Shown here one piece after another: positions 1 through 42,725 of a DNA stretch of 42,725 bases. Each line of letters begins with the position of its first letter. The stretch's first letter is position 1. The position numbers and the translations under genes were made by a program. This DNA is from a virus, in the IMG/VR virus record IMGVR_UViG_3300020202_000040, positions 1 through 42,725 of that record; one strand, written 5' to 3'. The notes beneath the pieces were generated by a model, which worked only from the letters and a program-made list of their open reading frames with translations, did not search any database and was not told where the DNA came from.

Positions 1-127
1 CGGATGTACATGGGCTGAGGAGTTCCGGCGGCTCAACGAGGTCCGCCTTGGGATACCGGCGGCGATGTTCGACGGAGGCACAGGCGTCACAGCGACCCTC
101 GCCGCATTGCTGACAGGACGGAGGCAC
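1..127. repeat. Terminal direct repeat, copy 1 (circular-assembly overlap or terminal redundancy)
   Basis: cggatgtacatgggctgagg...gacaggacggaggcac is identical base-for-base to 42599-42725. Confidence 0.95.
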
Positions 128-136
128 GCACGATGA
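2..136 (+). CDS. 3' part (duplicate copy) of the junction-spanning small basic CxxC protein that starts at 42456
   Basis: The reading frame from 42456 runs through the repeat and stops at TGA 134-136, overlapping ATG 133 (ATGA). Confidence 0.6.
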   Translation, partial: GCTWAEEFRRLNEVRLGIPAAMFDGGTGVTATLAALLTGRRHAR

Positions 137-651
137 ACACGAACGATTACCAACCCGCTCCGGACGCGGCGAAGGGGGAGGACGTTGTGGATCACCTGCG
201 GGTGATGGCGCGGCTGGCCCCCAAAGTGCGAGGGACGTACCTCGAAGCCGCTGACGAAATCCTCCGCCTCCGCACAGCGGTCAGGACGGCGGAGGGGGAG
301 CGGGACTTCTACAAGAAGCTGCACGAGGACGCCTGCGAGAACGAGACCCGCGCCGAGAAGGTTCTGGAGGAGTTCATCGGCGGTCCTGAGTACCAGCCGC
401 TGTACGAGTTGGCCGAGTTGGCGGTCAACGCCCTCCGCGCCTCCGAGCAGCGGCGGGGGGAGTTGGAGGCGGCTCTGCGGCACATTCGCGAGGAATCCGC
501 GAAGGACGGCTTCGGGTGCATGGTGCGCTACATCGACGCTGCACTGACCCCTCCCGTGTCTCAGGCGTCCACCCCCACCCCTGGCACAGACACCGCGACG
601 GGCGGGAACACCGCGTCTCAGGGGGCGGGGGAAGGGGGGAGCAATGGCTAA
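133..651 (+). CDS. Hypothetical protein (helical N-part, T/G-rich tail)
   Basis: 172-aa ORF; ATGA overlap with the upstream ORF; GC-rich third codon positions. Confidence 0.7.
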   Translation: MNTNDYQPAPDAAKGEDVVDHLRVMARLAPKVRGTYLEAADEILRLRTAVRTAEGERDFYKKLHEDACENETRAEKVLEEFIGGPEYQPLYELAELAVNALRASEQRRGELEAALRHIREESAKDGFGCMVRYIDAALTPPVSQASTPTPGTDTATGGNTASQGAGEGGSNG

Positions 652-838
652 GGCAAAGTGCAAGCACCCCAAGCGTGTGCGATTCAACGGCCCCCGCGTT
701 CCGGCCTACTACGGGTCCGCACCCACCGAGATATGTGCCAAGTGCGGGCGATGGCGGAGCACGCTGCACAACACAGGCCCGTGGCAGACAGCGGCGAGCT
801 TCACGAAGGCACTGACCCCGCAGGAGGACCCGGTATGA
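644..838 (+). CDS. Small Cys-containing hypothetical protein
   Basis: 64-aa ORF; ATG 644 overlaps the upstream stop (649-651); contains CKHP...CAKCGRW. Confidence 0.5.
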   Translation: MAKAKCKHPKRVRFNGPRVPAYYGSAPTEICAKCGRWRSTLHNTGPWQTAASFTKALTPQEDPV

Positions 839-1737
839 CCCCCGCGAGCGACCCGTCGAAGATGAGCGAGGCCCTTGTGTTCGCCCGGCAAGTTGTCGGC
901 TCTACGTGGAACGCCTTGTCCCTTGACCATGTGTGCAGCCGGAACCTGGAGGAGTGCTTGAAGGTCATTGACGCAGCCCTCCTCCCCCCGGCCAAGTCGC
1001 CGGGAACGCAGGAGGGGGCGGGCGAGAGCGAGAGGGCCCTTCGCAGTGCCCGCCAGAAGTGCTACGAGATCTGGCAGGGAGCGACGGCCTTATCCCCAAA
1101 GTCCGCAGCGCACGACGCAATGCGGGAGATCGACACTGCTCTTGCCGCCCTCTCCGCCTCACTCTCGCAGCCCGAGCAGGCTCGGCTCTACTCCCTTCCC
1201 GAACTGCGGTCGCTGCTGGCGAGGCACGCCCAGTCTCTGCCCGAGTCGCAGGGGTTCCACCCCACCGTGACGGCGTGGGACCTCCTCGACACACTTGGGA
1301 ATCAAGCCCCCGAAACTCCACAGTGCTCGGCCAGTGTGGAATCGGCTCCACAGCCCGCACCCTCGCAGCCCGAGCAGGCGAAGGCGTGCCCACTGTGCAG
1401 CGGCAGCGGTAAGGCCGCGGTTTACCTCAACACCGAGCACTTGTACGACGCCCCCTCCCCCACCAGCCCGGAGGCGGGGAAGTCTCAGCCGCACCCGCTG
1501 TCTATGCCGGGTGCCAGAACCGGCGCGATGGGCATGCAGTCTGGCGACCGCATCGTTGGCCCCGGTGGCAAGACGGGCCGGGCCGACGAGTTCCTTCCCG
1601 ACGGCGAAGTGTTCGTGAGTTGGGACGACGGCACGTATGCGACTTTGAAATGGGGACAGATCACACCAAGCCCGGACGCGGGGGAGGGGCGGCAACCCGC
1701 CGCGGCCCGCAAGGGGGGAGAGGCTGACCATGGATGA
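835..1737 (+). CDS. Hypothetical protein (300 aa)
   Basis: Internal ATG 835 of track ORF 658-1737; ATGA overlap with upstream stop; AGGAGGA at 822-828. Confidence 0.65.
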   Translation: MTPASDPSKMSEALVFARQVVGSTWNALSLDHVCSRNLEECLKVIDAALLPPAKSPGTQEGAGESERALRSARQKCYEIWQGATALSPKSAAHDAMREIDTALAALSASLSQPEQARLYSLPELRSLLARHAQSLPESQGFHPTVTAWDLLDTLGNQAPETPQCSASVESAPQPAPSQPEQAKACPLCSGSGKAAVYLNTEHLYDAPSPTSPEAGKSQPHPLSMPGARTGAMGMQSGDRIVGPGGKTGRADEFLPDGEVFVSWDDGTYATLKWGQITPSPDAGEGRQPAAARKGGEADHG

Positions 1738-1957
1738 ACTGTTGCCGTGTCCGTTCTGCGGGTACACCGACATCGAGGTGCACATCGAGCGGGGGCCGTT
1801 CGGCCACCATGCCGAGTGCGCGTGCCAGATATGTGGAGCAACCGTCGCAGGTATCGGCGTGCTGGTGCCCGAGGACGGCGGGCCAGCGGACGAACTCACC
1901 GCGTCGGCAATCGCCGCGTGGAACACCCGAAGCGAACCGAAGGAGCCGCACCAATGA
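1730..1957 (+). CDS. lar: Lar-family restriction alleviation protein
   Basis: N-terminal LLPCPFCG zinc-ribbon motif, second C..C pair, and C-terminal AIAAWNTR, the pattern typical of the Lar family. Confidence 0.7.
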   Translation: MDELLPCPFCGYTDIEVHIERGPFGHHAECACQICGATVAGIGVLVPEDGGPADELTASAIAAWNTRSEPKEPHQ

Positions 1958-2253
1958 CAACCCCCACACCGGGAGGGAAGGAGAGAGGCGTGGAAGTGAA
2001 GGCGATGACGAGAACAGAAATCGCGGCGATCCGCGACGCTCTTGACGGTCGGAATGATGAGTGGCGGGACGGGACTGTTCTGCGTCTCATCGCCGCGTAC
2101 GACCTGCTGGCGGGGGAATGCAGGGCGTGGAGGGCCACGGGAATCAGGCGAACAGAACAGGGCTATTGGATTCCGGCGTTGCCGCTCGACACGCTCGGCA
2201 CGATTGACGCCGCTCGCGCCCGCACCGACGCCGCTGGGGGGGTGGGAGCATGA
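1954..2253 (+). CDS. Hypothetical protein (99 aa)
   Basis: ATG 1954 inside track ORF 1747-2253; ATGA overlap; AAGGAG at 1940-1945. Confidence 0.6.
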   Translation: MTTPTPGGKERGVEVKAMTRTEIAAIRDALDGRNDEWRDGTVLRLIAAYDLLAGECRAWRATGIRRTEQGYWIPALPLDTLGTIDAARARTDAAGGVGA

Positions 2254-2642
2254 ACGAGAGAGAGATGGACCTACAGGTGGCACTGCGCGTCATGGGCCAC
2301 TGCCGCAGGCGGGCCAACACGCTGGTGAAGCACTCCGACCATGAGGCCGAGCAGATCTCGCACGCCGAGTACTGCTGGGACTACTTCGACCAGCACGGGA
2401 ACGTCGTACGGCTGCTGCGATACACCAAGGACGTTGCCGCCGACTACGAGGTGCTGGAGCGGGTGCGGGAATGGACCGCCCCTCAACGGTTCAGTTTTGG
2501 GTGCGAACTTGACGCAGTGTGGTCTGTGCGAGAGCACGGAGAGAACGGCGACAGGTACGTGCCTGAGAATGCGGTGCAGTACCGCCCCGGCGACTACAGC
2601 CGAGCAGCCCTCGCCGTGCTCGGAAACGGAGGTGCGAAGTGA
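2250..2642 (+). CDS. Hypothetical protein, phage ABA-sandwich-like (paralog 1 of 3)
   Basis: ATGA overlap; N-terminal LQVALRVMGH and YTKDVAADYEVLERV resemble the xALVAEKVMGW / YSTDxAAAWEV pattern of that family (from memory). Confidence 0.55.
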   Translation: MNEREMDLQVALRVMGHCRRRANTLVKHSDHEAEQISHAEYCWDYFDQHGNVVRLLRYTKDVAADYEVLERVREWTAPQRFSFGCELDAVWSVREHGENGDRYVPENAVQYRPGDYSRAALAVLGNGGAK

Positions 2643-2971
2643 GCAGAGAGACTGACGCGATCATCGCGGAGAGGGCGTGCGGGTGGACCGACCTGCGCGC
2701 GGTGCCTGTAAGCGGTATGGGCGATGTGCTGTATGGAACGCGGGGCGGGAAGCGAGACTCCGTTCCCAACTACTCCACCGACCTCAACGCCATGGCGGAG
2801 GCGGAAAAGCTCCTCACGCCGGAGCAGTTGGAGCAATACGGCGTCGCACTCGCCGAAGAGGTCGGCTTAGGGGTGCGACTCGTCTATCTCGCAAGCGCGT
2901 GGAAGCTCGCCACCGCCACCGCCCAGCAGAGGGCCAAGGCTTTGCTCGCCGTATTGGAGGGACAGCGATGA
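2639..2971 (+). CDS. Hypothetical protein, phage ABA-sandwich-like (paralog 2)
   Basis: GTGA overlap; DAIIAERACGW and NYSTDLNAMAEAEKLL motifs. Confidence 0.6.
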   Translation: MSRETDAIIAERACGWTDLRAVPVSGMGDVLYGTRGGKRDSVPNYSTDLNAMAEAEKLLTPEQLEQYGVALAEEVGLGVRLVYLASAWKLATATAQQRAKALLAVLEGQR

Positions 2972-3300
2972 ACGTTGAACAGATGAGGGACGAGGTGGCG
3001 AGGAGGCTGGGGTGGACCAAGAGCCCCATATGGACGCCCGTATACAACTACTGGGTTGAGCCCGGCAAAGACTTCGCAAACCACTACGGCCACCCCATCC
3101 CCGACGGCGACCTGACCACGCTCGCCGCGCTGTGGCCGGAGGGGTGGGACTGGGAAGTGGCGTTCGACGGCGACGGCTACACGGGCTGGATCAACCGCCA
3201 CGGCGACGACACCGACCACGAGATGTTCACCGGGCCGAGCGAGTACGAGTGCAGGTTGAAGATGCTGCTCGCCGTGCTCGGGAAGGGGCGTGGGGGGTGA
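2968..3300 (+). CDS. Hypothetical protein, ABA-sandwich-like (paralog 3, weaker)
   Basis: ATG 2968 inside track ORF 2677-3300; ATGA overlap; N-terminal MRDEVARRLGW. Confidence 0.55.
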   Translation: MNVEQMRDEVARRLGWTKSPIWTPVYNYWVEPGKDFANHYGHPIPDGDLTTLAALWPEGWDWEVAFDGDGYTGWINRHGDDTDHEMFTGPSEYECRLKMLLAVLGKGRGG

Positions 3301-3695
3301 AATACAACACCAACTGCTACATCATCCCCCGACAGTGGATCACCGACCGCGCGGCCCTCGTCTGCCAACATCGCGAAATCGCTTGGCAGGACTTCGCTGG
3401 CGGGGGCCGTCACCCTGCCGTCGTCGCCTGCCGGGAAGTCGCGTACATCCTCTGCTACGAGTTCACCGACGCCACCCACCGCGTTTGCAGCGGGCCGGAG
3501 CTGGCCCTGAGCGTCGGGCGGGCCAACCACAGCAGCATCTTCACGGCCATCCGCCGGGCCAACCAGGACCCCGAGCGCGTGGCGGAAGCGGAACGGCTGG
3601 CGGTGGTGATGGGGCTCAGGCGGCGGAAGGATCCGGCCAGGCATGACGCGCCAGCGAGGGAGCCGGGCAAGCAGGGGAGGGCGGGGGCGGCGTAG
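3297..3695 (+). CDS. DnaA domain-IV-like helix-turn-helix protein (no AAA+ module)
   Basis: GTG 3297 (GTGA overlap); AVVACREVAYILCYEFTD...ELALSVGRANHSSIFTAIRRAN parallels DnaA C-terminal RxxVxARQxAMyLxxELT...GgRDHTTVLHA. Confidence 0.55.
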   Translation: MKYNTNCYIIPRQWITDRAALVCQHREIAWQDFAGGGRHPAVVACREVAYILCYEFTDATHRVCSGPELALSVGRANHSSIFTAIRRANQDPERVAEAERLAVVMGLRRRKDPARHDAPAREPGKQGRAGAA

Positions 3696-3712
3696 GCCCC
3701 AGCGAAACCATG

Positions 3713-3741
3713 TTGCGTTCCCGACTCAGACCCCCTATTCT
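3713..3741 (+). promoter_or_regulatory. Candidate sigma70-type promoter (TTGCGT-17-TATTCT)
   Basis: Lies in the first sizeable intergenic gap (3696-3779), ahead of the membrane-protein/terminase/structural gene string. Confidence 0.3.
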
Positions 3742-3779
3742 CTCCGTAAGGGACTCGCGCAGGTGCATGGAAAGCACCA

Positions 3780-4340
3780 GTGCCGGACACCCCACCCGCA
3801 CAACACATCGCACATAACTCGCATCTGCGAGGGTCCCCCCGTCGCGCGCGCCTCCCCCGGTGCGTTGCGGCTTTTGCCCGTGTCTGTCGCTGGCCCTTTC
3901 CCTGCGGGTTCATCGCGGGGGCGTGGGCAGCGGCAATCATGTACGCCCTAGCCGTTGGGGGGTGTGCCACAGGCACGACCAAAAGCGGCGAAACCAACTT
4001 CGGTGTCGTGCTCCCCGGTGAGCCGATCAGCCCCGGCGCCCTCGGTGAAGGTGCCGAGCAAGTCATGTCGTGGCTCGGAATCCCCGGCGGCAAACTCATC
4101 GGCGGGCTCGTCGGTGTCGGTGCCGCCGCATGGCTCAGAAACCGCAGCACCCGCAAAGACGCCGACCGGGCCTACGACGCCGAGCGTGAAGCCGCCATCG
4201 AGCGTGCCCGCCTGCAAGGCCGTGACGAGGGCTGGGACGAATACCACCGAGCCTCCACAACCCAACTACCAACCGTGGGCGGCGTGCCTGCTGGTGCTGG
4301 CGGCAATCCTCGCCCTGTCACCACGGAGCCGCTGACATGA
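3780..4340 (+). CDS. Membrane lipoprotein-like protein (lipobox LAVGGC plus a second TM segment); start uncertain (GTG 3780 or ATG 3940)
   Basis: FIAGAWAAAIMYALAVGGC hydrophobic stretch ending in Cys; later GGKLIGGLVGVGAAAWL TM followed by a charged helix. Confidence 0.55.
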   Translation: MPDTPPAQHIAHNSHLRGSPRRARLPRCVAAFARVCRWPFPCGFIAGAWAAAIMYALAVGGCATGTTKSGETNFGVVLPGEPISPGALGEGAEQVMSWLGIPGGKLIGGLVGVGAAAWLRNRSTRKDADRAYDAEREAAIERARLQGRDEGWDEYHRASTTQLPTVGGVPAGAGGNPRPVTTEPLT

Positions 4341-4582
4341 ACCTCAACGGCGACACCAAGATCACCCTTGCAGTCGCGGTCTTGTGCCTGTCAACCGCTG
4401 TTGGCGGGACGTGGAAGGTGTCAACCGCCGTCAACCAGCTTCAGCGGGACGTCGCGGGCTCCTACACGCTCGCAGCGGCGAGTGAACAGGCCCTCCGCAT
4501 GGCGATTGAGAACCCCGGCCTGCGTGTCCCCGACCCGCGCGATCCATCCAAGATCATCACCACGCCGAGCAAAGGAAACTGA
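4337..4582 (+). CDS. Small membrane-anchored protein (N-terminal TM)
   Basis: ATGA overlap; ITLAVAVLCLSTAVGG hydrophobic N-terminus. Confidence 0.6.
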   Translation: MNLNGDTKITLAVAVLCLSTAVGGTWKVSTAVNQLQRDVAGSYTLAAASEQALRMAIENPGLRVPDPRDPSKIITTPSKGN

Positions 4583-4972
4583 ATGAACCCCATCGCAAGC
4601 ATCGTCACTTGCGTCCTGTCATTCCTCATCGCTACCACCAACACCACCCCGACTGCTGTCATCAAGCACGCGAACGTCATTGAGGCCACGAGCAACAGCC
4701 CAGGCGAACTCACCGTTTACACGAGCATGTCCGCCACTTACGTTGACCTGGACTTCGACGGCGAGTCCTCTATCGGCACGGAAGGGGCCGACCTCATCAT
4801 GTGTTGCTGGTTTGTGGACGGCGAGCTGGCAGACGCCGAGGACTTCAGCCCCACACTGCGGCTTGAAATCGGCGAGGACCCTATCGAGGTTGAGTTCACC
4901 GTGTACGCGAACGACGCGGACATCACCCCGAGCGAGCCTGCAATCCTCACCATCACCGTCGTACGGCAGTAA
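4583..4972 (+). CDS. Secreted or membrane-anchored Ig/PKD-like protein
   Basis: ATG directly follows the upstream stop; hydrophobic N-terminus IASIVTCVLSFLIA; beta-rich acidic domain. Confidence 0.6.
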   Translation: MNPIASIVTCVLSFLIATTNTTPTAVIKHANVIEATSNSPGELTVYTSMSATYVDLDFDGESSIGTEGADLIMCCWFVDGELADAEDFSPTLRLEIGEDPIEVEFTVYANDADITPSEPAILTITVVRQ

Positions 4973-4987
4973 CCGGCAAAGGTAATC

Positions 4988-5320
4988 ATGGCTGCTACAG
5001 CCGTCATTCAAGTCAACGGGCAAACAGTCGCAACCAGTGCCGCGGCGGGCCGCATCGCGCGCCCAAAGGGCGACACGACGTTCTCTGGAGAGGCTTCGAC
5101 GCCCGACGCGGGTGCGAACGAGATTACCACGTACAACTGGAGCTTCGACGGCGCGTCGAGTTCCAACGCGACTCCGACTTTCACGCTGGTTGAGGGGCGA
5201 GTCCACACTATCACCCTTCAGGTCGCCGACGATCTTGCGAACGAGGCAACGGCGACGCTGACGGTGGTTGTGCCCGGCGGGTTCCGCAGCCGTGACTACA
5301 GGGGGAGAGGCGGGAGGTAG
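4988..5320 (+). CDS. PKD-domain-like protein
   Basis: YNWSFDGASSSNATPTFTLVEGRVHTITLQVADDLANEATATLTVVV matches the PKD pattern (Y.WdFGDG...H.Y...G.Y.V.L.V.D). Confidence 0.6.
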   Translation: MAATAVIQVNGQTVATSAAAGRIARPKGDTTFSGEASTPDAGANEITTYNWSFDGASSSNATPTFTLVEGRVHTITLQVADDLANEATATLTVVVPGGFRSRDYRGRGGR

Positions 5321-5395
5321 CACGCAGCACCTCACCGCACAAACGGATTGATCCTACCGGCCAGATTCCGACTTTCAAGAGGGCGCGCGACACGC

Positions 5396-5791
5396 ATGAG
5401 CGACGAGGGGAACAATCAGGGGCACGACGACGGCCTGCCTTCCCCTCCAGACCGAGGGGGTAGGGGGCAATGCAGCCTTGCCGACCTGATGGACCCGCAC
5501 CGGGCGCGGGGTGCTGCTGGGCTACTCGCCCGCGCAATCTCCGCCGGGTACATCGACGCCTTCTGCATCGACTACCAGGAAGCGAAGAAGCTCGCCCGGG
5601 AACTGGCACAGCTCAAAGACAACCCAAGGGCGAAGGCTGCTGGCGTCAAGCTGTTGGCGGCGATGGCTATCCACGACCTCAAGCTCATGGAGATTGCCGA
5701 CAAGTCCAAGCGGCTGGATGACGGCTTGCCCACTGAGAACATCGGGGGCAGCATCAAGTTCATCAAGGGCGTGGACGAGGAGGCGATCTAG
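5396..5791 (+). CDS. Putative terminase small subunit (call by position)
   Basis: 131-aa helical protein immediately upstream of terL, sharing one base with it; ATG 5396 preferred over TTG 5348. Confidence 0.45.
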   Translation: MSDEGNNQGHDDGLPSPPDRGGRGQCSLADLMDPHRARGAAGLLARAISAGYIDAFCIDYQEAKKLARELAQLKDNPRAKAAGVKLLAAMAIHDLKLMEIADKSKRLDDGLPTENIGGSIKFIKGVDEEAI

Positions 5792-7143
5792 TGGTGTCCG
5801 TGGCCGACATCCCCGCTGACGCCAACGTGTACGAGCCGCGGGGCGGGGCACGCCAGTTGTTCCATTGCCGGGACCTGGAAGTGGACCTAGAAGGGCCAGC
5901 GGGCACGGGTAAGAGCCGCGCGGCACTGGAGAAGGCCAACGCCGTGGCTGAGAAGTACCCCGGCGCCCGCATCCTGCTGATCCGCAAGACGCGCGTCAGC
6001 ATGACCGAATCGGTGCTGGTGACGTGGGAAGAGAAGGTGCTCGGCCCAGAGCACTACCTCTGCCGGAACGGGGCTACGCGGGCGCACCGAACGGAGTACC
6101 GCTACAAGAACGGGTCGGTTGTAGTGCCAGGGGGGATGGACAACCCTGACCGGATCATGTCAACCGAGTGGGACCTCATCATCGAGTTTGAGGCCACCGA
6201 GCTGAGCGAGCACGAGCACGAGATGCTGTCCACCCGCTTGCGCAACGGGCGGATCGGCTACCACCAGCAGATCAGCGACTGCAACCCGAGCGGGCCGGGG
6301 CACTGGATCAACCGGCGGGCGTTGGACGGGAAGATGACCCGCATCCTGTCCCGGCACAAGGACAACCCGTTTCTATGGGACGGGAAGGACTGGACCGACG
6401 TAGGCCGGGCGTACATGGCGACCCTGGAGCGGCTGACCGGCCACCGCAAGAACCGGCTGCTGCTGGGCAAGTGGACGGCGGCGGAGGGGTTGGTGTACCC
6501 CGAGTTCGAGGCTGCGGCGGGTGGGCACGTCATCGACGCAATGCCCGATGGCTGGCAGGGCTGGCCCAAGCGCCGCTCCATCGACCTTGGCTTCAACGAC
6601 CCCTTTGTGTGCCAGTGGTGGGCCGAGTCCGACGACGCCCTGTACCTGTACCGCGAGGTGTACATGAGCGGGCGGATCATCGAGGACCACGCCCGGCAGA
6701 TTCTCCGGCTGTCGGCCGGCGAGGACTACGAGGCCACGGTGAGCGACCATGACCGAGAGGATCGTGAGACGCTGCACCGCCACGGGGTACAGACCACGCC
6801 AGCGACCAAGGACATCGACGCAGGTATAGCGGAGGTCAAGGCGAGGCTGACCAAGGGCGGCAACGGAAAGCCCCGCCTGTTCTTCCTGCGGTCGGCGCTG
6901 GTGGAGCGGGACGAGGCTTTGGCCGACGCCAAGCGGCCTACGTCCACGCTGGAGGAGTTCGACGCCTACCTGTGGAAGCAGCACCGCGACGGGGTGGCGA
7001 AGGACGAGCCGGTGGACCGCGACAACCACGGTATGGATGCGATGCGGTATTGCGTGATGAGTATGCAGTCCGGCCAGTACTACGCCTTCGGCACGGGCAC
7101 CGGCGAGCAGCCCAAGCGCGGCGGGTGGAGGGAGGCGGTATGA
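5791..7143 (+). CDS. terL: Terminase large subunit
   Basis: Walker A GPAGTGKS, LIIEFEATE Walker-B-like segment, C-terminal nuclease segment DRDNHGMDAMRY; 450 aa. Confidence 0.93.
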   Translation: MVSVADIPADANVYEPRGGARQLFHCRDLEVDLEGPAGTGKSRAALEKANAVAEKYPGARILLIRKTRVSMTESVLVTWEEKVLGPEHYLCRNGATRAHRTEYRYKNGSVVVPGGMDNPDRIMSTEWDLIIEFEATELSEHEHEMLSTRLRNGRIGYHQQISDCNPSGPGHWINRRALDGKMTRILSRHKDNPFLWDGKDWTDVGRAYMATLERLTGHRKNRLLLGKWTAAEGLVYPEFEAAAGGHVIDAMPDGWQGWPKRRSIDLGFNDPFVCQWWAESDDALYLYREVYMSGRIIEDHARQILRLSAGEDYEATVSDHDREDRETLHRHGVQTTPATKDIDAGIAEVKARLTKGGNGKPRLFFLRSALVERDEALADAKRPTSTLEEFDAYLWKQHRDGVAKDEPVDRDNHGMDAMRYCVMSMQSGQYYAFGTGTGEQPKRGGWREAV

Positions 7144-7418
7144 GCGTCGTTCTGGACATCCATGAGAACGAAGAACTGCGGCACGCCAAGGCGTTCCTTG
7201 ACGGCGTGGAACTCTCGCACTGCTTCCGCCTGTGCCCAGCCGAGGGGTGGGCTGATGTGTACGAGACAGAGAACGGCGGGCGGCGCATCGCACTTACCCC
7301 CGACGGGTTGGCCCCTGCTACCAAGCGGGTGCATGGGCGGGTGTACGCAATCGACACCCGCACGGGCGAGCCGTGGGACACCGACAAAGCCATGTACTCC
7401 GAAGGGGGCTGTGACTGA
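7140..7418 (+). CDS. Hypothetical protein (92 aa)
   Basis: ATG 7140 inside track ORF 6972-7418; ATGA overlap with the terL stop. Confidence 0.55.
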   Translation: MSVVLDIHENEELRHAKAFLDGVELSHCFRLCPAEGWADVYETENGGRRIALTPDGLAPATKRVHGRVYAIDTRTGEPWDTDKAMYSEGGCD

Positions 7419-9970
7419 TGCCGAAGGCCACCACCAAACGCCCCACCCGCGCCCCCAAGTCCCCCACCCCCGGCCGCGAGGTCTACGAGCCCTACGCGAT
7501 GGGCACGGTCATGGTGGGGGAGGGCATGTCCCGCCAGTTCTCGTTCAACCCCACCGACAACGCCCTGGTGCGGCGGTGCGTGCAGCAGACGATGGCCTGG
7601 GCCGTGGCGTTCAACGCGATGGCGTGCGCCCAACAGAAGCTCCGCCTGTTCCGCACCACCAAGGCCAAGGGCAAGGCCCTGTGGGCGGGCAAGCGGGTGA
7701 CTAACCGCAAGATGCTCCGCCACCTGCGCGGGGAGGGTCTGTACGACGCGGGCACCAAGGCTCTTGAGCTGAGCAATGAGGGGGACGTTGAGGAAGTGCT
7801 TGACCACCCAGCGCTAACCCTGTTCCGCCAGCCCGACCCCTTCCAAACCAGCATCGACTTCATGGAGACGCACTTCTGGGGCAAGGAAGCGGTGGGACGC
7901 TCGTACACCTGCAAGGCCGAGCGGGGCAGCGACGGGACGCCGGTGAGCCTGTACAACCTGCTGCCCGCCTACATGACCGTGCAGCCAGACGAGCGCACGT
8001 TCATCCGTGGGTACTGGTACGGGCGCAACACGGTGGCGCAGAGGATGTACACGCCCGCCGATGTGATCTACCACCGGCACATGACGAACAAGCTGAACCC
8101 CCTGGAAGCCTACTCGTGGCCGTCCACGCTCCAGATGGAGTCAGACTGCGAGATGGCGGCGGTGCAGAGCGAGGTGGCGAAGTGGAACAACGGCGGGCAG
8201 CCGGGCATGATCGTGAGCATTGACGGCACACCCCCGTCTCCCACGGCGCGGGCACAGATCGAGTCTGACTGGGCGCGGCAGGTCAAGGGGGTGCAGAAAC
8301 ATGGCGGCGCATTCTTCATATTCGGCAAGGCCAGCGTTACACAGGGCACCGACTCGAAAGAGATGCAGTACGTCGAGGGCCTGACCAAGATCGAGAAGCG
8401 CATCTACCGCGCGGCCGGCATCCCCGACTCCATCGTGGAGATGAGCAAGTCGAACCTGGCGAACGCTTGGCGGGCGGATCCGCAGTACTGCTCGCAGGTG
8501 ATCCTCCCCCGGATCAATAAGTCGGCGGAGGAGTTCAACCTGTGGCTCCTCTACAGCGACTTCGATCTGGACCCGGGCGAGTACTTCTTCGCGTTCGACA
8601 ACCCGGTGAAGGAGGACGAGGTAGCGGCGGTGGACCGGGCGGTGAAGCTGGTTACGGCGGGGATCATCCGCCGAGAGGTGATCGCGGCGGAGCTTGGGTA
8701 TTTGCCGGAGGATGTGGGGACGGACCCCAACGCCGTGCCGGAGCCTGTGGAGGTGGAGGATGGGGCCGAACAGACCGATCCCGAGGGCGGCGACACGACG
8801 GTGGATGGCACAGTCGCCGCGCCGACCGGGCGGGACGTACAGGCGGAGGCCCTCAATGGCGCACAGGTCACAGCACTGGCGGAGTTGGCTTCGCAGGTCG
8901 CGCTGGGTCAACTGCCCGAGCGTTCGGCCCGCGCGATTGCACGGGCGGCGTTCCCCCTCGTGTCCGACGAACTGCTCACCGAAATCTTCGGGGGGCTGGA
9001 AGCCTTCGAGCCAGAGCCCGATCCCACAGCCGCACCGCCCGATAACACTAAACCCCCGAACGGTAATGGACCTAGCAACGTGGCAGTGGGCGGCGACGGT
9101 GCGAAAGCCTTGGGAACTGAACTGACGCGCGGTAGCGTGAGCGCCCATGAGCGAGGCGGATCAACGGCGTCTGGTGCAGATCATGGCTCAACTAGAGCGC
9201 ATGACGAAGCCCGCTTCCCCTCCACCTCCCCCGCCCGCAAACGGCTTGCGCTTGAACCCCGGGAAGGGTGCGAGTGTGGACATCCCGCCGGACATATTCA
9301 CGGCAAAGCCACCGAGCCCGAAACGTCGCTTGGACAACTGAAGGCGAAGCTTGAGGCGTGGCTGAAGGCGACGTACCCGGAGGCGTTGCAGCCGGACGGG
9401 TCGGTGGTGCTGACGCCCGCGCAGGAGCAGGACCTACAGGCCATCCTCGGCCCTGTCATCCGTGAGTACATGGAGGAGGGCGCCAGCGCCACCGCGGGCA
9501 AGCTGGGCGGGGAGTGGGGCGGGATCGCCACCAACCCCCGGGCCTTGGAGTGGGCCGAGCAGCACGCGGCGGAGGCGGTCAGGGACATCGCGGACACGAC
9601 GCGGGCGGAGCTGAACGCGGCGGTCACTTCGGGCTTGCAGGAGTCGCGGACGCTGAACGAGATTCAGGCCGACATCCGCGAGCGGGTGCCGGAGATTGCG
9701 AGTGCGCGGGCGGAGGTCATCGCCCGCACCGAAACCGCCACGGCCTACAACCGGGGCGGGGTGATCGCGGCGAAAGAGAACGGGTACACGCACAAGCAGA
9801 TTGACCTCGCGGGGGGGTCGTGCCCCACCTGTGAGGCGGTGGTGGCGGCGCACCCCGAAGGCGTGCCGATTGACGGGAGTTTCATGGTGGAGGGGACGCC
9901 GATGTACAGCAGCCCGCTGCACCCGAACTGCCGGTGTGCCACAACGTTTGAGGACAGGAGCGAAGGATGA
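7418..9970 (+). CDS. Portal protein fused to a MuF/SPP1-gp7-type head morphogenesis domain
   Basis: 850-aa single ORF. The N-terminal ~530 aa is portal-like, including LNGAQVTALAELASQVALGQLPERSARAIARAAF. A Pro/Gly-rich linker follows. The C-terminus has ARTETATAYNRGG...CPTCEA...PLHPNCRC, typical of MuF-like minor head proteins. Confidence 0.8.
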   Translation: MPKATTKRPTRAPKSPTPGREVYEPYAMGTVMVGEGMSRQFSFNPTDNALVRRCVQQTMAWAVAFNAMACAQQKLRLFRTTKAKGKALWAGKRVTNRKMLRHLRGEGLYDAGTKALELSNEGDVEEVLDHPALTLFRQPDPFQTSIDFMETHFWGKEAVGRSYTCKAERGSDGTPVSLYNLLPAYMTVQPDERTFIRGYWYGRNTVAQRMYTPADVIYHRHMTNKLNPLEAYSWPSTLQMESDCEMAAVQSEVAKWNNGGQPGMIVSIDGTPPSPTARAQIESDWARQVKGVQKHGGAFFIFGKASVTQGTDSKEMQYVEGLTKIEKRIYRAAGIPDSIVEMSKSNLANAWRADPQYCSQVILPRINKSAEEFNLWLLYSDFDLDPGEYFFAFDNPVKEDEVAAVDRAVKLVTAGIIRREVIAAELGYLPEDVGTDPNAVPEPVEVEDGAEQTDPEGGDTTVDGTVAAPTGRDVQAEALNGAQVTALAELASQVALGQLPERSARAIARAAFPLVSDELLTEIFGGLEAFEPEPDPTAAPPDNTKPPNGNGPSNVAVGGDGAKALGTELTRGSVSAHERGGSTASGADHGSTRAHDEARFPSTSPARKRLALEPREGCECGHPAGHIHGKATEPETSLGQLKAKLEAWLKATYPEALQPDGSVVLTPAQEQDLQAILGPVIREYMEEGASATAGKLGGEWGGIATNPRALEWAEQHAAEAVRDIADTTRAELNAAVTSGLQESRTLNEIQADIRERVPEIASARAEVIARTETATAYNRGGVIAAKENGYTHKQIDLAGGSCPTCEAVVAAHPEGVPIDGSFMVEGTPMYSSPLHPNCRCATTFEDRSEG

Positions 9971-10500
9971 CGTGCATTGTCGGGGTCATTCACAACCGCA
10001 GGGTCTACATGGGCGGTGACTCCGCTGGCGTGTCGGGCTACTCCGTAACCTCGCGCAAGGATCCCAAGGTGTTTCGCCGTGGCGAACTGGTCATCGGCTA
10101 CACCAGCAGTTTCCGCATGGGGCAGGTGTTACGGTTCTCCCCGTCTGTGCCCGACAAGCCCGAAGGGGCCGACCTGTACGAATGGCTCTGCACCAAGTTC
10201 GTGGACGGGTGCCGGAAGGCCATGAAGGAGGCCGGGTACACCGAGACAGAGAACGGGCGGGAGTCCGGTGGCACGTTCCTTGTGGGCGTGCGCGGGCGTC
10301 TGTTCACTGTGCAGTCCGACTTTCAGGTGGGAGAGACGCGGGACGGATTCTCGGCTTGCGGTTGTGGGACGGACCTCGCGCTGGGGGCTATGGCCGTCAC
10401 CAGAGGTAAGAAGCCGGAGGACCGCATACGGGCGGCCCTGGCTGTGGCGGAGCGATTCTCGGCGGGCGTTCGCAGCCCCTTTCTGGTTGTGAAGGAGTAA
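9967..10500 (+). CDS. HslV/proteasome-beta-like Ntn hydrolase
   Basis: ATGA overlap. MTCIVGVIHNRRVYMGGDSAG parallels HslV [22 protein letters not shown] (Thr2 nucleophile). FSACGCGTDLALGAMAV parallels IAIGSGGPYAQAAARAL. Confidence 0.55.
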   Translation: MTCIVGVIHNRRVYMGGDSAGVSGYSVTSRKDPKVFRRGELVIGYTSSFRMGQVLRFSPSVPDKPEGADLYEWLCTKFVDGCRKAMKEAGYTETENGRESGGTFLVGVRGRLFTVQSDFQVGETRDGFSACGCGTDLALGAMAVTRGKKPEDRIRAALAVAERFSAGVRSPFLVVKE

Positions 10501-10505
10501 CAGGC

Positions 10506-11210
10506 ATGGTCGCCACACTCAAAGGGCCGGACATCATCCGCAAGCTGCGCGAGGCGCACCCCGAACTGGACGCCGGGGCGCGGCTGGGCGTCGTGTCCTC
10601 GTTCTGCAAGGATTCCCGCGTCGAGGCCAACGCCGGGCGGAAGTCCGTCGAGATCGTCGGCACCCTCACAACCGACGACATCGACCTGGACGAAGAGCGC
10701 GTGCTGCCCGATGGCATCGACTTCAACGGGTACATGATGAAGAACCGTAACTGGTTCGTTGACCACGACTACAGCCTCCTCTCGTGCGTGGGCAAGGTGC
10801 GCAGTCTCACCCGCAAGGGCAACGGGTGGCAGTACCGGGTCCAGATGCTGTACAACCCAGAGAACCCGCTGATCCAGGCCGTCGTGTCTCTGGCGGAGGC
10901 GGGGTCCTGCCCCACCTCCATCGGCTTCTGTGAGAAGGACGGCGGGGCACCGACGAAGGATGAGGAGCGGCGTTACCCCGGCAAGGCGTTCATCGTCCGC
11001 AAGTGCGTGGCGGTCGAGGGGTCGTTTACGGCCATGCCCTGCAACGTCTCCTGCCAGTCTGGGCAGGTCGTGTTTACCGGGAGCGAGGAGAAGGCGGAGA
11101 CGGCGCGGGGAATCCTCGTCAAGTCCCGCATCCCGGAGGCGTACTGGGCACGGCTGGGGCTGGCACCCGTCAAGGCGAAGCGGCGGATACTGGTGTGGGA
11201 TGGGCGGTAG
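10506..11210 (+). CDS. HK97-family prohead protease (S78/U35-like)
   Basis: Lies between portal and capsid; NWFVDHDYSLLSCVGKV (His region) and CPTSIGF (Ser region) resemble the family pattern. Confidence 0.55.
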   Translation: MVATLKGPDIIRKLREAHPELDAGARLGVVSSFCKDSRVEANAGRKSVEIVGTLTTDDIDLDEERVLPDGIDFNGYMMKNRNWFVDHDYSLLSCVGKVRSLTRKGNGWQYRVQMLYNPENPLIQAVVSLAEAGSCPTSIGFCEKDGGAPTKDEERRYPGKAFIVRKCVAVEGSFTAMPCNVSCQSGQVVFTGSEEKAETARGILVKSRIPEAYWARLGLAPVKAKRRILVWDGR

Positions 11211-11222
11211 GGAGAACCGAGC

Positions 11223-11540
11223 ATGGGAAAGAAGATTTACGAGAGCGACGTTCCGGACGTGCCCACAAACTTCTGGTATGGGTCAGAGCGTGAGGATGCC
11301 GGGGAATCCCTCCCACTGATTCAGATGCACGGCGAACAGTCTTACCGGCGCGGTTACTACCAAGCCGTATACGTTGTGCTGGAATACCTGCGGGCCGGGC
11401 ACAGCCCCGAAAGGATCAAGCGGTTCCTTGAGGGGCCGCTGTACAAATGGCGGTACGACACCGCCGTGGACACGATGAAGTGGGCCCCCGAGATAGCCCA
11501 CCCAAGCAGAACACCCCCGGGGACAGCATCCCCGGCCTGA
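11223..11540 (+). CDS. Hypothetical protein (105 aa)
   Basis: ORF with an upstream purine-rich site; followed by an intrinsic terminator. Confidence 0.6.
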   Translation: MGKKIYESDVPDVPTNFWYGSEREDAGESLPLIQMHGEQSYRRGYYQAVYVVLEYLRAGHSPERIKRFLEGPLYKWRYDTAVDTMKWAPEIAHPSRTPPGTASPA

Positions 11541-11557
11541 CCCGATGAGGGTTCTCG

Positions 11558-11586
11558 AAGCCCGCCAGTAATGGCGGGTTTTTCTT
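11558..11586 (+). terminator. Rho-independent terminator
   Basis: AAGCCCGCC-agtaat-GGCGGGTTT stem-loop followed by TTTTTCTT. Confidence 0.75.
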
Positions 11587-11636
11587 GCGCCCGCATAGCC
11601 CCGTCGTCATGACGGTTTCGTGACGGCGCGCCAGAG

Positions 11637-11656
11637 TGGTGCCAGAATGGTGCCAG
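11637..11656. repeat. TGGTGCCAG x2, 11-bp phasing
   Basis: Copies at 11637-11645 and 11648-11656 in a non-coding island. Confidence 0.8.
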
Positions 11657-11683
11657 CGCGCGCCGATCTGCCGCCCCAAAGTC

Positions 11684-11724
11684 CCTGCGAAACCACCTGC
11701 GGCACCCCTGCGAAAAACCCTGCG
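11684..11724. repeat. CCTGCG x4 iteron-like direct repeats with 11-12 bp phasing
   Basis: Copies start at 11684, 11696, 11707 and 11719; pairs are organised as CCCTGCGAAA..CCTGCGG. Confidence 0.8.
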
Positions 11725-11796
11725 GTCTCCGCCCACGGCGCACCGACTGCCCACAGACTGCACAGCAACAGCACACGGACTACCCACGCGCGCCTG

Positions 11797-11839
11797 TTTG
11801 GTGCGCAAAGTGCGCGCAAAAACACCAAATGCGCGCAAC
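11797..11839. repeat. TGCGC(GC)AA x3 plus inverted repeat TTTGGTG/CACCAAA
   Basis: TGCGCAAA 11802-09, TGCGCGCAAA 11811-20, TGCGCGCAAC 11830-39; inverted-repeat arms at 11797-11803 and 11823-11829. Confidence 0.75.
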
Positions 11840-11908
11840 TTTGCCGCCACCCTTGCCGGTATGGGCATAGTTCCCTACGGGCGCTCCCATCACCCAAACT
11901 GATGCCCC

Positions 11909-11937
11909 TTGCTTTCTCCATCACTCCCGGTTATGGT
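11909..11937 (+). promoter_or_regulatory. Candidate promoter for the capsid/late genes (TTGCTT-17-TATGGT)
   Basis: Sits in a locally AT-richer stretch ~130 nt upstream of the capsid ATG. Confidence 0.3.
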
Positions 11938-12067
11938 TAGCTGTCCGACATTCCAGACTGATGACGCCAGCCCCTTGGCGGTGAGCGCGCTACGGCCCCC
12001 TCACTACTTCGCGGTTGCCCGATGAGGTCGAGTTTCCCAACTCGCACAACTCACAAGGGCAACCACC

Positions 12068-13501
12068 ATGAACCGCAAGCAGCTTTTGGCGTTCCTCGCC
12101 AAGCAGGGCTACAAGGGCGCGTCAGTTCTCGCAGACATCAAGGCTTGGATCGCCGAGCAGAACGCCACCATCTCCGACCCGTCCGGGGAGGAGGTTGACG
12201 TTGACGCGGCTTGGGCGACCAAGGCCGCTCTGACCGTCGATGACGCCAGCACCAAGGCGCACGAGGCCGACGAAGACCCCGATTCCGTCACCGTCAGCAC
12301 CGCCGAGCTGAACCGCCTGAAGGCTGCGGCCCGGGTGGAGAACCAGAAGGTCCGGGGCACCAACCCGCCCCGCAACCCAGCCGACGCGCCGGCCATCCAC
12401 ACCGGAAACGACCGCTTCGCCCGCAAGTCCTACCAGGGCAAGATCGCCCGGGGCGAGGCCAAGTTCGGCGACGTTGACCAGGCCGAGTACGTTGGCGCGA
12501 CCCTGCGGCTCGCGTCGATGGCCCCCTTCGGCACGAAGTCGTACCGCCAGCGCGAGAGCGACGAGGCCATCGTCGCCAACGTCGTTGGCAAGACGGGCTC
12601 CAGCACCAACAACAGCATCGGCGGGTTCCTCATCCCCGACGACGTGAGCATGTCTATTTCGTGGGCGACCGAGGCCAGCGGCATTGCCCGCCGCCTGTTC
12701 AACGTGCAGCGGATGACCCGCGATACGTGGAGCGGCAACCGCAAGACGGCCATGATCTCCATGACCCACCGGGCGCAGTCGGGCTCGATGACGGCCACCG
12801 ACGACACGCTGGACCGGATCAACCTCATCGCCAAGGAGGTCTACGCCCTGGTGCGCCTCCCCACCTCACTGCTGGAGGATTCGGCGGTCAGCATCGCGGA
12901 GGAGTACAGCAAGAGCTTCGCGGAGGCTCAGGGTCGCCGCGAGGATCAGGACGCCTTCATCGGCGACGGCTCGGCCACCTACGGCGGGCACGTTGGGCTC
13001 GCCAACGCCTTGCGTTCTGGCGCGTACATCGCTCAGGCGACCTCGAACACCTGGGCGGCGCAGGTTGAGGCCGATCACCTGAAGCTCATGGGCTCGGTCG
13101 AGAACGTTGACACCAAGCGGCTCGCGTTCCTGTGCAGCCGTCAGTACTACGTACAGGTCATGCTCCGCCTCGCGCTGGGCAAGTCGGGCAACAACGCCCG
13201 TGACACACGCGAGGGGCTAGGGATGCTCGGCGCGGACGCCGTGTACCTCGGGCACCCCGTGTTCTTCTCGCCCGACCTTCCGATCATCACGGCGACCACG
13301 GCCAAGTCGGTGTACTTCGGGGACTTCCAGGGCGGGGCCACGCTGGGCGACCGGCGCGACCTCACCGTGTCCACCTCCGAGCACGCCTACTTCACCACCG
13401 ACGAGTACGCGATCAAGGCCACGGCCCGCATCGCGGTGAACGTCCACAGCGACGGGCGCTCCGGCACCTTCGGCAACATCGTCTGCCTCAAGAACGGCTG
13501 A
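12068..13501 (+). CDS. Major capsid protein, HK97 fold, with N-terminal delta/scaffold-like domain
   Basis: 477 aa; helical acidic N-terminus, then GGFLIPDDVS...LIAKEVYALVRLPTSLLEDS...EDQDAFIGDGS...YFTTDEYAIKATARIAV, typical of the Phage_capsid family. Confidence 0.9.
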   Translation: MNRKQLLAFLAKQGYKGASVLADIKAWIAEQNATISDPSGEEVDVDAAWATKAALTVDDASTKAHEADEDPDSVTVSTAELNRLKAAARVENQKVRGTNPPRNPADAPAIHTGNDRFARKSYQGKIARGEAKFGDVDQAEYVGATLRLASMAPFGTKSYRQRESDEAIVANVVGKTGSSTNNSIGGFLIPDDVSMSISWATEASGIARRLFNVQRMTRDTWSGNRKTAMISMTHRAQSGSMTATDDTLDRINLIAKEVYALVRLPTSLLEDSAVSIAEEYSKSFAEAQGRREDQDAFIGDGSATYGGHVGLANALRSGAYIAQATSNTWAAQVEADHLKLMGSVENVDTKRLAFLCSRQYYVQVMLRLALGKSGNNARDTREGLGMLGADAVYLGHPVFFSPDLPIITATTAKSVYFGDFQGGATLGDRRDLTVSTSEHAYFTTDEYAIKATARIAVNVHSDGRSGTFGNIVCLKNG

Positions 13502-13547
13502 TCCAACCGCACAACGGGCGGCGTGATGCCGCGCGAAAGGAACGACC

Positions 13548-13979
13548 ATGATTCACGAACAGAACACGAAGTTGGTTGTGGGGCTGGCCCCCATCAGCCT
13601 CAACTCGGCGGCGGCTACGGCCCTGACCGTGGACACGCTGGGCTACAGCTACGCGACCTGGGTCGTCCAGTTCGGCGTGATCGGCGGCGCGGCCACGGTG
13701 TTCAAGCTGGAGGAGTCAGCCACCGACTTCACCGGCGCGGCCATCGCAGCCTTCACGGGCGCCGGCTCCACCGGCAATCTGCGCCTGCCCCAGACCGCCG
13801 ACGCGGGCAAGATTTTCGTTTACCACTGCGCCCTCGGCGGGGACCGCAAGCGATACCAGCAGTTCCAGATCACCACGGGCGCTACCACGCTCGTGAGCGT
13901 GACCTGCATTCTTTCGCGGGCCAACGCCGTCCCTGTCGGCGCCACCGCTCGCGGCCTCGCGGCTGAGGTCATCGGCTGA
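13548..13979 (+). CDS. Hypothetical head-associated protein (143 aa)
   Basis: Immediately downstream of the capsid gene; beta-rich. Confidence 0.6.
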   Translation: MIHEQNTKLVVGLAPISLNSAAATALTVDTLGYSYATWVVQFGVIGGAATVFKLEESATDFTGAAIAAFTGAGSTGNLRLPQTADAGKIFVYHCALGGDRKRYQQFQITTGATTLVSVTCILSRANAVPVGATARGLAAEVIG

Positions 13980-14019
13980 TCCCACGCACTCTCTCTCCTC
14001 CCGCTCCGGCTGGGCCGCA

Positions 14020-14040
14020 AGCCCCGCCGGGGCTTTGGTC
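14020..14040 (+). terminator. Weak hairpin (AGCCCC-gcc-GGGGCT + TTTGG)
   Basis: Short stem, poor U-tract. Confidence 0.25.
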
Positions 14041-14118
14041 AAACCACAGTCCATCAAGAACAAGGCCGTGCGCAAACCGCGCGGGCCGGTGAAGGGCACG
14101 AAGCCCAAGGGGAAGTGA
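14035..14118 (+). CDS. Possible 27-aa lysine-rich micro-ORF (LVKPQSIKNKAVRKPRGPVKGTKPKGK)
   Basis: TTG start; 24 of 27 third positions are G/C as in real genes here; the stop is 1 nt before ATG 14120; below the ORF-track size cutoff. Confidence 0.3.
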   Translation: MVKPQSIKNKAVRKPRGPVKGTKPKGK

Positions 14119-14119
14119 T

Positions 14120-14704
14120 ATGGCCCTCCCAGCTCTCGCACGCCCTGACGCGACGATTCCTGCTGTCGGCGGCGCTCACTCGGTCCCCGGGTCCATCCGC
14201 TCCGATTGGGTGGTGGCTCACACCAACCTGAAGGCCGCAGCGGCATCGGCTGGGGTGCTGAAGGCCCCGCTGTCCTGCACCGCCGCCGAGGTGGTGCTGA
14301 TGCGGGTGCCCGACGCCTGTACGCGGGTGTACGTGCGCGGGCGGTACGCCACGGGCGTGATTACCTCCATGACCACGCAGCCGGTAGTGCAGGTCTACTC
14401 GATCTTCTTCCCCAACTCGGGAGCCCTGCCGTACACCGGAACCGACGCGGCCCCGGTACTCATCAAGGACGGCACGGTGCGGGCCATGCGGGTGGACGCG
14501 ACCACGCAGGCGGGGACGGCACAGACAGTCACGCTCATCCCGTCCACGGACATCGCGGACGACGTTTACAGCTACACCGACTGCCCCGACCAAGTCGGGT
14601 GGGACCTGCGCGGGGGCGCGTACTGCCTCGTGCTCGTGAAGACGGCGGGCGTCATCAACGTGGGCGCTGGTGCCATCGACCTCCAGGCGATGTTCACGAA
14701 CTAA
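14120..14704 (+). CDS. Hypothetical structural protein (194 aa)
   Basis: Lies in the head/connector block; beta-rich. Confidence 0.65.
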   Translation: MALPALARPDATIPAVGGAHSVPGSIRSDWVVAHTNLKAAAASAGVLKAPLSCTAAEVVLMRVPDACTRVYVRGRYATGVITSMTTQPVVQVYSIFFPNSGALPYTGTDAAPVLIKDGTVRAMRVDATTQAGTAQTVTLIPSTDIADDVYSYTDCPDQVGWDLRGGAYCLVLVKTAGVINVGAGAIDLQAMFTN

Positions 14705-14713
14705 GGACCCCCC

Positions 14714-15382
14714 GTGGCCGACCTTGTAACCACAGCCGAGTACAAGGCATACGCGAACATCAGCGTGACCACATGGGACACGCAGATCGGCGTGCTCATC
14801 GACATCGCCTGCGAGATCCTGCGGTCGGAATGCGGCCGCGACCTGACGACCGGCTTCGAGTCCGCCGCCCGCACCGAGTACTACGAGGGCACCGGCACCG
14901 ACACTCTGCAACTGCGGGAGTGGCCGGTGGCGACTCTGACATCAGTGACACAGGTGGACGCGGAGAACACGGCGATAGGGTCGGCCTACGACGCCAGCAC
15001 CTACTACCTGGAAAACGCGGGCGCCTCGGGCCTGCTGCGGTGGTACGGGTCGGCGTCGGGGCGGTTCGCTGCCTCGCGCGTGGGGCTGGGCTGGTACGAC
15101 ACCAACCCCGTGGACGGCTTCGGCACGTACCCCGCTTGGTGCTCGGGCTCTCGTTACAAGGTCGTGTACACCGGCGGGTACGGCACCATCCCGAACAAGG
15201 TGAAGTTCGCGGTCTACCAGCTCATCGACCTGCTGCGGGCAGAGGCCGCGACTGGCGCGTCCACGGGTCTGAAGTCTGAGAGTATCGTGGACTACTCGTA
15301 CACGCGCGAGAGCGTGACGGGCGCGGGCAAGGCCGAGCGTATAGCGGCGATTGTGGCACCCCTGCGAACGGGGGGCCTGTGA
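14714..15382 (+). CDS. Head-tail connector (gp6-like adaptor)
   Basis: GTG start; N-terminal LVTTAEYKAYANIS...IGVLIDIACEILRSECGRDL fits the gp6-like connector pattern; position agrees. Confidence 0.6.
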   Translation: MADLVTTAEYKAYANISVTTWDTQIGVLIDIACEILRSECGRDLTTGFESAARTEYYEGTGTDTLQLREWPVATLTSVTQVDAENTAIGSAYDASTYYLENAGASGLLRWYGSASGRFAASRVGLGWYDTNPVDGFGTYPAWCSGSRYKVVYTGGYGTIPNKVKFAVYQLIDLLRAEAATGASTGLKSESIVDYSYTRESVTGAGKAERIAAIVAPLRTGGL

Positions 15383-15744
15383 ACACGCCCTACCACCTGC
15401 TGACGAGCACGGCGACGGTGGCGGTGCTGTCCACCACGGCTGACAACGCCGGGGCGGAGAAGCTGTCGTGGTCAACGGCGGGGCAGGCCACCATCCCCTG
15501 CAACATCCAGCCGATCAGCACCGCCAACAACATGCAGTACGGGCGGGACACCGCGACACGCCTGTTCACCATCCTGCTGTCCCCCACAGACTCCGCGGGC
15601 GTTGACGTTCTCTCCCGCCTCAACGGCAAGAACCGCATCGTCATCGGATCCGACACCTACGGGATGGAGCCGGGGATGAACGTGGCGGGGCAGAGCGCTT
15701 TGTACAAGGTCATCGCCGAGCGGGTGGAGGGGGTGCATCCGTGA
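15379..15744 (+). CDS. Head closure / head-tail joining protein (SPP1 gp16-like)
   Basis: GTGA overlap; size, position and the ...IPCNIQPIS...RLFTILL...IVIGSDTYGM... pattern. Confidence 0.5.
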   Translation: MNTPYHLLTSTATVAVLSTTADNAGAEKLSWSTAGQATIPCNIQPISTANNMQYGRDTATRLFTILLSPTDSAGVDVLSRLNGKNRIVIGSDTYGMEPGMNVAGQSALYKVIAERVEGVHP

Positions 15745-16361
15745 TCGTCCGCGTCTCCGTCAACTTCGACCGCGGGCGGTTCGATCAGCAGGTCGAGAGG
15801 GCTGTGAACGCAGGCATCTCGCGTGCCGCCTTTGAGGGCAAGCAGTTCATGTCGCGCGGGCTGGGCAAGGGCAAGGGCGACTATGCGGCGTCGGCTGCTG
15901 GCTCGCCCCCCAACGTCCAGCGCGGGCAACTCCGCAGCTCCATCACGAGCACGGAGGCCGTCAACTTCCGGGCCTCCGCTGGAACGCCGTTGAAGTACGG
16001 GCTGATTCAGGAACGTGGCGGGGTCATCCGGCCCAAGAAAGGCAAGTTCCTGCCGGTGCCCTTGAACATCCCCGCGAAGAGGATCATGGAGCGCGAGGGG
16101 ACGCCCAAGAACACCAAGACGCAGCTCATCCGCACCAAGAACGGCAAACTGCTGCTGTGGGGCGAGGACAAGCAGAAGGTCAAGAACCGCGCGGGCCGGA
16201 AGGTCATCGCGGATCAGGTGCCCATCTGGATTCTGGTCAAGCAGGTCAAGTTCCCGCCCCGCCCATGGTGCCTCCCCGCCGTGGAGCGGAACCGCGACGC
16301 TATCGCCAACTCCGCCATCAAGCGCGCCGCGCAGGTGTTCCGGCAGGGGGTGGGCGCTTGA
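15741..16361 (+). CDS. HK97 gp10-like tail component
   Basis: GTGA overlap; position; N-terminal FDRGRFDQQVERAVNAGISRAA. Confidence 0.45.
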   Translation: MIVRVSVNFDRGRFDQQVERAVNAGISRAAFEGKQFMSRGLGKGKGDYAASAAGSPPNVQRGQLRSSITSTEAVNFRASAGTPLKYGLIQERGGVIRPKKGKFLPVPLNIPAKRIMEREGTPKNTKTQLIRTKNGKLLLWGEDKQKVKNRAGRKVIADQVPIWILVKQVKFPPRPWCLPAVERNRDAIANSAIKRAAQVFRQGVGA

Positions 16362-16861
16362 ACCTCCAGATCGTCATCGACGCGGTGCTCGACCGGATCA
16401 AGATCGACACCACCCTGTACGCGACGGGGGCGTGGACCGCTGCCCTCCCCGGTGGCATCACCGCCATACTCGGGCCGCAATCAGCCTCCCCATCGTTCCC
16501 CTACGGCGTCATCAACGCGACGTGGGGCGAGGACAACGGGGCATTCGAGGCCGTGGGCGCGGCGTTCACTGTGACCATCACGGTGGTAGACAAGCGCGAG
16601 AACGCCACCGACAAACTGCTGACCATCTCGAACCGGCTTATGGGCGACTCGATGAAGCAGGCCACCCGCCTGCCCTCGTACGGCCTGCACCGCTGGACAC
16701 CCACGCTGACCACCGACGCCACGCTCAACCCGTTAGGCGTGGTCGCTGACGGGTGCCTGTACGCCAACCTTGGCGGCACAGGACCGGAGGCGCAGGGCAC
16801 CGACCACATCTCACAGGACTTTGTGTTCGAGGGGCGGCTGTCCGCTCCGCTGAATCCATAG
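16358..16861 (+). CDS. Tail completion/terminator-like protein
   Basis: TTG 16358 inside track ORF 16157-16861 (TTGA overlap); lies just before the tail tube gene. Confidence 0.45.
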   Translation: MNLQIVIDAVLDRIKIDTTLYATGAWTAALPGGITAILGPQSASPSFPYGVINATWGEDNGAFEAVGAAFTVTITVVDKRENATDKLLTISNRLMGDSMKQATRLPSYGLHRWTPTLTTDATLNPLGVVADGCLYANLGGTGPEAQGTDHISQDFVFEGRLSAPLNP

Positions 16862-16871
16862 GAGCGACCGC

Positions 16872-17711
16872 ATGGGCTACCCCATCACAGCAGAACTCGG
16901 CAAGATCACAAGCTGGGGCAGCGCCGAGGACGTTACCACGCTCCTCGCCAATACCCGTGTCGTCAACTTCGGCGTCACGTTCAAGTCCGACGAGCAGGAC
17001 ATCACGGCGATGGCCGCGACGTCGATGGAGTACATGGGCGGGCTGCGGTCAGCCGAGGGGACCTTCGAGGCTCTGTGGCCCAACTCCGCCCCGGTGCTAG
17101 GCGACACTGCGGCAATCACATTCGCGGGCGGGTACGCGCAGTTTGCCCAGCGCTTCCGCATAGCGATTGACTTCGGGGAGGAGGACATCACACCGCTCCC
17201 CACCGCGACCGGCGGGTGGCGGCGGTTCATGCCCTCGGGCCTCATCAAGTGGAGCGGGTCTTACACCGCCCTAGCGGTGAGCGACACGGCGGCGAGCCTG
17301 CCCACGGCGGTGAACACGGCGGCGGGCGCGGCCACCTTCAAGCTCAAAGAGTGCGGGGCCACCGACGCGACCTGGGGCGGCAACATCATGACCACCAGCC
17401 TGGGCCACCGCCAGAGCGCGAGCCGTGGCAAAGTGGAACTGGATTACGCCTTCATGGGCTCGGGCGCCTTGACGATCACGGCCGGATCGTCCGGCGGTCC
17501 CGCGATCCTGCCCGCGGGCGCGGTGGACAAGTCGGACTGGGACACCAACGGCGACGGTGTTCCGGATGTGACGTGGCTGGGGCAGACGTTCACGAGTCGC
17601 ACCATCAGCGGCGCGGCGTTCCTGCGGTCGCTGGAGTTGGAAGCGACCCCCGGCCAGCCCATCAAGGTGACGGGTTCGTTCCGGTTCTCGGATGCGGTGA
17701 CGCTGGCCTGA
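16872..17711 (+). CDS. Major tail (tube) protein (call by position)
   Basis: 279-aa beta-rich protein between the connectors and tape measure. Confidence 0.55.
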   Translation: MGYPITAELGKITSWGSAEDVTTLLANTRVVNFGVTFKSDEQDITAMAATSMEYMGGLRSAEGTFEALWPNSAPVLGDTAAITFAGGYAQFAQRFRIAIDFGEEDITPLPTATGGWRRFMPSGLIKWSGSYTALAVSDTAASLPTAVNTAAGAATFKLKECGATDATWGGNIMTTSLGHRQSASRGKVELDYAFMGSGALTITAGSSGGPAILPAGAVDKSDWDTNGDGVPDVTWLGQTFTSRTISGAAFLRSLELEATPGQPIKVTGSFRFSDAVTLA

Positions 17712-18215
17712 TTAGGAGGCGGAGTGCGCGTACCAGTAGTCCCGGTACTTGACGGTCACGGCGAACGCTTCGGGCGTCAGGTCGTGCTCGCGCGCAAGAC
17801 AGATGAACTGGTCGGCGGTTGCGTCTGCAAACTCGACACGGGCACTTCCAGCAAGGGTTCGCCACTCGCGTTCGCAAGCGGCGGAGTGTTCCATGAGAGC
17901 GCGATCAAAACGCTTGACGCAGTCGGGCTCAAACCGGCGATAGGTAGACGCAACAAACGCACTGATGGGGCTGCCCGCAATCGGGGACATCGCCTCGAAG
18001 CGGCAATCGGTCATGGACGCGAGAACTCCCGCCAAGGCCGTGGCTTTGGCGAGTGGGTCGATGACGTCGTCAAGCGTGCGGCACCTGATGATCGCGCGAG
18101 CGATTTCCATGACTGCGGGATGCTCAGGGAAGGACTCGCCCCATGCAATCAGGGCGGACTCCTTCTCTCTGCCGGTGATGGGAAAGAATCCAGCCGGGCG
18201 ACGAGTAAGGTCCAC
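17712..18215 (-). CDS. Reverse-strand accessory protein (167 aa), unknown function
   Basis: GTG start at 18215; stop codon (17712-17714) abuts the tail-tube stop (17709-17711); balanced protein-like composition, whereas same-region + strand ORFs are R/G/S-rich shadows; lower GC3 than neighbours. Confidence 0.7.
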   Translation of the reverse strand: MDLTRRPAGFFPITGREKESALIAWGESFPEHPAVMEIARAIIRCRTLDDVIDPLAKATALAGVLASMTDCRFEAMSPIAGSPISAFVASTYRRFEPDCVKRFDRALMEHSAACEREWRTLAGSARVEFADATADQFICLAREHDLTPEAFAVTVKYRDYWYAHSAS

Positions 18216-18218
18216 GGG

Positions 18219-18452
18219 CTATCTCACCAGCAGCCACACGACGGCCAGCGGAACAGCGATGGCGGCAACCATGCCCCATCCAAGCAAAACGCCGACGCCA
18301 ACCGTGAGCACGGGGTTGGTCAGCAGTTTGGACGAGCGGAGTTGTGCGAGTTCCCCTCGGAGCGCCCGCACGTCCATACGCAAATCTTGCACGGTTTCGG
18401 CCTCGGTCGCATGGTCGTCAATCGGACGGGACGGGCGGGCGAGAGCACTCAT
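18219..18452 (-). CDS. Reverse-strand small tail-anchored membrane protein (77 aa)
   Basis: ATG 18452 preceded by GGAGG (18461-18465); coiled-coil ETVQDLRMDVRALRGELAQLR, then C-terminal TM LTVGVGVLLGWGMVAAIAVPLAVVWLLV; ends 3 nt before the next gene. Confidence 0.65.
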   Translation of the reverse strand: MSALARPSRPIDDHATEAETVQDLRMDVRALRGELAQLRSSKLLTNPVLTVGVGVLLGWGMVAAIAVPLAVVWLLVR

Positions 18453-18522
18453 GGGTCGTACCTCCGGTCTGTAAGTATCCCCCCACGGGCATGGAACGCA
18501 ATACCGAACGGGAGGCGACTTT

Positions 18523-19755
18523 ATGGCCGATAACCTCCCGCTCGGGTCTGCCAAAGTTGAGTTTGTTGGCGATGCCTCCAAACTGAAGGTGGCAGCGGAC
18601 CAAGCCAAGAAGATGGTGGATGATGTCAAGCGGTCGGAAGCCGATGCTGCCGCTTCATCCGCCGCTGATAGGACGATGGAGTGGGCATCCGCCGAAGCCG
18701 CACGCAAGCGGATTGAGGCAGTGCAGCAGTCGGTGGCAGACCCGCTGGCGGATGAGGTTGATAGACAGGACGAGGCGTTCCGTAAAACGCGGCAGTCTGC
18801 CCAGACCTACGGGGACTCCATCAACTCGGTGGCAGATGCGGCATGGAGGCTCAAGGGTCAGGTGCTCGCCGTCACCGGGCTATTCGGCGGGTTCATCGCG
18901 GGCGTGGTGGGCGCAGTACAGGCGATCCCGGCCCTCGTAGAGAAGTTGACTGAGGCGCGGACGGCTTTCAAGCAACTTGCCGAGGCTCAGCAAGAGCAAC
19001 TCATTGGCGCGGCCAAGGGCGCGTATGGGGATCGGTCGAGAGAAGTACAGGGCCGGGACGCCATCGACAACGCAACCCTAGCCGCCAAGCTCGCCATCAA
19101 CGCGCTCGCGGCGGAAAAGAACCTGAGTGATAAGCAGGTGGCAGAACTGGAGAGCCGGGTTGACCGGCTTGCGGCCCTAGAGGAAAAGAGCCTCCAAGAG
19201 AGCTTCCGACGTCGCGAACAGATGCGCGCAAGACAGATCGCACGCGACCTACAAGCCGCTGCCGACTATGAACGGCAGTTCGGGGTGCAGGTTCGGGCGG
19301 AGCAAGAGAGGCGAGATAGCCAACTTGCCGAGGGTTCTTACGTCCGCACTGTGGCACAGCGGCGGGCAAACGAAATCGCGCAGGACGAGAACCCCGAACT
19401 AGCCAAGCTCGAAGCCGAGGTGGCAGACCTTGAGGAGAAGAAGCGCAAGGCTGTTGGCGAATACGCGAGGACCCAGCTACAGGCGGAAATCGATGCGGTC
19501 AAGGAAGGCAACGCTCTCCGCCGTGAAGCAATCCTGAACGCGCAATACCTCAAAGAGAACCTTGAGGTTGCGGACCACCAGCAGCAACTGCGCCGCATTC
19601 GTGAGCAGGCGGAAGCGTGGCAAAGGTCCATGCTCGACGCCCTGAATGCGTTTCGTCAGCAACAGATCGCCCAGTTTGACACCGCCTCCATCGCCTTCGA
19701 CACCTCCCGCATCGAGTCGCTGCTAGAGCAACTCGTCAACAAGAGGGAGCTGTAG
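18523..19755 (+). CDS. Tape measure-like protein (short, 410 aa)
   Basis: GGAGG at 18511; long coiled-coil Q/E/A/R-rich sequence with one hydrophobic segment VLAVTGLFGGFIAGVVGAV; position after the tail tube. Confidence 0.6.
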   Translation: MADNLPLGSAKVEFVGDASKLKVAADQAKKMVDDVKRSEADAAASSAADRTMEWASAEAARKRIEAVQQSVADPLADEVDRQDEAFRKTRQSAQTYGDSINSVADAAWRLKGQVLAVTGLFGGFIAGVVGAVQAIPALVEKLTEARTAFKQLAEAQQEQLIGAAKGAYGDRSREVQGRDAIDNATLAAKLAINALAAEKNLSDKQVAELESRVDRLAALEEKSLQESFRRREQMRARQIARDLQAAADYERQFGVQVRAEQERRDSQLAEGSYVRTVAQRRANEIAQDENPELAKLEAEVADLEEKKRKAVGEYARTQLQAEIDAVKEGNALRREAILNAQYLKENLEVADHQQQLRRIREQAEAWQRSMLDALNAFRQQQIAQFDTASIAFDTSRIESLLEQLVNKREL

Positions 19756-19757
19756 CC

Positions 19758-20660
19758 ATGCCCCTCACGGCGACGGAGCTACTCGCGGGCACGCGGAGCA
19801 CCGAGCGCACCGTCACCGGGCGCAAGGCTGCTGTCCGTCGCTTCATCGTCGCCACCGACAGCCCGGAGGCCGCGCGGACGGCTGACAACGTACCCACCTT
19901 CCCCGGCGTCTACCCCGACGACGCGGTTCTGAAGCTGGAGCGGATCACCACCGAGCCGAATGGCAAGGGTGGTACGACCGTGATGGCGTTCTACTCGAAC
20001 GACCAGCGGTTCGGCACGCCACGTCAGCAGCCGCCCCCCACCGAGGACTTGGTGAACAAGTCCGATTGGGCGTGGGGGATGCGGGACGTGCGCGTGGAGT
20101 ACCCCATCAACATCCGGGGGAAGATGCTGCGGCCCGTGCGCGACAACGCGGGCGGCAACATGGTTATGGAGAAGGTCGATGCGTGGACGCTCCGCAAGGG
20201 CATCCTCATCGAGCGCCGCCCCATCCGGTCCCTCACCGTGCGGGTGCGCCTGTCCAGCATCGCGCAGATAAGCCAGTTCGACATCATCGCCGACCAGTGC
20301 GAGCACCTGCACCAGATCGGCGGCAGGGTCTACCAGTACACCCCCGCTTCCAACTGCGTGCGGCGTCTGGATGAGTTGCTGTTCGAGATCACCCACGTTT
20401 GGGAGTACGACCGCGGGACGGTGCTCCCTCGCATCCCCGCATCCACCGACCGCGTGTTCTTCGACAGCCCGAACCCCGTGGACCCCAACACGCGGCGGAC
20501 TCTGCTTCGCGCTCCCTATGCGATCCTTGACGCGATCCCGGCGGACGACCCCGGCGCTGCCGATCCGCTTGCGGGTGTGTTCAAGACGGTGCAGGTGTTC
20601 CCCTTTGCCGAGGACTTTGACGCTTGGCGCTCACTCCCGGGGGTGCCGAACCTTGATTGA
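19758..20660 (+). CDS. Tail tip/baseplate-module protein, function unknown (300 aa)
   Basis: Directly downstream of the tape measure. Confidence 0.6.
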   Translation: MPLTATELLAGTRSTERTVTGRKAAVRRFIVATDSPEAARTADNVPTFPGVYPDDAVLKLERITTEPNGKGGTTVMAFYSNDQRFGTPRQQPPPTEDLVNKSDWAWGMRDVRVEYPINIRGKMLRPVRDNAGGNMVMEKVDAWTLRKGILIERRPIRSLTVRVRLSSIAQISQFDIIADQCEHLHQIGGRVYQYTPASNCVRRLDELLFEITHVWEYDRGTVLPRIPASTDRVFFDSPNPVDPNTRRTLLRAPYAILDAIPADDPGAADPLAGVFKTVQVFPFAEDFDAWRSLPGVPNLD

Positions 20661-21063
20661 CCAGCGCGTCATCATCGGGCGGATTGTGAGCCATACGGGT
20701 GTGTCGCCGGGACCGGCGAAGGACATCACATACACCATCGAAACCACGCTGCCGGACGGAGGTATCGTCAAGCTGGCTGACCAGACGCCCGGGGAAGACC
20801 GCGAGCACAACGTGGATGTAGTGGCGGTGCCCGTAGGACGCTCGGTGTTGGGCGTGCTGACCCAAGGCTGGGAATCCAGCGCGGTCGCGTACGTCCAGTG
20901 GATGTTCTCGGAGCGGGTCTACTGGGGCGAGTGCGGCACCGAGCCCGCGCCGCCGGTCGAGGACCCCGACTACCCGCACCTCACCAATGAACAAACGTCC
21001 ACCGGCACGCTCGCGGGCGGCTCCATACCGCAAACCCCAGACTTCGGAGGGCCCGCGGTATGA
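20653..21063 (+). CDS. Tail-module hypothetical protein (136 aa)
   Basis: TTG 20653 inside track ORF 20371-21063; overlaps the upstream stop. Confidence 0.5.
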   Translation: MIDQRVIIGRIVSHTGVSPGPAKDITYTIETTLPDGGIVKLADQTPGEDREHNVDVVAVPVGRSVLGVLTQGWESSAVAYVQWMFSERVYWGECGTEPAPPVEDPDYPHLTNEQTSTGTLAGGSIPQTPDFGGPAV

Positions 21064-21425
21064 CGCTGACATTCCCGCAGTGCGACCTCAACGCCGCCCT
21101 CGGCCTGCTGCGCGACTCCTCGGGCCGTCCGGTGGTCATCCCCACGGGCGGGGCCGACGTTGCCAGTGTGCAGGCGGTGGGCACGTTCACCACCGCCGTC
21201 GTCACGGTCAAGCAGACCAACGTCCTTGCGGACGGCGCCTACGCCAACTTCGACACCCCGCAGGAGCTGAGGGGCACTAGCGACGAGCTGAAGCTGTCCG
21301 ACCTGCTGGCGATCCGCACGGAGTACATCGTCTGCGAACTCACGACGGTGGAGGGTGGGGCGGCGGCTGCCGACATCGTGGTTCACCTGCGCCCGTCCAA
21401 CATCGGGCAGGCGGTGGTGACGTGA
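21060..21425 (+). CDS. Tail-module hypothetical protein (121 aa)
   Basis: ATGA overlap. Confidence 0.6.
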   Translation: MTLTFPQCDLNAALGLLRDSSGRPVVIPTGGADVASVQAVGTFTTAVVTVKQTNVLADGAYANFDTPQELRGTSDELKLSDLLAIRTEYIVCELTTVEGGAAAADIVVHLRPSNIGQAVVT

Positions 21426-21946
21426 ACTACTACCTCGACCCCCGCCGGGTGCTGGGCATCTATCAGCTCAGCACCTACACGCTCACCAGCACCACCAACG
21501 TGCAGAAGTTGTTTGACGCTTCGCCGAATGGAGCTTTGACGCTCTCGGCGAACACCGCCTACCGCTTCTGGGGGCAGTTCCGCCTTGCGAGCATGAGCAG
21601 CACGAGCGGCAACGCGCTCCTCGACCTCCTCGGCGCGGGCACAGCCACCATCTCCAGCATCCAGTGGCACGTCTGGGGCATGGACGGGACCACGCCGAGC
21701 ACCGGCGCGGCCGTCACCAACTCCTTCCACTCCTCGACCGCCGCCCCCGGCAACATCTTTACCGGCGGCGTCGGGACGGGCATGTGGGGCACGTTGGAAG
21801 GCTTCATGCGCGTCGGCGCTGGCGGAACCATCATCCCCTCCATCGGACTCACCACGGCTGCCGCGGCGGTCGTGCAGGCCAACTCGTTCTTTGAACTGGT
21901 GGCGGTGGGTCCAGACACCCTCACAACGAACGGCCCTTGGAACTGA
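21422..21946 (+). CDS. Tail-module hypothetical protein (174 aa), beta-rich, possible receptor-binding fold
   Basis: GTGA overlap; S/T/G-rich beta-type sequence. Confidence 0.6.
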   Translation: MNYYLDPRRVLGIYQLSTYTLTSTTNVQKLFDASPNGALTLSANTAYRFWGQFRLASMSSTSGNALLDLLGAGTATISSIQWHVWGMDGTTPSTGAAVTNSFHSSTAAPGNIFTGGVGTGMWGTLEGFMRVGAGGTIIPSIGLTTAAAAVVQANSFFELVAVGPDTLTTNGPWN

Positions 21947-21960
21947 AAGGACTCTGACCC

Positions 21961-22815
21961 ATGGCATTTGAATACCTCGCATCGGGTGCAACCTCACTGG
22001 CGGCGGCTTTCTGGCTCCTTGCGGATGGCACGGCCGGCTCCGGACCCGCCGCCAACGCGACCCTCATCATCCCTGACGGCGTGCAGGCCATCACCACCGC
22101 CGTGGACCAGAGCGCGGCGGGCGGGATGCGGTCGTTTGAGGTCAACCGCCTCTTCACCGGCACCATTGGCTCTCTCGGCACGCCCGCGAAGCTGTACCTG
22201 ACCGACTCCACGGCGGCGGAAAAGACCTCAGCTAACTCTGAGTCGTTCATCCGCTACGACGCCGGCGGCGGGGCGTTCTACATCTCGTGCTCGACCGTGA
22301 GCGGCACCAGCTCTATCGACAACTTCTTCCAGAACTCGGTGGGGGCGGTGTACTTCGTGACCGGCCTCTGCGTGTTCTACCACCTCACCAACGGTCCTCT
22401 GACCGTCAAGGCCAACGGCACACTGACGAACTTCGACGCCTGGGGCGGATCCTCGACCATCGACTCGGGCGGGACCAACCTGACGAACATGACCATCTTC
22501 GGCGGGAACCACATCGTCAACAGGGCAGTGACGGGGACGCTGACCATCTACGGCGGGTCCGTGACTCTCAACTACGAGGGCACCACGGCGACCGGCACGG
22601 TGAACCTGCGAGGCGGGACCTTCGACCACCGCGCGGGCGACGTCACCACCATGAACCACGACGCCGGGCTGCACGACTACAGCAATATGCGGCGCAAGTC
22701 CACCATCACCACCTGCACCCGCAAGCCCAACGCTGTATCCCGGGGCATCCGCTCGTCGGGGATGCTCACCGTCACCACCGACACCACCATCGGATTCCCG
22801 CAGTTCGCCGCGTGA
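21961..22815 (+). CDS. Beta-helix-like fibre/spike protein
   Basis: Repetitive G-x-T/N turns (GGSSTIDSGGTNLTNMTIFGGNHIVNRAVTGTLTIYGGSVTLNYEGTTATGTVNLRGGTF). Confidence 0.6.
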   Translation: MAFEYLASGATSLAAAFWLLADGTAGSGPAANATLIIPDGVQAITTAVDQSAAGGMRSFEVNRLFTGTIGSLGTPAKLYLTDSTAAEKTSANSESFIRYDAGGGAFYISCSTVSGTSSIDNFFQNSVGAVYFVTGLCVFYHLTNGPLTVKANGTLTNFDAWGGSSTIDSGGTNLTNMTIFGGNHIVNRAVTGTLTIYGGSVTLNYEGTTATGTVNLRGGTFDHRAGDVTTMNHDAGLHDYSNMRRKSTITTCTRKPNAVSRGIRSSGMLTVTTDTTIGFPQFAA

Positions 22816-22819
22816 TTGA

Positions 22820-24346
22820 ATGCTCCCAAGGGCCGTCCACATAGGCCGCATCGGACGGCGTTTCCTCAACGTCCGGGGGACGTTCTCGGCCCTGACGGAT
22901 CGGTGCGGGTCGTGCTGCGGCGACCCCCCGCCGCCCACCTGCGCCTGCCGCGCCGTCACCCTCCCCTTCGACTGCGGCCTGTCCCCCCTCATCGAACGCT
23001 GCTGCCCGATCACCCCCCAATGGGACTTCACGTACACCGTGGGGGCCAGCCTCACAGAGACGACCAACGGGGGCGGGACGTTCACCTACCCCGATGGAAC
23101 GGTGGTCACGGCGTACGCGCCGGGCATCGCCCGCCAGTGGTCGGCTACGGGGACGGTGCGTGTCTCCCAGCGGTGCGTGAACGGGTTCCCGGTCATCACG
23201 CAGGAGGGGCAGGTCGTAGAGACTGACCGGCGGGCGGTGTGGAACCCGCAGGCGCGGGAGTGGTTCTACGAGACGACCATCGAGCCGTCAGTCATCCCCG
23301 TCGCTTACCCGATCCCGCAACCCGGCCTGTTCCTGACCGGCACCCGCCCCCTGCTCTACAACCCATCGCCCGGCCACCCGATCCAAGGATGCGTCGGCAA
23401 CTTCTCCGACGACCTGCCGCACCCGGGATTCGCGGGGCCTGCCCCCTACGCCTTCGCATGGGACCGGCCCGACCTGCTGCCCACCCCAAACCCCGAGCCG
23501 TTCTTCCGCTTTGGTTCGCACGCGGGCTCGTGGCAGCAGGAGTACAGGTGCAACGGCGGGGCCTTCGAGCAGACGTACAACAGCTCCCACAACAACAGCC
23601 TGACCGGCCTGTACCCCCTCGGGAACGGGACGAACGCGCAGGCCAACCTCAACTTCAACAGCATCACGAACTACAACGCGCAGGCGAGTTGGACCACCCA
23701 GCAGCTAGGCCAGTGCAACCCCAACCCCTGCGACCTGAACCAGACAGGGGCCTGCTGCCGCCTGATGGGCGTGGAGGGGCTGACGCTGCCCCTGTGCTCG
23801 CACACCACCCTCGACCAGTGCCGGGCGCAGCGGGGGCTCTGGCGGGGTGTGGGAACCTCCTGTGATACCGCCCGCTGCCAACCTCTCGGCGCGTGCTGCC
23901 TTGCCTCTGGGGCATGCCTGCAACTGGGGCGGGTGGCGTGCTTCCAGCGGCGGGGCGTGTACCGGGGCGACGGGACGTTCTGCGATCAGGGGCGGTGCAA
24001 CGGTCCCGTGGGCGCCTGCTGCGTCAACGGCGGGTGCCTCGTCACGTCGGCGGGCAACTGCGCGGCGGTGCAGGGCATCTATCGCGGCGACGGCTCGCCC
24101 TGTTCCACGGCCAACTGCGGGACCAACCCGGACCTGGGCTCGTGCTGCGCTGACGGGCGGTGTTTCCCGGATGTGACGCTGGCGGGGTGTCTGGCGAAGG
24201 ACGGCATCTGGCAGCGGGACGTTCCCTGCGTGAACCGGCGGTGCGTGATCGTGGTCCCGAACACCCAGGACATTGACCCGCCGGTGCAGCCGGTGCGGGG
24301 GTGCAGCGGATGCGGTGGCGGTGGGACTGGAGGGCTGATCCTGTGA
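22820..24346 (+). CDS. Cys-rich tail fibre-like protein with four tandem 6-Cys repeats
   Basis: 508 aa with about 39 Cys; C-terminal repeats G[AS]CC-x3-4-C-x6-7-C-x3-4-G-x-[WY]-x-G-x-G-x-C-x4-5-C occur four times; N-terminal CGSCCGDPPPPTCAC cluster. Confidence 0.7.
   Translation: MLPRAVHIGRIGRRFLNVRGTFSALTDRCGSCCGDPPPPTCACRAVTLPFDCGLSPLIERCCPITPQWDFTYTVGASLTETTNGGGTFTYPDGTVVTAYAPGIARQWSATGTVRVSQRCVNGFPVITQEGQVVETDRRAVWNPQAREWFYETTIEPSVIPVAYPIPQPGLFLTGTRPLLYNPSPGHPIQGCVGNFSDDLPHPGFAGPAPYAFAWDRPDLLPTPNPEPFFRFGSHAGSWQQEYRCNGGAFEQTYNSSHNNSLTGLYPLGNGTNAQANLNFNSITNYNAQASWTTQQLGQCNPNPCDLNQTGACCRLMGVEGLTLPLCSHTTLDQCRAQRGLWRGVGTSCDTARCQPLGACCLASGACLQLGRVACFQRRGVYRGDGTFCDQGRCNGPVGACCVNGGCLVTSAGNCAAVQGIYRGDGSPCSTANCGTNPDLGSCCADGRCFPDVTLAGCLAKDGIWQRDVPCVNRRCVIVVPNTQDIDPPVQPVRGCSGCGGGGTGGLIL
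23747..24244 (+). repeat. Coding tandem repeat (4 x ~41 codons) inside the Cys-rich protein
   Basis: The four units begin GACCRLMG.., GACCLASG.., GACCVNGG.. and GSCCADGR.. Confidence 0.8.
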
Positions 24347-24648
24347 GGCTTGCGGTACTGACACAGAAGGCGCTGGTGGGGGTCAACGGCGGACTGGGCT
24401 ACGTCGTGGCCCTTGGCTCGGGGGACAAGGCTGACGACGCGACGGTGGACACCCGCCGGGCGATCTGCCGCGCGTGCCCGACGCGGGAGCGGGCTGCGTT
24501 GCCCCTGTGCGCGGTCAGCGATTGGTGCGGCGAGCCGCTTGTGGTGACGGCTGATTCGTGCGGCTGCCTGCTGGCTGGGAAGACGGCTGTGGCGTCGGAA
24601 GGCTGCCCGCAAGGCAAGTGGGGGCCGGTAGAGAGGACAACCCAATGA
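24343..24648 (+). CDS. Small Cys-rich protein (CRAC...C...C...CGC...C)
   Basis: GTG 24343 inside track ORF 24301-24648 (GTGA overlap). Confidence 0.55.
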   Translation: MRLAVLTQKALVGVNGGLGYVVALGSGDKADDATVDTRRAICRACPTRERAALPLCAVSDWCGEPLVVTADSCGCLLAGKTAVASEGCPQGKWGPVERTTQ

Positions 24649-25397
24649 ACATCCGCCCCCTGATCTACGGCAAGCACCCATGCGCCGCCCCTCGCGGCTG
24701 GGGCCCTCCCGTCCCCTGGATCGCCGGGTGGCGATGCCGCCCCTACCCCCTGAGCGACCGCCACGGCGAACGCTGGGGCGGCGACTACGCGACGTTCTAC
24801 TCCCGCCCCGACTACTTGGCCGACGCGGAGGCTTCGCTGCGGGAAGCCGTCAACCTCTTCGTCCCCGTCGGCTACAAGGGCATGGTCTACGACGACGCGG
24901 AGGATGTGATGGTAGATCCCGCGGCGTACGGGGCGGCGCGGGGATCTAAGACGCGGCTGGCCGACGCGCTCATGCTGGAGAAGCGGTGGGGCCGTCGCGT
25001 CCACCAGATCATCCGCGAGGAGCGGCCAGGCGTCACCGTGGTCAGCATCGACAAGCGGTTCGGAGGGAACGGCCCTGTCACCCAGTGCTGCTACCCGTTC
25101 AGTGACACCCCCAACCACATGGCAGGCGTGACCTTCCGTGAGCACCGCGAGAGGCACATTGGGTTCACCCGCCACATGATCCCGGTGGTGACGGCGTGGC
25201 ACAAGGGCGACCCGTCGCTGCACCACCTGGGCCAGAGGCAGCTCGACTGCGTGGCGTCGTGCGCGTGGGCGATGGCGTCGCTGGGCGAGGTCTGGGTGTT
25301 CGGGCAATCGAACAACGCGGGTGAGGCGGAGGCGACGGAGGTGGCGTACATGCGCTTCCGGCGGTGGGCGACGGAGTTCGTAGAGCCGCCCGCGTGA
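24645..25397 (+). CDS. Hypothetical protein (250 aa); unverified lysis-enzyme candidate, by position only
   Basis: ATG 24645 (ATGA overlap); no catalytic motif recognised. Confidence 0.55.
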   Translation: MNIRPLIYGKHPCAAPRGWGPPVPWIAGWRCRPYPLSDRHGERWGGDYATFYSRPDYLADAEASLREAVNLFVPVGYKGMVYDDAEDVMVDPAAYGAARGSKTRLADALMLEKRWGRRVHQIIREERPGVTVVSIDKRFGGNGPVTQCCYPFSDTPNHMAGVTFREHRERHIGFTRHMIPVVTAWHKGDPSLHHLGQRQLDCVASCAWAMASLGEVWVFGQSNNAGEAEATEVAYMRFRRWATEFVEPPA

Positions 25398-25756
25398 GAA
25401 GGTCGCGCACCCGCCAGCCCCCGCCCCTGGAACTCCCCTCGGCGCTCGCCGCGACCGAACCGCCGGTCCTGTGCGGTCGGTGCAAGATGAAGGGTGATGG
25501 TGCCTGCGCCCGGTGCTACGAGCGGCGGTTGTGGCAGCAGATATTGACGCTCAAGGGGCAGACCTACGCGATGCTCAGCCCCATGGACGCGCGGCTTACC
25601 GGGGCGACCGCCGCCGCGGTGATCCAGCAGGTGTCTGGCCTGCGTGATGCGTTGGCGCGCCAGTCGGAGCAGTTCAACCTTATCGCGGGACAGGTCCGGC
25701 GAGTTGTGGAGCTGGTGTGCCCGACCGGAGGTGTCGCCGGCCCCCGCCCCGGCTGA
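25394..25756 (+). CDS. Hypothetical protein (120 aa) with CxxC...CxxC
   Basis: GTG 25394 (GTGA overlap); CGRCKMKGDGACARC. Confidence 0.5.
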   Translation: MRRSRTRQPPPLELPSALAATEPPVLCGRCKMKGDGACARCYERRLWQQILTLKGQTYAMLSPMDARLTGATAAAVIQQVSGLRDALARQSEQFNLIAGQVRRVVELVCPTGGVAGPRPG

Positions 25757-25875
25757 TCCCCGTGCAACCTGTCGAGTCGATAACCCAACGCTCGACGGGT
25801 CTGCGAAGCATCGGGCTCAACGTCCCCAGTCAGTGCAAACCCTCTGCCCCGGGCGCGGGAGTGCGCGGGGTGGGT

Positions 25876-26130
25876 TCAGGGAGTACCAATCGGGCCGAAT
25901 GCCTCTGGGTCGTGATCTGGGTTGAAGAACACCACCTCTCCACCACTGGCAACGTGCTTGAATCGGTGGCCGTCCCGAACATACCGATCCGCCACCATGT
26001 TCTCGAACGCATCGGCCAGTCGGTTGCGGTGCCCGGCTGTTGGACTGGCCATTGAACACTTCCGGCCGATGGTGCCGTTCACGTTGAGCGTTGTGAGCAT
26101 CCGCCAAGTCTTGCAGCCCAGGGGCTCCAT
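25876..26130 (-). CDS. Hypothetical protein (84 aa), last gene of the leftward operon
   Basis: ATG 26130 preceded by GGAGGAG (26136-26142); internal start of track ORF 25876-26238. Confidence 0.6.
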   Translation of the reverse strand: MEPLGCKTWRMLTTLNVNGTIGRKCSMASPTAGHRNRLADAFENMVADRYVRDGHRFKHVASGGEVVFFNPDHDPEAFGPIGTP

Positions 26131-26132
26131 CC

Positions 26133-26360
26133 CTACTCCTCCCTCGTGGGTGGGGTGTGTATCACTGTGCCGCCCACCACATCGACAGCGACCGGCTGGG
26201 TGTCGAACACCCGCGCAAGCACCTCCTGATAGCCACAATCACACCGCATAGGAGAGGTGGTATGGATGCCGTGGAAGAAACCGGCGGCGTACATTGTGGC
26301 GCAGCCGTGTTTGTGGCCCGTGTACGGGAGCAGCGCGTTTACCAGTCCGGCGTCGTCCAT
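26133..26360 (-). CDS. Hypothetical Cys/His-containing protein (75 aa)
   Basis: ATG 26360 shares one base with the upstream stop; HKHGC...CDCG. Confidence 0.55.
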   Translation of the reverse strand: MDDAGLVNALLPYTGHKHGCATMYAAGFFHGIHTTSPMRCDCGYQEVLARVFDTQPVAVDVVGGTVIHTPPTREE

Positions 26361-26740
26361 CACTCCCCCCTCACGGCCCGCACGGCGGCTTGCAGGGCGT
26401 GGTCGAGGGTGGGGCCATAGAACTCCGCCCACCCCTCGCGACGCGACACCTCTGACTCGCCTTGGATTGGTTCGTCATCCAGCACACGCACCCGCACCGT
26501 ATTCGAGGGAAACAGTCGTAATGCTCGGTTCTTCAACAACTCGGTAATCGCCGCAGACCGGCAGAGGGCGAGGGCGGCGGTTTCGTCAAGGTCCAAGCCG
26601 CCCGGACACCAGCACCACTGCGACCTCACGAGCGGGTTCGTGCCTAGGCACTCTCCGTCAGCGTTCACAGGGCGTGTCTTGGGCACCTTGGCCCACAGAG
26701 CTTCATACCCCGCCAGCGCGTCGGTGCTACTCGCGGTCAT
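26360..26740 (-). CDS. Hypothetical protein (126 aa)
   Basis: 4-nt start/stop overlap with the upstream gene. Confidence 0.6.
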   Translation of the reverse strand: MTASSTDALAGYEALWAKVPKTRPVNADGECLGTNPLVRSQWCWCPGGLDLDETAALALCRSAAITELLKNRALRLFPSNTVRVRVLDDEPIQGESEVSRREGWAEFYGPTLDHALQAAVRAVRGE

Positions 26741-27039
26741 CGGGGGCTCCGGGTGGTGGGGGTGAGTGGCTCAACTTCAATCGCGGCCTGTGCGTCGTAG
26801 GCCAATGACAGCACGCGGTCTACCCACGGTGAAACGTGGCTGAGGCCATGGCCCATCGGGCCACGATCTATCTTCGCCAGAGAACGACACACTCCCGTCA
26901 TCGCGTCGGCCTGACGCGCCCGCATCAGCAGGTGGGCCACTGTGTCTGACTCGGTGGGCATAGTAGAGGCCAACCACCGGAGGTAGGTGCCCAGTGTCAT
27001 GTCTTCTAGGCGCTTGGCTGTTCGCTTCGCCATCCTCAC
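26737..27039 (-). CDS. Hypothetical protein (100 aa)
   Basis: GTG 27039 overlaps the HTH gene stop (GTGA); an ATG 6 nt downstream is an alternative start. Confidence 0.6.
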   Translation of the reverse strand: MRMAKRTAKRLEDMTLGTYLRWLASTMPTESDTVAHLLMRARQADAMTGVCRSLAKIDRGPMGHGLSHVSPWVDRVLSLAYDAQAAIEVEPLTPTTRSPR

Positions 27040-27263
27040 TCCTTCCGCTGGGGGCGGGTTAGTCGGGCTTTCTTTGTGGGCCTACCCACCAACGTCGCCG
27101 CCATCGCCCAGTATTGATTCCGCTTGGGCTCGCCCTTGCCCTCGCGCCAGCGATACACCGTCGAGCGGTTGACGCCTGCCGCCCTTGCCAGTTCGGGCGT
27201 ACTCACGCCCGCGTTTGATGCGGCGGCAAACAGTTCGCGTATTTCCTTGGACGCTGGCGGCAT
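27036..27263 (-). CDS. Small HTH DNA-binding protein (repressor/Cro/excisionase-class)
   Basis: VSTPELARAAGVNRSTVYRWREGK helix-turn-helix; first gene of the leftward operon, next to the int region. Confidence 0.7.
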   Translation of the reverse strand: MPPASKEIRELFAAASNAGVSTPELARAAGVNRSTVYRWREGKGEPKRNQYWAMAATLVGRPTKKARLTRPQRKE

Positions 27264-27281
27264 TGTCGCAGTTTAGCGACA
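27264..27281. promoter_or_regulatory. Perfect palindrome TGTCGC-AGTTTA-GCGACA (operator candidate)
   Basis: Abuts the HTH start codon and covers the predicted -10. Confidence 0.5.
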
Positions 27282-27298
27282 CTGGCACCCGCTGTCAA
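27270..27298 (-). promoter_or_regulatory. Candidate leftward promoter TTGACA-17-TAAACT, giving a leaderless HTH mRNA
   Basis: The minus strand reads TTGACAgcgggtgccagtgtcgcTAAACTgcgacaATG; no Shine-Dalgarno before the ATG. Confidence 0.45.
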
Positions 27299-27381
27299 AC
27301 CCTGCTACCATCCCCCCACGCGGCCCACCTCACGTTGACTGGCCCGTTCCCTGCTCCGCGCCCTGGGGCGCGGGGTGGGTT

Positions 27382-27494
27382 TGGTGAGTAGTTCAGCTTG
27401 GTCGAACACCGACCGGCTCTGGCTACGTGCGGGCAACCGCAAACGAACCAGAGAAGCGGACGGAGGCACGCGGGTTCAAATCCCGCCTCACCAT
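27382..27494 (+). ncRNA. tRNA-shaped RNA with a 60-nt rod in place of the anticodon arm (atypical tRNA / tRNA mimic)
   Basis: Acceptor TGGTGAG/CTCACCA, D arm GTTC-AGCTTGGTC-GAAC, T arm GCGGG-TTCAAAT-CCCGC. The central part is CCGACCG/CGGACGG + CTCTGG/CCAGAG + CTACG[TGCGG-GCAA-CCGCA]AACGAA. Confidence 0.6.
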
Positions 27495-27496
27495 TT

Positions 27497-27790
27497 ATGC
27501 AACGACGCACCTTCATCGGCGGGCTGCTGGGGCTCATTGGGCTGGCGGGCAGGGGCAAGGTGGAGACGCCGCCGGAGAGGGTGGTGGTGCCCACGCCGAA
27601 GCCCAAATCGCCCGTGCTCTCGTTCGAGAAGGGCGGGACGATTGAGTGGCGGAGCACATCGCCGCCGATCACGACGCTCAACCTGACCGGCGGGCGGATC
27701 GTCACCGTTGATTGCAGCTACGGCGGCACACCGGCAACCATCGAAGCCTACGGAATCGACGGGTACGGACGCCGCCACCGTATCACCTAG
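27497..27790 (+). CDS. Small Tat-signal secreted protein (97 aa)
   Basis: MQRRTFIGGLLGLIGLAGRG twin-arginine signal; ATG lies 3 nt after the tRNA-like 3' end; internal start of track ORF 27398-27790. Confidence 0.65.
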   Translation: MQRRTFIGGLLGLIGLAGRGKVETPPERVVVPTPKPKSPVLSFEKGGTIEWRSTSPPITTLNLTGGRIVTVDCSYGGTPATIEAYGIDGYGRRHRIT

Positions 27791-27798
27791 CCTCCCCC

Positions 27799-28158
27799 AT
27801 GGACCTCCCCCAACCTGCCCTCGACCTCCTGGCGATTGGCCGCAGGTACTTCGACGTGGACATCCGTTGGGTGCCCCCCGGCAGCCCCACCAGCTACGGC
27901 CGCGCCTTCGGCTTCTGGTCCGTGGAGGTCGGGCCCAAGGGCTGGCGGCAGTGGCACACCGTCGTGGACCCGCGGCCGTTCGCGCAGCGGTTCGTGAGCA
28001 TGGGGCAGGTGCCGCCCTGCACGGTGGAGTGGACAGACCCGACCGTGGCGATCCGCGGGGCGCTGACGCAGGCGCGGAAGAACTGGCCGGATTGTGTGAC
28101 GCCGCGAGAAGACGGCCCCCGCGACAACCCCGGCACATTGCCCGCCTCGGGTGGGTAA
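27799..28158 (+). CDS. Hypothetical protein (119 aa)
   Basis: ATG 27799 inside track ORF 27712-28158. Confidence 0.55.
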   Translation: MDLPQPALDLLAIGRRYFDVDIRWVPPGSPTSYGRAFGFWSVEVGPKGWRQWHTVVDPRPFAQRFVSMGQVPPCTVEWTDPTVAIRGALTQARKNWPDCVTPREDGPRDNPGTLPASGG

Positions 28159-28276
28159 CGCCTACCGATTCCCAGCCATTCTGTGAAGAAATGCTCACGC
28201 TCTATCAACCTAGAGCGCCCAGTCTCCCTAGACAACCGCCCGGTGTGTGCGCCCGGTGCCTTGGGGGAGGTTCTGG

Positions 28277-29869
28277 ATGAGCACGACAGACGGGTGGAAG
28301 CTGTGGGACGCCGAGGGTGTGGAGCGCGGGATCGGCGTGATGCCGAAGGCGGTGCCGAAGAACGTGGACGGGGCGGAGCCGATGCCCTATCACGCCACGC
28401 GGCACGCCGACCGTCCCATAAGCGAGCAACTCGCCCTCGCGTGCATCGAAACGGTGCAGAAAGCGTTGCACCTTTTGGAGGGGCAAGTAGGTTTGGCCCG
28501 CATGACAGCGGCACAGGCGAGCCCGGCACCACAGCCCGGCCCGCTCAGAATCTCTACCGACAGCCCGACCGTCAGCGTGCTGCTGGTTGCGTGGACCGGC
28601 GCGTTGAAGCTCAAGGGCGTCACTGACGGCCACGTTAAAGACTCCATCGACTGTGTGACCGACGCCGCCGCGTCTCAGTGCTGGACCTTCCCCAGCCAGA
28701 TGACGCCCGCCACGATCCGCACTTACTTGGAGGCCCGCAAGCTCAAGGGCAACGGCCCGCGGTATCTGAACCACCAACGCGCGTACATCGGCACGTTCTG
28801 GGACTTCTGCAAGGGCGAAGGCGCCGTGTCCGGGGACAACCCCATTGACGCCGTGCCCCGCGCCCGCGTGAAGCGGCGGCAGGCGTTCCACGTCCCTACC
28901 GAGGATGAGGTGGTGCGTCTCATCGTCGGCGCGACACAGGACTGGCGGAAGAAAGACCGCTGGCTTGTGCGGCTGGTGCAGGCGTGCAGCCATTACCGAA
29001 TCGGCACGCTCCGCGGCATGAAGCCCGAGCACGCGCACGAGGCGGAGTTCCCACCGTACTTCGAAGTTCCTCCGGAGCTGGTCAAGAACGGCGAGCCGAC
29101 GCGCGTGTGGATGACGGCGGAAGTGGCTCGCTGGATCACCGAGCACAAGCGGATCAATGCGGCCAAGATCAAAGCGAGGGGGCTGCTGTTTCTATCGGTG
29201 GGCAAGGGCAAAGAGTTCGACCGGGATCTGGAAGCCGCGAATCTCCCGAAGAAAGCGCACCCAGGAGCACCCGCGTTTGTCCCGCACAGCCTGCGGCACT
29301 TCGCCAGCAACCGGCTCAAGTGGGCCGAGGTGTTCACGGACGAGGAGCGGCAGGCGCAGAACGGGCACAAGACGTTGGAGATGACCACGAGGGTCTACAC
29401 CGATCCCTCTCACATTCAGTTAGGCCAGAAAATCTACCGGCTGAAAGACCTTTTACCGGACGGGTTTAGGCCAAGATGGGGGCAGCGAACAGAAAAAACG
29501 GGGCAAAGTGTGCTTGCACCCCCGGGGGAAACCGATAAACTGGACGACGCCAAGCCGAACAAGGGATTGAATCGTGTTCACCCCCCAGACTCACTACAAG
29601 AACCCGCCTGTGACCCGAGTGGTCCGGCTTGGCGGCATGACGGCAATCCCGTGCGGGCGGGTTCTTGCCGTGAGTCGAGCGAAGGGCGGCAGTTAGACGA
29701 GCCTGATACTGACCGGGGCAAGCGGTTCGAATCCGCCTACCCCGACTTAGATCAAAATGACCCCGATATAAACGGGGTCTACCTCGAGCTGATCGAGGTC
29801 CAGGCCCGCCTGATTGCCGCCCTTCTCCGGAAGGGACGCGGCAATGGACCGTCAAAGGCAAGCGGCTAG
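28277..29869 (+). CDS. int: Tyrosine integrase with ~155-aa post-catalytic extension
   Basis: GGGGAGG at 28264-28270; RIGTLRG (Arg), HSLRHF (H-x-x-R), GHKTLEMTTRVY (His...Tyr; Tyr codon at 29396-29398). Confidence 0.88.
   Translation: MSTTDGWKLWDAEGVERGIGVMPKAVPKNVDGAEPMPYHATRHADRPISEQLALACIETVQKALHLLEGQVGLARMTAAQASPAPQPGPLRISTDSPTVSVLLVAWTGALKLKGVTDGHVKDSIDCVTDAAASQCWTFPSQMTPATIRTYLEARKLKGNGPRYLNHQRAYIGTFWDFCKGEGAVSGDNPIDAVPRARVKRRQAFHVPTEDEVVRLIVGATQDWRKKDRWLVRLVQACSHYRIGTLRGMKPEHAHEAEFPPYFEVPPELVKNGEPTRVWMTAEVARWITEHKRINAAKIKARGLLFLSVGKGKEFDRDLEAANLPKKAHPGAPAFVPHSLRHFASNRLKWAEVFTDEERQAQNGHKTLEMTTRVYTDPSHIQLGQKIYRLKDLLPDGFRPRWGQRTEKTGQSVLAPPGETDKLDDAKPNKGLNRVHPPDSLQEPACDPSGPAWRHDGNPVRAGSCRESSEGRQLDEPDTDRGKRFESAYPDLDQNDPDINGVYLELIEVQARLIAALLRKGRGNGPSKASG
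29714..29745 (+). other. tRNA 3'-end / minihelix mimic: candidate attP core
   Basis: CGGGGCA-AGCGG-TTCGAAT-CCGCC-TACCCCG-A; a T-loop plus 3' acceptor strand of C1-G72/A73 (Pro-like) type, inside the int 3' extension. Confidence 0.4.
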
Positions 29870-30272
29870 CACCGGCTCAGAATCCCCCACAACCAAGCAC
29901 ACGCCGGGGCCGTGGACGGCGACTCTAGCTCGCACCCTGATCCACGTTCACAACGCCGAACTTGGCGAGCCGGTTGTCGCCATATCTGTTTCGCCCCCTC
30001 GCATTCACGAAAGGGACTTGCGGGACAAGGCGGTTGCGACGGCGCACGCCAACGCCCGCCTGATCTCTGCCGCGCCGGACCTGTTCGCGTACGCACGCTG
30101 CCAGGAGGCGTGGTCCTCTCGCACCGATGGTGGTGACTACCCGCACGGTGCCGTTCTCTCGCTCTTCCGTGAGTACGGATACGACGAACCCGTCGAGGGA
30201 TCGGTGTTCCTCGAAGACCTCCGCCGCGCCGCCATCGCCAAAGCCACCAAGGCGACAGGCGGTGCCGAGTGA
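29844..30272 (+). CDS. Ead/Ea22-like protein (paralog A)
   Basis: HTPGPW ... ANARLISAAPDLFAYA motifs. Confidence 0.55.
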   Translation: MDRQRQAASTGSESPTTKHTPGPWTATLARTLIHVHNAELGEPVVAISVSPPRIHERDLRDKAVATAHANARLISAAPDLFAYARCQEAWSSRTDGGDYPHGAVLSLFREYGYDEPVEGSVFLEDLRRAAIAKATKATGGAE

Positions 30273-30727
30273 TCGGCCCCGCTTGGGATGCAGGCGTCCA
30301 TGACGCACCCCTCTTCCTCTCCCGCACGACCGACCCCGGGAGCAGCCGGAAGGCCGCGGTAGCCCTTACTGAGTCGGGCCGCGCCTCCGACCAGCGGAGC
30401 GTGGTCTACGGGGCCTTGCGCGAGCACCCTGGCTGCACGTCCGCGGAGCTTGCCGAGGCCATGGGTGTGGACCGCTTCATGGTGGCGCGCCGCCTCCCCG
30501 ACCTACGGCGTCTTGAGCAGGCGGTCAACGGCCCTGAGCGGACGTGCAACGTCAACCACACCCGCGCGATTACGTGGTACGCCGCCGAGGACGTTGTGAC
30601 CTGCGGCAACTGCGCGGAGCCCACGCACGGGGCGGGCGGGACGTGCCACCACTGCAAACGAGACTTGGCGGCATCGCGTCGGGACGCGGCCGCGCATGCG
30701 GAGGAGGCCCACGAAACGGTCACCTGA
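30269..30727 (+). CDS. Winged-helix DNA-binding protein with C-terminal zinc ribbon
   Basis: GTGA overlap; VVYGALREHPGCTSAELAEAMGVDRFMVARRLPDLRRLEQ wHTH pattern; CGNC...CHHC. Confidence 0.6.
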   Translation: MIGPAWDAGVHDAPLFLSRTTDPGSSRKAAVALTESGRASDQRSVVYGALREHPGCTSAELAEAMGVDRFMVARRLPDLRRLEQAVNGPERTCNVNHTRAITWYAAEDVVTCGNCAEPTHGAGGTCHHCKRDLAASRRDAAAHAEEAHETVT

Positions 30728-30972
30728 CCGCCCCGACATACGCCCAGCACGGCCCTTGGACCGCTCCCCCCAGCGGCCAGGGGCCTGCGGGCGTGAAAGA
30801 CCCAATGGGTCCAGTCAGAGGCCCCCTTGAAAGCGAGGTGCAGCATGAAGAACTGAACTGACTGACCACCGGGAAAGACCGGCATTAGCTGGGCGAGACG
30901 CGGGCGGCTTATCGGTTGATGCGTGCCGCGTGCCCAAAACCGACCCGAGCCTGACGGGGTTTCAGGACCACC

Positions 30973-30997
30973 CTCCCGCGCCTTACCGGCGCGGGAG
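30973..30997. other. Perfect 10-bp-stem hairpin (CTCCCGCGCC-ttacc-GGCGCGGGAG) without a U-tract
   Basis: Lies in the 300-bp intergenic region 30728-31029. Confidence 0.6.
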
Positions 30998-31029
30998 CGG
31001 ATTGACAGATCACCCCCAAGGAGTCACCC

Positions 31030-31413
31030 ATGAGCACGGAGAAGGCGGAAGGGAAGCGAGTGGAGCACACACCGGGACCGTTTTGGTACGACGCCGAATA
31101 CCGGCAGGTGTGCGCCAAGAGCACCGGCAAAGGCGGGTATGAGGCTGGGTCCAGCATCTGCGTGGCCGTCGTGAAGTCGTGGGACGGAGAGCCGCCAGCG
31201 GACGAAGCTGAAGGTAACGGCCATCTACTAGCCGCCGCGCCCGCGATGCTGAAGGCGTTGCGGAAGGCCAAGGACCTGTTCCCGTTGGGCGTTGGAGCCG
31301 TGAGCCTCAGTGACTTCACCAAGGCGAACGCCGGCCGCTGCATCCGCGAGACGCGCGAGTTGTTTGCGGAAATCGACGCCGCCCTCTCCCTCGCCGAAGG
31401 GAGGCCCCAGTGA
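31030..31413 (+). CDS. Ead/Ea22-like protein (paralog B)
   Basis: AAGGAG at 31018; HTPGPF ... GNGHLLAAAPAMLKAL. Confidence 0.55.
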   Translation: MSTEKAEGKRVEHTPGPFWYDAEYRQVCAKSTGKGGYEAGSSICVAVVKSWDGEPPADEAEGNGHLLAAAPAMLKALRKAKDLFPLGVGAVSLSDFTKANAGRCIRETRELFAEIDAALSLAEGRPQ

Positions 31414-31901
31414 ACCTCAACGAAGCACGGGCGGCTCTGGAGGCCGCGTACCCCAAGGCCCGGTACATCAGCGTCGGCGTGGAAGTGAACAGTTCCGCCC
31501 CGATGTGGAAGGGGCAGACGGATCGCACCGTTGAAACCGAGTTCGATGTTCACATCCAGCCCGGCGGTGGACAGGACATCTACCACGAAACCGGCCCGTC
31601 TCTCGACGCGCTGGTGAACATGGCCGTTGCCGCTGCGAGTCCCGATAAGGCGCAGGACGCGAGCGCCGCCGCCCAGTGCGTGACCGACTGCCAGTTCTGT
31701 GCTGGCACCAGCAAGGCTTGCGATGTCTGTGGGCGTCCGGCCGACACCTGCACCTGTAACACCCACGGAGAACACCTGCGGGCGATGGTGGACTGCGTGG
31801 CGTGTGTGCCCACCCGCATCACCGGCTCCGACCTAGACGACGACGGGATGCCCCGCGCGGGGAAGTCCAACGTCGGCACCCGCCTCGACCTCACCGCCTG
31901 A
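31410..31901 (+). CDS. Hypothetical Cys-rich protein (163 aa)
   Basis: GTGA overlap; CVTDCQFCAGTSKACDVCGRPADTCTC. Confidence 0.6.
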   Translation: MNLNEARAALEAAYPKARYISVGVEVNSSAPMWKGQTDRTVETEFDVHIQPGGGQDIYHETGPSLDALVNMAVAAASPDKAQDASAAAQCVTDCQFCAGTSKACDVCGRPADTCTCNTHGEHLRAMVDCVACVPTRITGSDLDDDGMPRAGKSNVGTRLDLTA

Positions 31902-31922
31902 GCAGAACAAGGAGGACACCGC

Positions 31923-32387
31923 TTGCCCATCGACCCGAACATCTACACCAACGAAGAGCTCCAGCAGGTCATCGCCGACGTGGGCATGTCCCGCATCGGC
32001 CCGACCGACTGGCACTGGGTGTTCCACTTCGAGCCCATTGACACCGGCAGCCGCAAGGGTTGGTTGGTGTGGGTGAGCTTCGACCGCGTGGATGTGAACA
32101 CCCGCGAGTTTGGCCGTGGTCGCGGCCGTGACGTGGTGGTTTGGTCCGGCACCGGCAAGAGCGGCATCATCAAGACGCTGTGGATGCAGGTGGAACTCGT
32201 GGTCAAGCACGAACTGTTCCATGCCTTCCACTACAAGGGACGCGAGTTGTTCGATCCACACGCGCCCGTTGATTCCCTGCACGGGATCAGCGGGCAGGCC
32301 ACCCACGACAGTTACCACCATTGGCAGAAGCCGACCCAGCCGCAGGGCATGGCGCGGGCTGTCGCTGCAACCGGCGAAATCGCCTAA
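31923..32387 (+). CDS. Hypothetical protein with an HExxH motif (154 aa)
   Basis: AAGGAGGA at 31909, TTG start; KHELFHAFH. Confidence 0.55.
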   Translation: MPIDPNIYTNEELQQVIADVGMSRIGPTDWHWVFHFEPIDTGSRKGWLVWVSFDRVDVNTREFGRGRGRDVVVWSGTGKSGIIKTLWMQVELVVKHELFHAFHYKGRELFDPHAPVDSLHGISGQATHDSYHHWQKPTQPQGMARAVAATGEIA

Positions 32388-32403
32388 CCCAAGGAAGGAC
32401 CCC

Positions 32404-32655
32404 ATGCTCGTACTCACAGTAGAGAAAGACGAATCAGTCCGCATTGGTGACAACCTGTACGTCCGCCGCCTTCGCGACGGGCGCTTGGGGTTCACTGCCC
32501 CGACTGGCGTGGTGATCCTGCGGGAGACGAACGACGACCGCCAGCACCCGCGTGGGACGTTCCCGAACCGCCCTGTCCCACCATCAGTCCAGCAGCAGCG
32601 TTCCGACGCCCTCGCCAAGACCGCCGGGGACATCGGGCGGGAGATTGGGCTTTGA
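32404..32655 (+). CDS. csrA: CsrA-like RNA-binding post-transcriptional regulator
   Basis: MLVLTVEKDESVRIGDNLYV...GFTAPTGVVILRE parallels CsrA [20 protein letters not shown]...IGVNAPKEVSVHREE; internal ATG of track ORF 32110-32655. Confidence 0.6.
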   Translation: MLVLTVEKDESVRIGDNLYVRRLRDGRLGFTAPTGVVILRETNDDRQHPRGTFPNRPVPPSVQQQRSDALAKTAGDIGREIGL

Positions 32656-32751
32656 CCCGCCGCGAACTCTGGCTGGCCCTTCTCTCGTGGCTGGCGATGT
32701 GCTGACCTCTCCCCCCGGCGGGACACCGCTGGGGTGGGTTTGGAGACGACG

Positions 32752-33660
32752 ATGATTGCGACCGCATCACAACTTGCCGAGGTTCACACCAGCGACCTCA
32801 TGGATGCTTGCCCCAAGCGGGTGCAGCTCCGCCACGAGGGCAAGATCATCGGTGAGACGCCCGGCGCTCTGTACCGCGGCCAACTCTTCCATGAGGCCGT
32901 CGCTGGTCTGTACCAGCGCAACAAGTGGGACCGACCCGCGTGTGAGGCCGCGATCCTCGCCGCTGCCCGCGTGGTGGCAGAGACGGCCAAGCGCGAGAAC
33001 CGCCCCTTTACCGAGGCCGTCGCGAACGGCGCGAGCACGCACCAGGCCGAAGTGCTGGACCTCGTGGTGCAGTACGCCGCCCGGTTCCACCCGATGCCGC
33101 AGGACAAGATCATCGGCTGTGAGCTGCCGATCCGGTGGACGATGGAGCACCCGTCGCTGCCAGAGCCGGTCAACTTCGCCAGTCACATCGACCTGTTGTT
33201 CCGCCGCGACACGCTGCTTTGCGTGTACGACTACAAGCTGAGGCAGGACGACCCGAGCAGGGCATTCCTTGCCCGCAACCCGCAACTCGGGCTGTACTGG
33301 CTCATGGTCCGCTACGGGCAGGTCTGCATCGACGTTGACGCGGATCTGTGGGTCGCCTTCGGAGAGTGGTCGGCGGTCGCGTGGGTTCACGCCCCGGCGC
33401 TGGCCCCGTACGGCAAGGCGTACACCAACACCCACACCGGCGAAGCGTTCAAGAAAGGCGACCTGCGCCCCGCCGACAAGGTGGTGCGGTGGTGCGGGTT
33501 CCATCCAGATCAGGAGGGCGCGTTGCGGGACGCCCTGGCGGAGCGTGTCGGCATGATGCGCGCTGGCTTCTTCCCGGCGATCCCGGACCCAGTTGGATGT
33601 GGTCTCTGTGAAGCATGGAAGCACTGTCCGCGTTACGACGCGATTGGAGGTGGCGAATGA
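32752..33660 (+). CDS. Cas4/RecB-family PD-(D/E)XK exonuclease with a 4-Cys cluster
   Basis: GGAG at 32742; N-terminal Cys (DACPKR) plus C-terminal CGLCEAWKHC; HIDLL...VYDYK nuclease motifs. Confidence 0.7.
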   Translation: MIATASQLAEVHTSDLMDACPKRVQLRHEGKIIGETPGALYRGQLFHEAVAGLYQRNKWDRPACEAAILAAARVVAETAKRENRPFTEAVANGASTHQAEVLDLVVQYAARFHPMPQDKIIGCELPIRWTMEHPSLPEPVNFASHIDLLFRRDTLLCVYDYKLRQDDPSRAFLARNPQLGLYWLMVRYGQVCIDVDADLWVAFGEWSAVAWVHAPALAPYGKAYTNTHTGEAFKKGDLRPADKVVRWCGFHPDQEGALRDALAERVGMMRAGFFPAIPDPVGCGLCEAWKHCPRYDAIGGGE

Positions 33661-34526
33661 AGGGTGGAGCAATGGTTCTCGCCAGTGGTATGGACCTGCG
33701 CGAGATGGGTTCGATGATGTGCGCGTCCGGGTTCTTCGCGGACACGCGGGAGGCGGCGCAGGCGGCGGTCAAGATTCAGGCCGGGGCCGAGCTGGGGTTC
33801 CCTCCCGTCGCCAGCATGGTCGGCGTGTACATCGTCAAGGGCAAGGTGAGCCTGTCCGCCAACCTCATGGCGGCGGCGATCAAGCGTTTTGACGGCGGGA
33901 AGTACAACTACCGCGTCCGCCAGCACACCCCCGAGGCGTGTGAGATTGAGTTCTACGAGCGTGGTGAGTCAGTGGGCCTGTCCACCTTCACCATCGCCGA
34001 CGCCCGCCGCGCCGGTACTCAGAACCTCGACAAGTACGCCCGCAACATGCTCTTTGCCCGCGCGATGAGCAACGGGGCCAAGTGGTTCTGCCCCGACGTT
34101 TTCGGTGGGCCGGTCTACACCCCCGAGGAGATGGGCGAGCCCGTCAACGAGGACGGGGAGATTGTGACCACGACGGCGACCCCGACCCTGCCACCCCCGG
34201 CACAGCGGGAGACACCGGCACTGCCTGAGGCCAACACCAACGGGAACGGTAAAGCCACCCCCGCCGGCCCCAAGGTGCAGCTCATGGAAACGGTCAAGGC
34301 GTGGTCGGGCTTTGCGACCGAGGACCTTCCGGGCGCGGTCAGGTCGTGCGCGGCGGCGGCGGGCGTCGAGATCAACGGCAAGATGACCAACCAGCAGGCG
34401 GAGTACGTGCAGGCGTGGGTTGACGAGCAGCGCGCGGCGGGTGCCAGGTTCATGGACGCCACCGCGAAGGACAACAAGCCCATTGACGTGGGCGACCTGT
34501 TGAAGCCGAGCGGAAGCCCGGCGTAG
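33657..34526 (+). CDS. RecT-like single-strand annealing protein (probable)
   Basis: ATGA overlap with the exonuclease gene; KIQAGAELGFPPVASMVGVYIVKGK...NMLFARAMSNGAKWFCPDV resembles RecT-family conserved blocks. Confidence 0.5.
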   Translation: MKGGAMVLASGMDLREMGSMMCASGFFADTREAAQAAVKIQAGAELGFPPVASMVGVYIVKGKVSLSANLMAAAIKRFDGGKYNYRVRQHTPEACEIEFYERGESVGLSTFTIADARRAGTQNLDKYARNMLFARAMSNGAKWFCPDVFGGPVYTPEEMGEPVNEDGEIVTTTATPTLPPPAQRETPALPEANTNGNGKATPAGPKVQLMETVKAWSGFATEDLPGAVRSCAAAAGVEINGKMTNQQAEYVQAWVDEQRAAGARFMDATAKDNKPIDVGDLLKPSGSPA

Positions 34527-34563
34527 GTGCAGGGGGCGTTCGAGGCCACTGCAAGTAAGTAGT

Positions 34564-34597
34564 CCCCGCGCCGGTGCGTTACCGGGCGGGGGCTTTG
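34564..34597 (+). terminator. Terminator-like hairpin
   Basis: CCCCGCGCCGG-tgcgtta-CCGGGCGGGGG followed by CTTTG. Confidence 0.45.
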
Positions 34598-34640
34598 CAG
34601 AAACACAACCGGGGCGTGCCCGGACGATTAGGAGCGACCA

Positions 34641-34913
34641 GTGAAGAACAAGGTTCCCAAGGTTACGAAGGTGTGCCCAGAGGACACCCTGCCGACGCCG
34701 CATCCGACCATCTACGCCGCATGGGAGGCGGGCGATCAGGACTTCTTTGCGAGCCCGGAGCTGGATGTTCTGTGGCAAGAGAACGACCTGCACGTTGATG
34801 TTCCGGTGCGCATCGGCGTCTACAAGCTGGTCGAGGTCCGCACAGTGGTTCACGAGTCCGTGACGCGGACACGACCGGCAAGGCCGAGCGACTTCACGGG
34901 CGAAGACAACTAA
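34641..34913 (+). CDS. Hypothetical protein (90 aa)
   Basis: AGGAG at 34629, GTG start. Confidence 0.55.
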   Translation: MKNKVPKVTKVCPEDTLPTPHPTIYAAWEAGDQDFFASPELDVLWQENDLHVDVPVRIGVYKLVEVRTVVHESVTRTRPARPSDFTGEDN

Positions 34914-34928
34914 CCAACTACTTCCACT

Positions 34929-34965
34929 CCGCCCCCGGCACGTCGCCGGTGGCGGGGTTTTCGGT
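34929..34965 (+). terminator. Rho-independent terminator
   Basis: CCGCCCCCGGC-acgtc-GCCGGTGGCGG stem (one mismatch) followed by GGTTTTCGG. Confidence 0.6.
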
Positions 34966-35004
34966 CACTTCGCAGCGGGTTCTTAGGACGGGACGGGTGT
35001 AAGC

Positions 35005-35799
35005 ATGGCAGGAAGCAGTTTCGACAATCTGACTGGGCTGGTCATCAAAGCGTGGGACGACGTGTTCGCCTACGCCGCGGTGGAACAGCTCCGCGAGGTC
35101 TCTTGGGGCAAGTTCCCGTGCTCCCGGAACGGTCAGACCTTTCTCGAGATGATGGCCTGCCGCGAGGGCCGGGACGCCTTCTGCGTGTTCGTCGGAGTGT
35201 GGCGCCTCGTTACCCGGTACAAAGCCGCCGGGATCTGCCACGTCCGCGGCCGATGGATCACCGCAGAGGACATCATTCGGGACACCGCCCTCCCCCGCAA
35301 GGTTGTGATCGACGGGTTCGTCTACCTGCGTGATGTGTCGCAGTGGTTGGCGATAGCCCCCAAATCGATTCTGGATCGATTCAAGATCGACCCCGCTTCG
35401 ATCCCAACTACAAAACCCTCTTTCTCTCTCTCTGACTCTGGTTCTGATTCTTCCGAAGGGGGTCCGGGGGAAACGCCCGCGATGCCGCCGGAGATCGACA
35501 CGCCCGCGTTCCGTGCGAAGTGGGACGAGTGGCTGGCCTACCGCCGCGAGAGAGGGCTGGGCAGGTACACGCCCCGGTCAGTGACGGCGAAGCTGAAAGC
35601 GTGCGCGAGCTGGGGTGAGGTACTGGCGATCCAGGCTATCGACGCGGCGATTGAACAGGGTTGGCAGGGGTTCTTCAGGCCGAAGGGGGCTCCCGATGGA
35701 CGTGGGAAGCAACGGGGCAGCGGAGCGGCTGACAGGCGGGCCGAGAAGGCAGGACGCGAGTATGACGAAGGCACCCTCAAACTCCCAATCCACCGATAA
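35005..35799 (+). CDS. Replication organiser/initiator-like protein
   Basis: Immediately precedes the DnaC-like loader; C-terminal FRAKWDEWLAYRRERG...AIQAIDAAIEQGWQGFF, a motif seen in phage replication-module proteins. Confidence 0.45.
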   Translation: MAGSSFDNLTGLVIKAWDDVFAYAAVEQLREVSWGKFPCSRNGQTFLEMMACREGRDAFCVFVGVWRLVTRYKAAGICHVRGRWITAEDIIRDTALPRKVVIDGFVYLRDVSQWLAIAPKSILDRFKIDPASIPTTKPSFSLSDSGSDSSEGGPGETPAMPPEIDTPAFRAKWDEWLAYRRERGLGRYTPRSVTAKLKACASWGEVLAIQAIDAAIEQGWQGFFRPKGAPDGRGKQRGSGAADRRAEKAGREYDEGTLKLPIHR

Positions 35800-36376
35800 C
35801 GCCGAGCGTTCGCGCCGGACGAAGCTGTGGCTGGACGCCGGGTTCTACAAGCGCCACACAGACGCCCTGCGCGGCAATCTGGCGTGGCCCCGCGACGACC
35901 TGTACATGCTGGGCCTGGAGGTGCTGGGTGATGGCGGGCTGGTGTGCATCCTCGGAAAGCGCGGCACCGGCAAGACGCAGATGGCCGCGTCGATGGCCCT
36001 GGCGCTGGCGCTGCACAAGGGCCTGCGGCCGAGCTACCAACGACTCTCGGACTACTTCGCGGCGGTCAAGCGGTCATTCGACACCAGCGAACGCGACCCC
36101 CGGCGCATGGCCGCGATGGTCCCGGTGCTGGTGTTAGACGAGTGCCAGGAGCGGTACGAATCGCAGTTCGAGGATCTGGAGCTGACCCGCCTGATCGACA
36201 CGCGGTACGGGGAGAAGCGGGCGACGGTGCTGATCGCCAACCTCAAGCCGGAGGAGTTGGCCGCGTCGATGGGGGCATCGGTGTCGAGCCGGATTCAGGA
36301 GTGCGGCGCCGTCATCGAGTGCAACTGGCCGAGCTACCGCGAGGCCAGGATGAGCAGCGGAAAGGGGGCCGCGTGA
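35762..36376 (+). CDS. DnaC/IstB-like AAA+ helicase loader
   Basis: Walker A GKRGTGKT, Walker B VLVLDE; internal ATG of track ORF 35615-36376. Confidence 0.75.
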   Translation: MTKAPSNSQSTDNAERSRRTKLWLDAGFYKRHTDALRGNLAWPRDDLYMLGLEVLGDGGLVCILGKRGTGKTQMAASMALALALHKGLRPSYQRLSDYFAAVKRSFDTSERDPRRMAAMVPVLVLDECQERYESQFEDLELTRLIDTRYGEKRATVLIANLKPEELAASMGASVSSRIQECGAVIECNWPSYREARMSSGKGAA

Positions 36377-36804
36377 AGGCCAGCACCCTCGACCTGCTCC
36401 GTCTCATGGGCACCGCCACGCAGTGGCGTCAGTTGTTCTCGGTGTTCAAGGTGGGGACCGAGCAGCGCCGCATCCTCTACCACCAGTACATCCAGTCCCG
36501 CGCCTGGGCGGGAAAGCGTGCCGCGGCGATGGCGCGGGCCGGCGGATGCTGCGAGCGGTGCGGGAACACTGAGGCCACCGAAGTCCACCACCGGACCTAT
36601 GCCCGCCTGGGTGATGAGACGGACGCGGACCTTGCCGCGATGTGCCGGCGGTGCCACACCCGCCAGCACGGAGCGGCGGCGGAGAACACCCGCGACATCG
36701 GGCGGGATGCAGCCGAGGCGCTGGAGTGGGTGGGGCTGAAGGGTCCGCGAGAGAACGAGCTAAAAGCCGAGAGCGGCCACACGCCACGGAGGGCTACGGC
36801 ATGA
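36373..36804 (+). CDS. HNH endonuclease-like protein
   Basis: GTGA overlap; CERCGNTEATEVHHRTY...DLAAMCRRCHTRQH. Confidence 0.65.
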   Translation: MKASTLDLLRLMGTATQWRQLFSVFKVGTEQRRILYHQYIQSRAWAGKRAAAMARAGGCCERCGNTEATEVHHRTYARLGDETDADLAAMCRRCHTRQHGAAAENTRDIGRDAAEALEWVGLKGPRENELKAESGHTPRRATA

Positions 36805-37058
36805 CCACGAACACACAAACGCCCGCAATTAGCGGGAAGGAGACTCAGATGCGAATGGATGAAGCGTTCCCAGTAGCAGTCCATCACCCGATCCCGGCGC
36901 AGCGGGCCGTGTCCATCACGCTGACCTCAGCGGAGTGGGAGATGGTCGCGTGCGACATGGGCATCGAGCACTGCATGCCCAACAACGTCGATGCGACGTT
37001 CCGATCTCTTGTGACTGCGAGCATCGAAACTCAACTGCGTGCGAAGGGGGTCCTGTGA
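36801..37058 (+). CDS. Hypothetical protein (85 aa)
   Basis: ATGA overlap. Confidence 0.55.
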   Translation: MTTNTQTPAISGKETQMRMDEAFPVAVHHPIPAQRAVSITLTSAEWEMVACDMGIEHCMPNNVDATFRSLVTASIETQLRAKGVL

Positions 37059-38176
37059 AGATCACCGCAGAAACCAAGCCCCTCATCGAAGCGGTGGCGT
37101 TCGCAGTTCGCATCGCCAAGAGCAAGTTCAGCCGGGTCCGCCCGATCTTTGGGTGCGTCAAGATCATCGCGGAGACGATGCAGCCACTTCGCCTGGAGGC
37201 GCACGGCGGCGAGATGTGGGCGTCCATCACGGTCGAGCAGGCGGTCAACGAGACACCCGGCATCGTCTGTGTTTCCGCCGAGCGTCTGCTGTTGGCCCTC
37301 AACAACTGCGCCAACGACCCGACAGTGGTGCTGGAGGAAGACGGCCCATGCCTGCACGTTCGCGGCGACCGCACGCGGACGGATCTTCGGACCTGCCCTG
37401 TGCAGGACTATCCGCCGCCCCTGGACATCGGCGAAGCCAAGGCGACAGTCGGGGTCAGGGCGTCGGAGTTTGAGTCAGCGCTTGCGAAGGTGTCTGGATT
37501 CCAGTCTCCCGAGACCTCGAACTACGCCATTGCGGGCGTGCTCGTCCGACGCAACGAGAGGAATCTCGCCGTAGTGGCCCACGATGGCGTCGGCATGGCA
37601 GAAGTCAAACTCACCATGCCAAAGGCGGCAGCCAAAGCCGAAGTCATCATGCACGCCGAGGCTGTACGAACCGCCCGCGAAGCGATGAAGCAGGTCGAGG
37701 GCGGAGTGTCTGTCGAGTGCGTGATCGGCACGAGTGGGGTCGCGATGACGGTCGGGACTGTGACATTCCACAGCTCGGGAGTTGAGGGTGCGTTCCCTTC
37801 CTACGAGGACCACATCCCCGGCAAGTCCGAGGCGTGGTTCGAGTGCAGCGGGGAGGACTTGGCCCGTGCCGTCCAATCCGCCACCACCATGCTGGAGGAC
37901 ACGAAGAAGGCGGTGCGGTTCACGCGCGAGAACGGGCACCTGAAGATCGAAGGGAACACGGCGGAGGTTGGGAGCTGCGAGTCGGTCGTGGACGCCAAGG
38001 CGAACGGCGGCGTGCCGAATGTGTTTGCAACAAGGCCGCGATACCTGCTGAGTGCTATCGACGGAGCTGGAACGGCCATTGTGCGGCTGGAAGTCGAGAG
38101 CTCGAAAAAGCCCTGTGTGATGCGGTCGGGCGACGGTTCATTCACCGCCGTGTGGGCACCGTTCGGCGCAGCCTAA
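37055..38176 (+). CDS. dnaN: DNA polymerase III beta sliding clamp homolog
   Basis: GTGA overlap; 373 aa with three-domain length; EGAFPSYEDHIP matches the clamp hallmark EG.FPDY..VIP. Confidence 0.75.
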   Translation: MKITAETKPLIEAVAFAVRIAKSKFSRVRPIFGCVKIIAETMQPLRLEAHGGEMWASITVEQAVNETPGIVCVSAERLLLALNNCANDPTVVLEEDGPCLHVRGDRTRTDLRTCPVQDYPPPLDIGEAKATVGVRASEFESALAKVSGFQSPETSNYAIAGVLVRRNERNLAVVAHDGVGMAEVKLTMPKAAAKAEVIMHAEAVRTAREAMKQVEGGVSVECVIGTSGVAMTVGTVTFHSSGVEGAFPSYEDHIPGKSEAWFECSGEDLARAVQSATTMLEDTKKAVRFTRENGHLKIEGNTAEVGSCESVVDAKANGGVPNVFATRPRYLLSAIDGAGTAIVRLEVESSKKPCVMRSGDGSFTAVWAPFGAA

Positions 38177-38199
38177 CCCCCTAACCCGGAGCCCCCAAG

Positions 38200-38547
38200 A
38201 TGAAGGGAAGTGACAGCGTGAGCAAGTTCGAGGACAAGCACGGCAACATCTGGGTGGTCCGCGAGTGCGAGCACGAAGAGGACTGCGTGGTTGTGGAGTC
38301 GTGGTATCCCAAGCCCATTATCCGAAACGCCGGGATCAAGAACGAGTTGGAGTCAATGGGCATGAGCGCGAACGCTGCTGCGGTTGTCGCAGACGGCATC
38401 CGTGAGCGGGACGCGACAGAGGAAGACGGTGCTCCCCGTGTTGGATTCCGCAAACTCAACGACTTCCACATCCCCCTGCACTCGCTCGGGGACCTGATCG
38501 AAGCACTCCGCCAGTACGACCGGGAGCAAGGAGCCCCCCATGCCTGA
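38200..38547 (+). CDS. Hypothetical protein (115 aa)
   Basis: ORF with GC-rich third positions. Confidence 0.6.
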   Translation: MKGSDSVSKFEDKHGNIWVVRECEHEEDCVVVESWYPKPIIRNAGIKNELESMGMSANAAAVVADGIRERDATEEDGAPRVGFRKLNDFHIPLHSLGDLIEALRQYDREQGAPHA

Positions 38548-38857
38548 CCCATCGACGGGGGTGAGGTACACGAGGGCTCAGTTGCAGGCCCTGGAACTGC
38601 TGGCTCGTGGCGGTGCGCGTTACGGAACCCGCATCGAGGAGATGCGCCAGTTGAAGGACATGGGCCTGTGCTACGCCCACGACAAGGGCGACGTCCGCAA
38701 GCCGGGGTCGTGGGGCTCACGCAAGAAGATCGGCCGGTGGACATGGCGACCGACCCCGGCAGGTTGGGACGCGATCAAGGCCGCTGGTTTCCTGTCCCCC
38801 ACCCCCACCGCAGCCGCCCGCATCCGCGCCCAGTGGGCAGAAGGAGAGAAGAAGTGA
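38540..38857 (+). CDS. Hypothetical protein (105 aa)
   Basis: AAGGAG at 38528; 8-nt overlap with the upstream gene. Confidence 0.6.
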   Translation: MPDPSTGVRYTRAQLQALELLARGGARYGTRIEEMRQLKDMGLCYAHDKGDVRKPGSWGSRKKIGRWTWRPTPAGWDAIKAAGFLSPTPTAAARIRAQWAEGEKK

Positions 38858-39246
38858 GCAAGACGACTCCGCTGATTCAGGCCGTTGCGATTGGTTCCGA
38901 GGGCTACGTCCTCACGTACCGGGAAGCGTTCACCGCCGCGTGGCACAAAGGGACGGGCCTGCCCGCCTTTGCCGCCCGCTGCACCGATGGCAAGTTCGAG
39001 CAATGCAAGGCGACGGCGGAGCGGATCGAGCGTGCGTGGAACTCTCACGACCTGCTGCTGGCCGCGTGCGAGTGCGAGGAGGCGTTCGTGCGCCACGCCT
39101 CTGGAGTTATGACATGGGAGCAGGTGGTGGACCTGCACCGCTCGCATGGTTACGCCGGCGACAGTGACACGAAGGGCGTGATTGACTTCAGCGAGGACCT
39201 CCGCCGCACCGCGCTCGCAGCGGCGGGGAAGGGGGTGCAACCTTGA
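38854..39246 (+). CDS. Hypothetical protein, partial Ead-like C-terminal motif
   Basis: GTGA overlap; RAWNSHDLLLAACECEEAF. Confidence 0.5.
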   Translation: MSKTTPLIQAVAIGSEGYVLTYREAFTAAWHKGTGLPAFAARCTDGKFEQCKATAERIERAWNSHDLLLAACECEEAFVRHASGVMTWEQVVDLHRSHGYAGDSDTKGVIDFSEDLRRTALAAAGKGVQP

Positions 39247-39446
39247 CCATGTACACCGAGACGATCGCGCGCGAGTGGAAGCCGCGCCGCGCTGAGTGGG
39301 AGCGTCAGTATTCCGCTGGATGGGCCGCGTGCCTCAACCGCGACGGATTCATTGGCGGCACGCTCCCGTTTGAGCGTGGGTACTTCGCGGCAATGTTGAA
39401 GATGGCAGACGACCAGCCCCCCGTGCAGAAGGAGAGCGAAGCGTGA
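39243..39446 (+). CDS. Hypothetical protein (67 aa)
   Basis: TTGA overlap (or ATG 39249). Confidence 0.5.
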   Translation: MTMYTETIAREWKPRRAEWERQYSAGWAACLNRDGFIGGTLPFERGYFAAMLKMADDQPPVQKESEA

Positions 39447-39718
39447 AGGACAGTGATCTGGACAGGTTGGAACAGGCACGCGGCAATGCGACAGCGGGTG
39501 AGTACACGGTGCGGCAGATTGCCCCCGACGCGGTGGTGATTGCGGCCGATGAGGGCGGGCTAGCAGCAGTGGCGCGGCTTGCCGTAACCAGCCGCCGGAA
39601 CGTGCGTGAGTGCAAAGACGACGCGGCGTACCTGGCGGCGTTGCACAACGCGGCCCCCGACCTGATCCGCCTCGCCCGCCTCGGGCTGTCTGCGAGCAAG
39701 GAAAGGAGCGAAGCGTGA
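39443..39718 (+). CDS. Ead/Ea22-like protein (paralog C)
   Basis: GTGA overlap; AAYLAALHNAAPDLIRLARLG. Confidence 0.5.
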   Translation: MKDSDLDRLEQARGNATAGEYTVRQIAPDAVVIAADEGGLAAVARLAVTSRRNVRECKDDAAYLAALHNAAPDLIRLARLGLSASKERSEA

Positions 39719-39960
39719 AAGAGCAAGCGATGAACGATGGTGGCGGAGCGTTCCCGTGGGACGGCGGACCGCTTGTGGAACGTGGCATGTCCCTCCGCGC
39801 GTGGCTCGCGGGGCAGGCGTTGAACGGGCTGCTGGCGGGGTTCTTCGCCAACAAGCACATCGGGGAAGTGAAGTACGACGTGACGGCTGACGCGGCGGTG
39901 AAGTTCGCCGACGCGACCCTCGCCCGCCTCGGCCTCGCGGCGAAGGGGGGTGGGGCTTGA
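39715..39960 (+). CDS. Hypothetical protein (81 aa)
   Basis: GTG 39715 (GTGA overlap) inside track ORF 39610-39960. Confidence 0.5.
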   Translation: MKEQAMNDGGGAFPWDGGPLVERGMSLRAWLAGQALNGLLAGFFANKHIGEVKYDVTADAAVKFADATLARLGLAAKGGGA

Positions 39961-40169
39961 GCAGCATCTTCTACGCTGTGGCAACCAAGCAATCCCGCGG
40001 CGAGTGGTATCCGTGGCGGAGTACGTTCGCCCCGGACCCGCACGGTGCACGGGCGCTCTACTGCACGCAGTACGGCACGTTCTGCCCAAAGGCGGACCTT
40101 GCGATCAAACGGTTCTATGTGAGCACCAAGCCCGCACCCCGAAAGGCGGTGACGAATGCCCCCCACTAA
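39957..40169 (+). CDS. Hypothetical protein (70 aa)
   Basis: TTGA overlap. Confidence 0.5.
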   Translation: MSSIFYAVATKQSRGEWYPWRSTFAPDPHGARALYCTQYGTFCPKADLAIKRFYVSTKPAPRKAVTNAPH

Positions 40170-40467
40170 CCCCACCCGCAGGCAGGCAGGGAAGCGGACG
40201 CCGAAGCCAGCTGTTGGCTGGATGGTGGACGAGAACAAAGGTCGTCCCTGGAAACTAGAACATGGCGACATCGCGTACCACGAGATTGCGGCCACCCGCG
40301 CAGACGCGACGAAGTTGGCTGACCGTACGTACCGCATGGTCCGCGTGCTGATCGTGGACCCCCGCCACTTCACCGTCGTCCCCAAGCCCACCCCATCGAC
40401 GCGGAGGAAGCCCACCCCCAAGCCCCGCGCGAAGAAGGCACAGGGCGGGAGGGGTGGGCGATGCTGA
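40156..40467 (+). CDS. Hypothetical protein with basic K/R/P-rich termini (103 aa)
   Basis: Overlaps both neighbours. Confidence 0.55.
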   Translation: MPPTNPTRRQAGKRTPKPAVGWMVDENKGRPWKLEHGDIAYHEIAATRADATKLADRTYRMVRVLIVDPRHFTVVPKPTPSTRRKPTPKPRAKKAQGGRGGRC

Positions 40468-41315
40468 CCGGCGAACCTGTACAGATCCTCCACGGCGACA
40501 ACCTCGACATCATGCGGGCCATGCGCGACAAGTGCGTGGACCTGGTTGTGACCTCGCCACCTTACGAAGACGCTCGCCAGTATGCCGAGCTGCAGTTCAG
40601 GCTTCGCGGGCAGGCGTGGGTTGATTGGGCCGTACCGCGATACCTGGAATGCCTCCGCGTGTGTCGCGGGCTAGTCGCGTGGGTCATCGAGGGAAAGACA
40701 CGTAAGTATCGATGGTCTGCCACTCCGGCTCTGTTCATGGCCGACCTGCACCGTGCGGGCGTACACCTCCGCAAGCCTCCGATCTTCAAGCGTGTCGGCA
40801 TCCCCGGTAGTGGCGGGCCGGATTGGTGGCGCAACGACTATGAGATCGTGGTGTGCGCCACGCGCGGAGGGCGGCTGCCGTGGTCGTGCAACACCGCCAC
40901 CGGCAGACCACCGAAGTACGCTCCGGGCGGCGCACCATCTCACCGAATGGCCAACGGCCGCCGTGTAGCAGTCATGCACACAAAGACCATGGCGGATGGG
41001 TCAAAGAGGAAGCAGGGGTACAACCCTCCAGCAATCGCGAACCCTGGGAATGTGATTGAGTGCCAAGTCGGCGGTGGTCGCATGGGCTCGCCTATTGCCC
41101 ACGAGAACGAAGCTCCATTCCCCGAGTCCTTGGTTGAACCCTTTGTTCTCTGCTACTGCCCACCGGGCGGCGTGGTGCTGGACCCGTTCAGTGGAAGCGG
41201 CACGACGGCGAAGGTGGCGATGAAGCACGGGCGCCGGGCAATCGCGATTGACGAGAGAGTGTGCCAAATCGAGTGCACGACTAGGCGGGTTCAAGAGGTT
41301 GGACAGGTAGCGTGA
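40461..41315 (+). CDS. Orphan DNA methyltransferase (N4-C/N6-A, beta class)
   Basis: Motif IV VVTSPPY near the N-terminus, motif I VLDPFSGSGTTAKVA near the C-terminus; no adjacent restriction enzyme. Confidence 0.85.
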   Translation: MLTGEPVQILHGDNLDIMRAMRDKCVDLVVTSPPYEDARQYAELQFRLRGQAWVDWAVPRYLECLRVCRGLVAWVIEGKTRKYRWSATPALFMADLHRAGVHLRKPPIFKRVGIPGSGGPDWWRNDYEIVVCATRGGRLPWSCNTATGRPPKYAPGGAPSHRMANGRRVAVMHTKTMADGSKRKQGYNPPAIANPGNVIECQVGGGRMGSPIAHENEAPFPESLVEPFVLCYCPPGGVVLDPFSGSGTTAKVAMKHGRRAIAIDERVCQIECTTRRVQEVGQVA

Positions 41316-41348
41316 AACCACCCCCTCGGGCGTGGGCAAGGAGGCGTG

Positions 41349-41828
41349 ATGCGAGTGCTGGCGATTGATCCGGGACCGACGGAGAGTGCTTACGCCATCT
41401 ACAACGGTCGCATTGTGGAGAGGTTCGAGAAGGTGCCGAACAACCGCATGAACCACATCCTTACGCACCCGAGTGCGCACCCGTGCGACTACCTCCACTC
41501 GGTTGTCATCGAGCAGATTGCCAGCATGGGCATGGCGGTGGGCGAGGAAGTGTTTGAAACGTGCGTGTGGACCGGGCGGTTCATTGAGTCCGCCGATCGC
41601 GCGGGCCTGCGTGTGAACCGGGTCAAGCGTACCGAGGTCAAGATGCACCTGTGCGGGTCGATGCAGGCCCGCGACAGCAACATCCGCCAAGCCCTCATCG
41701 ACCGCTTCGGCGGCAAGGACGAGGCGATTGGGAAGAAGAAGAACCCCGGCCCGCTGTACGGCGTGAGCGGGGACGTGTGGTCAGCCCTTGCGGTGGGGCT
41801 GACGTGGATGGACAGGCAGGCCAACTAG
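41349..41828 (+). CDS. RuvC-like Holliday junction resolvase
   Basis: AAGGAGG at 41338; VLAIDPGPT (catalytic Asp), VIEQI (Glu), GDVWSALAVG (C-terminal Asp). Confidence 0.7.
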   Translation: MRVLAIDPGPTESAYAIYNGRIVERFEKVPNNRMNHILTHPSAHPCDYLHSVVIEQIASMGMAVGEEVFETCVWTGRFIESADRAGLRVNRVKRTEVKMHLCGSMQARDSNIRQALIDRFGGKDEAIGKKKNPGPLYGVSGDVWSALAVGLTWMDRQAN

Positions 41829-41848
41829 CCCACGGGCAGGAGGATCGG

Positions 41849-42454
41849 ATGAGCCATTGCGATAAGTGCGGACTGGCGATACAGACGTGTGGGTGCCCTC
41901 GCCGCCCCATGACCGTTACGAACGCGGGCGGGGAGAGGGTTGAGACGATGACGCAGATGGACGCTTACGAGCGGTGCGGCCCGGTGTCCCACGAGGAAGC
42001 CAACACCATCGCGCTGAAGTTCATCAACCAGCACTTCAAGAACCCCGACAAGGAGCGGCCCCGTACGTCGATCCCTGCGGACCCGACGCGGGACGACGAC
42101 CTGCGGCTCATGGCGTACATCCGCCAGCAGCAGAATCCCACCCCACCCCCCGACGCGGCCAAGGCTAGTGACGACCTGCTCCGCGAGGTGTGGGAGTTCG
42201 TTGATCTCAAAATGGCAACGGGCAACGACCGGAACGCCTTGCTCACCATGATCGGCGCGCGAGTTTACAACCTCGGCAAGTCCAAGCAGCCCGACGCGGC
42301 GAGGGCGGTGGTGGAGGCGGCGGAACTGGTGTACGACCGCTTCATTCGCGGATACGCCGACATGGATGTTCACTCCGCGATTCGCGCGCTGGGCGACGCC
42401 ATCACCGCGCACAAGCGGGCCACCTACGACGCGACCGCGAAGGGAGGGGTGTGA
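41849..42454 (+). CDS. Hypothetical protein with N-terminal zinc ribbon (201 aa)
   Basis: GGAGGA at 41839; CDKCGLAIQTCGC; internal ATG of track ORF 41651-42454. Confidence 0.6.
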   Translation: MSHCDKCGLAIQTCGCPRRPMTVTNAGGERVETMTQMDAYERCGPVSHEEANTIALKFINQHFKNPDKERPRTSIPADPTRDDDLRLMAYIRQQQNPTPPPDAAKASDDLLREVWEFVDLKMATGNDRNALLTMIGARVYNLGKSKQPDAARAVVEAAELVYDRFIRGYADMDVHSAIRALGDAITAHKRATYDATAKGGV

Positions 42455-42455
42455 G

Positions 42456-42725
42456 ATGAGCAAGTCACCAACGGCCAAAGCGAAGTACGCACAGCGGCTC
42501 GCCAGCCAGAAGGCTCACAAGGAAGCCAAGAGGGTTCAGCAGTTCGAGCGCGACAAGTGCACCGGCTGCGGGGCCAAACATGGCGAGCGTCACCGGACCG
42601 GATGTACATGGGCTGAGGAGTTCCGGCGGCTCAACGAGGTCCGCCTTGGGATACCGGCGGCGATGTTCGACGGAGGCACAGGCGTCACAGCGACCCTCGC
42701 CGCATTGCTGACAGGACGGAGGCAC
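42456..42725 (+). CDS. Junction-spanning small basic CxxC protein (5' part; continues at position 128 of the circle and stops at 136)
   Basis: ATG 42456 lies 1 nt after the upstream stop; MSKSPTAKAKYAQRLASQKAHKEAKRVQQFERDKCTGCGAKHGERHRTGC...; open to the window end. Confidence 0.6.
   Translation, partial: MSKSPTAKAKYAQRLASQKAHKEAKRVQQFERDKCTGCGAKHGERHRTGCTWAEEFRRLNEVRLGIPAAMFDGGTGVTATLAALLTGRRH
42599..42725. repeat. Terminal direct repeat, copy 2
   Basis: Identical to 1-127. Confidence 0.95.

What the first reader, a model, noticed from the sequence alone, without database searches (positions are those of the whole stretch)
9967..10500. HslV/proteasome-beta-like Ntn hydrolase inside the head-morphogenesis module, next to a conventional prohead protease
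**Sequence evidence.**
- The 177-aa ORF is translationally coupled (ATGA) to the portal-MuF gene.
- It starts MTCIVGVIHNRRVYMGGDSAG. This parallels the HslV/20S beta-subunit N-terminus ([22 protein letters not shown]), where Thr after Met removal is the catalytic nucleophile.
- A later block FSACGCGTDLALGAMAV lines up with the conserved GSGG...A.A region.

**Context.** The next gene (10506-11210) already looks like the standard HK97-type prohead serine protease, so this head module would carry two unrelated protease folds.

**Interpretation (inference).** A threonine-protease-fold protein between portal and maturation protease is not part of the textbook HK97 assembly pathway. It could process scaffold/delta domains or the MuF fusion. 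It could be packaged. Or it could be a catalytically dead assembly factor.
Basis: partly seen in the sequence, partly recalled or inferred. Interest (0 to 1): 0.65.

Follow-up and report, generated by a model that had tools for sequence, protein, structure and literature searches.

The report
Proteasome-like protease in phage head operon
A temperate-type phage carries, wedged between its portal gene and its ordinary capsid-maturation protease, a small proteasome/HslV-like threonine protease. The protein family is already catalogued in phages but has no known job, and it turns up in this packaging/head position repeatedly.

Summary
ORF 9967-10500 (177 aa) is real and overlaps the portal-MuF stop codon (ATGA). 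Its product is a proteasome-beta/HslV-type Ntn hydrolase: PHROG 1040 "peptidase HslV family" (E=1.4e-20), an AlphaFold model (pLDDT 92.6) that best matches BPH and HslV, and invariant Thr1/Asp17/Lys33/Gly-x-Gly equivalents even in 32-37% identical homologs.

The next gene (10506-11210) is a divergent HK97/S78-type prohead serine protease. Its fold matches T4 gp21, and hhalign against S78 proteases gives E=9e-6.

The family is not new. More than 4,900 homologs exist, 208 phage records carry it, and Fuchs et al. 2021 described phage-borne proteasome homologs (AAH, PPH). No function is known.

Context adds something. In 58 dereplicated viral loci the gene abuts TerL, portal, MuF or the S78 protease in 20, and always lies upstream of protease and capsid genes, beside four different terminase families. 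Yet sister phages with the same head cassette lack it there or place it before TerL. Large lytic phages keep it among early genes.

Best reading: an active, mobile accessory protease co-expressed with head genes, not a capsid-maturation component. Substrate unknown. Moderate interest.

The parts
9967..10500 (+). 177-aa proteasome-like (HslV/BPH/AAH-type) N-terminal-threonine hydrolase gene
   Evidence: ORF and sequence. PHROG 1040 E=1.4e-20. AF2 pLDDT 92.6. Foldseek top hits BPH 5ovs (TM 0.79) and HslV. Profile vs PDB: BPH E=3.5e-4. Invariant T2, D18, K34, G44, G132, G134.
9956..9970 (+). Shine-Dalgarno-like AGGAG plus ATGA start/stop overlap, coupling the protease gene to portal-MuF
   Evidence: Read directly from the sequence.
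7418..9970 (+). 850-aa portal-MuF fusion gene (portal residues 119-419, low-complexity linker about 480-690, MuF 732-842)
   Evidence: Pfam Phage_portal 1.1e-31 and Phage_Mu_F 5.2e-07. PHROG 2662 and 2468. Linker sequence.
10506..11210 (+). 234-aa divergent HK97/S78-type prohead serine protease (candidate His87, Ser138)
   Evidence: 13-member family with invariant D86-H87, S138-x-G140 and E171-x-S173. Foldseek top hit T4 gp21 5jbl, E=1.6e-5. hhalign vs S78 proteases: prob 83%, E=8.9e-6, with the motifs aligned. Lies between portal and a capsid protein with a 184-aa N-terminal extension.
5791..7143 (+). Terminase large subunit
   Evidence: Pfam Terminase_3 1.1e-08. PHROG 5653 and 3717.
7140..7418 (+). 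92-aa small ORF coupled to both TerL (ATGA) and portal (TGATG). Its homolog in L168 lies between protease and capsid gene.
   Evidence: Sequence. tblastn 40% identity to L168 10558-10773.
11223..11540 (+). 105-aa ORF of unknown function, last gene of the coupled string
   Evidence: ORF list. No family hit.
11557..11590 (+). Intrinsic-terminator-like hairpin plus U-tract that closes the TerL-to-orf105 unit
   Evidence: RNA fold -26.8 kcal/mol, z = -4.3, 0 of 200 shuffles as stable. Sequence.
12068..13501 (+). HK97-fold major capsid protein with an approximately 184-aa N-terminal (delta-like) extension
   Evidence: Pfam Phage_capsid 2.5e-26 over residues 185-459.

Best explanation
**What it is.** ORF 9967-10500 encodes a catalytically competent proteasome-family N-terminal-threonine peptidase. 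It belongs to the compact "group I" proteasome-like homologs. It is AAH-like, and the nearest solved structures are BPH and HslV.

**How it is made (inferred).** Host methionine aminopeptidase exposes Thr as residue 1. The Asp17, Lys33 and Gly47 equivalents (D18, K34, G44) and a Gly-Cys-Gly loop at the Ser129 position complete the active site. By analogy with BPH and HslV it should self-assemble into stacked rings.

**How it sits in the genome.**
- Shown: the gene is an accessory, horizontally mobile passenger inserted into the late packaging/head operon. It is translationally coupled to portal-MuF and lies upstream of the true capsid-maturation protease (10506-11210, S78/HK97 type).
- Inferred: it is therefore made at the same time as head components. 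It is neither the maturation protease nor required for HK97-type assembly.
- Weakest step, inference only: it acts as a free cytoplasmic protease on an unknown host or phage substrate late in infection.
For: **Identity**
- PHROG 1040 "peptidase HslV family", E=1.4e-20.
- AF2 model pLDDT 92.6.
- Foldseek: BPH TM 0.79-0.80, E=1e-10, then HslV, Anbu and 20S beta subunits.
- Family profile hits BPH at E=3.5e-4 and HslV at 4e-3, with Thr1, Asp17, Lys33 and Ser129 aligned.

**Active site**
- T2, D18, K34 and G132-C-G134 are invariant in 25 close homologs.
- T2, D18, K34, G44, G132 and G134 are invariant in 32-37% identical phage and archaeal-virus homologs.
- 119 of 126 unique locus ORFs keep MT...GxD.

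**Embedded in the operon**
- ATGA overlap; no promoter- or terminator-like site nearby; GC like the neighbours.

**The real maturation protease is next door**.

**Accessory and mobile**
- Sister phages L168, L169 and L171/172 share the TerL, portal-MuF, protease and MCP cassette. None has a homolog in the stretches fetched around it (about 16-19 kb each).
- The closest homolog (67% identity) sits upstream of TerL in L001. It is the best-conserved shared protein, against 26-60% for TerL, portal, protease and MCP.
- The gene occurs beside four different TerL Pfam families and three portal families.
- In T5-like and other large phages it lies among early or nucleotide-metabolism genes.
- In many bacterial genomes it lies outside phage modules.
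Against: **The placement is not random.**
- In 20 of 58 dereplicated viral loci the gene directly abuts TerL, portal, MuF or the S78 protease.
- In 30 of 58 loci it lies within five genes of a head or packaging gene.
- It is upstream of every S78 gene (17 genes in 15 loci) and every capsid gene (9 of 9) detected.
- It follows a MuF domain in four independent lineages.

This bias could mean a head- or packaging-linked function rather than mere cargo.

**Gaps in the evidence.**
- No substrate, oligomer state, expression or virion data exist.
- The absence in sister phages was checked only over the fetched 16-19 kb, not whole contigs.
Confidence: 0.6

Rival explanations
1. Head- or packaging-linked protease. 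The ring-forming Thr protease works with the portal/MuF/terminase stage of assembly. It might trim the portal-MuF linker, scaffold or delta fragments, or terminase. Alternatively it is encapsidated and delivered into the next host. This would make it an unrecognised extra component of HK97-type morphogenesis.
For: - The gene recurs in the TerS-to-protease interval of very different head modules: 20 of 58 loci adjacent, and always upstream of S78 and MCP.
- The window's arrangement (portal[-MuF] | gene | S78 | MCP) is repeated in L052, L056 and L074. The position after MuF is repeated in L052, L084 and L038/L096.
- There is tight translational coupling in the window.
Against: - Sister phages with the same portal-MuF fusion and protease have no copy in the module.
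- The slot varies: before TerS or TerL, between TerL and portal, or after portal.
- The partner families differ (four TerL and three portal families), which argues against a specific protein-protein fit.
- T5-like phages keep the gene next to thymidylate synthase and RNase H.
- Many chromosomal copies have no phage genes nearby.
Confidence: 0.22
2. Same fold, different chemistry. The enzyme is not a general protease but a sequence-specific transpeptidase or ligase (as connectase is within this superfamily), or an amidase acting on one defined target.
For: - Connectase shows that proteasome-family folds can be ligases (PMC8665760).
- The invariant Cys at the Ser129 position (GCG in 117 of 126 sequences) departs from canonical proteasome and HslV GSG.
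- The family is strongly conserved: 67% identity, against 26-60% for TerL, portal, protease and MCP.
Against: - The protein lacks connectase's signature helical insertion between S3 and S4 and keeps helices H1 and H2 (PMC8665760).
- The nearest structures are the proteases BPH and HslV.
- Some homologs have Ser at that position.
Confidence: 0.1
3. Catalytically dead structural or assembly factor that merely retains the Ntn fold.
For: - Only the general precedent of inactive proteasome alpha and beta subunits. The weak sequence hit is to the inactive yeast beta6 (C5) subunit.
Against: - Thr1, Asp17, Lys33, Gly47 and GxG equivalents are invariant down to 32% identity. That is the pattern expected of an active enzyme.
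Confidence: 0.03
4. Counter-defence or host-takeover effector. It is co-expressed with the terminase, portal and capsid proteins that host immune sensors recognise, and it degrades such sensors or other host proteins.
For: - Accessory distribution, mobility and strong conservation.
- Late-operon placement next to TerL and portal.
- One actinobacterial copy lies beside an nSTAND1-WD40 NTPase (L125).
Against: - No match to PADLOC defence models.
- No literature found.
- The idea rests on position alone.
- This is a special case of the best explanation rather than a strict alternative.
Confidence: 0.15

Closest known systems
AAH and PPH, the phage-associated "group I" proteasome-like homologs of Fuchs, Alva & Lupas 2021 (PMC8665760); equivalent to PHROG 1040 "peptidase HslV family"
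   Same: - Compact, about 180-aa subunit without a propeptide, insertions or C-terminal H5.
- Thr1/Asp17/Lys33 constellation.
- Found in Caudoviricetes phages, prophages, alpha-proteobacteria and actinobacteria.
- Function unknown in the paper as well.
   Different: - The paper does not report any link to head or packaging operons.
- PPH lacks helix H2, whereas this protein has H1-H4. It therefore fits AAH better than PPH.
- A direct comparison with the AAH reference sequence could not be made.
BPH (beta-proteobacteria proteasome homologue; PDB 5ovs, 5ovt, 5ovu)
   Same: - Best structural match (TM 0.79-0.80) and best sequence-profile match (E=3.5e-4).
- N-terminal Thr without a propeptide.
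- Acidic loop after H2.
- No adjacent unfoldase gene.
   Different: - Only about 21% identity.
- Gly-Cys-Gly instead of Gly-Ser-Gly.
- Shorter pore loop.
- Phage-borne rather than a chromosomal beta-proteobacterial gene.
- The ring stoichiometry here is unknown.
HslV (ClpQ), peptidase of the HslUV ATP-dependent protease
   Same: - Fold, size, MT(T/C)IV N-terminus with Thr1 exposed by Met removal, and GxG loop.
   Different: - Does not reach the Pfam Proteasome or NCBIfam HslV models.
- Neither flanking gene is an HslU-like ATPase: they are portal-MuF and the prohead protease.
- About 17-20% identity.
HK97 gp4 / Peptidase_S78 and T4 gp21 prohead proteases (for the neighbouring gene 10506-11210)
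   Same: - Position between portal and a delta-domain capsid protein.
- His and Ser motifs (DH..., SIGF, ExS..P) aligned by hhalign.
- T4 gp21 fold.
   Different: - Too divergent for the Pfam S78 model: no hit for the window protein, and E=0.05 for one family member.
- Only 13 relatives in the database.

Membership tests
Proteasome-family Ntn hydrolases (proteasome beta / HslV / BPH / Anbu superfamily) | Four-layer alpha-beta-beta-alpha Ntn fold of proteasome subunits | tested here: met
   AF2 pLDDT 92.6 with helices H1-H4 and a beta core. 1,032 PDB matches at E<=1e-3; all 50 listed (the best-scoring) are BPH, HslV/ClpQ, Anbu or 20S proteasome chains.
Proteasome-family Ntn hydrolases (proteasome beta / HslV / BPH / Anbu superfamily) | N-terminal nucleophile Thr1 plus Asp17, Lys33 and Gly47 equivalents | tested here: met
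   T2, D18, K34 and G44 are invariant in close and distant homologs. They align to Thr1, Asp17 and Lys33 of BPH and HslV.
Proteasome-family Ntn hydrolases (proteasome beta / HslV / BPH / Anbu superfamily) | Peptidase activity and ring assembly | not testable with these tools
   Needs biochemistry or a multimer model. No oligomer prediction was available.
HslV (ClpQ) proper | Matches curated HslV or Proteasome sequence models (Pfam PF00227, NCBIfam HslV) | tested here: not met
   No Pfam-A hit even at E<=1. No NCBIfam hit.
HslV (ClpQ) proper | Operon partner HslU AAA+ unfoldase | tested here: not met
   The flanking genes are portal-MuF and the prohead protease. No ATPase abuts the gene in the related head-module loci.
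AAH (Fuchs et al. 2021) | Compact subunit with H1-H4, no propeptide, no S12/H5, and no insertions | tested here: met
   177 aa; helices 49-57, 70-89, 135-144 and 150-164; ends in strand 172-176. Criteria taken from PMC8665760.
AAH (Fuchs et al. 2021) | Distribution in alpha-proteobacteria, actinobacteria and phages | tested here: met
   Closest genomic homologs are in Azospirillum, Skermanella, Devosia, Mesorhizobium, Actinoplanes, Actinomadura and Micromonosporaceae, plus prophages.
AAH (Fuchs et al. 2021) | Clusters with the AAH reference sequence (WP_035979212) in sequence space | not testable with these tools
   The reference sequence could not be retrieved. The accessions of 10 homolog clusters did not include it.
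PPH (Fuchs et al. 2021) | About 140 residues, lacking helix H2 | tested here: not met
   The protein is 177 aa and H2 (residues 70-89) is present at high confidence.
Peptidase_S78 / HK97-type prohead protease (neighbouring gene 10506-11210) | Herpesvirus-assemblin-like fold with a His/Ser catalytic pair | tested here: met
   Foldseek top three hits are T4 gp21 5jbl chains (E=1.6e-5 to 9.5e-5, prob 1.00); the model is only moderate (pLDDT 71). H87 and S138 are invariant and align to the S78 His and Ser.
Peptidase_S78 / HK97-type prohead protease (neighbouring gene 10506-11210) | Reaches the Pfam PF04586 gathering score | tested here: not met
   No hit for the window protein. One of 13 family members reaches E=0.05. 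Homology is seen only at the profile-profile level.

The most novel reading that the evidence does not exclude
The compact proteasome-like rings are a previously unrecognised, optional module of tailed-phage head and packaging operons. They would be functionally coupled to the portal/MuF/terminase stage. Possible modes are docking on the 12-fold portal, processing portal-MuF or terminase, or being loaded into the procapsid for delivery. That would explain why the gene is repeatedly captured between TerS and the prohead protease in unrelated head-module lineages.
Probability: 0.15. Interest if true: 0.75.

Novelty: new member of a known kind. Interest (0 to 1): 0.4.

Why it matters
**Why it matters**
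- Phage-encoded proteasome homologs are widespread. There are more than 4,900 relatives here, and hundreds of sequenced phages carry one, including the T5-like Demerecviridae. None has an assigned function.
- This window, with the loci surveyed around it, shows that one subgroup is repeatedly wired into the late packaging/head operon next to a conventional prohead protease.
- That gives a concrete, genetically tractable setting in which to ask what a viral proteasome-like enzyme does: knock-out, Thr1Ala mutant, virion proteomics.
- If the enzyme proves head-linked, it adds a component to a textbook assembly pathway.
- If it is a cytoplasmic effector, it is a candidate host-takeover or counter-defence protease.

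As it stands, this is a well-supported annotation with a modest new contextual observation, not a new kind of system.

Tried and rejected
**Searches that found nothing**
- Pfam-A and NCBIfam gave no hit for the 177-aa protein. Only PHROGs recognised it.
- A single-sequence search of PDB sequences gave only a marginal hit to yeast beta6, E=0.048. The family profile was needed to reach BPH and HslV.
- PADLOC defence models: no hit for the protease or its neighbours.
- Rfam and tRNA scans of the window: nothing.
- Three literature searches found no functional study and no mention of a head-module association.
- I looked for the AAH reference accession among the NCBI homolog clusters and did not find it.

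**Ideas rejected**
- I first read the gene as a one-off insertion, because isolated large phages keep it among early genes. The 58-locus survey then showed recurrent head-operon placement.
- I rejected the idea that it replaces the prohead protease. S78 proteases co-occur downstream in 15 loci and in the window.
- I rejected a MuF-toxin/immunity pair. The portal-MuF protein ends with the MuF domain and has no extra C-terminal toxin domain.

**Tool limitation**
- The consensus terminator scan missed the hairpin at 11557-11590, which folding then confirmed.
Full report
**1. The observation**

The window is a 42.7-kb, 65.7% GC contig. The GC3-filtered gene calls lie mostly on the + strand. It encodes an integrase-like protein, a beta-clamp and a PD-(D/E)XK nuclease, so it is a temperate-type tailed phage or prophage.

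ORF 9967-10500 (177 aa) is present exactly as described. It begins MTCIVGVIHNRRVYMGGDSAG and contains FSACGCGTDLALGAMAV.

Its ATG overlaps the stop codon of the upstream gene (ATGA, 9967-9970) and is preceded by AGGAG. The upstream 850-aa protein is a portal-MuF fusion: Phage_portal at residues 119-419 and Phage_Mu_F at 732-842.

The coupling extends across the whole string:
- The TerL stop overlaps the start of a 92-aa ORF (ATGA at 7140-7143).
- That ORF's stop overlaps the portal start (TGATG).
- The protease-like gene is followed 5 nt later by the next gene, behind AAGGAG.

No promoter- or terminator-like site flanks the gene, and its GC matches its neighbours. A strong terminator hairpin follows orf105 at 11557-11590. 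TerL, orf92, portal-MuF, the HslV-like gene, the 234-aa gene and orf105 therefore look like one unit.

**2. What the protein is**

Pfam and NCBIfam do not recognise it. PHROG 1040, "peptidase HslV family", matches at E=1.4e-20.

An AlphaFold2 model built on 25 homologs is confident: pLDDT 92.6, pTM 0.88. It shows a beta core with two helix pairs and no C-terminal helix. Foldseek against the PDB returns Thiobacillus BPH first (TM 0.79-0.80, E about 1e-10). HslV from several species, Anbu and 20S beta subunits follow. A profile of the family hits BPH (E=3.5e-4) and HslV (4e-3) in PDB sequences. In those alignments, query T2 aligns to Thr1, the GGD motif to Asp17, and K34 to Lys33. The Cys of Gly-Cys-Gly aligns to the Ser of the Gly-Ser-Gly loop.

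Conservation of the catalytic positions:
- Among 25 homologs (53-67% identity), M1, T2, D18, K34, G132, C133 and G134 are invariant.
- Among 32-37% identical homologs, T2, D18, K34, G44, G132 and G134 remain invariant, and the central residue is Cys or Ser. These homologs come from a T5-like Salmonella phage, an Actinomycetia phage and the archaeal virus PhiF1.
- Of 126 unique homolog ORFs in fetched loci, 119 keep MT...GxD and 117 keep GCG.

From established knowledge of methionine aminopeptidase specificity, Thr at position 2 permits Met removal, as in E. coli HslV. I infer that the enzyme is active.

**3. The neighbour**

The 234-aa product of 10506-11210 has no direct Pfam or PHROG hit and only 13 relatives. 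Those relatives share invariant D86-H87, S138-x-G140 and E171-x-S173...P178.

Its AF2 model (pLDDT 71) finds T4 gp21 prohead protease as its only significant PDB match (E=1.6e-5, prob 1.0), with herpesvirus proteases trailing. hhalign against an alignment of bona fide Peptidase_S78 proteins taken from related loci gives 83% probability and E=8.9e-6, with the His, Ser and ExS..P motifs in register.

The gene lies between the portal gene and an HK97-fold capsid protein whose Pfam domain starts at residue 185, which implies a delta-like N-terminal extension. It is a divergent HK97-type prohead serine protease. The head operon does carry two unrelated protease folds side by side.

**4. How widespread and how known**

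- The protein search returned 4,911 homologs at E<=1e-3. Several JGI entries are already named "HslVU peptidase subunit".
- tblastn finds it in 208 phage records. These are mostly T5-like Salmonella and Escherichia phages, with Vibrio, Aeromonas, Geobacillus, Moorella, Psychrobacter and jumbo phages. They are annotated variously as HslV-family peptidase, proteasome subunit or Ntn hydrolase.
- 35 BFVD viral models share the fold.
- Fuchs, Alva & Lupas (Bioinformatics 2021, PMC8665760) catalogued new proteasome homologs. [quoted passage not shown] They group with BPH and HslV and have no assigned function.
- The window protein fits AAH in three ways. It is 177 aa with H1-H4. Its closest genomic relatives are in Azospirillum, Skermanella, Devosia, Mesorhizobium, Actinoplanes and Actinomadura. 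It has no propeptide and no H5. I could not compare it with the AAH reference sequence directly.
- Three literature searches found no functional work.

**5. Context survey**

I fetched the 80 best IMG/VR loci (of 416 positives). I called ORFs, dereplicated the loci at 90% protease identity to 58, clustered the neighbours, and labelled the clusters with Pfam.

Results:
- The gene directly abuts TerL, portal, MuF or an S78 protease in 20 of 58 loci.
- It lies within five genes of a packaging or head gene in 30 of 58.
- My rough expectations are about 8% and about 25% for a random slot in a 60-70-gene phage. These are assumptions, not measurements. Against them, binomial tails are about 1e-8 and about 1e-5. 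The loci are not phylogenetically independent, so these are indicative only.
- Every S78 gene (17 genes in 15 loci) and every capsid gene (9) found lies downstream of the protease-like gene.

Recurrent layouts:
- TerL | gene | portal | S78 | MCP: directly in L019. A short ORF follows the gene in L023, L046, L062 and L075, and one or two precede it in L058 and L061. TerL(Terminase_6) | gene | DUF4055 portal occurs in L083, and in L072 with a short ORF between.
- TerL(GpA) | gene | lambda-type portal in L116.
- gene | TerL (L063, L077, L041, L001).
- portal(-MuF) | gene | S78 | MCP, as in the window (L052 and L056; L074 with a 128-aa ORF before the gene). L052 is 46% GC and has a canonical S78 protease at E=4e-28.
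- The gene follows a MuF domain in the window, L052, L084 and L038/L096.

Four TerL Pfam families and three portal families are involved, so the placements arose repeatedly.

**6. Evidence that the gene is accessory**

- The closest homolog (67% identity, L001) belongs to a related phage: TerL 60%, portal 36%, protease 42%, MCP 26%. There the gene sits between the TerS-like gene and TerL, not after the portal.
- Three further relatives carry the same TerL, portal-MuF, protease and MCP cassette (protease identities 61%, 50% and 39%). None has a homolog anywhere in the stretches fetched around it (about 16-19 kb each). The portal is followed directly by the protease in L169 and L171/172, and by an unrelated 108-aa ORF in L168.
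- In large lytic phages the gene lies among small early genes or next to thymidylate synthase, ribonucleotide reductase and RNase H.
- In many bacterial genomes it is in non-phage surroundings. One example is a conserved Azospirillum locus beside a DJ-1/PfpI-like gene.
- It also occurs in head modules without a detectable S78 protease (for example L072, L083, L084).

**7. Interpretation**

Shown:
- Identity as a proteasome-family Thr hydrolase with an intact active site.
- Operon embedding.
- A genuine prohead protease next door.
- Recurrent but non-obligatory placement in the packaging/head operon.

Inferred:
- The protein is active and ring-forming, by analogy with BPH and HslV. The acidic loop after H2 (TETENGRES) aligns to BPH's pore loop. 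In BPH that loop is associated with working without an unfoldase (PMC8665760).
- It is expressed late, with portal and protease.
- It is dispensable for HK97-type maturation.

Most speculative: its substrate. I favour an accessory cytoplasmic protease acting late in infection, in host takeover or counter-defence, over a head-assembly role. The consistent upstream-of-protease placement keeps the head-linked reading alive at about 0.2.

**8. Verdict**

The finding is correct as an annotation, and its context claim is right. The protein family is already described and annotated, and nothing here shows a new mechanism. The modest new element is the repeated capture of this proteasome-like gene in the TerS-to-protease interval of diverse head modules. 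I rate it a new member of a known kind, interest about 0.4.

Noticed in passing
window 11541-12067: About 530 bp without a convincing ORF lie between orf105 and the capsid gene. The stretch opens with a strong terminator-like hairpin plus U-tract (11557-11590, z = -4.3) that the consensus terminator scan missed. The capsid gene therefore seems to start a separate transcription unit from TerL, portal and the protease. L168 has a similar gap of about 500 bp after its protease.
   Followed up: partly
window 7140-7418: A 92-aa ORF is translationally coupled to both TerL (ATGA) and portal (TGATG). The ORF list extends it to 6972, but that extension lies inside TerL. Its homolog in the related phage L168 (40% identity) lies between protease and capsid gene instead. 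Small genes therefore shuffle within this head module.
   Followed up: partly
window 7418-9970 (protein residues about 480-690): The portal and MuF domains are fused through a linker of about 210 residues, partly Pro/Gly/Ala-rich and low in complexity. Portal-MuF fusions recur in L001, L168, L169, L052 and L084, and as 778-aa proteins in the L008-group (~64% GC) prophage loci.
   Followed up: partly
L093-L110 and other Azospirillum loci (e.g. L094 9197-9865): Across many Azospirillum species the protease homolog sits in a conserved neighbourhood, directly downstream of a 222-aa DJ-1/PfpI-like gene and usually upstream of a 77-aa ORF. In the ~64% GC IMG/VR loci of the L008 group, a 778-aa portal-MuF gene lies about 5.5 kb downstream. 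Whether the Azospirillum locus is a fixed prophage remnant or a GTA-like element was not resolved.
   Followed up: partly
L125 10638-14111 (Symbioplanes lichenis): An actinobacterial copy of the protease homolog is immediately followed, on the same strand, by a 1,157-aa nSTAND1 NTPase with WD40 repeats, a typical immune-sensor architecture. This is a single case and its significance is unknown.
   Followed up: no
window 12068-13501: The Pfam Phage_capsid domain of the capsid protein begins only at residue 185. This implies a long delta/scaffold-like N-terminal extension, consistent with a protease-dependent HK97-type pathway.
   Followed up: no
window 28247-29869, 32734-33660, 36935-38176: The rest of the contig encodes a 540-aa protein with a weak tyrosine-recombinase (Phage_integrase) match, a PD-(D/E)XK nuclease and a DNA polymerase III beta-clamp homolog. 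There are no tRNAs and no Rfam matches.
   Followed up: partly
L175 (Methanobacterium virus PhiF1) 5001-5576: A 37% identical homolog with the catalytic residues intact is encoded by an archaeal virus, next to an anaerobic ribonucleotide reductase. Fuchs et al. describe group I proteasome homologs as confined to bacteria and bacteriophages.
   Followed up: no

Follow-up and report, generated by a model that had tools for sequence, protein, structure and literature searches.

Morons in phage tail operons and small membrane proteins that act in exclusion are already known. The first moron to be described, HK97 gene 15, is flanked by the genes for the tail chaperone and the tape measure; its product, a small protein of the inner membrane, prevents injection of the genome, and escape from it has been mapped to the genes for the tube and the tape measure (PMC3594210, PMC10883804). 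P22 SieA, Tuc2009 Sie2009 and TP-J34 Ltp are membrane-located blockers of DNA entry that are encoded by prophages, and the target of Ltp is the tape measure protein (PMC10883804). In lambda RexAB, Sbash gp30/31 and Butters gp30/31, adjacent membrane and soluble genes are expressed from the prophage (PMC6426596, PMC7542560), and membrane association is known for Butters gp31 and for the Sbash pair gp30/gp31 (PMC7542560, PMC6426596). Here, we describe a computational analysis of a two-gene cassette, encoding proteins of 77 and 167 amino acids (aa), that lies on the minus strand between the tail tube gene and a tape-measure-like gene of a phage. We present evidence that it is very probably a real accessory operon residing in a hypervariable slot, and we weigh the functions that such an operon may serve.

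The window, that is, the whole stretch of DNA that was analysed, is a phage genome of 42.7 kb (42,725 nucleotides). Near-identical contigs are present in JGI, Logan and ENA data, and the Logan contig is 100% identical to the window, with zero SNPs between them that could be used for dN/dS. The gene layout of the window is typical of tailed phages and includes the following genes:

5791-7143, large terminase
7418-9970, portal fused to a MuF domain
9967-10500, HslV-like peptidase
12068-13501, HK97-fold capsid protein
14714-15382, head-tail adaptor
15741-16361, Neck1/tail-completion protein
27036-27263, HTH regulator, inside a minus-strand block
28247-29869, tyrosine integrase (phrog_1 match, E 6e-20)

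Because it carries both the integrase and the minus-strand block with the HTH regulator, the phage is temperate in potential. Megablast and tblastn searches of 50,697 phage records with the cassette region, the tube protein and the 167-aa protein gave no match and no close cultured phage, and two scans of 185,579 reference genomes, one with a tube profile and one with a capsid profile, returned no prophage relatives. The cassette, its signals and the two genes that flank it are arranged as follows:

16872-17711, plus strand, major tail tube gene, 279 aa, left flank, assigned by the fold of its AF2 model
17712-18215, minus strand, 167-aa ORF, second cassette gene, with a GTG start at 18215 and a TAA stop at 17714-17712
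17724-18533, plus strand, 269-codon open frame over the whole insert, an antisense shadow (the codon-aligned reverse of the minus-strand genes) and not a gene
18219-18452, minus strand, 77-aa ORF, first cassette gene, with an ATG start at 18452 and a TAG stop at 18221-18219
18461-18465, minus strand, GGAGG Shine-Dalgarno site of the 77-aa gene, read from the sequence, 8 nt before the ATG
18474-18501, minus strand, weak candidate promoter TTGCGT-N16-GATACT, picked by eye, scoring too low to pass the consensus scan
18510-18515, plus strand, GGGAGG ahead of the tape-measure-like gene
18523-19755, plus strand, tape-measure-like gene, 410 aa, right flank, assigned from its features

The identity of the left flank rests on an AF2 model (pLDDT 72, pTM 0.75) whose best Foldseek matches in the PDB are mostly tube or tube-like proteins, namely those of GTA, monocin (MttP), diffocin, pyocin R2, Hcp and YSD1 (probability about 1). 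Eleven homologues of the tube protein were found, and its homologues are 31-50% identical to it. An internal duplication of this protein was considered and is unsupported at the sequence level (hhalign probability 0.7%). The 410-aa protein encoded on the right flank has no family match in Pfam or PHROGs. We infer that it is tape-measure-like from its N- and C-termini, which are conserved across relatives, from a coiled-coil middle that varies among them (288-465 aa), from a central, hydrophobic, Gly-rich segment and from weak matches to PHROG tape-measure families in the proteins of two relatives; in the 410-aa protein, the hydrophobic segment is at about residues 110-140.

In the window, 811 nt separate the tube gene from the tape-measure-like gene, and the two minus-strand ORFs that fill this interval are at the coordinates originally reported for them. 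The details of their arrangement were likewise borne out: the GGAGG site is present, the TAA stop of the 167-aa ORF directly adjoins the TGA of the tube gene (17709-17711), and 3 nt separate the stop of the 77-aa ORF from the GTG of the 167-aa ORF, a spacing that suggests that both proteins are translated from one transcript. A scan of both strands from 17300 to 18900 found neither a terminator-like site nor a sigma-70 consensus promoter, and Rfam, tRNA and repeat scans of the cassette region were uninformative. The cassette and the tube gene converge and, without a terminator, the transcript of the former would read antisense into the latter. The third-codon G+C content (GC3) of the two ORFs (0.72 and 0.71) had been described as lower than that of the flanking structural genes. 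This holds against the tube gene (0.88) and a 300-aa gene (0.87), but not against the adjacent tape-measure-like gene, in which GC3 is 0.71, and because this neighbour shares the low value, composition alone does not prove acquisition.

Since the insert is open on both strands, all six of its frames were scored with a codon model derived from 27 genes of the phage, and the 167-aa frame outscored every other one by 29.5 nats or more. The plus-strand ORFs at 17724-18533 and 17965-18474 were identified by the same model as antisense shadows, the former of the two minus-strand genes, by 31.8 and 24.1 nats, respectively. This agrees with the original prediction that the plus-strand frames are R/G/S-rich shadow ORFs, as does the composition of the 269-aa ORF, of which 14.5% is Gly and 10.8% is Arg. 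The chance of encountering an open frame such as this one is about 0.05-0.14; it ends 8 nt within the tape-measure-like gene, and a GGAGG lies 4 nt ahead of its GTG at 17724. For the 77-aa ORF alone the codon support is marginal (0.9 nats). The 167-aa ORF was called by JGI and by an independent gene caller on the identical Logan contig, and the latter caller also reported the 77-aa ORF. The minus strand is thus supported as the coding strand by codon statistics and by two independent gene callers, as well as by a single distant homologue and a foldable, entirely alpha-helical model, both described below. A hydrophobic antisense reading can itself be the shadow of a polar plus-strand sequence, and a transmembrane (TM) signal is no independent proof.

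Contigs of relatives were gathered via homologues of the tube protein from an assembly index, from IMG/VR and from JGI/ENA metagenomes, and the junction was counted in the 24 non-identical contigs in which it is informative. Tape-measure alignments were too divergent for use in locus searches, and a degenerate DNA pattern recovered a single contig that was already known. The distance between the tube gene and the tape-measure-like gene is 16 nt or less in 19 of the 24 related contigs. Because of this close spacing, the 811 nt of the window are an insertion between genes that are adjacent in relatives, as expected of a moron in the sense of Juhala and Hendrix, and the lineage has no G/GT genes at this position. 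The cassette had been assigned to the slot of the tail-assembly chaperones, an assignment contradicted by the direct abutment of the flanking genes; the comparison of synteny proposed along with it found no G/GT chaperones at the junction of the relatives. The cassette neither replaces nor displaces tail-assembly chaperones. How this tail is assembled without G/GT proteins, a question raised at the same time, is a real one, but it concerns a trait of the whole lineage that is independent of the cassette.

The remaining five relatives each carry one minus-strand ORF in the gap between the two tail genes:

L003, gap of 177 nt, minus-strand ATG ORF of 43 aa
L005, gap of 229 nt, minus-strand ATG ORF of 47 aa
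L007, gap of 178 nt, minus-strand ATG ORF of 52 aa
L009, gap of 171 nt, minus-strand ATG ORF of 50 aa
L036, gap of 142 nt, minus-strand ATG ORF of 35 aa

All five ORFs encode a polar, positively charged N-terminal part followed by a C-terminal hydrophobic helix, with a maximal 19-residue hydropathy (KD19) of 2.1-2.95, after which 0-5 residues remain. When four of the gaps were shuffled, such an ORF was obtained in 0 of 2000 cases. By codon log-likelihood ratio the minus-strand ORF exceeds the aligned plus-strand frame in four of the five relatives (sum +36 nats); in L005 another plus-strand frame scores level with the minus-strand ORF. The carriers of cassettes are scattered over the tree of tube proteins. 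Most relatives are without any cassette. The contigs L007 and L009 encode tube proteins that are 99% identical and their DNA flanks are about 97% identical, yet the roughly 165 nt from the stop of the tube gene to the ribosome-binding site (RBS) of the tape-measure-like gene are non-homologous and do not align, and the TM peptides encoded there are unrelated. On this comparison of sequences, the two contigs represent a clean cassette replacement. The junction is a swap-prone accessory slot in which a small membrane protein is the recurring core cargo. Because the membrane ORF occurs alone in five relatives, a membrane protein of the 77-aa type is the core of the cassette and the 167-aa gene is optional.

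The five relatives also share a signal ahead of the ORF. A hexamer of the form NANNNT is found 6-7 nt before the ATG in five of five (TACTAT, CAGACT, TACCCT, TACAAT and AATAAT), and the probability of this -10-like pattern by chance, for a pattern that was noticed first and tested post hoc, comes to about 1.6e-6 (2.3e-5 with L007 and L009 counted once). The layout from the -10-like element to the ATG is that of a leaderless mRNA. The 77-aa version found in the window is longer than the mini-ORFs of the relatives, is leadered (GGAGG) and is joined by a second gene. The promoter-like signals of the slot would be recognised by the RNA polymerase of the host, and the cassette would be transcribed from a putative promoter of its own, opposite to the late operon. 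Because the unit points towards the tube gene with no terminator between them, late transcripts would be fully antisense to it, and its expression would be limited to times at which the late genes are silent, that is, to the lysogen or to early infection.

The 77-aa protein contains a single hydrophobic stretch, at about residues 46-76 (maximum KD19 2.23), which is C-terminal, and the protein ends in a single Arg. It is predicted from this hydropathy profile to be a small tail-anchored membrane protein, in agreement with the C-terminal TM segment initially assigned to it. The 167-aa protein has no transmembrane segment and a pI of 5.6. That neither protein contains a recognisable domain had been noted at the outset, and both were without a match in Pfam, PHROGs, NCBIfam, PADLOC and PDB sequences, with no PADLOC defence family at an E value of 1 or below for either protein; for the 77-aa protein, the short length limits the sensitivity of the Pfam and NCBIfam searches. 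The AF2 model of the 167-aa protein is all-helical (pLDDT 68.8, pTM 0.67), and comparison of this model with the PDB and BFVD by Foldseek produced no significant match, with no E value under 0.4. A word-indexed search of 5.8e9 proteins retrieved only the 167-aa protein itself, and scans of viral contigs with a profile of the 167-aa protein and with the 77-aa protein found no relatives.

A full HMMER pass over 1.84e9 representatives revealed the sole homologue of the 167-aa protein, a 171-aa protein designated P0013 (E 2.7e-4). The two are collinear over their full length, with 27% identity and a common FFPITG motif; a profile built from both found no further homologues. P0013 is encoded in another mobile element, where its gene neighbours are HTH_17, Prim-Pol and HTH_31, that is, regulatory and replication genes and not structural ones. 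A 92-aa HTH/coiled-coil protein that precedes P0013 was considered as a counterpart of the 77-aa protein and rejected, since it does not align with the N-terminal helix of the latter. The homologue in a Prim-Pol/HTH mobile element and the foldable helical model indicate that the 167-aa protein is real and non-structural. The alternative that it is a tail chaperone or another virion-assembly factor finds no support in the company that its only homologue keeps. At the junction, the 167-aa orphan is an add-on seen in this phage alone.

What the cassette does is best approached through its position. We regard it as an even chance that the cassette is a horizontally acquired two-gene moron, expressed in the lysogen or early in infection, which would interfere with phage entry at the membrane in the manner of HK97 gp15. 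The moron interpretation had been put forward from the window alone; it is sustained by the reverse orientation of the insert in the late operon of an integrase-bearing phage and by its absence from relatives, but a consensus promoter and a terminator that would complete it were not found in the scan. The slot lies exactly between the stop codon of the tube gene and the RBS of the tape-measure-like gene. The membrane protein would have its N-terminus in the cytoplasm and be held by its C-terminal anchor and, by analogy, the 77-aa protein in the cytoplasmic membrane would interfere with the entry of the genome of a superinfecting siphophage. The step targeted would be genome entry as carried out by the proteins of the tube and the tape measure, which are encoded on either side of the cassette, and the cytoplasmic, all-alpha 167-aa protein would modulate or extend the activity of the membrane protein. 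An exclusion gene linked in this way to the genes that determine sensitivity would account for both the position of the cassette and its fast turnover.

These proposals do not stand equally firm. Whether the cassette has some anti-phage or competition function is about evenly balanced, and that this function is specifically a block to entry is a tentative possibility; neither Pfam nor PADLOC revealed similarity to known exclusion or defence families. A broader version of the proposal, which we hold to be possible but rather doubtful, is that the junction is a dedicated, fast-exchanging locus for antisense, leaderless, tail-anchored mini-proteins of a kind not described before, which would block genome entry mediated by the tape measure and co-evolve with the genes on either side, and that in this phage a cytoplasmic partner of new fold has been recruited to form a two-component, membrane-anchored exclusion or abortive infection (Abi) system.

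A different division of labour is assumed if the two genes form an abortive infection system in the style of RexAB, Sbash gp30/31 or Butters gp30/31, in which the 167-aa protein would sense the phage and the 77-aa protein would collapse the membrane potential. Closely spaced genes for a membrane and a cytoplasmic protein in a temperate phage fit such a system, and prophage pairs of this kind have been documented (PMC6426596, PMC7542560). The membrane gene, however, stands alone in five relatives, so that its partner is dispensable, and the same observation weakens the membrane-sensor/effector pair of the original prediction. The membrane component is also tiny and single-pass, while RexB and the membrane components of the Sbash and Butters systems are multi-pass proteins. 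With no PADLOC match for either protein, we consider two-component abortive infection unlikely.

Hydrophobic peptides of 35-77 aa, encoded by fast-evolving cassettes that are convergent with the late genes and have no terminators, might instead resemble type I toxins or holins and antiholins; the late mRNA, a perfect antisense RNA, would silence them, and their role would lie in addiction, in the timing of lysis or in modulation of the host. A core role in lysis is difficult to reconcile with their sporadic occurrence in 5 of 24 relatives, and neither a dedicated antitoxin RNA nor a promoter for one is present. Moreover, the TM segment of these peptides is C-terminal and preceded by a polar N-terminus of 15-45 aa, a layout that most type I toxins do not resemble. 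We judge a toxin- or holin-like role to be quite improbable.

It is still harder to sustain the view that the antisense promoter is itself the functional element and the peptides are incidental, with convergent transcription attenuating read-through from the tube gene into the tape-measure and distal tail genes. The -10 element is placed exactly at the boundary in five relatives, terminators are absent, and expression must fall at this very position, from the abundant tube protein to the low-copy tape measure. Against this, 19 relatives manage without a gap, the non-homologous cassettes all preserve an ATG ORF, a TM helix and positive flanking charges, and the window adds a 167-aa gene with a homologue elsewhere, all of which makes this explanation very unlikely. 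The idea that the plus strand encodes cryptic G/GT-type chaperones, and that the minus-strand ORFs are their shadows, can draw on a lambda-type heptamer (G GGA AAG) at 18180 in the ORF at 17965-18474, phased for a -1 shift into a frame that is open to 18533 and ends just inside the tape-measure-like gene, and on the GGAGG upstream of the GTG at 17724, but it is improbable in the extreme: read in reverse, the GGGAAAG corresponds to the Phe-Pro codons of the FFPITG motif common to the 167-aa protein and P0013, it lies in the middle of the ORF and not near the 3' end, two heptamers per 830 nt is the background rate, the codon model classes both plus-strand ORFs as shadows (24-32 nats), GC2 exceeds GC1 in the 169-aa plus-strand ORF, contrary to the real genes of this phage, and the relatives have no gene at the chaperone position.

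Should the reading of the cassette as an entry-blocking moron hold, a mini-ORF that runs antisense at the junction of the tube and tape-measure genes would constitute a positional rule for recognising small membrane exclusion proteins in uncultured phages, of use where sequence searches come up empty. The locus would also be a natural case of an exclusion gene that is physically linked to the genes setting sensitivity, and the swap between the near-identical phages L007 and L009 would supply ready specificity pairs.

The described systems resemble this cassette to different degrees. The lambda G/GT chaperones are likewise encoded between tube and tape measure, but nothing beyond this map position is shared: the cassette lies on the other strand, lacks a frameshift pair and shows no structural or sequence similarity, and the position is empty in 19 of 24 relatives. 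The genes of RexAB and of the Sbash and Butters systems share with it the adjacency of a membrane gene and a soluble gene, but they occupy the central immunity region, whereas the cassette lies in the tail operon, and where relatives of this phage have the membrane gene, it stands alone. P22 SieA, with three TM segments in about 162 aa, and TP-J34 Ltp, a lipoprotein, are both unlike the 77-aa protein; the genes for SieA, Sie2009 and Ltp lie near the lysogeny module, in contrast to the position of the cassette inside the tail operon, and no homology to them was detected. The closest parallel is HK97 gp15. In each case an extra gene that is absent from close relatives is situated just upstream of the tape-measure gene in the tail operon of a temperate siphophage, and its product is a small protein that, for the cassette, hydropathy and position would place in the cytoplasmic membrane, encoded next to the tape-measure gene. 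Unlike HK97 gp15, which is related to YebO, the 77-aa protein has no Pfam match and no sequence similarity to gp15 or YebO. The cassette differs further in being antisense to the late operon, in its C-terminal anchor, in the second, soluble gene attached to it, in the leaderless-type promoter of the relatives and in belonging to a lineage without G/GT genes. Set beside these systems, what is new here is the antisense leaderless design, the exchange of cassettes at a fixed junction of an uncultured lineage, the lack of homology to known families and the orphan helical partner.

The junction between the tail tube gene and the tape-measure-like gene is compact in most of the lineage, with a gap of no more than 16 nt in 19 of 24 contigs (window 16872-19755 and the L002-L036 junctions of its relatives). 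Genes of the G/GT type, encoding lambda-like tail assembly chaperones, are absent between these two genes throughout the lineage. The tape-measure-like protein of the lineage is short and varies in length from 288 to 465 aa, with conserved N- and C-termini. Tail assembly in this lineage is a question separate from that of the two-gene minus-strand cassette. Low third-codon G+C had led the original prediction to propose that the cassette was acquired. The tape-measure-like gene (18523-19755), however, has a GC3 of 0.71, a value just as low as in the insert, whereas the neighboring structural genes stand much higher, at 0.87-0.92; composition is therefore an unreliable marker of foreign origin here.

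Two relatives provide a direct comparison of insert content. In the interval from the tube stop codon to the tape-measure ribosome binding site (5392-5556 in L007, 4853-5010 in L009), the minus-strand mini-genes of these two phages are non-homologous, whereas the tube proteins are 99% identical and the flanks approximately 97% identical. This difference is a clean cassette swap, and the two mini-genes would represent a natural specificity pair. In the window, an internal ATG at 18377 (minus strand) would reduce the 77-aa membrane protein to a 52-aa form, the size found in the mini-proteins of relatives. Since a -10-like hexamer, CAAGAT, is positioned 6 nt upstream of this ATG (alternatively TGC-AAGATT, at 5 nt), a short leaderless isoform is possible.

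The plus strand opposite the cassette contains two features:

17715-18533, plus strand, open frame across the entire insert, with a GTG at 17724
18180-18186, plus strand, lambda-type slippery heptamer G GGA AAG, in phase for a 169-aa shadow ORF

The heptamer is explained by the 167-aa protein, whose conserved FFPITG motif contains Phe-Pro codons that give this sequence when read in reverse. Immediately past the tube stop, a GGAGG is placed 4 nt upstream of the GTG, and the open frame terminates 8 nt inside the tape-measure gene. Bridging plus-strand ORFs also occur in L003 (8863-9033), terminating in TGATG at the tape-measure start, and in L005 (8829-9064), ATGA-coupled at both ends. The chance of such an open frame is approximately 0.05-0.14, and the frame is probably an antisense shadow; it could nevertheless serve to hold ribosomes on the late mRNA through the insert.

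The only homologue found for the 167-aa protein, P0013, resides in a small element (L021 1-7387) containing two HTH_17 genes, one Prim-Pol gene and one HTH_31 gene. The gene preceding P0013 encodes a 92-aa protein that is not a membrane protein and that, judged by eye and without a domain hit, resembles an HTH with a coiled coil after it. Elsewhere in the window, the phage encodes an 850-aa portal-MuF-like domain fusion (7418-9970), an HslV-family peptidase at the prohead-protease position (9967-10500) and a DNA polymerase III beta clamp (36935-38176).

The tube protein (16872-17711) comprises 279 aa, about twice the canonical tube domain, and its Foldseek tube matches span only ~135-160 columns. 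Its size and the partial coverage by structural matches hint at a tandem tube domain, as in T5 pb6 (PMC8718954), although an internal sequence repeat was not found in this protein (hhalign probability 0.7%).

Follow-up and report, generated by a model that had tools for sequence, protein, structure and literature searches.

A tRNA-shaped gene of a temperate phage whose anticodon arm is replaced by a hairpin rod

Background

Phage tRNA genes are discussed mainly as helpers of codon usage or as replacements for tRNAs cleaved by defence systems of the host. Other phage RNAs share maturation enzymes with tRNAs: the stable "species 1/2" RNAs of T4 are phage small RNAs matured by tRNA-processing enzymes, and C4 of P1 and P7 and CI of P4 are RNase P-processed regulatory RNAs from immunity regions. 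These RNAs have no complete tRNA core, unlike the gene described here. In the laboratory, Ponchon and Dardel reportedly engineered a "tRNA scaffold" in 2007, in which a cargo RNA takes the place of the anticodon arm; we know of no natural phage counterpart. YrlA, a bacterial Y RNA, mimics tRNA without decoding and has D, T and acceptor-like modules, but it is circularly permuted, so that the RNA ends in a long Ro-binding stem and the acceptor stem is closed by a loop (bioRxiv 10.1101/312249). Our literature search found no described phage tRNA-like RNA in which a rod replaces the anticodon arm.

In the present work, we analyse a tRNA-shaped gene (hereafter, "the element") in a 42,725-nt stretch of viral DNA (hereafter, "the window"). 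We compare the element with tRNA models and known tRNA-like RNAs, locate the att site of the neighbouring integrase, and describe a second element of the same architecture in another phage. Our tentative reading is that the element is a non-decoding, tRNA-scaffolded small RNA, and we weigh this proposal against a decayed tRNA gene, a processing signal, an interrupted tRNA and a DNA-level site.

Results

The source phage is complete, circular (~42.6 kb), temperate and tailed, and we judge its host to be a bacterium from its beta clamp, DnaC-like, Tat-signal and Shine-Dalgarno (SD) features. The element lies within the 233 nt that separate a repressor-like HTH gene from a divergently oriented integrase block, ~0.8 kb from the tyrosine integrase gene (Table 1). 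This lysogeny-side block encodes a 97-aa secreted-type protein, a 119-aa protein and the integrase. A promoter scan gave the HTH gene a sigma-70-like promoter (10/12 matches); because this promoter ends 6 nt before the ATG, the HTH mRNA is probably leaderless. A search for a sigma-70-like promoter on the plus strand upstream of the element found none. The 9-bp GC hairpin just 5' of the element, noted in an initial annotation of this DNA, is borne out in the sequence, with no terminator-type T run after it; it could be part of a precursor leader or a DNA-level operator.

Table 1. Coordinates of the element, its parts and neighbouring features (window positions)
Feature	Position	Strand	Description
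GC-rich hairpin	27354..27375	+	9 bp, loop CTGG; ends 6 nt 5' of the tRNA-like start
tRNA-shaped gene (the element)	27382..27494	+	113 nt including discriminator U 27494; CCA not encoded
Core 5' half	27382..27408	+	acceptor 5' strand 27382-88 (U1), U8 A9, D arm, A26
Acceptor stem	27382-88/27487-93		TGGTGAG/CTCACCA, perfect 7 bp
D arm	27391-27407		GTTC-AGCTTGGTC-GAAC, 4-bp stem, G18 G19 present
Rod replacing the anticodon arm	27409..27463	+	55 nt, irregular hairpin
Helix A	27409-15/27457-63		CCGACCG/CGGACGG, 7 bp with one A.A mismatch
Helix B	27417-22/27448-53		CTCTGG/CCAGAG, 6 bp
Helix C	27428-41		TGCGG-GCAA-CCGCA; 5-bp stem 27428-32/27437-41, GCAA loop 27433-36
Core 3' half	27464..27494	+	variable loop AGGCAC (G45, G46, C48), T arm, acceptor 3' strand
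T arm	27470-27486		GCGGG-TTCAAAT-CCCGC, 5-bp stem
97-codon ORF	27497..27790	+	ATG 3 nt past the discriminator; gene call on source contig
HTH regulator gene, 75 aa	27263-27036 (entry 27036..27298)	-	divergent; PHROG matches to HTH proteins/repressors
Promoter of HTH gene	27298-27270		sigma-70-like, TTGACA-17-TAAACT
Tyrosine integrase ORF	28277..29869	+	PHROG and Pfam integrase matches
attP core, tRNA-Pro-like 3' fragment	29722..29745	+	GCGGTTCGAATCCGCCTACCCCGA; exact 24-nt block in common with L129

Immediately 3' of the element, the ORF at 27497 has no SD, as the initial annotation had observed, whereas most window genes have one of the GGAGG type. The ORF looks coding, with a GC3 of 0.86 and a Tat-like N-terminus (MQRRTFIGGLLGLIGLAG); a homologue search with its 97-aa product returned a sole database match, itself. 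Among the annotated phage genes there was none for a candidate partner protein (Ro/Rsr, RNA ligase, CCA enzyme or anticodon-nuclease inhibitor).

The acceptor, D and T helices described in the initial annotation are all present, and all 16 of their base pairs are perfect; downstream of the acceptor stem, where TA had been given, the sequence instead reads TTTATG. Conserved tRNA core positions are in place (U8, A14, G15, G18, G19, G10-C25 and C13-G22, in standard numbering), as are G46, C48, T54-A58 and G53-C61. The element thus shares with canonical tRNA (RF00005) an acceptor stem, U8/A9, a D arm with G18G19, G45/G46/C48 and a TTCAAAT T loop; it differs in having C rather than the usual A at position 21, in not encoding CCA, and in being without the 5-bp/7-nt anticodon arm (U33, purine 37). 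We conclude that it is a tRNA-derived gene that has kept the whole tRNA core, including the elbow-forming nucleotides.

Between A26 and the T stem are 61 nt, most of them in the rod. Its three helices and GNRA-capped tip lie exactly where the initial annotation had drawn them, with internal loops of 1x3 between helices A and B and 5x6 (CUACG/AACGAA) between B and C. Folded alone, the rod has a minimum free energy (MFE) of -25.3 kcal/mol (z = -3.77), and 0/200 shuffles were equally stable; for the whole element, z = -3.47. The unconstrained MFE of the element is -49.2 versus -41.7 kcal/mol when constrained to the cloverleaf, so that a non-cloverleaf fold is favoured by 7.5 kcal/mol; in this fold the D arm is broken and the pairings GGUCG/CGACC, GCUU/AAGC and GUUC/GGAC appear. 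The earlier statement that no 17-nt anticodon arm can be drawn holds, with or without one deletion. Because the rod substitutes for the anticodon arm, the element would be unable to decode.

Several specific roles were considered and rejected. A copy of a mobile hairpin dispersed through the genome is one of them, as the window holds no second copy. By inspection, the 5x6 internal loop does not follow the consensus of a K-turn or a loop-E motif. The phage has a weak CsrA-like gene, yet the GGA motifs of the element sit in paired regions, and we set aside a CsrA sponge. For an antisense regulator, the longest match in the phage is 13 nt, in an exonuclease gene and within the range of shuffled sequences.

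Standard tools detect the element with difficulty. In a 261-nt local scan, the Rfam tRNA model RF00005 matched it over its full length (1-71) at 39.2 bits (E = 3.7e-7), above the gathering cut-off of 29 bits, and the match requires a 49-nt insertion where the model has 11 anticodon-arm positions. Rfam scans of the whole window missed it at the gathering threshold and at E <= 1, because of speed filters. Default ARAGORN on the window called neither the element nor a tmRNA, and its intron mode forced a "tRNA-Gln(ctg)" with a 24-nt intron. Genes of this build are therefore overlooked by default ARAGORN and by whole-contig Rfam scans.

Among described RNAs, the engineered tRNA scaffold has the identical topology, with a hairpin extending coaxially from the anticodon stem. 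By analogy, processing and stability of the element would rest on its intact core; the scaffold, however, was designed in the laboratory. YrlA (RF02553) likewise has a long stem where the anticodon stem would be, but the ends of the element lie at the acceptor stem and its rod is closed by GCAA. The Rfam YrlA model gave no match to the element at E <= 10, and no TROVE/Rsr domain was found among the phage proteins scanned, a subset of the ORFs. The Rfam C4 model did not match the element either. As to tmRNA, pair 3-70 of the element is G-C, not G3.U70, and its length is just 113 nt. Intron-containing tRNAs (archaeal and eukaryal with a bulge-helix-bulge, bacterial with a group I intron) also carry extra sequence in the anticodon arm, although at 49-55 nt the insert here falls well short of the size of a group I intron.

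The initial annotation had proposed that the element might be an unusual attP. Like the attP of tRNA-targeting integrases, it looks like a tRNA and is near a tyrosine integrase gene; in contrast to such sites, it holds both tRNA halves, and the block of host tRNA is absent. With its 21-nt 3' end as query, no tRNA match was found in 185,579 species genomes or 241 million metagenome records, and hence no host tRNA sharing that end; there were 2 genome and 3 metagenome chance matches, in coding-looking non-tRNA sequence. A different att site can be recognised at the 3' end of the integrase ORF. Conserved integrase sequence stops near 29489, homology to P0018 ends at residue ~404, and GC3 drops from 0.83 to 0.63 after 29474; the rest of the ORF probably does not code for protein and belongs to the att region. 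Just past the catalytic domain, GCGGTTCGAATCCGCCTACCCCGA comprises a T arm, an acceptor 3' strand and a discriminator A. The same 24 nt occur at the phage/host junction at the end of a prophage (L129) whose integrase is 40% identical to that of the window, and the flanks of the two copies are unrelated. Similar tRNA-Pro-like fragments stand at integrase 3' ends in three other contigs (L130, L133, L137). Judged from these comparisons, the att core of the integrase family is the tRNA-Pro-like 3' fragment and not the element, which refutes the attP proposal.

A second element of the same architecture occurs at positions 12844-12950 of L005, a phage of the same integrase family (integrase 39% identical). 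The RF00005 model scores it at 41.6 bits and again needs an insertion, here of 44 nt, at that same point of the model; the YrlA model scores it at 18.5 bits against a cut-off of 69. The two elements have the same U1 and the same D loop (AGCUUGGU), their T arms are identical at 16/17 positions, and a GC hairpin lies ~2 nt 5' of the L005 element as well. At acceptor pairs 2, 4, 5 and 6 and D pair 11-24, both partners differ between the two elements and pairing is kept. These features suggest that the L005 element is probably a homologue of the one in the window. At the 3' base of the insert, CAGAGAAGCGGACGG (window) and CAGCGAAACGGACGG (L005) are identical at 13/15 positions (p about 0.05), so homology of the inserts is only suggestive, and for that reason the compensatory changes could just mean that two distinct tRNA genes are being compared. 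The L005 insert is weakly structured (z = -0.77) and contains a tandem UAGCAGC duplication; because it is not stably folded, the rod is not established as a conserved structure. The CUACG/ACGAA motif is absent from the L005 element. The genomic context also differs: this element sits after ssb, and the next gene starts 168 nt 3' of it with its own SD.

Two members of the build are known, those in the window and in L005. Homologues of the window integrase are all at <=42% identity; among 12 contigs examined that carry such homologues, L005 alone has a comparable element, and integrase-based IMG/VR locus searches returned 0 and 1 loci. Scans of IMG/VR DNA found no relatives with exact or degenerate patterns for the 3' end and D arm of the element, and nothing with an exact 39-mer of the rod, with a pattern joining CTACG...AACGAA to the T-arm motif, or with the D-loop/T-arm pattern common to the window and L005. 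Against 50,697 phage records, blastn gave no match for window positions 26000-30000 and generic T arms only for the element. A 508-aa tail-region protein of the phage had just partial, distant matches, in Eisenbacteria and Planctomycetota MAGs. A quick IMG/VR locus screen suggests that long inserts in tRNA-shaped genes are no rarity among viral contigs, and some of these genes lie within phage tRNA arrays (e.g., in L091).

Discussion

Of the options raised in the initial annotation, a non-decoding tRNA mimic survives, because this tRNA-shaped gene has no place for a normal anticodon arm of 17 nt. The rival that would restore decoding, an interrupted tRNA whose insert, or part of it, is excised by an unknown bacterial or phage activity, we consider very unlikely. 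Its identity would be Arg-ACG, as the initial annotation had it, or Gln-CUG, following ARAGORN. Removal of 18 nt would give the loop CUACGAA, which is that of E. coli tRNA-Arg(ACG); the arm given for that tRNA in the initial annotation, CTCGG-CTACGAA-CCGAG, is correct (100% identical in 5426/5426 E. coli genomes). However, a loop reading like Y-U-NNN...R-N has a chance expectation of ~1 in 16 (a rough estimate), the excision would leave a 13-bp anticodon arm that, from tRNA geometry, should be too long for the ribosome, and a tRNA-Arg with an 18-nt ACG/ACG insert finds no backing in L005, which is without the motif, or in the empty IMG/VR motif scan. The glutamine identity agrees with U1-A72, which is typical of bacterial tRNA-Gln and present in the element, but to fit, the ARAGORN intron model has to accept a 4-bp stem with a mismatch, an aberrant D arm and a variable region of 20 nt, and it disrupts the perfect 6-bp helix; we reject it as forced. 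Recurrence of tRNA-shaped genes with 30-90-nt inserts in IMG/VR contigs would also fit interruption; yet exhaustive enumeration of single deletions, with a 5-bp stem of at least 3/5 pairs, a 7-nt loop, U33 and R37, yielded 0 canonical arms in both the window and L005, and without the loop rule the best arm has 4/5 pairs and G33. Nor are there signs of splicing: by inspection there is no bulge-helix-bulge, the internal loops being 1x3 and 5x6 rather than 3-nt bulges 4 bp apart, Rfam gives neither a group I nor any other ribozyme or intron match, and the annotated phage genes showed neither a ligase nor an endonuclease. These sequence analyses show that the element is not a canonical interrupted tRNA, and the suggestion of a new kind of interrupted tRNA is left unsupported, since no single deletion restores a canonical arm. 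Least credible of all is a DNA-level site, in which the rod and the upstream hairpin, as inverted repeats, would serve as operators, an attP or a secondary att and the tRNA likeness would be a captured host tRNA relic. The position in a divergent region, with a repressor-like HTH gene facing the integrase block, would suit such a site, as would the recurrence of an 11-mer of the element (GACGGAGGCAC) at window positions 71 and 117. Against it stand the family att core at the integrase 3' end, the lack of a host tRNA with the element's 3' end in the genome and metagenome collections, and the different location of the L005 element, after ssb; a DNA site would also have no reason for keeping a perfect acceptor/D/T cloverleaf.

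A decayed tRNA gene is a serious rival to the scaffold reading, although on balance we think it somewhat unlikely that the element is a defunct phage tRNA gene whose anticodon arm suffered an insertion or expansion, a relic caught before further decay. Other phages with integrases of this family have ordinary tRNAs (Met CAT in L004 and L132, Gln TTG in L134), and a slightly damaged one in L135 (8648-8723), with an 18-nt anticodon arm and the ARAGORN label "???", suggests a spectrum of decay among relatives. The duplication and unstable fold of the L005 insert, the failure to find a plus-strand promoter upstream and the absence from our searches of close relatives showing conservation all point the same way. 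A relic is harder to reconcile with 16/16 perfect core pairs and mostly intact tertiary positions, or with a non-random insert that continues the anticodon stem coaxially as a stable rod; if L005 is a true homologue, core pairing has moreover been kept through five double changes, which would be surprising if the gene were a pseudogene, phage genomes being compact. A purely cis-acting processing signal (tRNA punctuation) seems to us improbable. Here RNase P and RNase Z cuts would set the 5' end of a near-leaderless mRNA for the ORF at 27497, and the excised RNA would have no role. The closeness of the ATG to the discriminator, the missing SD among genes that mostly have one and the coding signature of the ORF favour this, and the neighbouring HTH gene is apparently leaderless too, so the host may translate leaderless mRNAs. 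In L005, however, 168 nt of non-coding sequence separate the element from the next gene, and that gene has an SD. A signal for RNase P and RNase Z needs the acceptor/T minihelix only, which would make the D arm, the tertiary core and the 55-nt rod superfluous, and RNase Z leaves a 5'-monophosphate end, from which efficient leaderless translation with a 2-nt leader is uncertain. The release of a leaderless mRNA that the initial annotation envisaged is thus plausible in the window phage, where the ORF is coding and has no SD, and is not conserved in L005.

For the non-decoding, tRNA-scaffolded small RNA, we infer transcription, processing, stability and any trans-acting function as follows. The element would be transcribed at the head of the lysogeny-side block, and its tRNA core would make it an RNase P substrate at the 5' end, open to tRNA-type 3' trimming and CCA addition. 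In the window phage, cleavage at the 3' end would give the mRNA of the SD-less ORF at 27497 a leader of 2 nt. The product would be a stable L-shaped small RNA with the rod as its long arm, which might act in trans as a decoy or sponge that draws off some enzyme or defence factor specific for the acceptor or elbow of tRNAs, or else as a carrier presenting the rod to a partner. In favour of this reading are the full-length tRNA match with its insertion confined to the anticodon arm, the stable rod, the second element in L005, the location of the attP elsewhere, the lack of a host tRNA sharing the 3' end and the SD-less, coding-looking ORF next to the element. Against it weigh the failure to find a sigma-70-like plus-strand promoter, the small number of members, the unstable L005 insert, the non-cloverleaf MFE fold, the different downstream context in L005 and the absence of a partner gene among those annotated or of a significant antisense target in the phage. 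A broader claim, that a conserved, natural class of tRNA-scaffold RNAs acting in trans belongs to the temperate phages of this integrase lineage, is in our estimate unlikely to hold. Were it true, the core would hijack host tRNA maturation and protect the RNA, a cargo rod would replace the anticodon arm, and the RNA would, for instance, intercept tRNA toxins and defence nucleases that target the acceptor or elbow, or sponge an RNA-binding regulator.

Conclusions

Our analysis identifies an att core of the tRNA-Pro 3'-end type for an uncharacterised integrase family and corrects the earlier attP assignment, a result that is useful even should the element prove to be no more than a decayed tRNA. 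If the gene does yield a stable RNA, nature would provide an example of a design that RNA engineers reached independently, the tRNA body being the scaffold on which another RNA module is processed and kept stable, and the tRNA genes of phages would gain a non-decoding class.

Anatomy of the element

In the tRNA-shaped gene at 27382-27494 (+), the acceptor stem (7/7), D stem (4/4) and T stem (5/5) are fully paired, and the helices described in the initial annotation were all found at its coordinates on inspection of the sequence. The positions that make up a tRNA core can be read in place (U8, A14, G15-C48, G18G19, C13-G22-G46 and T54-A58), the sole unusual one being position 21, which is C. 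The element thus passes the core tRNA tests and fails the anticodon-arm test, as a base-paired rod stands where that arm is expected (see table). Standard tRNA models gave a divided answer. Default ARAGORN found nothing, and Rfam applied to the whole window returned no match, whether run with the gathering threshold or with hits up to E <= 1 allowed; in a local 261-nt Rfam scan, the tRNA model matched over its full length with 39.2 bits (cut-off 29, E = 3.7e-7), 49 nt replacing 11 anticodon-arm positions. The unconstrained minimum free energy of the whole element is -49.2 kcal/mol, with the D arm lost, versus -41.7 kcal/mol for the cloverleaf-constrained fold.

Features of the window and of the probable relative in the L005 phage
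Feature	Position or orientation	Properties
Rod	27409-27463	55 nt; 7 bp (one A.A) + 6 bp + 5 bp, GCAA cap; z-score -3.77
HTH regulator	leftward, - strand	75 aa; TTGACA-17-TAAACT sigma-70-like promoter, region 27263-27298
ORF 27497	rightward, 3 nt after discriminator	97 codons, no Shine-Dalgarno (SD), GC3 0.86, Tat-like signal
Tyrosine integrase	28277-29869	
tRNA-Pro-like 3' fragment	29722-29745	GCGGTTCGAATCCGCCTACCCCGA; T arm + acceptor 3' strand + discriminator A
Portal/Mu-F fusion	7418-9970	single 850-aa ORF; portal residues ~64-477, C-terminal Mu-F-like head-morphogenesis domain ~705-846
L005 element	12844-12950	107 nt, 55-nt middle region; phage with integrase 39% identical to that of the window

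Evidence against a canonical interrupted tRNA and against the attP

All possible single deletions in the segment from A26 to the T stem were tried, and not one gives a 5-bp stem (at least 3/5 pairs) with a 7-nt loop carrying U33 and R37, and the best obtained without the loop rule has 4/5 pairs and G33; since no single deletion yields a canonical arm, a canonical interrupted tRNA is rejected. The tRNA-Gln(ctg) with a 24-nt intron proposed by ARAGORN in intron mode was likewise discarded: it breaks the perfect CTCTGG/CCAGAG helix, relies on a 4-bp stem with mismatching and needs a D arm drawn differently. The initial annotation had likened the element to a tRNA-Arg with an 18-nt insert in its loop. 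Excising these 18 nt does give CUACGAA, which is indeed the true loop of E. coli tRNA-Arg(ACG), but the loop is left on a 13-bp arm. The canonical arm is not restored, the loop motif is missing from the probable L005 homologue, and a pattern scan for it next to a T arm found none in IMG/VR, so that the tRNA-Arg proposal is not supported.

The suggestion of an unusual attP is ruled out by a tRNA-Pro-like att core elsewhere and by the lack of any tRNA sharing the element's 3' end: its last 21 nt match no tRNA in GTDB species genomes or JGI metagenome records, and the five matches obtained in these searches are chance occurrences inside other sequence. The tRNA-Pro-like fragment is likely the attP core of the phage. 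Inverted repeats flank it (29588-29608/29656-29676 and 29681-29705/29801-29825), and the same 24-mer lies directly after the integrase of a prophage on an NCBI MAG contig (L129), where the flanks are unrelated and a large unannotated gene is followed by genes of host type, among them those for dihydroorotase and GAPDH. Very similar tRNA-Pro-type 3' fragments occupy the same site, in either orientation, in L130, L133 and L137. Integrase homology stops near residue 404 (window ~29489), and GC3 of the ORF falls from 0.83 to 0.63 in the remaining tail; the last ~125 codons (29474-29869; GC3 0.63), within which the tRNA-Pro-like fragment lies, are unconserved.

Tests for tmRNA and C4/CI-type RNA were also negative, as was that for YrlA, whose topology is the opposite of that seen here. 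No described phage RNA with a rod in place of the anticodon arm was found in the literature, and the element belongs, as a variant, among phage tRNA and tRNA-like genes.

Genomic setting

The window, from source contig ENA ERZ27257319 k141_966547, holds the complete genome of a temperate tailed phage. Its bases 1-127 are identical to 42599-42725, which we read as the assembly overlap of a circular genome of ~42.6 kb or as terminal redundancy. It encodes a terminase, the portal fusion, a major capsid protein and a replication block that includes a PD-(D/E)XK nuclease, a DnaC/IstB-like protein, an HNH protein and a beta clamp; G+C is ~65%, and most genes have a GGAGG-type SD. No relatives were detectable among 50,697 phage records, and remote protein matches lead to Eisenbacteria and Planctomycetota MAGs. 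A small gene at 32404-32655 has weak CsrA-like matches, including a precomputed weak Pfam match, PHROG 5527 'transcriptional regulator' (E = 1.8e-4) and PHROG 9500 'CsrA-like regulator' (E = 2.5e-3). CGGACGGA-type GGA motifs occur in the element and its L005 relative, within paired regions.

The element lies within a 233-nt divergent intergenic region. On the leftward side, the -10 hexamer of the HTH regulator ends 6 nt before the ATG of this SD-less gene, so its mRNA is probably leaderless, like the lambda cI mRNA from PRM. On the rightward side, ORF 27497, for which a database search found no homologue, is followed by a 119-codon ORF and then the integrase. A promoter scan detected no sigma-70-like + strand promoter upstream of the element, and no terminator was detected near it. 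The 11-mer GACGGAGGCAC occurs at 71-81, 117-127 and 27459-27469, always on the + strand. The first two copies, 46 nt apart, stand directly upstream of ORF 133-651, the second supplying its SD; the third is in the rod/variable region, and its match grows to 14 nt at 116-129. This recurrence may be due to chance or may reflect a protein-binding motif common to the sites; L005 showed no counterpart.

A probable relative and other tRNA-shaped genes

Screening contigs with integrase homologues by a simple cloverleaf finder yielded a probable second member of this type, in L005. The tRNA model gives it 41.6 bits and places its 44-nt insertion at the model position where the window element has its own. 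The two elements have U1, the D loop AGCUUGGU and 16/17 positions of the T arm in common, and each is preceded within a few nucleotides by a GC hairpin (~12812-12842 in L005). At acceptor pairs 2, 4, 5 and 6 and at D pair 11-24 they differ in both bases, with pairing kept. At the 3' base of the inserts, CAGAGAAGCGGACGG / CAGCGAAACGGACGG are common to the two and paired with a 5' complement in each; by inspection, L005 has a U-A pair where the window helix has its A.A mismatch. Homology of the inserts is only suggestive, because their local alignment score was equalled in 100/2000 shuffles. The remainder of the L005 insert includes a tandem UAGCAGC duplication and lacks a stable fold (z = -0.77). 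The L005 element lies between ssb (upstream) and replication genes, and the next gene, 168 nt away, has its own SD. The insert-bearing type is known from these two members.

The early regions of other phages in the integrase family also contain tRNA genes: L135 (8648-8723) with an aberrant 18-nt anticodon arm, reported by ARAGORN as '???'; L004 (7099-7174) and L132 (7034-7109) with tRNA-Met(CAT) starting U1-A72; and L134 (5140-5212) with tRNA-Gln(TTG). In IMG/VR viral contigs, tRNA-shaped genes with 30-90-nt inserts recur (L037, L091, L009, L068 (two), L077 (two) and L092; coordinates of '-' matches refer to the reverse-complemented locus). In the L037 gene (8653-8764, -), a ~21-bp AT-rich rod replaces the anticodon arm, and the L091 gene (9049-9154, -) has a 33-nt insert within a 25-tRNA array. 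The two L068 genes share a related ~60-nt structured insert, and both L077 genes likewise have one in common.

Interpretation

The element is best read as a gene for a small RNA that derives from a tRNA but would not decode. The mimic suggested initially agrees with the intact core and the missing anticodon arm. No partner gene was found among the annotated and scanned window proteins, and no significant antisense target in the phage. The strongest alternative is a tRNA gene inactivated by an insertion; in its favor, the related phages L004, L132 and L134 have ordinary tRNAs and L135 has a mildly aberrant one, and members of the insert-bearing type number only two.

For a non-decoding RNA, the core would make the transcript a target for RNase P, 3' processing and CCA addition and would stabilize it, the rod taking the place of the decoding arm; engineered tRNA scaffolds share this architecture. 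Cutting at the 3' side would, in this phage, also determine where the message of ORF 27497, which lacks an SD, begins, a link we consider secondary because it is not conserved in L005. We can only infer that the RNA may act in trans.

Follow-up and report, generated by a model that had tools for sequence, protein, structure and literature searches.

The C-terminal tail of the integrase encoded in this phage genome is very probably the attP site of the phage, translated as part of int. The earlier note had proposed an attP core that lies within the int reading frame and duplicates the 3' end of a host tRNA, and this proposal is supported here both by a match to host tRNA genes and by the prophage junctions of relatives. 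The window, by which we mean the whole stretch of DNA analysed, corresponds to a complete IMG/VR virus record; it is 42,725 bp long and has terminal repeats. Its GC content is 65.7%, and nearly every gene lies on the plus strand. The structural genes take up the first 25.7 kb. 3' of them lies a small leftward operon of HTH regulators, followed in order by a tRNA-shaped element, an unknown ORF, int (28247-29869) and the early genes. The first early gene overlaps the end of int (relatives have a similar overlap of 29-44 nt with the next early gene), and a PD-(D/E)XK exonuclease gene and a RecT-like gene are found farther 3'.

28247-29869, plus strand: tyrosine integrase ORF of 540 aa, comprising the catalytic domain up to Tyr384 and a 156-codon tail (ORF list, Pfam, PHROG, AF2)
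29396-29398, plus strand: codon of the catalytic Tyr384 (invariant alignment column, 18 homologues)
29399-29503, plus strand: post-Tyr segment kept as protein, with a helix and an LLP motif (alignment, dN/dS, pLDDT)
29844-30272, plus strand: first early gene (overlap with the int end, ORF list, PHROG 1273)

The window Int has the catalytic set (R...K...HxxR...H/W...Y) and the fold of a tyrosine recombinase. Residues R251, K280, H347, R350, H374 and Y384 are invariant or nearly so in the homologue alignment, and the AF2 model is confident over residues ~105-412. The match to Pfam Phage_integrase (PF00589) covers residues 233-387 and, at 26.3 bits, falls just below the cut-off of 27.1; the match to the PHROG 1 integrase has an E-value of 6e-20. 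The earlier note placed the catalytic Tyr codon at 29396-98 in an ORF that runs on to 29869, leaving a tail of ~155 aa. The ORF list and the invariant alignment column agree with this placement, and the tail was found to have 156 codons. The note also suggested aligning homologues to see where they end: nearly all have long tails (401-565 aa in total length, with 33-42% identity over the best local match). The integrase family is small: at E 1e-30, 1.84 billion representatives yield 36 clusters. Scans for relatives in viral and metagenome data gave 1 and 8 loci, respectively, and tblastn of the window Int against 50,697 phage records gave no match. Two of the relatives sit in Phycisphaerales MAGs.

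Within the tail, the string AGCGG-TTCGAAT-CCGCC-TACCCCG-A is found at 29721-29745, and the CGGGGCA at 29714-20 makes six of seven possible pairs with TACCCCG. CGGGGCAA is present again at 29499-506, and the exact 11-mer GGTTCGAATCC has a single occurrence in the genome. The T-arm and acceptor string, the segment pairing with it and the repeated 8-mer had all been reported previously, and each lies where it was reported. The statement that no complete cloverleaf can be drawn also holds, as neither ARAGORN nor Rfam (at the gathering threshold and at E 10) calls a tRNA at 29722-29745 or at 27383-27489. The sole Rfam matches are miRNA models on hairpins, which we attribute to chance. The int tail holds only tRNA positions 50-73 and has no anticodon arm; it is not a tRNA gene.

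29722-29745, plus strand: identity block with positions 50-73 of host tRNA-Pro(GGG) (exact match to the L026, L027 and L028 genes and to the L005 junction)

One check proposed earlier was a search of candidate hosts for a tRNA gene that shares an identity block with this segment. Complete tRNA-Pro(GGG) genes sharing 24-27 nt were found in three Phycisphaerales genomes. A 22-mer from the window occurs in 3 of 251 genomes of this order, each time as the 3' end of a complete tRNA-Pro(GGG) gene, and identity with one host genome reaches 29748 (27 nt). The 24-mer was found in none of 401 genomes sampled across Planctomycetota; a sample at the level of the order was needed for a match. The base immediately 5' of the identity block leaves an A·C mismatch in the T-stem, and the same mismatch recurs in two relatives (L014 and L021). 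Judging by the tRNA match, the uncultured window phage is likely a temperate phage of Phycisphaerales (Planctomycetota).

All relatives with DNA sequence have, in the int tail, the T-loop followed by a tRNA-Pro-type acceptor strand to A73, with T-stem sequences that vary by lineage. Prophage junctions that map elsewhere had been named as evidence that would count against an attP in int. The junctions of relatives, seen in two pairs of sequences (G001/L013 and L023/L004), map at the int-tail core. For the first pair, the attL and attR flanks that the earlier note had suggested looking for were found in the MAG G001, and the joined form was found in the metagenome contig L013. The core is present twice on one strand of G001, 42,106 bp apart, and the two copies share a 31-nt direct repeat; one copy lies in a complete tRNA-Pro(GGG) and the other in the int tail, without a tRNA. 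L013 is colinear with both ends of the G001 prophage joined (circularly permuted). Bases 1-5203 of L013 correspond to the int end of the prophage up to the core, and bases 5173-9128 to the far end from the core on. Together, these two sequences provide attL, attR and the joined (attP) form for one relative. It should also be noted that int is the only window ORF with a match in the G001 prophage, which is therefore not a relative of the whole window phage.

In the second pair, the free form L023 and the integrated form L004 are 79% identical over 1065 nt, and the similarity ends 3 nt past A73. Past this point, phage early genes follow in L023; in L004, a host-type terminator hairpin and a DinB gene follow instead, and the L004 Int ends one codon past the core. 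A third junction comes from an NCBI MAG (L005): its int tail includes the identical 24 nt, after which a terminator-like hairpin and host genes are found. The C-termini of the integrases differ between free and integrated forms in both pairs. The 3' neighbours of int also differ, with exonuclease, RecT, SSB and DnaB genes in free forms and a host terminator and host genes in integrated forms. At one locus (L007), the int ORF extends into a complete tRNA-Pro(GGG) of antiparallel orientation, showing that the integrase family uses both orientations. A 2.5-kb interval from a tRNA-Pro to a partial copy in G513 has no integrase relative inside it.

27383-27489: tRNA-shaped element (acceptor stem, D arm, T arm)

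The window contains a second tRNA-like signal, at 27382, and which of the two is the attachment site had been left open. The question is largely settled, as the 3' end of the element has no match in five candidate host genomes. The possibility that this element is the real attP, and that the segment in the int tail is a relic, draws on its position in a non-coding gap upstream of int and on its acceptor, D and T arms with a perfect 5-bp T-stem. However, the element is a whole tRNA-shaped unit rather than a 3' fragment, with a ~65-nt hairpin capped by a GCAA loop in place of the anticodon arm. Its 3' end is unmatched, allowing up to 2 mismatches, in five Phycisphaerales candidate host genomes, and all mapped junctions of related integrases lie at the int-tail core. 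Relatives have similar units, as in L022, or ordinary tRNA genes far from int. We therefore regard this possibility as very unlikely; the element is a separate feature and probably not attP.

The int tail also differs from the rest of the gene in composition. GC3 is 0.85 up to the catalytic Tyr, 0.57 over the next 105 codons and 0.62 over the tail. This is the lowest value among 523 such windows (138 codons each, taken from likely genes), for which the median is 0.88. A codon shift after the Tyr had been described before, and the computed drop in GC3 from 0.85 to ~0.6 bears it out. The same DNA had also been called compositionally foreign; the shift stands but does not show a foreign origin, and the composition fits a DNA-level constraint on the attP region rather than import. 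In the AF2 model, residues 390-410 have a pLDDT of ~89, residues 416-509 are predicted to be disordered (pLDDT ~30), and residues 506-531 form a predicted C-terminal helix (pLDDT ~67).

Selection on the different parts of the gene was compared using the close pair L014/L021. dN/dS is 0.09 in the enzyme body (pS 0.55, pN 0.08) and 0.10 in the 35 codons after the Tyr (pS 0.59, pN 0.11). In the 86-codon linker that leads up to the core, it is 1.54 (pS 0.18, pN 0.25), and in the part after the core it is 0.44 (pS 0.16, pN 0.08). This contrast comes from a single close pair; a distant pair shows the same tendency. Constraint on the linker is moderate and equal at all codon positions, and in the close pair the linker appears to evolve as DNA and not as protein. 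Conservation of the tail as protein had been put forward as grounds for rejecting an attP in int. The opposite is seen, as the linker combines a dN/dS of 1.5 with a pS that is a third of that in the enzyme body.

These data bear directly on whether the tail could instead be an ordinary C-terminal protein domain, with a tRNA likeness that arose by chance or from a captured fragment without a role in recombination. The frame is open for ~156 codons in every free-form relative (chance ~0.4% by a rough estimate from base composition), and the helix after the core is moderately conserved, as would be expected of such a domain. However, the linker is without protein-level selection and is predicted to be disordered, and the prophage junctions coincide with the tRNA piece. 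Furthermore, the tail peptides RFES/RFKS, GSNP and GFEP share one alignment position and represent the tRNA T-arm translated in two frames or from the opposite strand. Since the tRNA piece is read in two frames, and from the opposite strand in some relatives, the peptide is a by-product. An ordinary domain is very improbable and already largely refuted.

29588-29676, plus strand: hairpin A in the P arm, a 21-nt inverted repeat (29588-608 / 29656-676) with arms 47 nt apart (90% complementary)
29681-29705, plus strand: 5' arm (25 nt) of the closing inverted repeat (84% complementary, 95 nt between arms; MFE folds)
29714-29744, plus strand: core palindrome of 12 + 7 + 12 nt, in which the T-loop spacer 29726-32 is the proposed overlap (sequence, fold)
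29759-29779, plus strand: hairpin 2, with a 7-bp stem and a 7-nt loop, located after the tRNA end and preceded by a conserved A-run (fold)
29781-29799, plus strand: hairpin 3, with a 7-bp stem and a 5-nt loop (MFE folds)
29801-29825, plus strand: 3' arm of the closing inverted repeat, coding for part of the C-terminal helix (repeat list; AF2 helix 506-531)

The region around the tRNA piece is rich in inverted repeats. Positions 29540-29835 fold much better than shuffled sequences (z -8.0), and the excess of folding within int is confined to 29590-29830. CGGGG/CCCCG occurs 7 times in 301 nt, compared to 1.7 expected at the genome rate. At the center is the palindromic core around the T-loop, which is what the earlier note had called a minihelix. 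Its left outer arm is phage-specific and not derived from the tRNA. The same layout of arm, spacer and arm is found with other T-stem sequences in L022, L023, L024 and Mx8. We infer that the palindrome is a pair of core-type Int sites around a 7-nt overlap.

The other repeats were compared among relatives. MAFFT with RNAalifold recovers the core, hairpin 2 and hairpin A; in 7 lineages, hairpin A has 12 pairs, of which 7 are changed on both sides. Every free-form relative has hairpin 2, which encodes 'DPD.NGV' and shows one compensatory change in L013. Together with the A-run upstream, the hairpin scores as terminator-like on the minus strand. The closing repeat encloses the core and hairpins 2 and 3. 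Closing stems of 17-25 bp, unrelated in sequence, are found in the same place in L013, L022, L023 and L024, and stems of ~9 bp in L014 and L021. These stems are missed by MAFFT with RNAalifold because their arms do not align. A duplex-energy test of the closing stem was noisy (z +1.2 to -3.4), and folds of each sequence and repeat lists were used instead. The idea that arm repeats copy a half-site of their own core holds loosely in the window and L024 only, and was dropped.

The acceptor/T minihelix might also act in the int mRNA as a tRNA mimic, leading RNase P/Z or the CCA-adding enzyme to cut or tag the message. The minihelix is stable (z -5.7 for 29705-29785) and is kept in four lineages with different T-stems. 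However, a core site for a tyrosine recombinase needs this same inverted repeat, which Mx8 also has. In L005 and L013, there is no acceptor-like left arm beyond what the tRNA itself supplies, and the A·C mismatch in the T-stem also speaks against mimicry. A mimic of this kind is very improbable, and we favor the core palindrome as a recombination site.

29746-29866, plus strand: 41 C-terminal codons that integration would replace (tail comparison)

The attP core corresponds to codons ~490-499 of the 540-codon int ORF. Int would recombine this core with the tRNA-Pro gene and, by extension to the window, strand exchange would most likely occur in the 7-nt T-loop. With integration in the orientation seen in G001, the tRNA would be rebuilt from bases supplied by the phage at the far end of the prophage, and int would be kept at the near end, fused to the displaced 3' fragment of the host tRNA and the DNA that follows it. 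Int would thereby lose its last 41 residues, including the predicted helix, and gain a short, unrelated end. When the window int was joined in silico to each of three host loci, the resulting proteins had 500 or 532 aa, and their ends were unrelated to the native one. The ~90-codon stretch from the conserved post-Tyr segment to the core would be a disordered read-through of the P arm of attP. The drop in GC3 would follow from a P-arm sequence set by nucleic-acid constraints (nested inverted repeats) and not by protein function.

That integration swaps the integrase C-terminus had already been suggested. This is seen in two relatives and inferred for the window, but the extent differs from the suggested ~155 residues. 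Only the last 41 codons lie past the tRNA end, so only those would be swapped. No lysogen of the window phage was found, and the swap in the window is deduced from relatives whose proteins are 32-41% identical.

Since the closing repeat has its 3' arm past the core, integration would move this arm to the far end of the prophage. For this reason, the closing stem would be present only on int transcripts of the free phage. It is possible, though we think it unlikely, that the outer stems act in RNA, with the closing stem marking free-phage int transcripts for RNase III-type cleavage or uncoupling int from the early genes. As the stem would be split on integration, the int mRNA of the prophage would escape, in a manner similar to lambda sib but inside the int ORF. 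Such an action would extend the attP reading rather than replace it. Free-form relatives have a multi-branch fold under the closing stem (z -5 to -10) despite unrelated arms, and the 3' arm moves to the far prophage end, as seen by comparing L013 with G001. In addition, the 95-nt spacer would make cruciform extrusion in duplex DNA implausible, and complementarity of 17-25 nt probably exceeds the need of protein sites. However, folding of the sense and antisense strands is about equal (5/9 favor sense), which singles out neither strand, and the closing stem is only ~9 bp in L014 and L021. In hairpin A, not just the pairing but also the sequence of the arms is conserved, a pattern that protein-binding sites would show too. 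Somewhat less likely still is that the nested stems constitute an RNA switch within the int coding sequence, in which a closing helix of 17-25 bp, present on free-phage transcripts alone and divided by integration, would control int or the coupled early genes.

An attP within int has precedents. Mx8 has attP inside int, and integration creates a new int 3' end (PMC6070905; PMC4383910); Islander allows for Mx8 and SSV integrases that extend across attP (PMC4383910). Mx8 IntP (prophage form IntX) resembles the window Int in being a tyrosine integrase with a long tail after the Tyr and a length of about 535 aa. In both cases, the ORF spans the attP core, the core matches the 3' part of a host tRNA, and integration is directed at that part of the tRNA gene. 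The Mx8 sequence also has a palindrome on the tRNA T-arm and a hairpin adjoining the tRNA end. The two systems differ in several respects. There is no detectable sequence similarity between Mx8 IntP and the window Int (BLASTP E 3.1), and the host of Mx8 belongs to another phylum than Phycisphaerales (Planctomycetota). The Mx8 core, which we take to derive from tRNA-Asp, is antisense to int, whereas the window core is tRNA-Pro in sense. About 110 residues lie past the core in Mx8, compared to 41 in the window. The MFE fold of Mx8 has no long closing stem around the core, unlike that of the window, and the Mx8 int tail has a true terminator hairpin. The two share a common design in separate protein families. 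The window is a new example of the Mx8-style design and not a new principle.

SSV1-type fusellovirus integrases of archaea also have attP in the int ORF and likewise target a tRNA gene (PMC4383910). In the window, only the C-terminal 41 codons would be exchanged and the catalytic part would stay intact, whereas integration of the SSV type breaks int into two parts that end up apart. The window also resembles the T-loop class of tRNA-gene integration sites, reportedly described by Williams in 2002, in that the identity block begins in the T-stem and extends up to the 3' end of the tRNA, and the symmetric T-arm forms the inverted repeat around the overlap. In lambda, sib is a structured element outside int and beyond attP, and integration unlinks it from int. 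The geometry of the window is the same in that integration would separate the 3' arm of the closing stem (29801-825) from int, and the corresponding DNA of G001 lies at the far end of the prophage. In the window, unlike in lambda, the int ORF contains both arms, one on each side of the core, and any action in RNA is putative. Since the 3' arm leaves int on integration, control similar to that of lambda sib is possible.

With this analysis, the Mx8-style design, an int gene that reaches across its own attachment site, is extended to phages of Planctomycetota. As the window Int belongs to a rare family with no detectable sequence similarity to Mx8 IntP, the design has arisen or been kept independently. 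An uncultured phage gains a likely host (Phycisphaerales) and a likely target, tRNA-Pro(GGG). The tail is also a clear instance of a long "coding" sequence whose evolution is that of DNA or RNA and not of protein. For annotators, the conserved peptides RFES, GSNP and DPD.NG in this family are a translated tRNA arm and hairpin. If the nested stems do act as an RNA switch, a single recombination event would alter the end of Int, the fate of the int mRNA and the link between int and the early operon.

Two short motifs lie in the P arm, the int-tail DNA that precedes the tRNA-Pro(GGG)-derived core of the proposed attP:
29499-506, P arm: additional copy of CGGGGCAA
29520-29529, P arm: palindrome of five C followed by five G
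These may be extra Int sites. Both are also part of a 4-fold local excess of CGGGG/CCCCG. Hairpin 2 (29759-29779) lies just past the tRNA end of the core. On the minus strand a T-rich run comes after it, and in that direction the hairpin is scored as an intrinsic terminator; the A-run upstream of the hairpin is conserved among relatives. A minus-strand terminator here might block antisense transcription entering the tRNA or int.

Upstream of int, the window carries the following features:
27036-27263, minus strand: HTH regulator of 75 aa
27270-27298, minus strand: near-consensus sigma-70-like promoter
27383-27489, plus strand: tRNA-shaped unit
In the tRNA-shaped unit the acceptor stem is 6 bp long, the D arm shows the usual GG loop and the T arm is perfect. 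A hairpin of ~65 nt with a GCAA tetraloop at the tip stands in place of the anticodon arm. Neither ARAGORN nor Rfam called a tRNA in this unit. A comparable unit is found in the relative L022 (~11108-11212). The sigma-70-like promoter lies immediately upstream of the HTH regulator, and transcription of the regulator is directed away from int. In four loci with related integrases (L021, L022, L024 and L006), a large, divergent N6/N4 DNA methyltransferase gene lies directly upstream of int; the HTH operon and tRNA-like unit take its place in the window. By eye, the N-terminus of the L006 methyltransferase was judged ParB-like. The early regions of three free-form relatives carry tRNA genes, namely a tRNA-Met, a tRNA-Gln and one without an anticodon assignment:
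L021, 7099-7174
L023, 5140-5212
L024, 8648-8723

tRNA-Pro(GGG) was also located in two Phycisphaerales genomes:
G513 contig 1, 1340276-1342865: tRNA-Pro(GGG) pair (L027/L029)
MAG G002, L007, 2114-3515: integrase-family member and tRNA-Pro(GGG)
The G513 pair consists of a complete gene and a partial, degenerate second copy, on the same strand and 2.5 kb apart. The 2.5-kb interval contains two ORFs, one of 445 aa and one GIY-YIG-like, and no relative of the window integrase was found in it. The locus may represent an island, small or decayed, in the same tRNA-Pro site. In L007, the integrase-family ORF runs antiparallel into a complete tRNA-Pro(GGG), and a displaced partial copy is present on a different contig, L011. 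Across the family, therefore, the core occurs in both orientations with respect to int.
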